Source: Mytilus edulis (lineage: Eukaryota). From it: a DNA stretch of 64,000 nt. A program made the translations under genes and the position numbers. The notes under the pieces were generated by a model. That model did not search any database, was not told the origin of the DNA, and saw only the letters and a program-made list of their open reading frames with translations. The first letter of the stretch is position 1. Every line of letters begins with the position of its first letter. Positions 1-64,000 of the stretch are shown here, in pieces. The stretch lies in assembly GCF_963676685.1 (NCBI RefSeq), contig NC_092344.1:98642001-98706000 (forward strand), written 5' to 3'.

Positions 1-629
1 TATCCTGAGAGACAAGAAGATACAGACAGTCCTAACAAACCACAACGGTGAAATCACATTAACTCTATAAAGTTCTAAGAACATACAGTGAAATCACATT
101 AACCGAACTTCATTATAAAGTTCTAAGAACATGTATTGAAAATTTTTTTTGTAAAGAAGCAAGATTTTGTTTTATTAAAGCTGTATATTTATAATTTAAA
201 TTGGAATTGTATATTTTCTTGTATTGTAAAGCGCACTGTGCTTGTTTTCTTTTCACTTTGTAAATGAATTTCTCTGTAAATTTCTAAGGTTTAATCTTAA
301 ATGCAAAGGCGAGAACCGATAATTCCAAAAAACTACTGCAATATTCATTGTTAATAATGTATGCCAATACCATAATGATCACAACTTTGTACATAGTCCA
401 TAGATATATGTAATCATTGTATTAAAGTGTTAATAGTGTAGATTATGTTTCCATATGAAGGTCAACATGACTGAATCAAGAATCACATTCATTAGTTTTT
501 GTTGTTACTACATTCTTGTCAATTAAAAAAAAGAAAATTCTAAATTATTGTTTTGTGTTATTACTTTGTTGAAAGGGAGAAGACTCTCCAGTGTCTGTTT
601 CTTTTATTAGATGAATAGTCTATTTTACA

Positions 630-1749
630 CCTGTCGCCAGTCAGGAGCATCTGGCCTTTAGTATTATGTACATTTTTGTCGAGCCTTCGACATTAGTCGA
701 AAAAGCGAGACTAAGCGATCCTACATGGTGTCGTCGGCGGCGGCGGCGGCGTCCACAAATATTCACTCTGTGGTTAAAGTTTTTGAAATTTTAATAACTT
801 TCTTAAACTGTACTGAATTTCTACCAAACTTGGACAGAAGCTTGTTTATGATCATAAGAAAGTATCCAGAAGTAAATTTTGTAAAAATAAAATTCCATTA
901 TTTCCGTATTTTACTTATAAATGGACTTAGTTTTTCTGCAAGGAAACATTACATTCACTCTGTGGTTAAAGTTTTTAAAATTTTAATAACTTTCATAAAC
1001 TATCCTTGATTTGTACCAAACTTGGACAGAAGCTTGTTTCTGATCATAAGATAGTATCAAGAAGAAAATTTTTATAAAAATAAATTTCCACTTTTCCGTA
1101 TTTTACCTATAAATGGACTTAGTTATTTTGCTAGAAACAAAACATTCACTCTGTGGTTTAAGTTTTTAAAACTTTTATAATGTTCTTAAACTATCCTTGA
1201 TTTCTACCAAACTTAGACAAAAGCTTGTTTCTGATCATAAGATATTATTCAGAAGTAAATTTAAAAAAAAAAAAAATCACTTTTCCCGTATTTTACTTAT
1301 AAATGGACGTAGTTTTTCTTCCAGTTAACATTACATACAGTTTGCAGTTAAAGTTTATAAAACATTTATTAGATTAATAAAGTATCCTGGATTTTTTACC
1401 AAACTTGGAAGCTTCTTTCAATCAAAAGACAGTATCGAGAGGGAAATTTTTGTTGATGTTTTTCCTCATTTTTGTTGAGTCTGCGATTTATAGCAAAAGT
1501 AGGCGAGACACTGGGTTCCGTGGAACCCTTACAAATTTTTTCAATTCTTGTTCATTTATTTGTTTCGCTGTTTATTGTGACGTCCATTTTCACTGAACTA
1601 GTACATATTTTTGTTTAGGGGCCAGCTGAGCCTGCCTCCAGGTGTGAGATTTTCTCACTGTGTATAAGACTCATGGGTGACCTTGGGCTGTTTTCTTTGG
1701 TCTGGTTGTTGTTTCTGACACATTCCCCATTTCCATTCTCAATTTTATT
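630..1749 (+). repeat. Copy of a dispersed retroelement-like repeat, interrupted by the 676-1535 element
   Basis: 630-675 plus 1540-1749 align collinearly with 7188-7449 (gtcaggagc.tctggccttt...ggggccagctga...cacattccccatttccattctcaatttta). Confidence 0.75.
676..1535 (+). mobile_element. Helentron/HINE-like non-autonomous element with ~191-bp internal tandem array
   Basis: T-run insertion site; 5' GTCGAGCCT vs 3' AGGCGAGAC subterminal IR; (GGC)n microsatellite; repeat units starting 761, 953, 1144, ~1334; 3' hairpin GGGTTCC-gt-GGAACCC. Confidence 0.7.
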
Positions 1750-2055
1750 ATCTTAAAGATTATGTTCATCATTTTATCACATTTTTCTTCCAACCACATC
1801 CTTTAAACAAGTAACCTTCAATAATGAGCCTTCCATGCTGTTGTGATATAATTAAATCCATTTAGATAAAAGAAATATGTGATTGACTGTTAACCATTTA
1901 ATGTTATTGGTCTTAGACATGTGGCTTCTTGTGGTGTCATCAACAATGTTTTATTTTGTGTTTAGGTTAGTGTTAGTGGATTCATTAGTGGTAAGCTTAT
2001 GATATTTGGTATGCAGTTGTATTACCATTGGCATAACTCATTGCCCTGGAGATTT

Positions 2056-2797
2056 ATATGCCCCACCTACGATAGTAGAGGGGCAGTTTGTTCAGGTTAA
2101 AGTTTTTGGTCAAGGTAGTTTTTGTTGAAGCTGAAGTCTAATCAACTTGAAACTTAGTACACTTGTTGCTTATGATATGATCTTTCTAATTTTAAAGCCA
2201 AATTAGACTTTTGACCCCAATTTCACGGTCCACTAAACATAGAAAATGAAAGTGGGAGTTTCAGATTAAAGTTTTTGGTCAAGGTAGTTTTTGATGAAGC
2301 TGAAGTCCAATCAACTTGAAACTTATTACACTTGTTGCTTATGATATGATCTTTCTAATTTTAAAGCCAAATTAGACTTTTGACCCCAATTTCACGGTCC
2401 ACTGAACATAGAAAATGAAAGTGGGAGTTTCAGGTTAAAGTTTTTGGTCAAGGTAGTTTTTGATGAAACTGAATTTCAATCAACTTGAAACTTAGTACAC
2501 TTGTTGCTTATGATATGATCTTTCTAATTTTAAAGCCAAATTAGACTTTTGACCCCAATTTCACGGTCCACTAAACATAGAAAATGAAAGTGGGAGTTTC
2601 AGGTTAAAGTTTTTGGTCAAGGTAGTTTTTGATAAAATTGAAGTCCAATCAACTTGAAACTTAGTACATATGTTCCCTATAGTATAATCTTCCTAATTTT
2701 AATGCCAAATTAGATTATTACCCAATTTTACGGTCCATGGAACATTGAAAAGGATAGTGCGAGTGGGGCATCCATGTACTTTGGACACATTCTTGTT
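2056..2797 (+). mobile_element. HINE-like element with 4 x 169-bp tandem units
   Basis: Subterminal IR ATGCCCCAC / GTGGGGCAT; units start at 2091, 2260, 2429, 2598; ends ...ttcttgtt. Confidence 0.75.
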
Positions 2798-4195
2798 AGG
2801 CTAGTAATGATAAATTTAGTGTCATTTTATGTGTAGTTGTATAAGAATTTGCATGTCTCATTTACATATGCCTTGTAAGCAAATTCTTACAGTCAGTCAG
2901 AAATATGGGGCAATATGTGTAATTGTTTCTCCATAGGCGGTAATGATAATGTTTTATTCTATAGCTCAGTCCGTATCTTAAACTTGGATAAGTATGATGA
3001 CTTGTTTCGAAGCTGAGACATTTTCACATATGTGGTTAAATTTGGTTAAATTTTCAGGGTACGAAATTTGATTCATTTTTCCATAAATAAGCTTACCAGA
3101 AAAATCCTTTGTGATGCTGCTCTTCATGGTAATAATCCCATTTTTCACACAATAAGTTCTTTGAAAATTTAATACTTTGAATACATTTAATAACTCCATT
3201 GTTTTTACACATTTATTCTATGGTCCTATACTTTCTGAATCAACACAAATGGACAAGTTAAGTCACTTGTAAAAAATAGAAGACATGTCCAATATCATTA
3301 CAGAAATATTTTGTTTACACACAACTTTCGTTTTCTCAATTGGAGGCGCAATAGGGATATTGACCCATATATTGATGTAAATTTTACAAAGTTTTAGAAA
3401 ACCAACTAAGAATGTAAATATAAGAATATTATTCTAGTTCTTGAATGATTTAATATTTTTGCTCTCAAATTTTATGTTGAGGTACTGTGTATTTTATGTC
3501 TACATCTGCAAGGTTGGAAATTTTAATGATATTGAACCTTTGACTTGCATGCTTGAGTTTGTGAGTAATGGTCAGTCAATGATACTAAGTATGCAGTTAT
3601 ATAAGAATTGAAATCTCACATTTCCACCCCCTTAATCATGTTTAATTAACTGAATTGTTTTAGGCCATAGTTGTTTGCACTATGCGTATAGTAATCTGCT
3701 TTTCTGTTTGTGATTTAGTCCATGCACGTGTCTGAACCTATTTTAACTTGGTCACCGATGTGTATTGGTACAAAATTGTTTCCACTCTCTTACTATCAAA
3801 CCCATTGGGGTTTGGTAATTAAACCTGGCAGAATTTATGCCAAGAGGTGCTGTATACGAGAGAAAAATATAATGCATTGAAAAGTGGTGGAAGAATGTCA
3901 AGGGGACATTTAAAAGTTTTAGATTGAAGAAAAACTGATAATGTGATGGTAAAAATACAAAGAATAAGTCAACAATATACTAGAAGAAAAATACAGACTA
4001 AGCAACAAGACCCAATCATGAACTCTGGTGTTTCGGAAGAATTAAAAATGTGTTGTGATCAGGTTAAATTCTATAATTCTATACATTGTAACAATAGTTT
4101 ATGATTATTGCAAAGTGATAGTCTGACCTTTAGATTTCTAAAAATAAAAATAAGATGTTAAGTATGGTATATTGTTGGCTATTGTCATTTATTAT

Positions 4196-4790
4196 AATAA
4201 AATTGAGAATGGAAAAGGGGATCGTGTTTACAAGACAACAACCCAATGAAAGAGCAGAAAACAGCCAGGGCCACTATTGGGTCTTCAACACAGCAAGGAC
4301 CCACATCCAGAGGCAGGCTTCAGATGTCCAATTTATAAAAATGTGTACTAGGTCAGCTTATTGACTTTCACACGTACAAGACTAACAAAGGCCAGAGGCT
4401 TCTGACCTACGACAGGTGCAAAAAAAAGTGTACAGGTAAAACACATTTTGTTAGATCTCAAACCTCCCTGGTACCTCTAGCCAATGTAGAATAAACACAC
4501 AGGATACACACAGTAAAACTCAGTTCAGAAGATGTCAGAGTAGGATGTAAGAATAGGTAACGGAAGAAACGAAACAAAATGACAATCATACATATGTTAA
4601 CTAAGAACAACTAGCAGTGCCAGTCTCAGACCTTAATTGAAATTATTGATTGATTATGTCTTCATCACATGAAAATCAAGACTTATTAGTGGTCTAGAAT
4701 CTTACCATCATGAAATGTAGGAGAAAAACATAACATATATCATGCCAACAACTGGTTTTAGAATTAATGTGTTTTTTTCCGATGCAAAGA
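4196..4790 (-). repeat. Diverged inverted copy of the 6687-7449 repeat family
   Basis: Begins aataaaattgagaatggaaa, the reverse complement of the family terminus, and stays collinear through catgccaacaactggttttagaat. Confidence 0.7.
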
Positions 4791-4830
4791 TTTAATTGGA
4801 GTATATAAATACTAACTAAAGGTAACAGTA

Positions 4831-5246
4831 TTTTTATGCCCCACCTACGATAGTAGAGGGGCATAATGTTTTCTGGTCTGTGGGTTCGTTCTTCCGTCAG
4901 TTTGTCCCACTTCAGGTTAAAAAAATTTGGTCAAGGTAGTTTCTGATGAAGTTGAAGTCCAATCAACTTGAAACTTAGTATGCATGTTCCCTATGATATG
5001 ATCTTTCTAATTTAAATGCCAAATTAGAATTTTGACCCCTATTTCATGGTCCACTGAACAAAAAAATAAAAGTGCAATTTTCAGGTTAAAGTTTTTGGTC
5101 AAGGTAGTTTTTGATGAAGTTGAAGTCCAATCAACTTGAAACTAAGTATACAGATTTCCTATGATATGATCTTTCTAATTTAAATGCCAAATTAGATTTT
5201 TGACTCCTTTTTCACAGTCCACTGAACATAGACAATGATAGTGCGA
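4831..5246 (+). mobile_element. Second, 3'-truncated copy of the 2056-2797 HINE family (2 units)
   Basis: Identical head atgccccacctacgatagtagaggggca and the same ~169-bp unit. Confidence 0.75.
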
Positions 5247-5318
5247 TCTGTGTATATTGTTGTTTATTTTATAATCACCATGGGTGTGAAAGAATGTCAA
5301 GGCCATTGTTTAAACATA

Positions 5319-6649
5319 AACAAGAGTGCTCACACTGGAATGTCTAGCCTACTTTATTATACACCACGCAACAGGTTGCGGAGGGTATAATGTTTTTTGA
5401 CCCGTCCATCCGTCTGTCAGTCCTGTTTCTTGTCATCGCAACTCCTCTCAAACCACACAACAGAATTTCACGAAACCTTTTCAGATAATAAGGACATACT
5501 ATTTAGTTGTGCATATCGACGGGAAATTGCGATTCAATTTTTTTTCTAGGAGTTACGCCCCTTTGAACTTATTTACTTTAATGTACTACTGCAACAGTTT
5601 GTCATCGCAACTCCTCTCAAACCACACAACAGAATTTCACGAAACCTTTTCAGATAATAAGGACATACTATGTAGTTGTGCATATCGACGGGAAATTGTG
5701 ATTCAATTTTTTTTCTAGGAGTTACGCCCCTTTGAACTTATTTACTTTAATGTACTACTGCAAGTTTGTCATCGCAACTCCTCTCAAACCACACAACAGA
5801 ATTTCACGAAACCTTTTCAGATAATAAAGACATACTATGTAGTTGTGCATATCGACGGGGAAGTGAGATTTTGTTTCTCCAGTGACAATATGAAGACGTG
5901 GGGTATGTGAGCGTGTTCACAAAGGTTCTTTAATTTCCATTGATTTTATGTTGATTGCCCTAAAACAGCTATCACATAAACTTAACAAGAAAATGAGGTC
6001 ATGTCAGATAAACCAAACTGGAAATACATTTACATCATACAATCATTCCATACACCAAATATGTGTTAAAAACAGTTGACCTTTTGCACATTGTATTTAA
6101 AAAAACGAACTTAACCAGGAAAAACTTTACATTGATTAATGAACCATGAAAATGAGGTCTAGGTCAAATGAACCCTGCCAGAGAGACATTACACCTTACA
6201 ATCATTCCATTCACCAAATATAGTAGACATATTGCTTATAGTATCTGAGACTAGACCACGAAAACTGAACCTTGTTCACCAATTCATGAAATAAGGTTGA
6301 AGTCAAGTGAAAACTGTTTGACAGACATGAAGACCTTGCAAGGAAGGCACAAACCAAATAAAGTTTTTCTTTTACTTGTTACAAGAGACTAATTAAAAAT
6401 ACTAAAATTATTAACTTTTTTTTCAAGTATCAGTAGTCACTGAACAATGAAAATGAGGTCAGGAACAATAGACATTTGACAAACTGAAACTCTATTACAT
6501 ACCAGTAAGGCATCTATATACAAAGTATGAAGTATCCAGGTCTTCTACCTCGTGAAATAGTAAGTTTTTAAGAAGTTTGAAAACACTAATGCTGGCTCTC
6601 TATTCCTTTGTCGATCTTTTTGCAAAAGAAGTCACAAGCTCAACAAAAT
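5319..6649 (-). mobile_element. Degenerate minus-strand HINE-like element hosting the 5354-5932 insertion
   Basis: The reverse complement of 6615-6649 resembles the 676 head (ttttgttgagc..gac). Internal degenerate repeats (aaaatgaggtc at ~5990, 6150, 6450). An aacaagag terminus at 5319. Confidence 0.5.
5354..5932 (+). mobile_element. HINE-like element with 3 x ~168-bp units, nested in an older element
   Basis: Head tataCaCCACG / tail CGTGGGGTAT; ccgtc-type microsatellite; units start at 5431, 5600, 5767; 3' hairpin GTGAGC..GTTCAC. Confidence 0.7.
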
Positions 6650-6686
6650 TGTGTCACAGATGCATTACACCTATCTTTAAGAATAT

Positions 6687-7449
6687 ATTTACAAAACCTT
6701 TGAATAGACTTATTAAGAAGAGATATAATTACGATACTGTTGTCAAGTCATTAAAGATTGCATATTTTGGCGTTAATATTGAGTCACTGATAAGTTCTTT
6801 GCATCGGAAATAACACATTTATTCTAAAAACAGTTGTTGGCATGACACGGGTTATGTTCTTCTCATATATGTTATGATGGTATGATACTAAACCCCTAAC
6901 GGTAAGGATTGTGCCTGATGTTCATATGATGAAATCATAATCTTTCAGTCAGTTTAATTGAAGTCTGGAGCTGGCATGTCAGTTAACTGTTAGTAGTCTG
7001 TTGTTATTTATGTATTATTGTCATTTTGTTTATTTTCTTTGGTTACATCTTCTGACATCAGACTCGGACTTCTCTTGAACTGAATTTTAATGTGCGTATT
7101 GTTATGCATTTACTTTTCTACATTGGTTAGAGGTATAGGGGAGGGTTGAGATCTCACAAACATGTTTAACCCCGCCGCATTTTTGCGCCTGTCCCAAGTC
7201 AGGAGCCTCTGGCCTTTGTTAGTCTTGTATTATTTTAATTTTAGTTTCTTGTGTACAATTTGGAAATTAGTATGGCGTTCATTATCACTGAACTAGTATA
7301 TATTTGTTTAGGGGCCAGCTGAAGGAGGCCTCCGGGTGCGGGAATTTCTTGCTACATTGAAGACCTGTTGGTGACCCTCTGCTGTTGTTTTTTATTTGGT
7401 CGGGTTGTTGTCTCTTTGACACATTCCCCATTTCCATTCTCAATTTTAT
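6687..7449 (+). mobile_element. 5'-truncated retroelement-like copy with an ORF C-terminal remnant (FTKPLNRLIKKRYNYDTVVKSLKIAYFGVNIESLISSLHRK*) and long 3' region
   Basis: Longest of at least 6 copies in the window that share one terminus (also 630-1749, 4196-4790, ~16062-16081, ~23220-23470, ~34801-34865). The class (possibly Penelope-like) is inferred. Confidence 0.55.
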
Positions 7450-7570
7450 GTTCAGAATCCTAGATTATTTTTTTTTCAAAGCTCATATAATCATATAATG
7501 AATTATCCTTTCTTTCCAAATCACTGCCTTTGATTCAGCCTGAAAACCAACATCTTTATCTCATCTTTAG

Positions 7571-7576
7571 TTTATT
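7571..7576 (-). promoter_or_regulatory. Candidate IQUB polyadenylation signal (AATAAA)
   Basis: Minus-strand AATAAA ~500 nt past the IQUB stop; weak evidence in AT-rich DNA. Confidence 0.3.
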
Positions 7577-8078
7577 CAAGAGCTAACAAAAACAGTAAAT
7601 ATATTTATCATAATTCATTTAATTGTATATACTTGTACAGCTAAAACTTAATATCACAGTCATTTTCATCCACCCTCTCTTTTGGTTAAAAATCTATTAT
7701 AAAATCTCTTTACAATAAAAATTTACAATAAGAATTCATTATTATACGTCAAATTTCTATTTTTAAAAGTCATTTTAACTCAATGTTTCACATTTAAAAT
7801 ATCTTATGGAGACAATATTTCTGGGTTACACTTTTGTCAAGTGATAACAACATCACCATACGTTTTAAGAATTATCTTGAGAGAATCACAGATTAATAAA
7901 TAGCACAGTTCATTTCAAGTTAACTTTATAAATAAATGCATTCATTCCTACAGACACATCCTTCATAAAAATGGTCAAACAAGTTGCTATAGTATTTGAC
8001 AACTTTTTCTGTGATGAAATTTGTCTGATTTTGTACATCTCCATTCTGATCTCATGAGGCTGTTTTCATAAGAGGTCC

Positions 8079-11000
8079 TTAAGCCCTTGATTGTACGGGA
8101 ACTGGTTGACCTGCTACTGAGGGGCCTGATATCATTGATTTTTCATTGGCTTTTTCTCTGACATGTTCTGCCATACCAGGCAGTCTGGAGAAGTAGTTCC
8201 TGGCCAGTGTATGTTTCTGTTTAACCTTCTGCATGAAAACTTGACCGTAACCCTGTAAGGATAAATGATTGTTTTAAACATGAATGTTACACAAATTAAA
8301 AAAAAATCTAATTTTGAAAACATTTAATTTGATACAACATCTTATAACCAATCCCAATCAAAGTGTTCAAAAGAAAAAAAAATTCAATTAATGCATTAAA
8401 TGTTATAGATTGTCATTGTTACAATATGATTTTCATGGCAATAATATTTATGGAAAAAGAGTTATGAAAAAAGAGACAATAATCAGGAAATTAACAACTA
8501 AATGAAGTTTACATATTGTCCTCCAGCTTTTCCTGTATGGATGTAATTTTTGATGGAAAGTTTATGATTCAAGTCAAGTTTATAAATGACCAAAGAATCA
8601 GGTCCATGATAATATTTGATGTACATCTTTTTGTTTTGAATATATGAAAATATTCCAAAGTCAAACCAAATATATGCAGTAAATTGAGTAATGATTATGG
8701 ATTTAGAACATTAACAGAAATAATTATTTGTTTACCTCTTCCAGATCGACAAGTTTAACATGTGATGCAGCTTCATCCTTGGTCAGTAAGATACAGTTCC
8801 ATGGTGACCATTCTTGGTGTTTGTCCCAGCGGACAAATGTTAAATCATACAGATCTTCCCATGCACTGAGTATACTCTGACCACTCCAAATCTTCTCCAC
8901 TAAATAACGTAAGTCTTGCTCCTGTGAAACAAAAAAACACATTAAAAAATATCAACATCTATAACTGTTTGCCAAAGACAGTTTTGAGAACATTAAAACT
9001 GTTCTAAATGATCAAAAAATTTGCTGCTTTTGAACATTTGAAGGTGTATTTCTTTTTGCAAAACACCGACTATCCTATGAGACATAAAAAAAAACCAATA
9101 GTGACAGATAGGTGCAAATAAACATCCTAACAAAAATTATGTAGATTCATGTATGTGATAAAAGTTCTCCAGTGCTATAGTTTTCAAAATCAAGTTGCAT
9201 TTTGATTAAAATAGATAACTGCCAACATGCACATTAAAACTAATGATCATCACTGCTGCAATGTGCAAAAAACTTGTTCATTTTGAATTTGTCAGGTATT
9301 TTTGCATATTTTCTGGTCACATTTATGTATCAATTGCCAGATAAAAATTGCATGGTAATTTCCAGTCAGTTTTAAACTATCTTTTAAGTGACATTTTCAG
9401 TTTTACATTGTTCAATAAAGGGAGATAATTATAAGTGTATACTGATTTAACTTCAATTACCTGTAGCAAGAAAGCAATCTTTGAACCATCTTTGAAGCCT
9501 TCTTCAGATTTACGTAGAGATTTGAGCATATGTTGGAATGTACTGAAGTCTTGTCTGGTTCTAGCATCATTGTCAATCTTGGAACATCTCCTACATTTAC
9601 CAACAGTTCGGGAATTGGATGACAAGGCAAAGTCAGTGGAAGGCAGATACTGGTTACAACTTGGACAGAAGTAAATGTTCTTTCGTAGGACTGATGGATC
9701 TTGTGGAACCTGGTAATATAAACAATTTTAATTTACGAAATGTGCTTAACCAAAATCTTTCGACTTTTCACAATATTTTCATTATTATTTTTTATTTATT
9801 TTATGATTTTGCTTTTAAATATATTCCATAATGGTGAAAAGATGTATGAAGAATTGACAGAAAAATAAATTCATAGTTCTATAAAGAATGGATACATATG
9901 TAATTTTTTTAAAAGACAATAAACACTCACTTTAAGAAGTTTGGCAGCTTCTGGATTGAAGGTTGGTGTTTTAATATATTGGAGGAAAAGTGTAGAAATT
10001 CTTTTTCTAAGTCCGTCTAAGTTGTTTTCTCGAACTCCTCTCATTAACAAATCTGCTTCTCTGTCTATTAGTTCTATGATTTCCTGAGTTAACTTACAGT
10101 CATGTTCCTGAAAGCAACAATACCTCTGTTATTCTCTAGAAATCAAAACATTACTTAGTACACTAGCATTTTTTTTGTAATTAGCAGTAGTTTTAAAACT
10201 TTCTGCTAATCAATCATTTCTAACTAGTAAAATTATTGTCAGATTTATTCAAAGTACCATTTTATATTTCACATCTTGGATTTTTATAAAGTTCATTTAG
10301 GTTATTTAGGTCAAATGTGCTCAAATGAAATGAGAATGGTTTTTTTACAAAGATGGGACATAACTCTGTTTCAAAAAAATTGACTTAAGATTTTTGGCCA
10401 AATACACTTCAACATTGCCTATAAAAACATTGCTATGTTAATGACATCATTTCAAATCTTTAATACAAAAACAATGATACAACATGAGCTTATTTAAGTT
10501 TTGATTACTTTGTCATACGTAGCTGCACTCACTTCTTCCAATAATAACTGTGTTGTACACAATTATAATGAATTACTTTACAAATTATACACTTCAGTAT
10601 ACATTGTATTTAAAAAACAGTTTTGTTACATAATTATACTTTACCTTGACAGTATGTTTGAGAGTTAATAAAACATCTAATCTTTCATCCTGTGTCAGAT
10701 ACTTCATATTGATACTGTTGTATATATCCTGTAGTTCTTTGGCTCGTATCGTGTAGGGTGTGTCCATTTCTGTACTTTTACCATCAAATCCCTTCCACTT
10801 CTTTGGTGCGGCTGCCTATAATTTGATTAAAAATTACAAAGATATCTGTTATGTACTCAAAATTCCCTATACATAAATGTCCATGATTGATAATTAATAT
10901 AATATTTTACAACTGGGTGTTTCATTGCTCTTGTCTTCTGCATTTGTTTTTATACATAAGTATTGCATTTTGGGTTATGTATAATATTTCCACATTTAGA

Positions 11001-14000
11001 TTCTGAACTTTTTTATATGTTATTCTGTTGTACAATATTTGTATGGATCTAAGCGGCAAGTTTAATAGTGATATATAATAACTTACTTTGCTAAGAAATT
11101 GCTGTATTCTTTTATCTTTATTTTCAGTATCAGCTTCTATTTTATGTCGACCAATTGCAGATATTAATTGGGTTTCTTGGTCTAATAACATACAGAGAGC
11201 AGCTTTACGTTCAGCGCCATCAGCTGTCTGGTTTATTCTTTCCATTTCCTCTACTCGCCATTCTAAAAATGGAAAACAAGTTTCAGGTAAAAATATATAT
11301 ATTTAGAATGATATTTCAATCAAAATTCAGTAGACTTGTGAAGGCCTTTCAAAAGTTCTAATTAATTTCTGATTAAGGTACAAATGTTCAATCTGGATTT
11401 TACTGAAAATTGCAACTTGAGGCAGAAAAGGAATTTATTTGTGAAACTTTTCAGTCAAGAATACTTAATTCATATTTAAAACATTATACACACAATTTTC
11501 AAAAAAACCCAATGATCGATTCCACAAAGTAGGAACATAAGTAAAGTACAGTTAGTTTTGTTGAGAATTTGCTACCAATGGTGAAGATATTCAGTCAGAA
11601 AACTACTTTTTTTTGTAAAATTAAAATCTTGTTGACACAATGTTGCAATGAAAGTCTTATTATCATACACAAATGAAATTTCTGACGACTTACTCTCTAA
11701 TGCATGATACAACAGATCAAAGTCTTCTTTTGACTTGGGATTCATTCTTCTTTCAAATTCTTTTCTAATTCTATCCTCTTTTTCTTTTTTCTTTCTAATT
11801 TCTTCTTGTTTCTCAAATTCTTCTCTGTCTTTTTTGTCGTCTTTTAATTTTGTCACATATCTCTTTGCTAACCATCTTCGGTAATATTTTTGAATAAGTA
11901 TAATCTGAAAATAAGATTAAAATACAATGAGCAACTGACCCAATGTGTGTAGACTTTATTATAGTCAGAAAAATTACATTGGTATAAAACTAGGTATCGC
12001 AAAGTTCACCTCATATTTGTAACTAGATATTTAACTTATTGTATGGACTAAAAGGTTTTTGTAATTTATTTCAAATAACGAATTTTACCCTTTGTAATAT
12101 CATATTATGATGGTCATCTGCTGTTGTGTAACTTCCAGGTGTCAACAATTTGTCAGGAACATTTGACACAAATACACCTATTTTTGACATCTGTGTTGAC
12201 ATGTCGTTAGTGGTCTGTTGTACTATATGTTTCTGTTCTACAGTCTGTGTATCTCTACAGTATTTGGGGACAGTAGATGGTGGGGGTTGTTTCTTCATTG
12301 TTTGTGCTGAGGCATGATGAAATTCTATTCCACTTGTTTTATGTCTGTAACCACCAATAAATGGCTTCTTACGAGTGGCTCTCTCTATCTCAACAACAAC
12401 ATCTCTAGCTCCCTCACCATCTATATAATAAAGAAACATCAGTTTGGATTTAAATAAATAATTAAATTTAAATAAACTCATCAAATATAAGTCTATTTGG
12501 TATGTTTAGTTTACAAAAGACTTAAAGACTCAAAGATGCAAGGTACAAATTTTTGATTGTCTTATCAAGTAATTGATACAAGTAAATTGTCAATCGTATG
12601 TATCTAGAAATCTTCAACTAGAAAATAGTGTAATATAGACACTCAAAATTATATCTTTAGAATAAAAAAATCAAGTTATCTCCCTTAGTAATCCAAACAT
12701 GATTTTGATCATCAATAAATGGAGACAAATAGCAATTTTCCACCATTTCAATGTTATCCTAGATCCAGATATATTTCTAATATGGCATTAACAATAAATC
12801 CATTGATATTACATGTGTACCAAGTACTTGTAATTTTCTATCTCACATGGTTTTCAATATTTGAATAATAGTAAACTCGGCTTCAAATTGAATTACCTTC
12901 ACTGCCTTGAATTCTAACAGTAATGACATCTGGCATATGATATTCTTGTTTAGGACGATATGTTTTAATTGGTGTATTGACAGGATCTGTAGACTGGAGC
13001 TCTAACTGAATAGTTCCATTAGGGCCTACTCCTAAATCAGCTAGTGTCAAACTATCATTAGCTTGTTTCCCTAAAATGAAAATAATACACTGTTTCAAGA
13101 AATGAACATAAACTTATGAACTCTTGTAAATTGTAAAATAAAGTTTTTTTTAAACACAATTTTTTTACTTTATATATATGTACTCCATTTTTTCAGCTTT
13201 ATTATAAATTTATGCAATTTTCTAATATTATAATTGCAACCAAGATGAAAATGCCAATGTTGAAAATTTGCATTTAAATTTTATGTAATATTCTACAATA
13301 ATATGCCCAGAATTTGTAGTGACAATATGTTCACATCTTATTCTAAATTTACAGTAATTTATCAGTGACATAATTTTAAATGTAGGCAAACACTTAAAAT
13401 GGTATATTTATTCCTTACCATCAAACATCAAGTAGATCATGTTGAATTGCATCTTAAGTTCTGAAGCAAAGTGATCTTTGAGTTCTCTTAATGATTGTCC
13501 TAATGTACAGGCTAGTGTAACCACCTGGCCACTCGGCATCAAAACAATCTTCACTGAAAAACATATACATATATATATATATTAGATTACATATTAAAAA
13601 AGTATCTATATTACACAAGTTATTTAGGTTATAAAAACTGATCACAAATATTGTAATTTTCAAATAAAACTATATAATTTACTATAATACATGAAGATGA
13701 AATATTTCAACTCATTCCATGAGTTGCTTACATGTATTTCTGAATATAATACATTTTACCTTAGAGTGTTATAACTGATGAAAGATCATTAATTTCCACA
13801 TAAAAGTTTTCAGATTTCAGTGGGTGATTTATTTACCCGAAAAAAGGCCTTCATGATGTATTGTTGGATAACTGCATAAAACTTATTTGACAACTAAAAT
13901 TTCAATGCAGCGAAAAATCCATTACACAAGTTCAAGTTGAAAGTTGCTGATTAATATAAGTACTGTCACCATTATCAAATTCTACTTTTGTTTTGTTTGT

Positions 14001-15954
14001 CTAGTTTTAATTCAACCATTTTCTGGTTCTTTTTTGCTATAATACATAACCTACATATAATGAATTTCTGGTGTGGCTTCAGATTTCAGAAGAGAGCTAT
14101 TGATAATTGTAATAAGAAAGTAAAGGTTAAGGAAATAAATAATTATTTTCTTGAATCATATTTTATATATACATTTGTATGTAAAGTATTACCTGTTGCA
14201 GTAGCTTCTAAATTGGTTCTAGGAGATGTGGCATGAGGATCTACTTCATGGTCATCCTTTGTTGGTTCTGTCTCTGTTCCCATACTTTGTTGTGTGGGTT
14301 GAGGTGTGCCTGGAGGGGCTGGTATATCTGTACTTTCTTTGGTTTTGTCCTTTTCGGGTGCATCAGGTTTTGCCTCAGTCTGTTCCTCTGTTTTTTCCTC
14401 TACTTTTTCCTCTGTTTGTCCTTCAGTCTTTGCCTCTGTTTGTTCCTCAACTTTTTCATCCTCTTGTTTTTGTTCTTCATCTTCTGTTTTTTCTTCGGTT
14501 TGTCCCACAGCAGGTTCTTCTTTTTTCTCTTCTGTTTGTTCCTCCTGTTTTCCTGTTTCCTCTTGAGATTGTTCTTCCTGTTTTTGTTCTGTTGGTTCTT
14601 CCTTCTTTTCTTCTGAATAACAATACGTGAATTTGCATTAAGTTAGTAAAAACTTAAATCAACAAAACTATAATAGAGGATATCTATACAGATTCATCAA
14701 AGTGTAAAAAAGATTGTTAATTCCTGAACATTCCATATTTTCAATCAGTACTTTTGGGAGATCTGATAAGTCCATTTACAGTTTGTTTGCAATTATGTGA
14801 ATTTTTTTAATTGAAATTGCACAATCATTGCGACGATTTGATCAACAATAAAACATTTCTTTTTTTTAACCTAATTATATAAATCTTTAACAATCATTTA
14901 TCATTGGATCTTATAAGATAGGAAAAAAGTCTATATGAAAGTCTCATTACAAATATTGAAGGTAACATATCAATTAATTGAATGTAGATTAAAATAATTT
15001 ATCAAATACATGTACTTAGCATTGATATGATAGCTTTTGCATATGTGTAATGAGCGGAAGTACACAAGCCATAAATTCCCACCCGGGCTGATAACCCATA
15101 TCAGGTGCATCTCGTGCACAAAACCCATAATAGTGCCTCTCATGCAAGTTACTTCCGGTGTTTCCGGTATCGATTGTTTACTTTTCTTCCATTGTGACGT
15201 TAATATTTTTTATGATGACGTCAAAATAACGGGAACTTTTGTGGGGATAGTTTAATACTTGCTAACAAATGCCATTGACAATTATGAATCATTTTATAGT
15301 ACAACAAACATGGAGTAATACTGATTATACAACTCTTCCAACTTTTCAATATGCCTCTATAGGAAATGTTACCAAAAATATATATGAAGGTAGTGATGCT
15401 GTTGTTGGAAAATTATAGTATATTTGATTTATAATTTAACTTCTTTATAAAGTTTTTGACTGTTTTAGTTATTGCATTTGTTTATTTGCCTTACATAAAA
15501 CTATTGTCGGAAGTATATGATAAAGCGATTAATACATGGCCTTTTCCATATCAGCCTGGGTATCATTCCTCAACCCATATCAGCACCTCGACTCCGTCTC
15601 GGGCTGATATGGGGGTCTCGGGATGATATCCAGGCTGATATGGAAAAGGCCATGTATTAATCTCTATATATTGATATGTATCTTTGATATTTTAAACAGT
15701 GGTCTTGTTAGCCCAAAATAGAAGGGCGCCGCTATGGTTGGTACACCATTACTTATATGACAAATGTATCATTGCTGTAACCCACCTTCTTGTTGTGGTA
15801 CTTCAGTGGCAGTCTGTGTGACTGGTTCAGTTTGTTCTGCCACTGGTTCTTCTGTTTTCACGGCATCTCCTGTTGGAACTTCCTGTTGTACAGTTTCTTC
15901 AGTCTTTTCTTCCTGAACTTGGTCTGTGGGAGCACTTCCCACCTGATCTGCCAT
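8079..15954 (-). CDS. IQUB: IQ motif and ubiquitin-like domain-containing protein (radial spoke component), complete spliced CDS ~857 aa
   Basis: Twelve GT-AG exons join in phase: 15954-15786, 14612-14193, 13553-13419, 13070-12897, 12420-12089, 11904-11694, 11262-11087, 10815-10645, 10107-9931, 9709-9461, 8921-8736, 8252-8079 (TAA); total 2574 nt. The protein has an acidic N-terminus, a ubiquitin-like domain ([31 protein letters not shown]...), [18 protein letters not shown], an IQ motif ([14 protein letters not shown]) and a C-terminal [17 protein letters not shown], all typical of IQUB. Confidence 0.93.
14193..14612 (-). repeat. Coding low-complexity E/K/Q/T repeat (EEQT/EEKT-like, ~12-nt period) in an IQUB exon
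   Basis: Translation [31 protein letters not shown]...[27 protein letters not shown]. Confidence 0.8.
15042..15667. mobile_element. Non-autonomous DNA element ending in a long palindrome (15527-15662)
   Basis: Perfect 33-bp inverted repeat GATTAATACATGGCCTTTTCCATATCAGCCTGG plus an inner stem; cgggctgata is repeated near the left end (~15084). Confidence 0.6.
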
Positions 15955-16977
15955 TTTCTGTAATTTGAAACAAAAATAAATTTACATCTTTAATAACTGG
16001 AAACTACATGTAAAATTTACTTTTTGAAGCAGTATCAAATTCGACTACAAACTTGTAATTATTAAAATTGAGAATGGAAATTGGTTATATTAATGTTGTG
16101 GAAGACAAAAGTTCCTGGAATGGTCTTATTTTTAATCAACACCGTTTTCCTCTATTAGTTATATTTAAAGTGGTATTCTTTTATCTGTTGTTTTTATATG
16201 GTGCTGGCTAACGGATTGGACCTGGTTATTTTAGTAGTATTAATGTAGATGAAAAAAGTGTGACTATAACACATCAGTCAAGCTATATTCTATGCAGCAT
16301 GTATGTTCAATTGGGGGAAATGTTTCAATGATTCTTTCTTTTTAAATCCACATAACAAGTGTACATGTAACTGAAAACAACCATGGCTAATAAATTGACC
16401 AAAGTACTCCTTGTAAAGTATATTTTTGGATTGTTTTTTTTTTATAACATCAAAATAAAAATCATAGAATTGAGTCTTTAATCTAGCACATGGTACAATT
16501 AATTACAAAATTGTGAATGATGCATACAAACTTGAAAGCCTTTTGATAGTGATCTGGATTGACAAAACAGCAATGTACTTAGTATAACTTTATGGGAAAT
16601 TGTCCAACATGTAGTAGAAGTAAAAAAAAAAAAAAAATTTATATTTTCATGATCATGTAAATCTATTTTCTGCGAATCATGATTGACAAAAAAATCAACT
16701 CGTGAATCGTGATGAGACACACCCCACATGACATAATACGATGTATGCAAACATCTTATCTGACAAAATTTATAAAGGTCAATTGACCTTGGATAGCCCA
16801 ACTAAGTTCATAGTTCAAAGCATTTGAATTTATTGTTGGTCCCACTGTCTATATCACTATATGCTCAGCTCTAATAACTTCTGTATCACAGCTTTGTGAC
16901 GTCAACTACGTTGACCCTGCATTAATAACTTTGATGTTGACCGATGTGGATAAGTTTGACCCAAGTTGACACTCAAG

Positions 16978-17672
16978 TGAACCTTTTTTGGTGAGTGAGC
17001 ATAGCGAGCTAAAAAAGATTCACATCATGTCGAGTGTCTGATATTTTACGATATTTATATGAAGATAACCCAATTATCTGTTTATCTGATATCACTGGTC
17101 TTTACCCTCTTCCTAAAACAGTTATACACTTGACCAAAGCAAGTTTGATAACGTCTCCTCTCGCATTGTGACGTCACTGATAACTTCTCCTCTCACATCA
17201 TTCACATTGTGATGTCGCTGATAATGTCTGATCTCATTTTGAAGCCTTGATACAAAAATTACAGAGTGACAGAGCAGGGTTATATAGGCATAGGGAAGGA
17301 CGACAAGTATAGATTATCGGGTTTTCTACACATTGATATTTTACGATATCTATACGAAGAAAACCTGATTATCTTTTTATCGTTCTATTACTGGTCATTT
17401 CTTTCTCCCTAAGACAGTTTTACGCTTGACAAAATCAAGCTTGATAACGTCTCCTCTCGCATTGTGATGTCGCTGATGACTTCTCCTCTCACATTGTGAC
17501 GTCGCTGATAATGCCTGGTCTCGTTTTAAAGTCTTGATACGAGAATTACGGAGCAACAGAGCAGGGTGATATAGACGAAAGAAAGAACGATAATGTAAAA
17601 TATCAGCTACTCAACACAATATGAAGGTTTTTTTTTATCTTGTTCGCTGCTCTCACTCAACAAAAAGATTCA
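16978..17672. mobile_element. MITE-like element with ~75-bp imperfect TIRs and an internal ~295-bp tandem duplication
   Basis: 16978-17049 matches the reverse complement of 17596-17672; duplicated units start at ~17040 and ~17335. Confidence 0.65.
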
Positions 17673-17689
17673 TATTGTGACTCGCTGCT

Positions 17690-18177
17690 AATATGGGGAC
17701 GAAGTCCCCAATAACAGTAGAAAATTCAATAAAAAAAAAATTCGGGAAAATTTCCCGAATTTTTCATTGTACTAATGAACTCAAAATCGTTCAATTTTTT
17801 TTATGTCATGTTTTGAAATCCCGGACATGCGCAGAAATGTACAATGTACTTCCTTTTTCCGGTCTCGTTGTATGAAACTTTGAGTAAAATATATATTTAT
17901 CAGTCTAGTATAAAATAGGAAGGAACGCGCAATACCAATTTCATTTTTAATAATTCCTTGATATGAAAAAAACGTTACCTGATGATAGCGTTTCGTTGTT
18001 TACATTGCATATGACGTCATAATTTAAATAACGTCACAACTAAAATCCCTAACAACAAAACCAAAATTGGAAACGTTACGGTATTTCCGTTTCTTTTTTT
18101 TAACAAATATTTAAGTTACAAAAAAATAATTTATACAGACTTCGTCCCCATTTACAGGTAATGCCTGCCTCATATTA
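17690..18177. mobile_element. MITE/HINE-like element
   Basis: 14-bp IR ATGGGGACGAAGTC (17693) / GACTTCGTCCCCAT (18138-18151); terminal hairpin GGGGAC-gaa-GTCCCC; internal palindrome attcgggaaaatttcccgaat. Confidence 0.55.
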
Positions 18178-18370
18178 TTTTACAATATTAACATGCAGAC
18201 AACCTGATAATCGGAACCTACTGTCGTGTGTGGTACTGAACCAGTGTTAATTCCTCTAACTTGTTTAAAATCTTCTGAATAACAAAATTTATACTGACTG
18301 TGCAGCTTAACTGATCATCCAATATTTATGGAATAGTAAAATCATCATTAATAAATGTATATATATCCGT

Positions 18371-18600
18371 GTAAATATGTAAATAAAAAAAATCTACCTA
18401 AACTTTCATGTACAGAATGCCGCCATTAAAGGTTGTTTTCATGACGTCTAGGTAACCAAATGGAAGCCGAGTTGGTTTTGTAAAGCCATATCTAATTGGT
18501 CCAACGTTAACCGGTAACCAATCAAAACAGTCGTAATAAAGATCATCGGGGTGGCTTGCGCCATAACAACACAGGCAGTGCGAATATTGGAACTTTTTTT
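18371..18600. promoter_or_regulatory. Putative bidirectional promoter shared by IQUB and DNAH12
   Basis: Lies between divergent donors (minus 18397, plus 18699). RFX X-box-like sites: GACGTCTAGGTAAC 18443-18456, GTTAACCGGTAAC 18506-18518, TGCGCCATAACAAC 18557-18570. Oppositely oriented CCAAT boxes at 18495-18499 and 18518-18522. YY1-like GCCGCCATT at 18419-18427. Forkhead-like GTAAATA at 18371 and 18379. Confidence 0.6.
18398..18440 (-). other. IQUB: Putative non-coding first exon of IQUB
   Basis: The IQUB ATG is only 3 nt after an acceptor (tttcaaattacag|AAAATG at 15957), so an upstream 5'UTR exon is required. A minus-strand donor TTTAG|GTAGAT at 18398/18397 lies next to the CpG-richer promoter patch. 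The TSS is unknown. Confidence 0.5.
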
Positions 18601-18698
18601 GAACTTTTATATTTTTTGGTCAAAATTGAGACAATGTAATCACCAAAGGAATTACAAATCAAACATAAGGTGTATTTATTAAAAGTTTTAAGCCAACG
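18570..18698 (+). other. DNAH12: Putative non-coding first exon of the dynein gene
   Basis: The dynein ATG (20094) directly follows an acceptor (tatttatacag|ATG). There is a consensus donor CG|GTAAGT at 18698/18699. The start coordinate is approximate. Confidence 0.55.
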
Positions 18699-20093
18699 GT
18701 AAGTATTACAATGTTGAAAAACCCAAGAAAAGTGTGAATATGGTCAATGCATTGGTATTGGTTTTGTAATTATTTGTTGGATTTGGCATTGACATTTGTT
18801 TATGGCATTGTGCCATCTGAAGCATTGTCTCGAATCGTTTTATAAGGTCCATGTATATTGCTTTAAAAAACTAACAACCTCTTGGGTAAGGGAAAATTAA
18901 ATGTAACAGTTGGGGCAAGCACCTGCTAACAGCGAAAGAAGATAAATTTGTGATTACAACAGTAAGACAGTAGATACGAAGTATTGTTATAAATAATATG
19001 ATAATTTGCAAAATACATGTCTTTAGAATAGTTTGAAATTATAAATTATATAAAGCTGTAGTTTAAATAATTACATGTATGTTGTCTTGAAAGGCTATTT
19101 TATATTTTTACTGTGACGGTTTCCTATATTAAGTATATAATACACCTTATCGCTATTTGTTTGCCATTACTGTACATCGCAAAGGTTCAGCTAAAAATTT
19201 GACGTAACTATAAAATATCTGACGCTTCAATCATTGAATGGGAAAGTGTTTTTGTGAGATGTCAAAAGTTCAAGGAGCGCAGATTCTTTGTGGGTCAACT
19301 GATGCAGAATTCTAAATAGGTGTATGCTGACAGCTAGACTTTTATATATACTTTATGAGGTTCATGTATATATACACAAATTCTCTCAATTTTAATTTTT
19401 GTGATTGCTGGTGCAAAATATTTCCAATGATTTTCAAATGTAATAAAGACAAGTGTATTTAATTTACAATTCCAGCAGGGTCGACAATCATCTACATTGT
19501 ATTACTTCTTACAAGATCCTTCACTTTTGGAGACAATAAAATGAATCTACAAACTCTATGATGGACCCTAATTTTCTGGATTATGAAAATAGAATGTTTC
19601 AAAATTTGTTGGATCATCAAATTTTACAGTTAAGGAAAACAAAAATGTACTATATGTTTAAAATGATTATGACTATGAGGCAGTTTAAAGCACCTTTTTA
19701 GTATGAATTTAGAATATGTTGAACTTTACCTCTATTGGATAGTCAGTCGAATCCTTTATCCTGAAGCTAGATTCTCTTGAAGCTTATTATATAAATCAAC
19801 TTTTTAGTTCTGGATTTTATTTTATTCATAGATTTACATTTGGCTGCCTGAATAGCTTGTCAAAACCCAGATAAATGAATAAAATCTTCTAAGCTGGGAA
19901 TATAATTTTCCTACTTATTTTGAAAGTCATGAATGTGTACCCGAATGTAGTGAAAACTGATACATCTTTACTGAGGGCAACTTTACACATTCATGAACCG
20001 GTAGTAAAATTGTATTCAGGTTTCACACAAAGGCAAAGCAATAATATAATATGATATTTACCAATATTCCTATATTCTCTTATATTTATACAG

Positions 20094-23000
20094 ATGACAT
20101 CTATGAGTGGAAAAGCCTCCACAAATGGAGCGTCCAATGGTGTTAATGGATTACCTAATGGCAATTCTAATGGACCTCAGAGGACCAAACTTGGAAGTAT
20201 TGGACCTAATGGATATCCAAGACTTCCCCCAATCAGTAAACCACAGAAGAGAGGTGATGACCCCTATGCCAACAGTAAACTGATGACTTACAGGTTGGCC
20301 AATGCCAAACAAGCCATGCTGATGAATATTTTGTAAGTTTTACCAAATTTATCTTAAATTATTATGATTATAAGAGTAACAAGTATACATGTATGTATTT
20401 ATATTATATTTGTCATGTAGATATACCATATTTTAAAATTTTGTATGACAGAATATATCATATCTGGATTTTTTATTTGAATAGAAGTGCTATTTATTTG
20501 TTTATTTATATATCACTCAGAGTTCATTCTACATGTTCTATTGTTTTAATATATATGAAATCATACATTGTGTCATACTTGAAGTTTCAAAATAGAAAAT
20601 AGAAAAACAAAATGTCTCATCATAGAGTCAGTAAAGAAGAAGATATTTTATTTCCAATTATGGGCCCCAAAGGGCATAAACATTACAACATCAATAATTT
20701 TCATAATACAATACAAATTATGATATAAAAAAAAAAGTAAATGATCATAGAAAATAAAGTGACTGCTGATTCCAAATGAAAAAAAAAGTTTAGTAAAAAT
20801 TAACTTAATTTGTTATTTATTTTATAGAACTGAAAAATCCATGCAGGATTATGAAGAGACCCAAGAATTAAACAGCATTGCCCCAGAAAAACCACCAAGT
20901 CCAGACTATCCTCCAGAGGTAGGAGCTTTATGCTATCTATTATTTTTGGTTATCTGTTGTCATGATGATACTGCATTGTCTCTAAGTTTATAAGAAGTGG
21001 TAAAACAATTCGAATTATATACTAATCCAATACTATTTATTTGGCCCATAAATTTTCCTATAACAATTTTTTTTTATCACAGGTTGGTGATTTTGATTAA
21101 ATAGAAAACTAAATGTAGATAGTTCTATTCATGACCTGAATGAGAGGATTTAAAGTGACTGATTTCCTTGAAATAGAATTGTACATATCGATGGCTTAAT
21201 TGACCCTCTACAATGTTTCTGAAATGTTAATACATGTATGTTCATAAAAAAATGACATTATAAATGGGAGCAAATGTTCAAAGCTCTATAGTTTTAGTCA
21301 TATCTCTGTTTGGAATCTTATATATATTGAGACTAAATATTTTATATTCCCATATACTGTATTATTTAAATTTCCTGGTAAGTTTGAACAAATTGTGATT
21401 TCTAATTGATCATTGTTTGGAGGGAATTATTGTTGTATTAGTGTTATGTTTTACACAACTTTGAACACGTTTAATTCAACCACATGCACAAGGATAAAAC
21501 ACATTAATGTCGTCATTGTAACAATGCATGCTGTATTCACCAGATGATGAGCAATGATCGTAAAATTAGGGTATGTATGTAAGGTGTAATAGAACAATGC
21601 ACATTGTAACACCCTGCACCTCAGTATTAGGGTATATTAGTTGTAGTAGTAGATGCACACTGTATATTGTATTATGTTTACATTAGATGATGGGGAAGGA
21701 TCGTAGAATCAGGGTATGTATAGGATGGTGGTAGCTTACTAATAGATCCTGTGTGTCTTAACTTAAGAAACTTTTCTTAATTGGCTAATATCTAAGAATG
21801 TCAGTATGATACTATCCAACACCCCACATATTCTACTGACTGGATTTTTAATTTTCTGAACCTATTTGACTTTATTTTTTAAAACCATTTTTTTTTCATT
21901 TAATGAGTTAATTGATTGTGACAAAAATCAAAAGAATAGAATATTTAATTGCATGGTTCCCTTTAATCCTGAAGTGAAATTACAAATCTGCCTATGAAGC
22001 CCATTTGTGTGTATTTAGCCATATTTAGAAAAGTTTCAGTTTCAGCTCTTCAAAGACATGTTTCAAATGTCCCAATAAAAATCATCTTTCTACATTAATT
22101 TTACATGTTTTTAGTTCTAAAGATAGCTATTAGTGATCTTTGCAAGTCCTGTAAAAAAGAAGATGTGGTATGATTGCCAATGAGATAACTGTCCACAAGA
22201 GACCAAAATGACACAGACATTAACAACTATAGGTCACCCTACGGCCTTCAACAATGAGCAAAGCCCATACCGCATAGTCAGCTGTAAAAGGCCTATTCTT
22301 AGGTGACTCTTAAGATATTTACATTTTAGATCTCTATCTCAATTAGAATTTTTGTATCATCAATTGTTGACTTACGAAAAATATAAAAAAAAAAATTCCA
22401 ATAAAACCCAAAGTAATTTACATACATTTTGACCAGAAATGTTTGTTTCCAGACAAATGATTATCAATTACAGAAAATATAACAAAAGCAGTACTATCAT
22501 TTCATGTTTGAAAGGCACCAGATCGAAAATGTTAATAATAAAAAAAATGATAAATCTTTGGACACAAACAGCTTAGATTCATCCATACAAATATAAATTA
22601 GTTGAGAAAAGTAAAAAAAATAACTCTGCACCTGATTCCCGATGGTTTATCCATTAAATAATTGATAACAAATCCTGAAACAGTTTTGTAATTTAGAGAA
22701 ATTTTGTTGATATTTAGAAGAGTTAGATATTTATACACTTAAATAAGTCATATGTTGTCCCCTCCATTTTTTGTTTACTCATTGTAAAGGAATTCAGGCT
22801 GACCATACCTACTGAACAAGTAATATGAGCTAGCCTATATAAATAATGAAACATGTCTTTATACTTAACCTATAGTCTTTCAGTCTAACATACCTGCTTC
22901 TTTCTGTAATACCTCTCATGTGTTGTGATTTTTATGTGTCCAAAACAAGACTATAGCTAGTATACAGTGATTATAGAACAGTATAATATGAGTATGAGGT

Positions 23001-26000
23001 TTATTGTGTATTCTCATTACATTAATGTCTCGTTTGAATCACAAATTTTACATGCAAAATTACAACTTTTTATAAGTATACAATGAATTGTCACTTATAA
23101 GTCATTTGAAATAAAATGGATTTTTTTTTACATTCAAAGCAAAAAAGTCATACAGCTGGTAAATTTGCAAATTCAGTCCTGAATAGGAATGTAAATATTT
23201 AGTGACCTATTTCTTGTTGATAAAATTGAGAATAAAAATAGAGACAACAAACCATCAAAAGAACAGAAAACAGCTGAATGCCAACAATGGGTCTTTTACA
23301 CAGTGAGAAAAATCCTGCACCCGGAGACATTTTTCCCTGGGACAGGCGCACACATGTTTAGGGGTTAAAAATTCTTTGTGAGATCTAATCCCCTCCCCCC
23401 TTTATACCTCTAACCAAATTAGAAAAACGAAACACCCAGCAATACAAACAGTAAAACTCAGTTTTAAAGATGACTGTATTCTGGTCAATAGATACTGTCT
23501 CATTGACTCACACCCCATTCATTATTCATATATATTAAACTCTTTCTTGACTTGTTCATAACAGACAGTTTTGTAAGTTGGAAGTTTATTATATGGGATT
23601 GAATTACATTTACCTCAGGTTTAAAACTTTTTTTATTTTTTTATCAAATTTCACCATGATTTGATACATTTCCAAATATTATCATTATTTACTCTAAAAA
23701 TGCCGGTAATGATCAGCTGTTTGGCTAACACAATTGACCTCTGTTTTTAAGCAGAATGTCTACCTACATTGAAGTTTAATAGACTACAACAAACTATTGA
23801 TCATATTGATTAAACATTTTTTAAAGATCATTTATTGAACCTACACTTGGTAGTTTTCCAATTATTAATAAATATTTATTTTCATAGAGAATATTTAAAA
23901 CTCTACTTTGGCAAATGAGTTTGAAAATATTTATTTTTTATTATGCATGATCATACTGATTATTTACTGAAAAATAACATAAAAAAGTAAAAACTAGAAA
24001 CTCTGAGGGACCAGTACACATTTCCAATATTTATGTAGAAAAAAAAACCCATTTCATTCACTGCATAAATTTAAAAATAGACACTACATTTTTTTGAACT
24101 CAAAAAGATATTTATGTTCTAGTTATAAACCTAACCTACAAAAAAGAATCATGAGTCATATAGATCAGGTAAATGAAATAATTTTCTTGGCTCTAATAGT
24201 CTATTCATGATAATTCATCTAGGAATACATTATATGTATTAGTTGAATAAATTATGTTTGAAGCTTTCGCTATAAGAGCTCTAACTCTTATTCTTTTAAG
24301 AAAAAAATGCAGTCATCTATCACATGATTTATCATTTTAAATGACTAAATACCCATCCTTTAATTGCACAGATAGTACAGTTCCAGTAAAACTAAACTCA
24401 TTGATAATACAACCTATTTCTTACAACAATAAAAAAGAAACAATTCAACACATAAGCTCATTGTGAGTTACAGGACCTTCAAAAATCCAAATGAAACAAA
24501 ACTTATGTTTCCAGAATAAGTAATGTTTGATTAGTTCCCCTTGAAAGTGTACTATGTAAAAGCTGTATAAAGTGAAATACAGTTATACTCATATTTTTAT
24601 GCATAATTTACTACAGCTGAATTACCAATACCTGAAGAAATGTGTAGAAAGTGGACCAATCACACCTATGCAGAAAGAATGGTCAGAACATATACTGACC
24701 ATGATTCCAGAGAAACTACAAATGACTGTTCCCCTCAAAGAAGTTATCAGTGAATTGTTTGAGGAAATTAAAGAAGATTATACTGGAAGCATGAAAAAAT
24801 CCATGGGTAAATATATTTTTTTTTAAAGCTAAGAAGATGGATTTGTGGTATCTAATTCTGTATGACCCATACGACATGGTCAGGTTTAGTATCAAGTTTA
24901 CTAGGACTTTATACAGTTTCAGGGGAGATAACTTCTGTATGACCCATACGTCATGGTCAGGGTTAGTATCAAGTTTACTAGGACTTTATACAGTTTCAGG
25001 GGAGATAACTTCTGTATGACCCATACGACATGGTCAGGTTTAGTATCAAGTTTACTAGGACTTTATACAGTTTCAGGGGAGATAACTTCTGTATGACCCA
25101 TACGTCATGGTCAGGGTTAGTATCAAGTTTACTAGGACTTTATACAGTTTAAGGGGAGACAACTTTCAAAACAAGAATAATGTTCATTGTTCTGTTGCCA
25201 CAAGTTTGTTCATGATGACTTCCAATTCGTAGTAACTCAATCTAATCACAGGACTTAAACTTTTAATTATCATGTATTACATACAATGACTTTGTAAAAC
25301 AAAAGTGAAAGTTTTGCAGACTTTTTAAGGTTAAAAATGATCACTTCGATTTCAATGTAAAAAAAGCATCAAGCATCCTGTATTTGATTACTGAATCTAT
25401 TTTTAGTTCAACATGTATTAGTAAAACCAGAGGTAAAAGGACTTGATGGTGATGTAGCAGGACCACCCCCAGCAGAGCCTGAGTAAGTATATATAGGATT
25501 AGAGATCAAATGTCATAGTTCAACTTGTGTAGTTGTAGAAGTAAAAGAAAACTATAGGTAGAATTAGTAGCATATAGTCAAATCTCAGCTAGTAAGGATC
25601 ATTCTGGACTAAATGTTTTCACAGGGATATAAAACATACACATCTTTTTAGATTTCATAGTAGATATCATTACATTTCATTCATCTAATCTGATTGACTG
25701 ATATAATCAAACAACCTTTTAATGTTTTACAATAAACTTTTTTTATAATAATGACTTATTACTCAAATATTATTGAATCATAAAACTGATTTTGTATTTC
25801 CATAAAAGAATCAATCTACTGCATGCTTTTAAAAAATGTCTTCCACTTTGCTGTCTGTTGGGTTACAGGTCATATCCTTTATTTTTATTGCCATTATTTT
25901 GAATTACATGTATACATATGTTATAGATATAGTTTCATGTAAGTATTATTTCAAGTTCTTCCCAGCTATTTTTATTGTTGTGAAAGTAAATCCTATCTGG

Positions 26001-29000
26001 TTCTCTTCAGAAAGCATATAACATGCAAATATTTTGTAGAAAGCAACATATTAATTTTCGTATTTTTGAATCTTTTAATCTTCAATTATTTGGTATTGAA
26101 AAAAATCAAATTTATAAACCAATACTATGTGAGTCCCATTAAAGGACAGTTAAGGTTCAAAAGAGATTCCAAACATGCAGAAATATGCCTGCCTTGAGTC
26201 TCAAGATAAGGGCAATATAATGACTTCCTTTGGTTTATAAGCACTGTTCACTCAAAAAAATTCAGCCCCCCCCCCCCTCCCAAACAGCCTGAGTGTCAAT
26301 ATGTAGGTCTTTTGAGTATATATTTAAGCCTTTTACTTTTCAGTTTTTTATATCATTGTCATTTTCTAGATGTTATATATGTATGCTTGACATTTTTATA
26401 TATTCAGTACATTTTGCTTATAAATGTTCAACTTAATCATTATTCAAGGTACTAATTTAGTGAAATGTGCAGCATTTAATGTGAATCATGTGTTGTTTAC
26501 TCATGTCTTGACAATCCAAATTGACAACACCCTTGTTTTTTTTCTATAAAGGATGAAAAGGTTGGGTTTTTTTAAAAGTTTTTAAGAAACAGTTTTTGAA
26601 AGTTTTATTTCAATTATTTGAACTGTTTTAAACAATGAATTTATACCCAATTTTGCCTCAGCTTTTAATAGATATTCAAAAATAAATTACTCTTTCAAGA
26701 CACTTGCTGTTTTCGTACAACAGATGAAACTACATGCAATGTTGTTTCATTATTGCAAGCTCTCTCAAGATATAATTCATCTGTGCATTTTTGATGTGTA
26801 ACAGCTTAGGAAAAGTGTGGTACAGAGAACTCTATCTGAATACTGGATGTATGTAATAATATTATTACAATAGAAACAAAGACAAATAGAAATGAAGATA
26901 AACTGGTGGGAAAAAACATACATACACTAGTTATGGGTTTGAATATGTGGATTATCTTTTCTGCATTAAATGGTTTATTTATTTTACAGGGGATTAGATT
27001 ACTCCAGACCTTGGCATGGTGACTTTGTAGAGGCTAGAGAAGTCATCAGAGAAAATCTTCACATTTTACATCCTGCTATGATGAAAGTCCTCAACATGTG
27101 CCAGACAACACTGGGAAATATGCTTCTTGCTGACTGTTCTCAGTTCAGGTAAATAACAACATTTGTCAGACAACATTGGGAAATGTGCACCATGTTGACT
27201 GTTCTCTGTTCAGGTAAACAACAACAGATTTAGTTCTTAACCAGTCTGTCAAAATATTAACCATGGTAAAATAATTATCAAAACATGAATTATATCATAA
27301 TTATCTGCAAAAAGTTTCAGCTGCAAATTATAAAAAAAAATGTAAATATGAATGTTATTTCATTTGTCATATTGTTACATGTTCTTGTAGAGGACAAGGA
27401 CCAATAGAATTTGAATCCTTCAGAAATAATGTGACATTAGAAATAGAAAAGACAGAAGAAAAATTGATGAATAGGTTTGTATATATTATATTTAGATATT
27501 TGTCCTTATCACATATTCACAAGAAAGCATTTGACTTTTGTTTATTTGATAACCACAGGGGATGCAGAAGGAACAGAGTGGCTAAAAGGGTTTCTTCCCT
27601 GCAACAGACACATTAATGTGCTGTGGGGGTTGAACAAGTTTTACCATAACTTAGAAAATTACACAGCAATCCTTACAACTATTAGTTATTCATTAGAATT
27701 GCACTTGAATTGATTTTTAGCAGGTTTTCATTCAAATGACCAGATTTGTTCACTATATCATTTTTTTTATAGTAAGATATATATTATATACCAAGAGAGA
27801 AAATGTCATTTTAGTAAACAGATGAAAAGTTTTAGATGGTATTATATATGCTATATTTTTGCCTCAATATTTATCAGATGTGTCATGTTTTCATTGTAGC
27901 TGGTGGCAGGATATTATCCAAATTTTCACAGACAAAACATGTATAGCAGGAGTAAAACCAGATAAAATAGATTCCTTCTATAACAGTGTAACAACACTTA
28001 TCACAAACCAGGTATGTGACAGTAATAATGGAAAATTATCATTGTTAGTACAGATGTAACATTCAAATGCTATTTACTGATTCAGCATTATCATGTGAAA
28101 TGCATTACTTTTTATATTAAAGCCCTTGCAAGTTCTGTCAAGTTGTGTAGGGAATTGTATTTTAACCTCTTTGTCTTTTCTTCAAGTGAATCTGTCATTT
28201 CATTTTGCGTCAGAAAAGATCCTGCATTTTGTATTTGTTTGTTGTTTGGTCTCCTGAAGATAACTGAAGTAGCACTTAACAGAATTTTTTTTTTTCAATT
28301 TTAACATAATGTCAAGGACCATAAACTTCAGGTGATGTAATCCTCAAAAAGTTGATGGTATTCCCTAACTAAAGGAGAAGAAGAAGTAGTGGGATTTTGA
28401 TGGATTTTTGGTATCCATATGTTGACCGAATACTTTTTAGCTCACCTGGCCTAAAAGGCCATGTGAGCTTTTCTCATCACTTGGCGTCCGTCGTCGTCGT
28501 CGTCGTCGTCGTTAACAATTTTTCAAACATCTTCTCCTCTGAAACTACTGAATGGATTTGAATGAAACTTAAGGTCAAGGATCAGTAAATAAACTAGTCC
28601 ATAGATTTTTTTAAAACTTAAAACTCAATTAGATATTGAAAATATACATCAGAAAATGTAAAAAAAAGTATATGTCACCGACTTCGTTTTCAAGAAAAAT
28701 CTATTTTTAAAATGGTCCGAGAGGGTACTAAATTACATTGAATATATAGGGTAAATCTATATTTTTCTTCTACAATTTTCGGTTTCTGGTATAAATCACG
28801 AGAACCGCTCCATAGAATTTTTTTTTAAATTAATATTTTTTTCCTCTTTGTCTTACGAATTAGATGATATTTAGAAAATATATGGTCACCGACTTCGTTT
28901 TCCCTGTAGAAGCGACGCAAACCCAACATTTTGACAAAAAAAAACCATCAAAATTCGTGACGTCGTAATTTTTATTACATAACGTCAAGTTATCATGCTA

Positions 29001-32000
29001 ATACTTTCCAACGTTCTTCGTGTTGATTATGCACGATGACTATGTGTTTCGTATTGATAGATTCTTTTTATCATAAGAGTCTGGATAATTATCATAAATT
29101 TTTATTTAGTATTACCAATATTCTTTATTCTTTATATTTTAGCACCTCATTATAAACTTTTTTTTTCTTTTTTGTATTTTATTCTGCAATTTTTGCCCAT
29201 TATTCTGTATTCCGTAAACCCCAATCAGAACCTCTTTTATTGAACATTTTAAAAGAAATTGTACGTTGTAAAAAATGTGATACATGTATGTTCATTATCA
29301 ATATACATATCTAAATCAATTACTAATTCAGACAAAAATACGTTGTAAGTCACGGTACATGAACGCAAAAAAGGTAAATCTTAAAAATAGAAATCATCAG
29401 GGTTACTGTCTACAAGTTGACGCAATAAAAGATGTAAATGAAGCTATATTTTTTTATGCCCCCTCAACTACCCCTGTACGTCTGTCCGTCCGTCATTCCG
29501 TCTGGCCGCCCGTCCTTCCGTCCGTCCGTCCGTCCCCCTTTATAGTTTATAGTTATTCCGCAAAACATCTACAGTTTGAATCCTAGAACGTACTTTTCTG
29601 TCTGTTTGCATGTGGTCAGGGTTTTGATCTTTATTAATATTTGCTCTAATGAGAGATAGTTGAACTTTGTCATTTTTGGGTAACCAATTCATAAATCTCT
29701 TAGACTATCTTGTAAGTCATCTGTTTACACTTTTTCTCCGTTCCGATATATGATTTGGCCACTTTTTTTAGCAGCGGAACATGTAAAAGCTTGTGTTTTG
29801 GTGCTATATCACGACAGAACGTGTTCTGTCCATATACTGCTTATATAAACAAACATTATATCAATGATTCTACAAATTCGTGAAAGAGTGTCGTGTGGTT
29901 ATTTATACATCTTCAAGTTAACAAGTAAAACACGCAGACAAACTGACATCTTTGTTTATATCTTTTTTGTTCTGTATAAAATTTATTGTATACAAGTCTA
30001 CAAAAACGTTTTAAAAAGTTTACTAAATGGTTATTGTTCCATAAGTGTACATATGTATGCTCGAAGTATATATAGAATCAGTACATGATACACAACATGC
30101 GATAAATAAGGGGGGTAGTAATGACAGGAAACTAAATTAAACTAAGGCTTTGATGAATGTAACTGGAAGTTACATAAGGGGAACAGGAAAATAAGAATAT
30201 ATTGCATCACTTACAACAACCTTTAAATTGACCAGTGATTTTTTATTCATTACTGACCAGCAACACCGAGATAATCCAACGATTTTTAAGGGTCCATATG
30301 AAGTGTGGACCTAAATGTTCTTTATCTTTAGATATAACGCTTATTCTGTAAAATCTTCAATTAACGATTTTGTAAAATTCTGTACATGGTCTACACTATT
30401 ATATTAAATAATTATTTTATTTTCCGTTGTTATTCTTTATAATTTTGCAAACTTTTTTGTTCAATTTTGATATTCGCCGGTATCCGTTGATCTAATTATA
30501 TGTGACAATAAATTATTGTGCTTCTCTCTCTGAATTTCGCTTTCTCTCAAGACATTTGTAGTCTTTGTAGTACAGTGTATTTTCCAGAAAATACATAGTG
30601 TAAAAACATTTCCGAGAAAACCAAATTAACGGAGGTTGAGACATATGACAGATGTACATATTTATGTTTGATATGTCTACAACCCCCCCCCCCCCCCCCC
30701 CCCCAACCGAAAAAAAAACAAGAAAAAAACAATTGCACACAGGCTGAGACATGACTGGTAATATTGTGTTTTGTTATTTAGTCCATCTACACAAATGAGG
30801 GAGGACCTTAAACGGGACTCTGGGCTCGGGTGTTTTTTCAGCACGGGATTTCGGGATTGATCCTTTATGGATCCGGCTATTTTTTTCGAATTTCGGTATG
30901 GCGGGGTTGAAATTTCTATAAATTCGGGACCTCGGGATTTCATGTTTTTAAGTCCAGGATTTCGGGATCAGGACCCCTACACCCCCACCCCCGTCAAATG
31001 CATATCATAAGATGTCTTTTCCTTTTTAATTTTCTTTTGGCCTTGTGTTGTTGTCTGGTTGCTGTCTTATTGAAGTACTGACTACTTACGGGATTTACAA
31101 TTAACTTTAGGTACTGAAAGTCTGTGACACTGTGCATATTTTTCAGTCAGTATATATAGTAGTACTATGATATAGAGGTGATCGATATAATCTCGTTCTC
31201 AACCTTCAAGTTTTATGAGTGAAATAGAATTGAGAACAGTTCTATTGTATATTTGAGATGCTACTTTCAGCTAGGCCTAGGGTACATTTTTTTTATTCTG
31301 TTAATTTTTACACATATATATAACAAATGTCCTTTGAGGAGACAACCGTACGAATCAATACTATTAGGATACTAAGCCCTGTATAAATCTTTAAAACATA
31401 TACTATTTATACATGTATCTATTTAAAGATTTGTGTTCTATTTTTAACATCGAAATTGCGGACGTGAAAGAAAGCACCATTACAAAAACAAAAAACAACG
31501 TTAGATTACAAAATGTAGCGCAATGGATTAATGATCGTGAAACATCATTTTTGCTTATATTTAATTTGGTTTAGTCTAAAAACTGTGTATGAATATTAAA
31601 CTATTGTTCCAACCATGAACAATTGGTTAATTAATTTAAGTGAATTATAGTTTAGTGCCATCTATGACTGACTGACAGCAGCGGCGAATTTATGACCAGT
31701 ATTAGTTTATGTGGTTCATTTCCTTTTCTCTAATTTGAAAATATTTTTACTTGTTCCGACTGTTGTTATAATTTTCAAAATATGGGAGATATTATAGTTT
31801 TACCGTACAATACTAAGTTTTAACTTTAGTATTAATGTCCAAAACTTGCACCCCTTCTGCCTATTTTCTGCTAGACGATGTCTTTTCCCAGTGAATATAG
31901 GGTTTTTGAAAGGACAGTTTTGACATACTACATATAGAATACTTCCGAGACCACACTGTTTTTTCTCATCACAATTATGACGAAATAGTAGTGAGCAACA

Positions 32001-35000
32001 GTTTTCACACTTGTTTTAACTGGTCGGCAGATATACAAACTCTACCATCCTACGTCCTGATTTTCATTTTGAAGATCGTCTTCAGGACTGTTTTCATATT
32101 TATTTTCAATTTTTAATTTTAGAAAAACAAGTTCATTCTCCTAGAAGTAACATACTTTCCGTCAAATTTATCGTTGACGTTGTCCCATCGAAAAGTCGCC
32201 GGGTGCAATTTTAACATTGCAAAATCTGATCAAAGGGACGTAATTCGTACAAAACGTCGCAATATTTCGCGGAATCCGCCAGACGGCGTTCATTTACTGT
32301 TACTTGACCTTAACATGATTGTTCCTTAGTATATCCTGCACAAAATGTGCGCTTCGATTTTTGATCCGTCAAAAAACATGGCCGCCGTTACTTAAAATAG
32401 AACATAGGGGTCAAATGCAGTTTTTGGCTTATATCTCAAAAACGAAAGCATTTAGAGCAAATCTGACATGGGGTAAAAATGTTCATTAGGTCAAGATCTA
32501 TCAGCCCTGAAATTTTCAGATGAATCAAACAAACCATTGTTGGGTTGCTGCCACTTAATTGGTAATTTTAAGGAAATTTTGCAGTTTTTGGTCATTATCT
32601 TGAATATTATTATAGATAAAGATAAACTGTAAACAGCAAAAAAGATCAGCAAAGTAAGATCTACAAATAAGTTAATATGACCAAAATTGTCAATTGACCC
32701 CTTAAGGGGTTATTGTCCTTTAATGACAATTTTTCACAATTTGTTCATCATATTTGGTAACTTTAAAAAATCTTCTCCTCTGAAACTACTGAATGGATTT
32801 GGTTAAAACTTAGCATGGTTGTTCCTTAGATTATCCTGCACAAAGTGTGTGCTTTGATTTTTGATCCGTCAAAAAACATGGCCGCCGTTACTTAAAATAG
32901 AACATAGGGGTCAAATGCAGTTTTTGGCTTATATCTCAAAAACGAAAGCATTAAGAGCAAATCTGACATGGGGTAAAAATGTTCATTAGGTCAAGATCTA
33001 TCAGCCCTGAAATTTTCAGATGAATCAAACATCCAATTGTTGGGTTGCTGCCACTTAATTGGTAATTTTAAGGAAATTTTGCAGTTTTTGGTCATTATCT
33101 TGAATATTATTATAGATAAAGATAAACTGTAAACAGCAAAAAAGATCAGCAAAGTAAGATCTACAAATAAGTTAATATGACCAAAATTGTCAATTGACCC
33201 CTTAAGGGGTTATTGTCCTTTAATGACAATTTTTCACAATTTGTTCATCATATTTGGTAACTTTAAAAAATCTTCTCCTCTGAAACTACTGAATGGATTT
33301 GGTTAAAACTTAGCATGGTTGTTCCTTAGATTATCCTGCACAAAGTGTGTGCTTTGATTTTTGATCCGTAAAAAAACATGGCCGCCGTTACTTAAAATAG
33401 AACATAGCGGTCAAATGCAGTTTTTGGCTTATATCTCAAAAACGAAAGCATTAAGAGCAAATCTGACATGGAGTAAAAATGTTCATTAGGTCAATATCTA
33501 TCAGCCCTGAAATTTTCAGATGAATCAAACATCCAATTGTTGGGTTGCTGCCACTTAATTGGTAATTTTAAGGAAATTTTGCAGTTTTTGGTCATTATCT
33601 TGAATATTATTATAGATAAAGATAAACTGTAAACAGCAAATATGATCAGCAAAGTAAGATCTACAAATAAGTCAAGTTGACCAAAATTGTCAATTGACCT
33701 CTTTAGGAGTTATTGCCCTTTGAAGACTTTTTTCACAATTTGTTCATCATGTTGACTTACTTTAAAAAATCTTCTCTTATGAAACTGCTGTATCAATTTC
33801 AGCCAAACTTAGGCTAAATGAGTTTCAGAGTTTCAGAGTATCTAGTATAAATTTTATATTTCATTTCCTTGTATGTCAAGAAACATAGCTCCTATGGCTA
33901 AAATAGAACATAGGAGAAAATGATTTTTTTTTGCTTTTGAAGAAAATAGGACGATTCAAAGAACATTTAAATAAATTGAAAAGCCAAAATAATCATTGAT
34001 GAGAGATTAAACCAAAAAAATTCAGGTGAGCGATTCAGGCTCTTGAGATCCTCTTGTTTCAATTTAAACACAATGTGATGGACATTTACAGGTCAAGTTT
34101 TATTTTGATAGCAGACATATACTGATGAAAACTTGTTCAAAGCAGAAGTATCTATGATGATGAGATGACTGAATTTTATTTTTTCTTGTCCCTTTTCACT
34201 GATATTGTATTATTACAGCTGAAGGACCTGATAGTGAGATCAATCAATGCCTATGTAGATTTGTTTGATGAAGCTGACCATAGATATCTACCCATCCTCA
34301 AGATGGAGCTGACTTTTGATGATGAGAAGATGCAGTTTTATCCATTGAAGGAAGACTTAGAGGAGACAGTGCTATATGTTGTAGAACAGATCTGTAAATC
34401 TATGCAACAGTTACCTAACATACAACAATGGCTGTCGGGAGCTAGTGCTATCAACATGATGGAGATATCGGTTGCTGATCATATCTTAAAGAAATCTACT
34501 GATAGACTTAAGGAAGCTGTAAAGAGATACTTCAAAGATCCAGAGGATCATCTGGAAACATTTGGTAGATCATTTCTCAAATGTTATAAAATTTAATATT
34601 GTAAATTCAGAAATTATTGCGATTTATTTATTATTGTGAAAAATGCGACAGGGTTATAATCGCATTATTAAAACTCATTTTTGAAATTTTTAATATGAAT
34701 TAAACTATTTATATATCGCGAAAATTTAAATCACATATTAGTCTTAAATGACAAAATTATAATTATAGATGCACACAATAATTTCTGAATTTACAGTAGT
34801 CAAATTGAGAATGGAAACGGGTTATGTGTCAAATAGACAACAACCTGAACAAAGAGCAGAAAAGCACACATCTTTTAAATTAAAATTTTATCTTTTTCAT
34901 GGTAATTGGTATTAATAAATAAATTTTTAATGAAAAGTTTCTTTATAAATAATTGATGGTGTTTTAATTGATAATTTTTATTTTCCAACAGATAATTATT

Positions 35001-36786
35001 TGTTTTTTTTTGTTTCTTACAGTGAAGAGATATGATTACATTGTTAACGGAGAGGCTTTGGCAGAAATCAGAGAATATGTAAAGGAAGAACATACATTTG
35101 CTGAATATCAAATAGTAAGTTTATAGTCATGGTTCTGTACTTTAACAAGACTCTTCATCTCTAGAACTAGTAGTAGTATTTTGTGTCTGTAACTAGTAAA
35201 GAAGACAGTTAATAGTTATAGTTTGGTTAAGTTTTGACATCTGTCTGCACATTATATATGAAACTTAGCTTAAGCCAGTGAATGGATTTGGATTAAACTT
35301 TCAAGAATGAAAGTAAATTATGGCATTTTTTTTACCTTCAAAATAACGTTTTGTTCCATTTTGAAATGTGAACTGTGATATAAAAACCAACGTCTCACTT
35401 TCAAAGCTTGACTCCAGGAGACAATTATTTTATACCATGAGATTATCACATGAGTATATTGTACACCTATGTATGTACGGGAAATTGGCTGATTTCAGGA
35501 TAAAATAATTTTCTCTTTTACAGCAAATTGACAAATACAGAAATTTAGCTTCTGAAATAATGGGTTTACCTAGTATTGAACATTTTGACATGATTCGTCT
35601 TGACTGTGAAGATTTGAAGAGAGGATTGGCAGAAGCATCTAGGGAATTAGCGAATGAGCTCCTCAGGAAGGTGTCTAATGATCACAGAACTGAAAACCAA
35701 GCGTAAGTGTTTTGCGTCCAATACTTTAGTATTAAAATAAATGTTTAAAAATTTTGCCAATTTGCACACATGAAGGTGTGTTATGTAAATATCAATTGCA
35801 ACCAATTTTCTATTCCTTTGTTGTTGTTTTTTTTATACATATATAAAGGAGGGATTTGTAACAGAAAAAACCCATTATAATCCTGAACATTGTACTGAAG
35901 GTAAAATATTTTATATTCTAGGGTCTCTCTTATTTTAAGTTTTGGAATATACTAGTTTTGATGAATATTTTTCTGTATGCAGGGTCTGCAATGAGTTCAA
36001 AGTTATTCGAGACAGAGCTTTGAAAACACCAGAAACCAGTGAAGATCTGATGGAAATGATGACCTTCATTACAAATGCTAGAAATATGGGCATGGTCAAA
36101 CTCAACGATAGGATATCTGAATCCAAAAATAGATTGAAATATTTGATTGATGTGTTTATGTTCCCCCCAGAAGACATTGAACTGAATTGTGAGACACTGA
36201 CATGGCCACAGAGAATAAATCCAGTGTTTGATGCAAACGATGATGTAAGATATCAGAGAAGTAACCTGTGAAAGTACAAATTTCATAGTACACTTTTATT
36301 TATTACTGTTTTCATTGCGTCCTTAAAAGCTTGGAAAAAAAATCTACATTGATGATAAAATACATGTTATATTATACAGTAAAAAATAATGTACCAACAA
36401 CATTTTGACCAACATAAAAAATATTTCTATGTTTAATGGTAAACAGTGAAATTGGGCATTTCAGAATTGAAGGATTTTGGTTATTTCATCTTTTGTCACT
36501 TCATATTAAAAACATAATGTAACTTCATTGCTTGAATTTCTACTTTTCAAGAGTTTTTTTTGCCAATTCAGCGTTTTGGTATATGCTTTGAAAATAATAC
36601 TGAGAATGCCTGATATTCTGAATTATTGCATTGTAAAGTGTAGGGTATGAGAGGTATAGAAATATTAATAGAAAAGTAGAAAACATAAAATGGTAAAATT
36701 CTTAATCATTATTTAGGTAAAATCTGCCATACTATCTGCAATTGTGATTTCTACAGCTGTGTTTAGTGTTTTGTGATTATCATTGC

Positions 36787-36827
<41 letters not shown>

Positions 36828-39800
36828 TTCATTTGTGTTCTAGCTGGTAGAGAAATCTAAACAAGGTGGTGAGAAACAACTCCTAGAGAAGAGAGAGAAG
36901 GTTATATTAGAACTGGAGAAATTACGTGCTAGAGTAGACGAGTTCAATGATTACGGTGAAATGGACATGATGCAACAGTATGTTGGTGATGTCAGAGTCG
37001 TACAGAAAAGATTACAAGAAGTTCAAGAACAGATTACATGGATTAATAAGGTAAGAAAAAGATAAAATTTTATTTCAAATGTTAGAATTTTATATCAACA
37101 TTTGAAATAGTTATTAATTTTAAAAGAATGACTTGAAATTCCAAATTTTTACAGAAAGACATGCTGCAAATATTTTCTTCCTATTAAATTGAGGTTTCAC
37201 TATTAGAAATGATAAGTGCTTAGCAGGACCTAAAAGTTAACACAATGATTTAATAAAGACAAAGAGTAAGACAGGCATATGAACATAAGAGTTGTTTACA
37301 AAAAGAAGTCAACTTACATGTCAATGAATGCTCTAAAACAAAGCTACTTTTTTATGGCTGCTTAATGCCTGCCATGTTCTTTTCATACTTAATTGCATCA
37401 ATTCCTCTTTTTATTTGAACAGGAAGAGGCCCTTTATAAGTATCCCATCTCTACCTATCCAGATGTCAATGACATCACAGTTGCTGTTGATCCATTCCAG
37501 AGGTTGTTTAATGTTGTTCTTAGATGGCAGAAAGCTGAGAAAAAGTTAGTAGATTTTATAGTTACTTCCTAGGAAGATTGATTTTTTTATCCTTAGATGC
37601 ATTTATGAAGTAATTTTTTTTTTACTTTATTATAACAAAAGTTATTAGACACCAATTTATTTGATACACTTTAATAGCAGACCATGAGTATAAGAAGCAA
37701 AACAGCAATGTTGTTCCTTGTACATGTTAACATTAAGGTTAAGGCAGAAACGCTGACCGAGATCAAAACAATATTAGGCAACTGATTTCTGACCATAAAA
37801 GTATTATGTGATGAACTTCATTTCAGTAGTTTTAATTCACTATCAGGGATGGGGAACACAAAAAACTACAAAAGATTAATTTATATCATAATCAAACTTT
37901 GAGGACAAAAAAAGAAGGTATATGATTTAATCTATTCAAATAATGCATGTTCTTCAACACTTTCATATGATATTGGATAAATTTACAAAAAAAAGATAAA
38001 ACTACTTTTACTTTAATAGTACATATTTTCTTTCCCTTGCTTAGATGGATGGATGGAGCATTTTTGGACCTTGATGCTGAACAAGTAGATGGAGAGGTTG
38101 ATGAATTTTCTAGAGAAATTTACAAAATCCAGAAAGTATTTAACCAGAAAGTGAAGAAAATGCAAATGGAAATTGATGAAGTCAACAGGGATAAAAAGAA
38201 GAAGAGACGACTAGCAGAAGATAACGATGGAGAAGTGAATCCTGAGGACCAGGATGTAAAACTGAAGATACCAGAGGGTTTTAATATCTGTAACAATGTT
38301 ATGGATCAAACTAAAGATTTCAAGGTAGATCATTTACTACAGAAGATATTATGATGAAACATAAAACATAACAGTGTTGGACATCTGAATAATTTTACCC
38401 ATCTTTTTATTAAAACTAATTTTCATTTTTTATGATTAAACTTGTATTAAAACTGAAAAAAACGGAAGATGTTTAATATTAAAAAGAAATACAACAGTTT
38501 TTGTGTGTGTGTCATACTAAGTTATATTTATGTCAGTTAAGTTGGTTAAATGTAGTAAAAATTCAAGGAACATCTTTAATTTCAACCACTGTAGATAAGG
38601 CCAAAAAAAAATATATGTCTGTTTCCTGCTTCCAAGGCAAAAAAATCGGGGTCGGTAGGTCGGGATTTTTTTTTTTTTTTTTTAATTTTTTATTATTTTT
38701 GCATTCCCTGTCAGATTTGCAGATGGTTAAATGTCATGTTTGGTTAGGTTCCTGTACCCTAAAATCATTTAATCTCTTTAAAGAAGCTTTAATTGAATAA
38801 TCCTCCCAGTGCCGACATTTTTTAAACCTTGATTGTAGCACATTTGTGTTGGGAGCAGCCATTTTGATTGTTTGGGTATAGTAAAATACGGATCTGGATC
38901 GGACCGGAAACATATTTTTCCGGACCGGAAATGATTTTTTTCCGGAATTGAATAAAAAGATCTAGGGTCGGGGGCTTTGAATCAGGGTCGGTCGGGAAAC
39001 AGGAAACATACATATATTTTTTTTTGGCCTAAATAGGAAGTTCTAATGATTTATCTTGTCAGTATTGTTGATAAGCTTCTTGGCACTTTCAAAGATAATT
39101 GATCTGTTGATAAAAAGTAAAATAGTTTTAATGAGTCTGTTTTTTGTTCTATTATAGGATAATGTGCCAGTGATTGCAATCATGTGTAACAAAGGTATGA
39201 GGGAGCGTCACTGGACAGGTATGTCAAACATTGCTGGCTTTGATATGACACCAGATTCAGGTTCAACGCTCAGAAAAGTCCTCAAGTTAGAACTTGGACC
39301 ACACATGGAGCAGTTTGAAGGAATCAGCGCTGGTGCTTCAAAGGTAATGTCAGATAATAATATAATTACTTTCTAGGTATCAAGGACATGATTTTAAGAA
39401 ATGTACATATGCTTATCATAATGTCCTGTTCATCCACTGTTAGCATGTTAAATATGTATGGAATAATGTCTCTTTTTTTGCCCAAATGATTAGTCCTTTG
39501 AGAAAACATCACCTTCAATCTTTCAAGGAAGGATATAATAGTATTTTAGTTCCCATGGTCATAAATATCAATCTTTATATATTAGCTGATGCAATGTTTT
39601 ATACCAAACAAAATCTTCTGGTTTACCAGCCTATATGAAAGATGGCAGTTCTGCATTACATGTTATCAATATATATAATGAATATATAGAAAGTTGATTT
39701 ATAAGCATTAGATTTTCCCCATTTGATGAGTAGTTCAAAAATAACCTGTAATAATTTTATTACAGGAATTCTCCCTGGAGAAGGCTATGATTAAGATGAA

Positions 39801-42800
39801 GGAAGACTGGGAGAACATCACCTTCAATCTATCACCGTACAGAGATTCAGGTGTTAATATTCTGTCAGCTGTTGATGACATACAGACCACACTTGATGAT
39901 CAGATTGTCAAAACACAAACAATGAGAGGTTCACCTTTCATTAAACCTTTTGATAAGGAAATCAGGGTAGGTTAAATCATAAACATAAATCAACATTTAC
40001 TGAAGGGTTCAAGTATTTCAAAAATACCACTTACACTGTTCCTTGTGTTTGGAACCTTAGCAGTATAGCATCATTCATAAACTGAAGACATTTATGCTTC
40101 AGAATGCAATAAAACTTTGATAAAAAGGAATATTTCAGATAGGACGTTAGCTTATTTTTCGTTTTACTGAAGAAAACTGAATTTATGTATTTAGTATTTA
40201 TGATGCAATGTCATTAATGTAAGATATTAAAGGCAGTTTCAAGTTTTGTAGTTAAGTGTCCTATAAATTTTCTAAATGTGTATATATAATTGGCTGTGTT
40301 AAAAAAAGGCATATATTTCCTTGCAGAAATGTCACTACCCTTTAATACTCTATCAGTGAGTATCTGCTATTTGAAAATAAACCTACACTGAAGATAGTAT
40401 AGCTCACAGTATGGTCTTCAATAATGATGATGAATCCATACATTTATTATTCTTCTTTCTGTAGGAATGGGAGGAGCGTCTCCTCAGAATCCAGGACACA
40501 ATAGATGAATGGTTAAAGGTACAGGCACAATGGCTATATTTGGAACCTATCTTCTCATCAGAAGATATCATGCAACAGATGCCTGAGGAAGGACGATTGT
40601 TTTTGGTTGTAGACAGAAACTGGAAAGATGTGATGAAGCATACCACTAGAGATCCTAAGGTATCAAGTCATTTAATTCAACATAAGTATAGGCTTATTGC
40701 AAATAAGAACATCATATTAGCAGAAGCTATATAGTTTGAAAGCAGAAGTTTTAAAGTAACTCGAAGAACAAAGTCAAAGGATGCTTTTTATTACATATAC
40801 ATCATATAATTGACATTGCACTTTTAAAACAGTTCTAGTATATTGGGATTATCATAACCAAGATATTATGTTTGATTGACATTTCCATTTACTGTGGATT
40901 CATTTTTATTCGTTGGATATCAATTTTTGTGCACTTCGTTGTTTCCGGGGAACCACGAATTTCAATGTATAACGAATTTCAATTTCCTATAGAAATGTAT
41001 GCAGACTGGCGAAGCCACCAAATTAAATATCCACGAAAATACAAGTTTTCCTTAATCAATGAAAATTGGTACCCACGAAAATCACTGAGTAGGCTTGAGA
41101 AAGTTTGTTGTAGGGAGGGACATCCATGTTCCACTGACACATAATGTTTGACTTTATGTTTTAGGTACTTGCAGCCACTAGCTTACAAGGGTTACTGGAA
41201 AAACTACAGGACAGTAATGGACTTCTAGACAAAATCATGAAAGGATTGAATGCCTACCTTGAGAAGAAACGTTTATATTTCCCACGATTCTTCTTCCTTT
41301 CAAATGATGAAATGTTGGAAATCTTGTCTGAGACCAAAGACCCAATGAGAGTACAACCACATTTGAAGAAATGTTTTGAAGGCATTGCCAAACTTGAATT
41401 TGATGCCAAACTTGACATTCATGCTATGTTCTCCAGTGAAGGAGAGAAAATTACATTCTCACAGGTGATATCTACTTCAGACGCTAGAGGAGCTGTGGAG
41501 AAGTGGCTGTTACAAGTACAGGATGTTATGTTGATGTCCATCAAAGATGTCTGTGCTAAAGCAATGGAGGTAAATTATAATAGATTAAGTTGTTTGGATT
41601 GAAAAATATTCAATTTAAATGAAAAAATTTAGTCAGATTTTTTAACCAAATCAAAAATTGTTCAAAATTTATCTTTTTTTCTTTATAGTTTTATTAGCAA
41701 TTTGTTTAATAAACCTTTGTAACGACTATTTGTTTCTGCTGAAGACTTCCATGTATAGAAGTTGCATATTACTTTCAAAATATATATAAAAAGCAAGCAA
41801 AGAAGGAGAAATCAAGAGTGAGTATAAAAGAACATCAATGTTCATGTTATATGTACCAAATCAATCTTGGCAGATTGTGCAACTATGTCACCCACTGTCT
41901 TGTCAGAGCTTTTGTAAACTTATGTGCCTTGTTCAAAAATGAATAGGACAGTAATTTGTTTAAAAGATAATGTCGTAACATGTATGATTTATACAAACTC
42001 GATTATTAGTTAGTATTTGTCGTCTCACATTGTATATCTGTAGATTGATAATTTTGTTTAGTATCATTGAGACAGAGTTTGTTGTTATTTAACTGAGTGA
42101 AATTCAGGCTTAATTTATTCAAGAAATCCTTATATTCAACATTATTATACCTCTGAAATATAATACGTGTAACTGAATATGTTATAAATATGACTTTGTA
42201 GGCTTATGCAATTGATCCACGTATTGATTGGGTGAGAGAATGGCCAGGACAAGTTGTACTGTGTGTATCACAGGCCTATTGGACCAGGGAGGTCCATGAA
42301 GCCATTAGACTTGGACCACAGGGACTCAGAGATTATTGGGACAAATTACAGGCACAACTGCAGGAAATTGTAATTCTGGTGAGAGGAAAACTGTCAAAAC
42401 AGATTAGGACTACTCTTGGAGCTTTAGTGGTACTAGATGTACATGCTCGTGACTGCGTCTTGGATATGGCAGAAAAAGGTAAGTGTCTTTAAATATGTTT
42501 TTACGCTTTAGAATTGGAATGTAATACATAGAATATGCTTCTAATAGAAGTTAGAACCAAAATTTAGGAAATTTGGCTCATTTTAGAAATAAAGTCAAGG
42601 AAGTAACGGCAATGAAACATTGTTTGTCTGGTATTAAAGATGTTTATTCCATACATTTCATAAAAAAACAAATCCCAACTAAAATGGTTGAAATTAAATC
42701 TTAAGCTTTTTCGTAAATATTTTTGATATTATAAATTTTGTTATACAGTTTTAAAATGGTATTAATATTGTACGAAAAGTTTCAAAAACTGTCCTTAAAC

Positions 42801-45800
42801 AGCTTGACTATTGATGAAATTGTATACAATAATGCTTTAAAAAATACTTGTGAAAACAATAATTCTGTTATGTTAAAGGTGTGTCCTCTGAGAATGATTT
42901 CAACTGGCTAGCCCAGCTGAGATACTACTGGGAAGAAGAAAACATGAGAGTCAGAATGACAAATGCCACAGTGAAGTATGCCTATGAGTATCTTGGAAAC
43001 ACAGCTAGATTGGTTATCACACCACTGACTGACAGATGCTATCGTACACTGATTGGAGCTTTTCATTTGAACTTGAATGGGGCCCCTGAAGGTCCTGCTG
43101 GAACCGGTAAAACAGAAACCGTCAAAGATCTGGCCAAAGCTCTAGCTGTACAGTGTGTTGTGTTTAACTGTTCTGATGGTCTGGATTACTTGGCTATGGG
43201 AAAAGTAAGTGAGAAGAAACTACCACTGTCAATTAATAATTTCACTTCTTAATTCAACTTGAAACACTTGTTTTAGAGACACTTTGATATTGCAAGATAA
43301 TCAGACCAATGGTCGTCAATCTACAAGTTTACCTTGAATATGATTGAAATATTACCTGGTGAATGTTCATCTAATTTTTATATAAAACCATGGAAAAAGT
43401 ATCTTGACTAATTATTTTCTTTCTCTTTTCAGTTCTTCAAAGGATTGGCTTCAGCAGGAGCCTGGGCATGCTTTGATGAATTCAACAGAATAGATTTAGA
43501 AGTATTGTCTGTCATTGCACAGCAGGTAAAACACTTTTAAAAATGAGATAATCATGTTTATGATTATAAATCTTAGTTTCACAAAAAAAAATACAGAAAT
43601 ACTAAAGACTCTTTAAATTCTGACCCCTATTGTTTATATTTCATCAAATCAAACTGTTCAGCTGGTCAGAAACTATGATAACCACATTTGAGTCATCAAT
43701 GTTATTTGTAAGTACAAAATAGAATTATACTGACAACCTTTTAATTTTTATTGCTTATATATTTAGGTATTGAATAAAAACATTGTTATATTTTTCAGAT
43801 TTTATGTATTATCAGAGCCGTTCAGGGCCATGTGACCACATTTGACTTTGAAGGAACAGAATTGGATCTTAATCCTAATTGTTATGTCTGTATTACAATG
43901 AACCCTGGTTATGCTGGAAGATCTGAACTTCCTGACAATCTAAAGGTTCTCTTCCGTACAGTAGCTATGATGGTACCAGACTATGCCATGATTGCTGAAA
44001 TCTCGCTGTACTCATTTGGTTTCCAGAATGCCAGACCATTGTCTGTTAAGATTGTGACTGTATACAGACTTTGTTCAGAACAGTTGTCATCACAGTTTCA
44101 CTACGATTATGGAATGAGGGCTGTCAAGGCTGTATTATCTGCTGCTGGTAACTTGAAACTGAAATTTCCAGATGAGGATGAAGATATTCTGGTAAATAAA
44201 TCCTAATTTAAAATTTAGTCTACTATTTTATATAATCTGATGTATAATTTAAGTAGAAGCATAAAGAGCAAAGTATAAGATGCTCAAGGAGAGTAAATAT
44301 CTAAAATTGAAGTTAGTTCTTAACATTAATTCTTTTTCTTGAAGATAAGTTGTTGAACATGCATTTGAAGTGTTTATGTTAAAGCATATGAGCAGCACTG
44401 AAATTCAATTAGATTTTTAGGATTCCTTTTTTTCAATCGGTCACTTATTTACTTCCTGTTTGGATCATAAATGTTTGGTAAACATAAGTAATGAAATCAC
44501 AGCATAGGTAATTATTAGTCATTAAAGGTACTTAGATTACATAAATAATGTTCTTTCTGTTATTCTATTTTCAGTTATTAAGATCCATCATTGATGATAA
44601 ATAATGTTCTTTCTGTTATTCTATTTTCAGTTATTAAGATCCATCATTGATGATAAATAATGTTCTTTCTGTTATTCTATTTTCAGTTATTAAGATCCAT
44701 CATTGATGTCAATCTTCCCAAGTTCTTGTCACATGACATTCCTCTGTTCAATGGTATCACATCTGACTTGTTCCCTGGAGTTACACTTCCTGAAGCAGAC
44801 TATAAAGTCTTCTTGGAAGCCATGGAAACAATCTGTGCGAAAAATAACCTACAGTTTGTTGATTTCTTCCGAGAGAAGATAATCCAGACATATGAAATGA
44901 TGATTGTGAGACACGGGTAGGTTTTTATAAATAAAATGAAATTGTTCATCTTCAGGTAGACAAAATATAGTTATGTGTCATAAAGGTTTGAGTATTCTGA
45001 ATTTAAAAAGTGTTAAATGGTTACTTATGATTTGATATGAAGTTAATGTTCATTCTTAAAACCTACTTGTTTTCCACAAAAAAAAATCACCTGTAATTAC
45101 ATCCAAAGGAGAAGTCTCTTTTTTGGGAAAAGAATATTCTTCAAACCATTGACACACAAATATGTTTCATTGATGATTTTAGATTCGTTTAGCATTGGCT
45201 TGTGAGTAACTTGTATTAAGTTTTGATTTTTCTCTGTCTTACATTTCTATTGAAAGTCTTTGAAATTTGATGTCTTGACCTTCCACTGTTTGTTAATTGA
45301 TTATTTATAAACGTATGAACAAATCCTTCTTTGCAGTTTAAATGATCTTATAAAACTGAGAAATACAATGTTGCAATCTTAGTATTTAAATGTAAAATAT
45401 CATTTTATTGGTTAATTTTTCTTTATGAAAAAACAAATATTCCTTACATTGATTAGATGTTAGGAAGTTTTCATTAAACCTTCATAAAGTTTATACAAAA
45501 GATTTAGATTAACATTAATACTCAAGTTTTTGCTTTTTAGTTTTATGTTGGTTGGAGAACCTTTTGGTGGGAAAACAGTTACTTTAAAGACATTGTGTGA
45601 GGGAATGACCTTACTGAATGAACAAGGTCATGAGGACTTTGAAAGGGTCATGTACAAAATTATCAATCCTAAGTCAATTACTATGGGACAACTGTTTGGT
45701 ATGTTTGACCCCGTTTCTCATGAATGGACTGATGGTGTTGTTGCCAATACATTCAGAGAGTTTGCTTCTAATGACACACCTGATCGTAAATGGGTAATAT

Positions 45801-48800
45801 TTGATGGACCTATTGATGCCCTGTGGATTGAGAACATGAACACAGTATTAGATGATAACAAGAAGCTTTGTTTGATGAGTGGAGAGATTATACAGTTGTC
45901 ACCACCTATGAGTTTAATCTTTGAGACAATGGATCTCTCACAAGCTTCAGTAAGAACGTGATCACTTTTTATTCAATATATATATCTCATAAAGTAAACG
46001 GAACTCATTATACAAAAAAGTGAATAGTCATAAAGTTGTTTTTAAAATAATTCCAAAATTTAAATTATATACAGGAAAAGATAAACATCATTTTACTGTT
46101 TAATCTTATTGGAAATCTTTACAAATATATCTATTTTTATATATATCAAATATATTGGATATTCTAAAATTGAATTTTGTAAAACTATCTGAATAAGTCA
46201 ATTTGTAGTTTACACTGTAAGATTCCAGCATGATTACATAGCTTATTTTCCATCATCACATAAATTCTTTTATTGAATACATACTGAACCTATGTTGAAA
46301 TTAGATTTCTTCTCCTTCCAGCCAGCCACAGTCAGTAGGTGTGGTATGATATACTTAGAACCCTCCTCCCTCGGTTGGAGACCATTCTTTAAGTCATGGC
46401 TGAATGTCTTCCCAGAAGTCCTGGCCAAGGAAGCACTTGATTTGGTGGAAGCCACGTTTGAATGGCTGGTAGATCCATGTTTAGAATTTATCAGAAAGAA
46501 CACCAAGGTACGTTCAAAATTGCTCAGAAAATTATTACCGCTTACATCAAGTATACCAAGTGTTATTACCATTACAATAGCTACAATGAAAGATTACTGT
46601 GAAAAAATATGAGGATTAATCATGAAATTTACTGTTGGTGAAAGATAGAACAGTTAAACACCAAAAAGAATGTAAGAAAATTACACTCTTAGGTTAGCAG
46701 AGTATTTGCTATCCATTTGGGTATAATTAATTTTTAATGTCAGTGAAGAAAATGGTTTAACTAAGGATCTTAATAAAAATACATAATGTGTATGTTATAT
46801 GTAAAATCAGATCAATTGTAGAATTGTAGAATCTACTGCAAAACAATTTACAAATCTTTCTATATGACATAATGAGCAATGTACTTTGAACAATTAACCC
46901 TTAAAAGGAAGTAAGTATTATAGATATTTCACAGGATCTTCCACATTGATAGCACTGCATATTCCTCAAATGTTTTATTCCTCATTCAGTTTATTCACGA
47001 GAAGAAAAAAAATCAAATTTATTTTCATTCGAATATGGCACACGCATGACTTCACAATTTCTTTTGAATGAACTTGAGATCAAAATAGAGATGCATGACA
47101 TGAAATTTTATAAAATTTTCTGAATTAGTCAATTTGTAGTTTTCACTTTAAGATTGTAAAACATTCCTTTGTTCAAGAATGTTTTTTTCCTCAAATCAAA
47201 ATGGCTGCTTTTAGAATGGGTCATTTAAGTCTGCTTTGACCAAGGTCCATATAAAGTATTATTATACCTTCCATATATTACAAACAATTCTATTGGATAA
47301 CAACTTATCACGTGACATGGAATAATTCGGTTAATTTTCATGTAATTGCATGGGAGGACGAATAACCCTTAAAATTTACACCAGCGGTGAATAACCCTAT
47401 TAAATAACCTTTTTAGTGTCTAGATTTGCACTCGAGTTACCTTCCATGCAAATGACGTCACAGACGTAAATAAACAAGATGGCAGCGTTCACGTTACACT
47501 GACAGCCCATCGAGAGACGAGGAAATAAGTCTTTGGAAATGAATAGAGTGCCAGCAGCCGATGTTATCTCCTCTAAACGGTCCTTTTCAGGGCCATTAAT
47601 ATTTTACGAAAAGATTCTACCTTTGTTGTACATCCGAGAAATTCTAGAACACAAACATGACAAATATATTTTCCTGAGCTATTTTCAAACGTCAGCTTGT
47701 GTTTGTTATGTAAAAAATATAGTGTTCAAAATGCCCTTCTGCTGTTTATTCGGTATAATAAAACAATTTTGGCCCCATAGAATCTATGAATATCCAAAAT
47801 TGTCAACCCTTAAAAGTTATTTCACTTCCGTCTGCGCCCTCATTGAAATAACCTTTTCGTGTTGACAATTTTGGATATTCACCTTTTCAACGGGCCATAA
47901 TTGTATATTGTTTTGACCTTTTAGAAATGAAAAATAATTCTCTATATTAATTTAAAATCAGACATAACACTGACTGATGAGTTCATGTATGTTTGAATCA
48001 GAAGAAAAAATACACAGTTGATTAATTGCTGTAGATTTTTTTTATATTTTTAACCATAAGCTGTAAATGATTATTGTGAGATTTTATAATTTTAGGAATA
48101 TGTCGCTGGTCGTTATGCCAACCAAGTGAGGTCATTAATGTACTTGTTTGATATGCTTATGCACGAGCATGTAAATGCTGAAGATGCCCATGACAACAAA
48201 AACCTCAAAGTTTATGCTGTGGTAAGTAACAATAGGATGAATAAACATTTAATTATTGTGTTGTCAGTGTGTTTTTGTTGTTTGTGCTTAGGTTAGAAAG
48301 ATTGAATTTAAGTTTATACAGGTAAGAACAGTAACAAAATGAAACTTTATTAAATTTGAAGTTTTTACTGAATGAAATTTTAAAAGTTATGCATATGAAA
48401 ACAAGACAAATAGTGTTTTTTACACTTCTTTTCTTAATTCATAGATAATGATCCTTTTATATATACATGTACACATTGTTTAAAATCCTTTACTTGTGTA
48501 GTTACAGGATGTGAGATGATTAAAGGTTAAGATATGTCTCAAAGAATGTTGAAATTTGGTTTTATTACTGTTTAGAAATTATATGCGAGTTTTGATATTG
48601 GATATTCTAAACTTTAGAATTTCTACAAGGAAAGAATGTTAAACGTGTTGTCACAAAACAAAATAATTTTTTATCCCTCTATCTTACATACCTCCATGCT
48701 CAAACGTCTTAATTTTGATTTTTTATAAATCGGGTAATAGGACAGTTATATTGGTATTTATCATTTGTTTTATAGTCAGCCATATTATTTTCCATACCTT

Positions 48801-51800
48801 GGAGTATTGGTGCATGTGTTGACGCTGATGGAAGAAACAAGTTTGATGTTTTCTTCAAAGAGCTGATTTCTGGAAAGCAGGAAGAATTCCCCATGCCTAA
48901 GGCTTTAGGAACAAAGCTTGATGTACCCATTCCTGATAATATGCATGTTTATGAAATATTTTATGAAGTAAGTTAATAAACACTGATGTTCTCAGTCATT
49001 TAGGCTTTTAATTTATTCAGAAAGGGTAAATGCACACAATTCGAAATAATTGCCATCTTAAAACAACAGTTGATTTTTAAAAAGAATATTTGATAATAAT
49101 GTACATCAACTCACTTAAGACAGTAGATAAAAAAAAAAAATTCAGTCAAAAACTTTTCTAAAAAAGATTTTACATTTTGTTTGGTTTTTAATCCTTTTAA
49201 TTTTGTGTTTTTTAAAAATAGCAAATAGAGTTACAATATAATTTCATGTCATGATTTTAGTATAGGTTTTTTTTATAATAAAAATAACCTCATTATATTG
49301 TAGTTTAAAAATGACCTCATTATATTGTAGTTTAAAAATCGTGGAGCCTGGAAACACTGGAATGATTTGATAAAAAATCTTGAAATAAAAGCCAAAAAAA
49401 TCCGAGAAATGTTGGTGCCAACCATGGATACAGCCAGATATACATTCTTAATGGAGCTGTGTATTGAGCATTCTAGGTATGTTAATGTTTTGTTTTAATC
49501 CTCAAACACACTGTTATACTTTAATCATGTTTTTGTGTGGTTGAAGTAAATTTTGAAAACTATTTTCAACAAAAAAAAATGTCTTTAAAATGATCTTAAC
49601 CCACAGAAGGTAAACATTTTTAACCGGATTTTTGTGACAAAAATGTCGGTTATTGATTTGGGGATGTACGGCGGGCGGGCGGGCGGGCAGGCGGGCGGCA
49701 ATCAAATGTTGTCCGTGCATTAACTCATGAACCGTTCAACCAAAGCTTTTAAAATTTTAATATGTTATTCCTGACAACTATACGAAGGTCAAGTTCAATA
49801 ATGGCGATTTTGACTTTTACCGTTCAGGAGTTATGGTTCTTGAAAGATTGAAAAATGGAGTTGTCCGTGCATTTACGCATGAACTGTTCTACCAAAGCTT
49901 CCCAAATTTTAATATGTTGTTACTAATGAAAGAATGGAGGTCAAGTTCAATAATGATGAATTTGACTTTTACCGTTCAGGAGTTATGGTTCTTGAAAGAT
50001 TGAAAAATGGAGTTTCCAGTCATGTCCGTGCATTTATGCATTAACTGTTCTACCAAAGCTTCCGAAATTTTAATATGCTGTTACTGATGACAAAATGGAG
50101 GTCAAGTTCAATAATGACGATTTTGACTTTTACCGTTCAGGAGTTATGGTTCTTGAAAGATTGAAAAATGGTTTTTCCCGTCTTGTCCGTGCATTTTCTC
50201 ATGAACCATTCAACCAAAGCTTTTGAAATTTTAATATGTTGTTACTGATGACAAAATAGAGGTCAAGTTCAATAATGACGATTTTGACTTTTACCGTTCA
50301 GGAGTTATGGTTCTTGAAAGATCGTAAAATGGCGTTTCCATTCAGGTTGTTGCATTTACTCATGAACCATTCAATCTAAGCTTTTCAAATTTTGATATGT
50401 TGATACTGATGACAAAATGGAGGTCAAATTTGATATTGACGATTTTCACTTTCACCATTCATCAGTAATGGTTCTTGTGATATTGCCAGGACACAAATAA
50501 ATGTTAATAAATCCGGTTTGCTGTCGTTGTGACAGCCTCTTGTTATTTTATGGATTATGTCATCCTGCCCATTTAAAGTTGAACATACTAATAAACAAAT
50601 AGAAATATTTTATTGCAACTTTCAACCACATTACCAAGTTTCCCCTTTGCAAGATATGAATTTGTCTTGTTGAATTGATTCTAGTGTACCAAAGAATTAA
50701 AAGATTATATTAAGATTTTTCTAAGAAGAACATGTAATTGATAGTAAGAATCAGTGTTGAATGGCAATATTGTTGTTTAATGATATACTTTATCAGAATT
50801 CAAAATCTCACAATAAATACAACTTTCTATTAGTTAAGGCAGTCACCAAACTGCAAGGTCCATAAATTGCGTTTGTTTATACATGCAAAACCTCAGAAGT
50901 ATTCCATACGAAATATGCCTATTTGTTTGAAAATTATTTTATTTACATTTTAGACCTATTCTCTTTGTGGGACCAACTGGTACAGGTAAATCTGTGTATG
51001 TACAAGACAAACTAATGAATGGTCTTTCTAAGGATAAATATCTTCCAGCTTTTGTCAACTTCTCAGCACAGACCAGTGCTAATCAAACCCAGGTAAATAT
51101 AAACTGTTGTATTTAAAATAATATAGTTAAGATATGATAAAACATTAGGGTTAAATTATACAAAAAAAGTTAATAAGTTGCAGACCCTTTTATTTTATTG
51201 ACCATATTTTTTCTAGAAACAAGATGAACGTACAGAAATCACCTTTTGAATATCCCCTCAACAATGACCACACAGTTAGTTAGAATAAATGTAAAATGAT
51301 TTCTCTAGAACAAGTGACAACCACTAATTTTGTGCGACCACAGCATTGAAATTTACTGATCAAGAATGACCATCAAATTGGTTTTGCATTCTATATCAGT
51401 TTGTTAATCCAAAACTTCTTTAAAACTGCTTAGCAGATTTCCATAAAATTGCAAAGGTTCTTAATTCTACAGAAAATTAAGTAAACTAATCCTTTTTTAT
51501 TTGTATCGGAGTCTTTTGGGCGATTTCCTGTCCCATTTTATCTTATAAAAACTGTATCTGTTTTTCAAAGCATCAATAATTTCAATGAAATTATCTTTTT
51601 CCAGAACATTATAATGTCAAGATTGGACAAACGTAGGAAAGGCGTGTTTGGACCACAGATGGGTAAAAAGGCTGTTATTTTTGTTGATGATTTAAACATG
51701 CCAGCTAAAGAAGTGTATGGTGCCCAACCTCCTATTGAACTTCTGAGACAGTTCCAGGATCATGGTTATTGGTGAGTGACATATTTTTGTGGCAGTTTAT

Positions 51801-54800
51801 AACAGCGATGGGGGAACTATTGAAGAAAATGTTCAAATTCCCTGTAGTGCCAATCGACCTAGAGGCATTATTGGAATGCCAGAAAAAAATGTTGGTATTG
51901 CCTATGGCTGTTTGAAATAGAGGCAGAAATACCACAGGGACTATCCTAAACCATAAGTCAAAGAAAAACAGAAAATTCCATGGCCTTAAAGATAAGGGGG
52001 AAAAAACAAACAAGTCTTTAAAACACTACACAGCAAATTGAAGACAGAGCAAAACACAAACCCAACCCCACAAAATCAAGTGCTTAAAGAACTGGACGCT
52101 TTATTTCAGACTATAAAATTCATAGAAATGTATGTGATGACAGTATTCAGTTACAACATGTAGATAATGCATTTTGTTTGTTCAAATACTTTTCAATGAG
52201 ATCATGTTCAAACTGACCGAATTCTTCATAATTTATGCTCATAAAACTTTTGGAGGATAGCATTATATGTAAAAATGGCAGACACGAGGTTACATTAAGT
52301 ATCAAGTTTGTAAGAATTATTTATATTAAATAATGGTTTGTTTTGCTTGAAGGTATGACTTGAAGGAAACGTCCAAACTTCTACTACAAGATGTCCAGTT
52401 GATTTGTGCCATGGGACCCCCAGGAGGAGGTAGAAATGATGTGACTCTCAGGTTTATGAGACATTTTAACATGATTGGAATAAACTCCTTCAGTGAAGAC
52501 ACTATGATCAAAATATTCTCCATAATGATATCTACCTACTTGAGGGTAAGGGAACTCAAAATTAAATTACTTATATAAAAAAATTGATTTTAAAAAGTTA
52601 GCTCGGCAGTTGTAGCTCAGCGATTGTCTGTATTTCTAAATAGCAGACTTGCTTATTTAGCCAAAATCATATGAATGATACATTTTAAAACAATCCATAT
52701 TGCAAGGACTATGAGAAAAGTTTCATATAAAGTAAGGGAGGGTTTTCAGTGATTTTTCCTTTATTTTAATTCAAGCATGTTACTGTTTTAGCAAATTATG
52801 CATTAATGTCATTGTCACACAATGGTTATAACTCAATGTTATAGGACTATTTGAATTGGTTGTTAGAAAACAATGTTCCTAGGAAACTGATTGTTATGTG
52901 AAGTATATAGTTTCAATGTGTTTTCAAGAGATTTGTGAATCTTGATTGTTAATGTTTTTATTTTTTAGGGTGCTGAGTTTTCAGGAGATTTCCTGGCCCT
53001 TGGAAACATGATTGTTAGTGCTACAAATGACATGTATAAACAAGCTATTGCCAACCTGTTACCAACACCAGCCAAATCACATTACGTGTTTAATTTACGA
53101 GATTTCTCCAGAGTCATCCTTGGAGTGTGTCTGATCAAGAAAAATGAAGTTGAAAACAAACGTGTGATGATGAGGTAAATACTAACTGCCTATAGGCAAA
53201 CAATATAGATAATAACATTAAAGCCCACAGACATACAATACAGTAACAGGCTATCATTGATGCTTTTGCTCAAAAAGATATTACAAGAATTAGATGAACT
53301 GCTATATATATTTCTCTTAGCTTTAGTAACATTCAAGGTGTTTAAAAGTACAGCTATTTGTAAGATCTAGGCAGGGGGTGATTCATAGTCAAATATGTTA
53401 AAAAAAAACAAAAAAAAACAAAAAAAAACGTTTGGTTTTGCTGTTTATTGTAAAGCCAAAGTCACTGTTCTGGAAAACTATGCCTTTCTAGATTTGGCTT
53501 CTCTTTTGGTTATTTATATAAAAAAATAATTGAAAAATTATGGTATCCTCTATATAGATCAAAAGAAAAAAATTGTATTAACAATGTTTATCTGACTATT
53601 ACAGATTATGGGTCCATGAAGTGATGAGAGTATTCTACGATCGGCTCACAGATGATGCAGACAGATCATGGTTGTTCAAGTAAGTCACATTATGGGTTTT
53701 GTTTGTTTAAATTTAAGGCTTATTCATTCTTTTACACTTACTGAGACATATTGAGTTGTAATGATGATAATCCCCAACAGGTATCATATAGCCTTTTAAA
53801 GTAGTTTCACATTGGACCATATATGAAACATTTGTATGAATCTTTAGAACAAATTAACCATTTAAAACAATATATGAATTGATGTTGATGTTTTGACAAA
53901 AAGTTGATTATTTAGTTTCATACTCGACTAACATGTATTCAGATACTGTTTTCCAGTTGAAAGTTATTCACCTATGAAAAGTGATAAATTTTTACGGAGA
54001 ATCTACAACATGAGTGTTATTGATTAAGAATGTATTTTATCTTATAGAACAACACAGAATGCTGTGAAGGACTACTTTAAAGAGAGTTTTGACAGTTTAT
54101 TTGAACATCTAGCTGGTGGTGGCAGTGGAGAAGGAAAGGTACATTTTCTGATAAATTAATAATACAACTAAAACAGATTAAGTTTGAAAAAGGCTGCAAA
54201 ATTGTGATTAAAATCTGGAAAACATTGAAATAAATTGTCTTAGGTTTAATGAACATGCCTGAATTTTGAAATTAGTATCAAACAGCTAGCCTCTATAGTA
54301 TGGAAAGCCATTAGAGCCAAAAAAAGCAGGTTGGGATAGAGGCTGTATTATTACAGCCCCTAATGGTAACATATTAGAATCTGCCTTATTCTGGATCAAT
54401 GATAATCAAGGACAGCAAACAAACAATGAAAATTCTGTTGTTCTTTTTAGGTTTTTCTTGAGATATATTATTTAAATAAATAAAAAGTAACAATAATAGA
54501 ACTACCAAATTCTGAGGAAAATTCCAAACGGAAAGTCCTTAATCAAATGGGAAGATCAATGATATTGACTTTTTATGTCGTTATAATGTAGTATTTATTT
54601 GTCTGTAACAGGGACCACCATCAAAGGTATCAATAAAGTGTGAAATATAGATATTTCTTGCTAGATTATGTTGTCTAGGAGTGTGTTTACTTTGTTCAAG
54701 AACTTTTTAAAAAATCTTTTCTTTCTTGAATTTTATTGAAATAAAACTAAACTATTGAAATGATTTCTATCAACTTTTGTTATTAAGTGCCAGTAATGTT

Positions 54801-57800
54801 TCTATCTATTAATTGATATACATCTTAATAGACTTACAAACTAATGTGATAATTTTCAAGTCTTTGTCATGTTAGCTTTTTGACAGAGACATATAAAAAA
54901 AAAAGCATTGACATTTTTTGTCATAAACTCTACCTGTTATTCTCTTTCACTCTGCTGATAGTTGTTCTAGATTCTTTTAAAATTGTTTGGCTTTTCTTTC
55001 TGTATGTTTTTAATTCTAGTAAGATGATGCAAGTGTACGAAAAGGAATGCTTGAATTAGTAAAGAATTTATAACAATATAACAAATTGTTTGAAATTTTA
55101 AAGCTGAAATAAATTCTTGTTTAACTTGCAAAAGAAGAGGGTATATTTACTATATTAACAGTATTATTCGTAGATATGAAATTCAAATTAAGTAGTTAGC
55201 TAGATTCTTGTGTTTTATTTAGTTAGTATATTATTTGTTAACAGCGTGCTGATACAGAGGTGAGAGTTGACTGCCTGATTTTGTCTCACCTGTAACGAAT
55301 GTTGCAGAATGCATGACATAGGAATGCTTATCCAGCTACAACAGAGTCTTAAAACTATTTTAATGCCCCTACCGTCATGAAACAGTCCAAACTATGTGAA
55401 TCCTGCATCTATATGATATCATATTAACAAGCAAGGGGATATGTGGCCCACAGACACATTTTCCATTTTTTTATCAAACCTCTTGTAAAAGATACCATTT
55501 GAACTGTTTGAAGTTTTCATCTGGCATATTAATGATTTCTTTTATCTCAATTTTCTTATTTCAATGACTTCTTAAAAAAACTCTATATCACATGAATTTC
55601 AGTTTTATAAGTAATAGGACAACTATATCTTGTATATAGAATTATTGCAAGATATACATGTCTGTTCATCTTATGTTGACCTGAGCTAATTTCATAGATC
55701 AGTGATAAGTGTTAAGTCTGGTCTTGGATACTATAAGCAGTATAACTAGGTCAACTATATTTTGTAAATAGAATGAATGAAAGTTGTACATGGTTTGGCT
55801 GGCAGAGTTCATCTTAATTTTACATATTTTTATGGTTCATTGGTTACTGTTGAGTTTTCATGATACAGTCAGTTTCTCAGATATTATAAGCAAAGTTAAA
55901 TTCAATTGTATTTGGTGTATGGAATAGTTGTAATGGTTACATATTTCATCATAATATGACCTCATTTATGTAGTTCATTGATAATGTTTAGTTTGTGTGA
56001 TACCTATAGTTCTATTGATCTTATAGACTTTCAACCTATAACTTAAACATGATTCAGTAAGGCAGATGAGACATTTCACTTGTGCTATAATTTTCACTAT
56101 AATTTTATTTTGTTTGTCACATATTTGAATTGCAAATTATTTGTTACAGTTATTTTTTTTATTTATTGAAGAGTATATATTTAAAGGTAGAGGTACATGT
56201 AGGTAAATCAGTGATCCCTGGGATTTTCTAGGAAATTATTCCTGAACTAGATCATGTGGAACTGTAACTAATTATCAAAATATATTCAAAATTTTGTATT
56301 TGCTAAGATACAGTTGATTCGAAATTGTCAAAAAGTTGAGTAAATGTATGAATTTGATATTCAGACACAGTTCCACCTACTTTAGTTTAATACATATCCA
56401 AGGGATTGCCTATTGAACATACCTCTTACTTTTATCCACAATGACGAGTTACTATGTTTGCATGCAGCATCACATCAATCTAGATTTAGATTGAAAATAT
56501 TACAGTTATAAAATAGAAGTACTGTGAACAAAGCAATTGAAATAAATTGCTGGATTGTCAATATATTAGCAATCTCTGATAAGCAGTAAATTCAAGAGGA
56601 TATAAAGATACTTTCCTATACTTATATATCAATGAAATGAATTATCTCAGCTAAGTACATTTATATTTAAACAGCTTTGAGAAGAGTCAAAGCTGAGGAT
56701 ATGAAAATCATGTTTGAAATAAAATGTAGATTGAAGATTTGTTTTACACAGGTTAAAGAAGATGATTTAAGAAGTTTAATGTTTGGTGATTACATGAACC
56801 CTGATGCAGAGTCTGAGGAGAGAGTGTATGATGAAGTGAAATCTGTAGACTCTATGTACACCATTGTAGAGCAATGTTTAGAAGAGTACAATAATACACA
56901 TAAAAATAGAATGAATCTTGTCATCTTCAGGTCAGAACAATATAATATTATGTTCATAAAATTTTTATTTGTTGTGGAGTAAACAAACATTTTGGTTATT
57001 CATTCAGAAATTAGATGTTTGTGAAAGATTTCAAAATATAGATTTCAAAATAATTTTTTTTTATTGCAGAAAGGTAGATGCCAATATTAAATGTAACTAT
57101 GATCTTATTTAATAGAAAAATAAAGATATAGTTTTGAAATATTTGAACAAAATTTTATGCATTTTAAAGGTTTAAAATTGAGTTATTTATATCAGAATAA
57201 TTATTATACATTTTCCTGAATTTCAAATTAGAAATGATCCATTTCAGATATGTGTTAGAACATTTGTCTCGTATCTGTCGTGTTCTGAGAATCCCAGGAG
57301 GTAATGCCTTGTTAGTAGGCGTAGGAGGAAGTGGTCGTCAATCCTTAACTAGATTAGCAACAGCCATGGCAGGGTACGATCTCTTCCAACCAGAAATCTC
57401 TAAGAACTATGGAAAAGTAGAATGGAGAGAGGACATTAAGGTAAGAATGATGAAGTTGTTGTGGACTAAAATCAATTGAACATTAACACAATATCACAAT
57501 ATAACTGAAATATACATCTATAAATCACCATATGACCTTAAAAAATGGACAACTGCCAATTTTAAATTGCCCCCAGTTTAGACAACTATTGTTTCAACTG
57601 TCAGATATTGAGTTTTCTATCAACATATTAAAATAACAATTTAACTCATTTATTTGTAACTGTGAGCCTTAGTGTTGCAAGTATTAGATACAATAGGTAT
57701 TCAGGTACAAAGCAAAACAGGTTGATATGAATGAGAGTAAATGTGGGGTACACAACAATGATACAGCAACTAAATAATAACCAAATAATATCTAAAGGGA

Positions 57801-60800
57801 AACATGCATATTTCAACAATATATAGATGTCTGAATTAAATTGCAAACTCTTTATCAACATTTAATTGTTCAAATAACATAAAACCATAAAACATTTAGA
57901 TATGACATAAGACATTAAAAAAAATAATCAATTAACTGAACTGTAGATCGTATACCTCTGATGTACAATTGAGTAAACATGACAATAAATGTATTTTACA
58001 GTCAGTATTGAAAGGATGTGGAGCAAGTGGAAAGACAACTGTATTCTTAGTCACAGACACCCAGATCAAAGAGGAATCATTCCTTGAGGACATTGATAAC
58101 TTATTAAACACAGGAGAAGTCCCTAATCTTTTCCCTGCTGATGAGAAGGCAGAAATTATGGAGGTAAGCCACACTTTTGATTAAAATATTTTTACAAAAA
58201 ATTCGCTTATTGTTATTTTTTTTTAAAGAAAAGTTTCTTTATTAAATAATGCTTCAGAGGTTAAAACTGATTTGCTTAATTGATCTTTTTCCTCGTTAAC
58301 ATTTACCTTTCCTTAGCTGTTATATGAACTTGTAATTTAATTTTTCCAGACTGTTAGACCAGTAGCACAAGCTGGAGACAAGATGGCCGACTTCAGTCCA
58401 CTGGCATTGTTTGCCTTCTTTGTCAATCGTATCAGAGAGAATTTACATATTATCATTGCCTTCAGTCCAATTGGAGATGCTTTCCGTAATAGACTAAGGC
58501 AGTTCCCATCTCTGATTAACTGCTGTACTATTGATTGGTTCCAAGTAAGTCAATTTTATTATCCTGTAATATTACTGATAGCTTCATAGCAGATATCCAG
58601 TCATTAACTGCTGTCTAAATGAAAGATCCAGGTGAATGTAAATAAGAGGAGATATATTGTATATGTGAATGAGATAGCAACCTAAACAATGATGGTCTTC
58701 AACAATAGACAAGTTTTTGTACCATATCTCAGGCTCTAAACAACCTTCAGTCTAGACAAGGTGTCTTATATCCTAGGATATTTTCATTAGTCCTGTAACC
58801 CTAAAAGGCCCACAGGAAATGTTTGTTTAATTGAAGAAAACAATTCACTTCAATGATTTCAAACAAACTTCTTTTTTTCAATTTTGATAATTTTCTTGAA
58901 AGAGAAAAAAATGCCACAATTTTATTTGTTTCTGTAATGTTATAAATACAACAGATCTGTGTCATTTAAAAATCGGAAGTTCAAGTTGTCTATGTTATCC
59001 AATACTTCACATTTCTCTTCTTCTTCTTCTTCCGTTAAGGAGTTGTATACTTCCTTAGTAGCTCTTATCTGTCTAAGTCTGTGGCCACCCCTTGTTCTGT
59101 TGTCCCCAGGTGTGTAGTAGATAGCTGGTTGTATCTCCACTAGTTGGTTCTGTATCTTGTAGCATAGTACGAGTCGCTGTTTAATTCGTCTATACTGTAG
59201 TGGATCCCACTGGAGTTGGTCTAATAATCCAGTGACGCACCCTGGGGAAGTGTCTGTGTACTGGTTGTAGACAAATCGTGCTGCTTTACGCTGTACCCGG
59301 TCGATGTCTTTGATCAATGTGGTTTGATGGGGGTCCCACACTGTGGCAGCGTACTCAATCGATGGTCTGATGAGAGCACAATAGGCTGTGTTTTTAACAG
59401 ATGGTTTGCATCGGCCCAGGTTTCTGCGGAGAAAACCGAGGGTCCTGGTTGCTTTTCCTGTGGTGTTAATAATGTGCTTATTCCACTGTAGGTCTTGACT
59501 AATGGTAACTCCAAGGTACTTTCCGCTATCAACAACTTCTAGTTGGTGTCCGTGCAAGGTGTATGTTGTTTGCAGGGTGTTGCGCTTGTTAGATATCCTC
59601 ATGACTGTGCACTTTTCTGGATGGAAACACATCTGCCACTTGTGTTCCCACTCTTCCAGAGCAGTGAGGTCTCTCTGTAGAGTTGCAGCATCATCAGGAT
59701 TTCTAATTTTTCTGTACACCAGGCTATCGTCCGCAAACAACCTTACATCTGAAGATGTACAATCTGGCATGTCGTTGATATATGTCAGGAATAGTAGAGG
59801 GCCTAAGACTGTCCCTTGTGGAACTCCTGATAGTACATCTAAAGGAGATGATGTATGTCCTTCTAGTACAACTGACTGGGTTCTACTGCTTAGGAAGTCC
59901 TTTATCCAGTTCAATGTTGATCCTTTCACCCCGTAGTATGCCAGTTTCAAAAGCAAGCGTTCGTGTGGTACCTTGTCAAAGGCTTTTGAAAAATCCAGTA
60001 AGATGATGTCAGTCTGGTGCCCCTGGTCCATGTTTTTGGCAATCTGGTTTAGTGTTACCACTAACTGGGTCTCACATGAACGTCGACTTCTGAAACCATG
60101 TTGTTCGTCGCATAGAATGTTATGTCGATCAAAGTGATCCATGACTGTACTATGTATAATGTGCTCTAGCAGTTTGCATGCTATGGATGTTAATGACACA
60201 GGCCTGTAATTAGAGGGTTGGTGTTTCTCTCCTTTCTTGAAGATTGGCACGATGTTTGCCTTCCGCCATTCGTCTGGAATCTTACCCTCGTCCAGGGAAC
60301 GCTGGAACATCCGGGTAAGATAAGGAGCTAGTGATTCAGCTGCCTGTTTGAGAATGTTTGCTGGAACTTCATCAGGGCCTGTTGCTTTGAATGGTCGTAG
60401 TCCCTTTAATAGTTTGTAGACACCTCTTTCATGGATGACGATATTGTCCATGGTTGGATGTGGACTTGTGCCTAGGTCAGGTAGCGTACTGGTATCTTCT
60501 TTGGTGTACACTGACTGGAATTGCTGGTTCAGTATAGATGCCTTAGTATCTGTGTCACTATGTAGGAAGCCATCTTTTGACTTCAAGGTCACAATCTGGG
60601 ATGCATCTTGTTTCCGGCTCTTCACATATGACCAGAATCTTTTAGGGTTTTTCTGCAAGTCGTCGCTTACTATATCTTCCATGTAGTTACTGTGTGCTTG
60701 TCTAGCCTCCTTCTGTAGTTGTGATTTCAGAAATTTATATTTCTTTATGTCTCTTGTTTTCCCACTGCTTTTGGCAAGGGTATAAGCCCTCTGCTTTTTG

Positions 60801-63800
60801 TTACTGAGTCGTCTAAGCTCTGAGTTCATCCATGGGTGGGAATGTTTTGTTAAGGTGTTCCTGGTTGGTACATGTTGGTTGATGGCATCTAAAATCAAGC
60901 CTTTTATGTTGGTCCAAAGACTGTTGACATCCTCAAAATCTGTGTTTTTAAAGATGTTGTATTTTTCTTTGAGGTGTTGATTAATCATGGCGATGTTAGC
61001 TTTTTTCCATAGATATATTTTTCTCTTTTGCTGTTTGGGTTTTTGTAAGCCGTGTGAAAAGTCTAGAAGAACAATATCATGGTCACTGTTCCCGAGAGGT
61101 GGTATGGTTTTACATCTATTGAGTTGGCCTGGATGGGATGTAAAAAGCACATCTAAGGTGTTATCTCCCCTGGTTGGTTTGTCTACCAACTGTTGTATGT
61201 TCAGGTTGGCTGCCATTTCAAGAAATGCATTGTTAATATCTCTTGATGTTTGAGTACCCTGTATTGTGTAGTTTTTCCAGTCAATGTCTGGTAAGTTGAA
61301 GTCTCCACCAAGGATGAAAATACTACTTTTGTGTTTTTTGCGTAGATCAGTGATGTCTTGTATTGCATTGTTTGCAGTCTGTTGATCAAGCCTATTTGGT
61401 GGTCTATATAAGCAGGTTATTATGGCTTTCTTTTTCTGGTTTATGATGATGCTCCCAGATATGAGTTCTGTGTCTTTCCCTGACTTAAGATGACTAAGTC
61501 CAAGTGTTGTCTTTGCTGCTATGAGGACTCCTCCATGGGCGTCTGTTTTCCTGTCCCTGCGTATGACATCGTAACCAAGTTCTGGGGGGAAAATTTCACT
61601 TGTGTTGATTTTGTCGCATAACCAAGTTTCAGTTCCTAAGATGATATCTGGACGAGCGGACTCCAGCATAACCTGGAGATCATTTCTTTTATTCTTTACG
61701 CTTTGAAAATTGATAAGCAGTACTCGGAGTTGCTTCTGTGACTTTTTGTTGGATTGTTGCTGGCTTTTAGTATGGGTGTCTGAGCGTTTTGGTGATGATG
61801 ATGCTATAGGGTCACCTATACTAGTGTCAATTTCAGATGATAAATTTAAATCAGTTTTGCTCACTTCTGATGTACATGATGATAATACTGAGTAGGTGTT
61901 GCTATCAGCTGAATCAATCAGATCATAGAGAACAGTTGAGTGGTTAGGAGCGTTACATACTACGCAATACCATGAAGCTGATATATTTGCAAGGCTTGAA
62001 TATTCCTTCGAGTCAATGCCTGTACAAGGTGCGTGGTACCAATTATTGCATTCATCACATGCAAGAGCTTTTTGTCCCCACAGACAAGCTTTGTCGCATA
62101 TGGCACACAGGTATTTTGGAGTTCTTGGGCCTGGGTTTCTTTCAATACCACCTATTAATAATAACAGTTTTATATATGCAGAGTTCTTATCTTTAAGTAA
62201 CTTCTCGTTACTCCTGTAATTAGCTGTGATTTTAATCCAGTGATATAAACATGTGTCTGTTGATATAGTTGTTACAGGAATCAGAGAGATTGAGTATTCT
62301 CTGGACGTATATCTAGTTGTTTGTATATGTAAGGGGCTATGGTGTGTTTGTCTTACCGTCGTAGCCAGGTAGAAATAGATGACTGTGAACCACACTGACA
62401 TTGTTTATGTTTTGAACTAAACCGGAAGTGGTATTCGTGATGAGTTTTCGATCTGTTTGAGTTTCGAATCAAAATTGAAAAAAGTTCATTTTCCTCCTGG
62501 TGGTCCTGGGGTAAGTATTTACAGATGATTGTGTTGTGAGATGATATGTGACACTTATCTGATCGTGGAAATGTACCAAAGATTGTAATAAATAAGTGTT
62601 TTAGGTAAAAATTTCTATATGCATATCTATGTTGATTATTTTTTAGTACAGTTTCATAAGATGTCATTTTCTATGCTTATCTTTTAACAGACTTGGCCAG
62701 ATGATGCATTAGAGAGAGTAGCCAATAAATTCTTGGAGAATACAGAACTTTCTGACCACGACAGGAAGGAATCCGTCATGATTGTCAAGCACTTCCATCA
62801 GAGCACCATTAATCTGTCAACAAAGTTCTTAAATCAGTTAGGCAGACATAATTATGTTACACCAACATCTTACTTAGAGTTGATCAACTCGTTCAAAAAC
62901 TTACTACAAAGTAAACAGGATGAGATATCTAAAGCCAAACGTAGATATGTGGTTGGTCTAGAGAAATTGGCCTTTGCTGCTTCACAGGTATTTTGGTTTT
63001 TTTTGGCAAATAGAAAATCTTTCACAAGAAATTTTGTTTGTTTGAAGATGTAGATTTTTTTTTAAATATTGTTATCTATTCCTGAAACTGCATTTTGATA
63101 TAATACCTACTTAATTAAGCTTTGGTTATTGTTCTTTAGTTTGACCATGGTATCAGATAATTGTCAAAACAACCCCCCTTTTTGGGAGGACCCATATATT
63201 TGAGTTATCAGCTGTTCTGATACTTGTTTGTTTGGTCATTACTAGGTGGCAGACATGCAGAAAGAACTGGAAGAACTCCAGCCACAGCTGGTCATCTCAG
63301 CAGAGGAAAACTCTAAGATGATGGTCATTATAGAGAAGGAGTCCGGTGAAGTAGAGGCTACAAGTAAAATAGTCAAAGCTGATGAAGCTGTAGCTAATGT
63401 ACAGGCTGCAGAGGCTCAGGCTCTGAAAGATGAATGTGAGGCAGAACTTGCAGAGGCTATTCCTGCTCTAGAGGCTGCTCTCGCTGCACTGGATACCTTA
63501 AAGGTATTAAATCTATTGTGTCATTATGGTGCTTCTTTTGAAATCAGAAAATACATGGTTTGGAAAATTTAATTTCAAGTATCTTAACTCATCACATTAA
63601 TTGTATCACCTATTTTTATTTGCATATAAAAAAAAATCAGTGAAAAGTATGTTTACTGGTAAAGAAAAAAATTTTTTTTTTGTAAAAGCATGATGCTTTT
63701 CAATTATATTAACACAAAATTCCTCTGATATCAATTTTTAGGTAAAATATGGTCTTCTTTAACTGTTGCATGAACTCTGTGTAAGAAATTAAGGTGTATT

Positions 63801-64000
63801 CCATGAACAAAAAAAATTTTGTGGAAAATTTACTTTGTCCAATGAATACAATATGACACATGTGCTAATTCTGTTTTTTGCCAATAGCCTGCTGATATTG
63901 TTATTGTGAAGTCCATGAAGAATCCACCTTCTGGTGTCAAACTTGTCATGTCTGCTGTGTGTGTCATGAAGGACATCAAACCAGATAAAATAAATGACCC
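20094..64000 (+). CDS. DNAH12: Axonemal inner-arm dynein heavy chain, DNAH12-like; 3'-incomplete (continues past the window)
   Basis: In-phase GT-AG exons: 20094-20332, 20828-20918, 21544-21570 (or 21687-21713), 24617-24806, 25407-25482, 26990-27148, 27391-27474, 27900-28011, 34219-34564, 35023-35114, 35524-35702, 35983-36244, 36844-37050, 37423-37544, 38045-38324, 39158-39343, 39766-39966, 40465-40659, 41165-41569, 42202-42478, 42879-43204, 43433-43525, 43799-44191, 44687-44916, 45541-45949, 46322-46507, 48096-48221, 48776-48967, 49331-49476, 50954-51092, 51605-51771, 52353-52545, 52969-53174, 53605-53679, 54048-54138, 56752-56930, 57248-57440, 58002-58163, 58350-58544, 62691-62987, 63246-63503, 63888->64000. 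Four P-loops ([32 protein letters not shown]), linker [21 protein letters not shown], stalk coiled coil. The N-terminus ([46 protein letters not shown]) matches DNAH12 as I recall it rather than DNAH3/7. Confidence 0.92.
21544..21570 (+). CDS. DNAH12: Dynein microexon A (27 nt, MMSNDRKIR)
   Basis: tattcaccag|ATGATGAGCAATGATCGTAAAATTAGG|gtatgt; phase 0-0, fits between exons ending at 20918 and starting at 24617. Confidence 0.8.
21687..21713 (+). CDS. DNAH12: Dynein microexon B (27 nt, MMGKDRRIR), paralogous alternative to A
   Basis: tttacattag|ATGATGGGGAAGGATCGTAGAATCAGG|gtatgt; same length and phase as A, 6/9 aa identical. Confidence 0.75.
22152..22294. repeat. Fragment of a dispersed repeat (SINE/retroelement-end-like)
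   Basis: A GC-richer block aagaagatgtggtatgattgccaatgag...ggccttcaacaatgagc; a degenerate relative appears at ~58643-58740. Recognised only as a bivalve-type repeat. Confidence 0.4.
24856..25163 (+). repeat. Minisatellite, 4 x 77 bp (ABAB dimer)
   Basis: Units start at 24856, 24933, 25010, 25087. Confidence 0.9.
28435..34058 (+). mobile_element. HINE-like element with ~500-bp tandem units, split by an internal DNA transposon
   Basis: Subterminal IR GCTCACCTG / CAGGTGAGC; (GTC)n microsatellite; unit marker cttctcctctgaaactactgaatgg at 28531, 32772, 33272, ~33771; ends ...ctcttgtt. Confidence 0.75.
28573..32309. mobile_element. Non-autonomous TTAA-specific DNA transposon (Kolobok-like), 3.7 kb
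   Basis: TTAA TSD at 28569-28572 and 32310-32313. ~22-bp TIR GGTCAAG(G/T)A(T/A)CAGTAAAT(A/G)AAC. Removing it restores the host repeat unit. No transposase ORF. Confidence 0.75.
34597..34798. mobile_element. ~200-bp MITE (TA-flanked, Tc1/mariner-like)
   Basis: TIR ta(t/c)tgtaaattcagaaattattg / caataatttctgaatttacagta. Confidence 0.7.
36790..36826. repeat. (TA)18 microsatellite
   Basis: Direct reading; ends 17 nt before the exon at 36844. Confidence 0.95.
38599..39029. mobile_element. PIF/Harbinger (Tourist)-like MITE
   Basis: TIR GGCCAAAAAAAAATATATGT.TGTTTCCTG at both ends; TAA TSD at 38596-38598 and 39030-39032. Confidence 0.8.
40890..41085. mobile_element. Truncated MITE-like repeat
   Basis: Starts tactgtggattcattttt-attcgttggatatcaattt, with a partial inverted match aaaattggtacccacgaaaat at the right end and repeated ccacgaa motifs. 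Confidence 0.5.
44541..44708 (+). repeat. 3 x 56-bp perfect tandem repeat spanning an intron-exon junction
   Basis: Units start at 44541, 44597, 44653; each contains ttctattttcag|TTATTAAGATCCATCATTGATG. Confidence 0.95.
47260..47907. mobile_element. Non-autonomous DNA element ending in a long palindrome (47763-47904)
   Basis: Perfect 21-bp IR TGAATATCCAAAATTGTCAAC / GTTGACAATTTTGGATATTCA with additional inner and outer stems; same architecture as 15042-15667. Confidence 0.55.
49622..50544 (+). mobile_element. HINE-like element with ~5 x ~160-bp tandem units
   Basis: Subterminal IR AACCGGATTT / AAATCCGGTT; (GGGC)n microsatellite; units near 49710, 49862, 50023, 50185, 50350; 3' hairpin GCTGTC..GACAGC then ctcttgtt. 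Confidence 0.75.
55245..55259 (+). CDS. DNAH12: Candidate alternative 15-nt dynein microexon (RADTE)
   Basis: tatttgttaacag|CGTGCTGATACAGAG|gtgaga; phase 0-0 within the phase-0 intron 54139-56751, frame-preserving. Confidence 0.45.
58940..62401 (-). CDS. Non-LTR retrotransposon polyprotein: leader, 2A-like motif, PHD finger, APE endonuclease, reverse transcriptase
   Basis: 1153-aa uninterrupted ORF. PHD finger: CAICDKAC...[12 protein letters not shown]...WYCVVC. APE motifs: INFQS, GTETWL, GGDFN, SDH. RT motifs: [42 protein letters not shown]. The last ~30 codons come from the (GAA)n tail and host flank. Confidence 0.93.
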   Translation of the reverse strand: MSVWFTVIYFYLATTVRQTHHSPLHIQTTRYTSREYSISLIPVTTISTDTCLYHWIKITANYRSNEKLLKDKNSAYIKLLLLIGGIERNPGPRTPKYLCAICDKACLWGQKALACDECNNWYHAPCTGIDSKEYSSLANISASWYCVVCNAPNHSTVLYDLIDSADSNTYSVLSSCTSEVSKTDLNLSSEIDTSIGDPIASSSPKRSDTHTKSQQQSNKKSQKQLRVLLINFQSVKNKRNDLQVMLESARPDIILGTETWLCDKINTSEIFPPELGYDVIRRDRKTDAHGGVLIAAKTTLGLSHLKSGKDTELISGSIIINQKKKAIITCLYRPPNRLDQQTANNAIQDITDLRKKHKSSIFILGGDFNLPDIDWKNYTIQGTQTSRDINNAFLEMAANLNIQQLVDKPTRGDNTLDVLFTSHPGQLNRCKTIPPLGNSDHDIVLLDFSHGLQKPKQQKRKIYLWKKANIAMINQHLKEKYNIFKNTDFEDVNSLWTNIKGLILDAINQHVPTRNTLTKHSHPWMNSELRRLSNKKQRAYTLAKSSGKTRDIKKYKFLKSQLQKEARQAHSNYMEDIVSDDLQKNPKRFWSYVKSRKQDASQIVTLKSKDGFLHSDTDTKASILNQQFQSVYTKEDTSTLPDLGTSPHPTMDNIVIHERGVYKLLKGLRPFKATGPDEVPANILKQAAESLAPYLTRMFQRSLDEGKIPDEWRKANIVPIFKKGEKHQPSNYRPVSLTSIACKLLEHIIHSTVMDHFDRHNILCDEQHGFRSRRSCETQLVVTLNQIAKNMDQGHQTDIILLDFSKAFDKVPHERLLLKLAYYGVKGSTLNWIKDFLSSRTQSVVLEGHTSSPLDVLSGVPQGTVLGPLLFLTYINDMPDCTSSDVRLFADDSLVYRKIRNPDDAATLQRDLTALEEWEHKWQMCFHPEKCTVMRISNKRNTLQTTYTLHGHQLEVVDSGKYLGVTISQDLQWNKHIINTTGKATRTLGFLRRNLGRCKPSVKNTAYCALIRPSIEYAATVWDPHQTTLIKDIDRVQRKAARFVYNQYTDTSPGCVTGLLDQLQWDPLQYRRIKQRLVLCYKIQNQLVEIQPAIYYTPGDNRTRGGHRLRQIRATKEVYNSLTEEEEEEKCEVLDNIDNLNFRFLNDTDLLYL
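59016..62485 (-). mobile_element. CR1-group LINE inserted antisense in dynein intron 58545-62690
   Basis: More GC-rich block containing the APE-RT ORF, with a 3' (GAA)5-6 tail at 59016-59032 and a ~85-nt 5'UTR with ACTTCCGGT. The 5' boundary is approximate and there is no clear TSD. Clade assignment is by motif resemblance only. Confidence 0.85.

Follow-up and report, generated by a model that had tools for sequence, protein, structure and literature searches.

A tandem pair of 27-nt microexons in the tail of the mussel dynein gene DNAH12, one per assembled transcript

The DNAH12 gene of the mussel Mytilus edulis contains two paralogous 27-nt microexons, A and B, side by side in a single intron, and RNA contigs assembled from four public sequencing runs carry one or the other of them, A in one run and B in three. 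A likely explanation is that an ancient 27-nt microexon of this DNAH12 orthologue was duplicated in tandem, that both copies were kept, and that they are spliced one at a time, so that one gene yields two heavy chains. The DNA analysed, referred to here as the window, is a stretch of 64,000 nt (assembly GCF_963676685.1, contig NC_092344.1, positions 98,642,001 to 98,706,000); positions in the mussel gene are given as positions in the window. The pair had been proposed in an earlier note made from the letters of the window alone, and we examine here its sequence, its transcripts, its orthologues and its possible consequences for the dynein arm.

Two paralogous microexons in one intron of DNAH12

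The coding exons around the pair all lie on the + strand. Exon 1 (20094..20332) begins with the ATG at 20094 and ends in phase 2, exon 2 (20828..20918) ends ...PDYPPE in phase 0, and exon 3 (24617..24806) starts LNYQYLKK. Exon 1 rests on a 20332->20828 joint seen in all four runs and on a tblastn match to the orthologous protein P0031, exon 2 on joints 20918->21544 or 20918->21687, and exon 3 on its alignment to human and bovine DNAH12 (residues 95-154); the introns of the gene model are all GT..AG. The best PDB match of exon 3 is DNAH12 (E 1.5e-12 vs 2.5e-5 for DNAH7), as is that of a motor exon (3e-66 vs 3e-58 for DNAH7), tail and motor alike ranking DNAH12 above DNAH1, DNAH3, DNAH6 and DNAH7, and the N-terminal layout P.YP.., nine residues and then [LF]NYxY[LM]KxCVES is present both in the window exons and in bovine DNAH12. 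Judged by these sequence matches, the gene is the mussel's single DNAH12 orthologue, coding for the heavy chain of inner dynein arm a (IDAa). Exon 3 has a single locus in the genome, and the A and B forms described below therefore do not come from paralogous genes. Each exon served as a query of its own; a word search with exon 3 alone returned matches to genomic ORF fragments only.

Microexon A (21544..21570, + strand; ATGATGAGCAATGATCGTAAAATTAGG) codes for MMSNDRKIR and microexon B (21687..21713, + strand; ATGATGGGGAAGGATCGTAGAATCAGG) for MMGKDRRIR. Both are 27 nt long and in phase 0-0, both have an AG directly 5' and end at an identical donor, AGG|GTATGTAT; an intron of 116 nt (21571..21686, + strand) separates them. 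The earlier note had described just such paralogous phase-0 exons with this spacing and a shared donor, and it had also placed the end of exon 2 (20918) and the start of exon 3 (24617) correctly. The two copies are identical at 22/27 nt and at 6/9 amino acids. Repeat finding places them within a direct repeat of 54 nt with 78% identity and a spacing of 143 nt, in which copy 1 (21525..21578, + strand) comprises exon A with 19 nt of 3' splice region before it and 8 nt of donor behind it, and copy 2 (21668..21721, + strand) is its counterpart around B.

The pair is unique in the assembly. A degenerate pattern that combines the exon with its splice sites has two matches in the window against 0.00 expected (100 shuffles), and the same pattern has two matches in the whole 1.37-Gb assembly, which are A and B. 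The 3.7-kb intron between exons 2 and 3 offers eight open AG-27nt-GT candidates, of which only A and B are similar to the orthologous peptide, and neither the pattern scan nor the candidate scan of this intron found a third, decayed copy. The exons are thus adjacent, equal in length, identical in phase, homologous and bounded by canonical splice sites, a combination that counts among the features by which membership in a cluster of mutually exclusive exons (MXEs) is judged.

Outside the exons, similarity persists in the immediate flanks, where 12/19 nt are identical upstream (63%) and 8/8 nt in the donor downstream, and then falls to ~25%, which is the random level, at more than about 20 nt upstream and more than 8 nt downstream. 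The divergence of the intron sequence, to which the earlier note had pointed, accordingly holds farther out and does not hold for the adjacent 19 nt upstream and 8 nt downstream. Since the intron flanks have decayed to random while two frames and four splice sites are intact, A and B both look to be under selection; purifying selection predicts exactly intact frames and decayed flanks.

One microexon in each assembled transcript

To follow the pair into RNA, Logan contigs of four public runs from four studies (X1, X3, X4 and X8) were placed on positions 19950-24850. The kind of run is listed as 'RNA?', yet GT..AG introns are removed and the contigs therefore represent spliced RNA; the intron between exons 1 and 2 (20332->20828, GT..AG) is absent in all four runs. 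A contig of X3 (1194 nt, depth 14, exact junctions) joins 20918->21544 and 21570->24617 and so contains A only, and the contigs of X1, X4 and X8 join 20918->21687 and 21713->24617 and contain B only. The letters between the flanking contig pieces number 28 in X3 and 117 in X1, X4 and X8, which leaves room for exactly one 27-nt exon, neither two nor zero. Depths by bin agree, with X3 covering A only and X4 and X8 having spliced depth over B only. Because X3, with A, and X8, with B, come under one organism label, the difference between A and B is not one between species.

Neither a joint of A to B (21570->21687) nor a joint that skips both (20918->24617) is present among the joints listed for the contigs of the four runs, at a level of detail set by the Logan contigs, which retain the dominant path and drop rare variants, so that minor forms of either kind could escape. 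A comparable alternative form would be expected to split the 1.2-4.2-kb contigs at the borders of exon 2 and exon 3, which suggests that each run is strongly dominated by one form. At contig level, then, mutual exclusivity as it had been proposed from the sequence is supported for the dominant assembled isoform in four runs. The four joints that link A or B to exons 2 and 3, which had been put forward as a check, are all present, and the contig joints display neither of the outcomes that had been named as contrary, namely the use of one exon only or the constitutive inclusion of both.

An unspliced contig of X1 (669 nt) covers 21389-22042 with both exons intact in tandem, and its sole exonic change is a synonymous T>C at 21567. 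In the intron it differs from the reference by ~2% substitutions and by indels; the differences include A>T at 21609 and, at 21679, the loss of 3 nt from B's pyrimidine tract.

A nine-residue segment of fixed length

The position filled by A or B is old and its length does not vary. In all 20 of the 20 aligned orthologues, exactly nine residues lie between the P..P.. stretch and [LF]NY, and the segment is single-copy in the DNAH12 of cnidarians, gastropods, a protobranch bivalve and cattle. It reads MMSKERRIR in Littorina, MMGEDRQSR in Solemya, MMSKERRIR and MMSRERRIR in the jellyfish-like P0041 and P0116, MMSKDRRTQ in P0031, MMSKDRRIQ in P0039, MMS[DE]DRRMR in P0108 and P0118-P0120, and MNSEQRKRR in the vertebrate-like P0048. 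Bovine DNAH12 has PDYPPT-MTSEIKKKA-FNYIY (continuing FNYIYLKQCVES), in agreement with the single nine-residue segment that the earlier note gives for vertebrate DNAH12. Among the orthologous proteins and transcript fragments compared, none has two copies of the segment in series, and since the orthologues have nine residues there, only one copy, A or B, fits. The alignments leave out P0037, a fragment that resembles a genomic ORF of a human or another primate.

The exon border is old as well. Many genomic ORF fragments end ...Q right before [LFI]NY, this Q being the CAG of an acceptor, and in P0068 the reading frame runs on across a short GT..AG intron at this same point; from these two observations the intron 3' of the segment is old.

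Several gene models deviate at or near the segment. The DNAH12-like model of Elysia marginata (P0121) reads ...EMPPE|MNYRFLK and is without exactly these nine residues; this is likely an annotation miss, the alternative being a form that skips the segment, and it fits the earlier suspicion that gene predictors would tend to overlook such an exon. A search with the Elysia query found the Littorina and Solemya models and no mytilid one. In the Solemya velum model (P0139), a zinc-finger/transposase-like N-terminal part and a C-terminal sugar transporter (PF00083) are fused to the DNAH12 tail, and the model is probably a chimeric annotation. The vertebrate-like P0006 (278 aa) contains the region of microexon and exon 3 (MNSEQRKLRMNYLFMKESVESSP...KRHLV) twice, which could reflect a local segmental duplication or an artefact of assembly or annotation. 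The P0005 cluster represents a close mytilid relative, with 86% identity.

Counterparts of A and B in other lineages

A scan of metagenomes gave one informative contig, L004 (JAAUYG010136670.1, invertebrate), whose exon 3 is 61% identical to that of the mussel; a scan of prokaryote genomes gave no matches. L004 contains a single exon of 27 nt, located 883 nt upstream of its exon 3, with the sequence tatttag|ATGATGAGCAATGACCGGAAAGTTCGG|gtaagt, which codes for MMSNDRKVR. This exon has the A-specific residues N4 and K7, and it shares 22/27 nt with A vs 18/27 with B. No second copy of the microexon is found in the 1039 nt upstream of it or in the 882 nt downstream. As a separate feature of this contig, long C-rich runs lie just upstream of the acceptors of the microexon and of exon 3 (L004:960-990 and 1905-1940; ccccccccccc and ctccccccctcccccccctccccc).

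Exon B keeps the K4 and R7 that are general in metazoans, and its G3 is common to B and to the Solemya segment MMGEDRQSR. Each mussel copy thus has a counterpart elsewhere, A in L004 and B, through G3, in Solemya, which fits an old duplication with loss or non-annotation in other lineages. The duplication could predate the split of the lineages of mussel, L004 and Solemya, with annotations showing one copy per species; a later duplication with convergent changes could also have given rise to these residues.

Two probable heavy chains from one gene, and other readings of the data

Duplication with splicing of one copy at a time is the reading that we consider likely, and it can be laid out as a series of steps. 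An ancient 27-nt, phase-0 microexon, coding for nine residues just before the LNYxYLKxCVE tail helix, was duplicated in tandem. The assembled transcripts are either exon 2-A-exon 3 or exon 2-B-exon 3, which would give two DNAH12 heavy chains whose variant residues would sit where the tail attaches the arm to the doublet. The choice between A and B may be set by cell type or stage, for instance in different ciliated or flagellated cells, through trans-acting factors that would act at two weak 3' splice sites, and the two forms may tune the docking of the arm or its contacts with partners. A wider version of the same idea, in which A and B form an old, bivalve-wide switch that gives ciliated cell types (e.g., sperm flagella vs gill or larval cilia) their own IDAa docking variant from one gene, we put forward tentatively, as possible rather than probable.

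The distribution of the two forms over the runs can also be read in terms of genotype. Each run has one form only, samples and studies differ between the runs, and in a highly polymorphic bivalve cis variants or haplotypes could produce allelic splice variants with no regulated programme at all; the substitutions and indels of the X1 contig, among them the deletion in the pyrimidine tract of B and the A>T at 21609, would be in keeping with this. We nevertheless regard a genotype-dependent choice as unlikely, given that the reference and, independently of it, the X1 contig preserve both exons together with the four splice sites, that both exons have been retained where the flanks have decayed, and that A-type sequence is conserved in the distant L004, a point in favor of A having been in use for a long time.

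The same conservation bears on the status of A. Its form is the sole assembled path in X3, its N4 and K7 recur in L004, and a neutral copy would be expected to decay like the flanks, all of which makes it quite improbable that B is constitutive and that A is a duplicate, seldom used or leaky, without a separate function, with X3 as an outlier, even though three of the four runs use B and B is nearer to the metazoan consensus MMSKDRRIR (8/9 residues vs 7/9 for A). As for the combination of the two exons, any arrangement would stay in frame, since each is 27 nt in phase 0 and the 116-nt intron can be spliced, and A and B might then normally be included together as an 18-residue insert or behave as plain independent cassettes. 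This we judge to be very improbable indeed, as the contig arithmetic in four of four runs allows one exon only and the orthologues have exactly nine residues at the segment.

How the choice of one copy might be enforced

If A and B are spliced one at a time, as we favor, the known mechanisms of exclusivity (steric hindrance, a filter by frame and NMD, U2/U12 incompatibility) are the natural candidates, and none of them corresponds to what is found in the A/B sequence, which counts against this reading. A frame/NMD filter is inapplicable because the lengths of A and B are multiples of 3, and U2/U12 incompatibility is inapplicable because both donors are of the U2 type, GTATGT. Steric hindrance calls for a distance of <50 nt from donor to branch point; the intron between A and B, at 116 nt, is long enough to splice and has an AG-free zone of 32 nt before B, which puts the proximal branch point >80 nt from the donor of A.

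Two further candidates were considered, of which the first was rejected and the second lacks support. A tropomyosin-like steric block could in principle operate through a distal, branch-point-like TGTAAC (21605-21610) at a distance of 38 nt from A's donor, but five AGs follow this site and its position 21609 is changed from A to T in X1. Looping-out by stems was suggested by short inverted repeats that bracket A (21517-26 / 21602-11) and B (21629-41 / 21738-50); folding of the A/B region is no better than that of shuffled sequences (z = +1.0), and the 21609 A>T polymorphism weakens the stem that brackets A.

By elimination, the two weak 3' splice sites would compete with each other under regulation, and the UGCAUG/UGC words before A are, on sequence grounds, a candidate element. 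The earlier note had pointed to a TGCATG upstream of A and an ACTAAT after B, and both are there, the latter as TACTAAT 3' of B. The TGCATG (21525..21530, + strand), a candidate regulator site identified by motif match, is an RBFOX-type word. Together with two UGC words it lies after a candidate branch point, TGTAAC (21517-21522), and before A's acceptor, and copy B lacks these words. TGCATG occurs 20 times in the 64 kb, which corresponds to a chance of ~0.6% in a given 20-nt stretch.

Position in the protein and possible effect

The proteins with A and B differ at three residues (S/G, N/K and K/R), with B having one more positive charge; these changes are conservative, which is a further point against the favored reading. 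An AlphaFold2 model of the orthologue P0031 (a 178-aa fragment, 20-row alignment, mean pLDDT 73, pTM 0.26) has the segment, residues 106-114, at the end of a loop; a helix of residues 109-126 begins inside it and continues into LNYRFLKSCVE, with pLDDT 65-85 there. The differences between A and B are thereby predicted to fall at the N-cap and first turn of a tail helix. A Foldseek search of the N-terminal model against the PDB returned no significant fold match.

In human axonemes, the heavy chain of IDAa is DNAH12, which carries actin and a DNALI1 dimer and is situated at the base of radial spoke 1 (PMC10266980). DNALI1 is bound by the DNAH12 stem (PMC11949491), and one source names IQUB as a factor of radial spoke 1 (PMC11755891). 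Where single-headed dyneins dock is determined by their divergent N termini (PMC10266980). For mussel DNAH12 we infer by orthology the same site at the base of radial spoke 1, as part of an IDAa that carries actin and DNALI1/p28. It would be a reasonable consequence of the swap between A and B that docking or a partner contact is altered.

Relation to known systems

Tandem-duplicated mutually exclusive exons are well known, with exons 5a/5b of SNAP25 and exons 2/3 of alpha-tropomyosin as examples. A and B resemble such clusters in being neighbours within one intron, in having the same length, phase and splice-site type, in occurring one per assembled transcript, and in giving isoforms that match everywhere but in a short homologous stretch. 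They depart from typical MXEs in being only 27 nt, far shorter, and in combining lengths that are multiples of 3 with a 116-nt intron and U2-type donors. Criteria for predicting MXEs have been set out by Pillmann et al. 2011 (PMC3228551), and surveys of MXEs are available (PMC5740500, PMC9741552).

The nearest example by gene is an MXE in the motor domain of the cytoplasmic dynein heavy chain DHC1 (Kollmar 2016, PMC5100056, citing Pillmann 2011). Both cases lie within dynein heavy chain genes, but the DHC1 exon belongs to a cytoplasmic motor domain, whereas A and B lie at the very N-terminal end of the tail in a single-headed inner-arm dynein of the axoneme. The same work cautions that the N-terminal 100-200 residues of dynein heavy chain models may hold mispredicted or missing exons (Kollmar 2016, PMC5100056).

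A second comparison is with conserved, tissue-regulated microexons that depend on SRRM3/4 or RBFOX, many of which are in photoreceptor cilium genes (bioRxiv 10.1101/2021.09.08.459463). Like these, A is very short, deeply conserved and frame-preserving, has UGC/UGCAUG near its 3' splice site, and belongs to a ciliary gene. Regulated microexons are cassettes that are included or skipped, whereas the A/B position is filled in every assembled transcript and the choice is between paralogous copies.

A search of the literature on axonemal dyneins, DNAH12 included, and on exons that are mutually exclusive or duplicated in tandem gave no description of such a pair in an axonemal dynein tail, and the earlier note likewise knew of none. 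Differences among inner-arm dyneins have been ascribed to separate heavy-chain genes with divergent N termini that set docking (PMC10266980). Here, one gene would provide two N-terminal variants by swapping a nine-residue microexon, through which a mollusc might adjust a single arm (IDAa, at radial spoke 1) to different kinds of cilia or flagella, an idea that can be tested. If the reading as an old switch were true, it would amount to a splicing-based route to an axonemal dynein diversity that is otherwise credited to gene paralogues. For annotation, the pair illustrates that a conserved 27-nt exon is easily missed, as the Elysia model would suggest, and that a second copy would be invisible to standard gene models.

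Repeats in the neighbouring introns

Two repeats were observed in the introns close to the pair. An element of ~140 nt at 22152-22293, inside the DNAH12 intron, has a summed contig depth of 10^4-10^5 in all four RNA runs, and hundreds of contigs continue into unlike sequence at 22152/22153 and at 22293; it looks like a highly abundant, transcribed short interspersed repeat (SINE/MITE-like). In the intron just past exon 3, a tandem repeat with a 77-nt unit is present in four copies of 96% identity (24856-25165).
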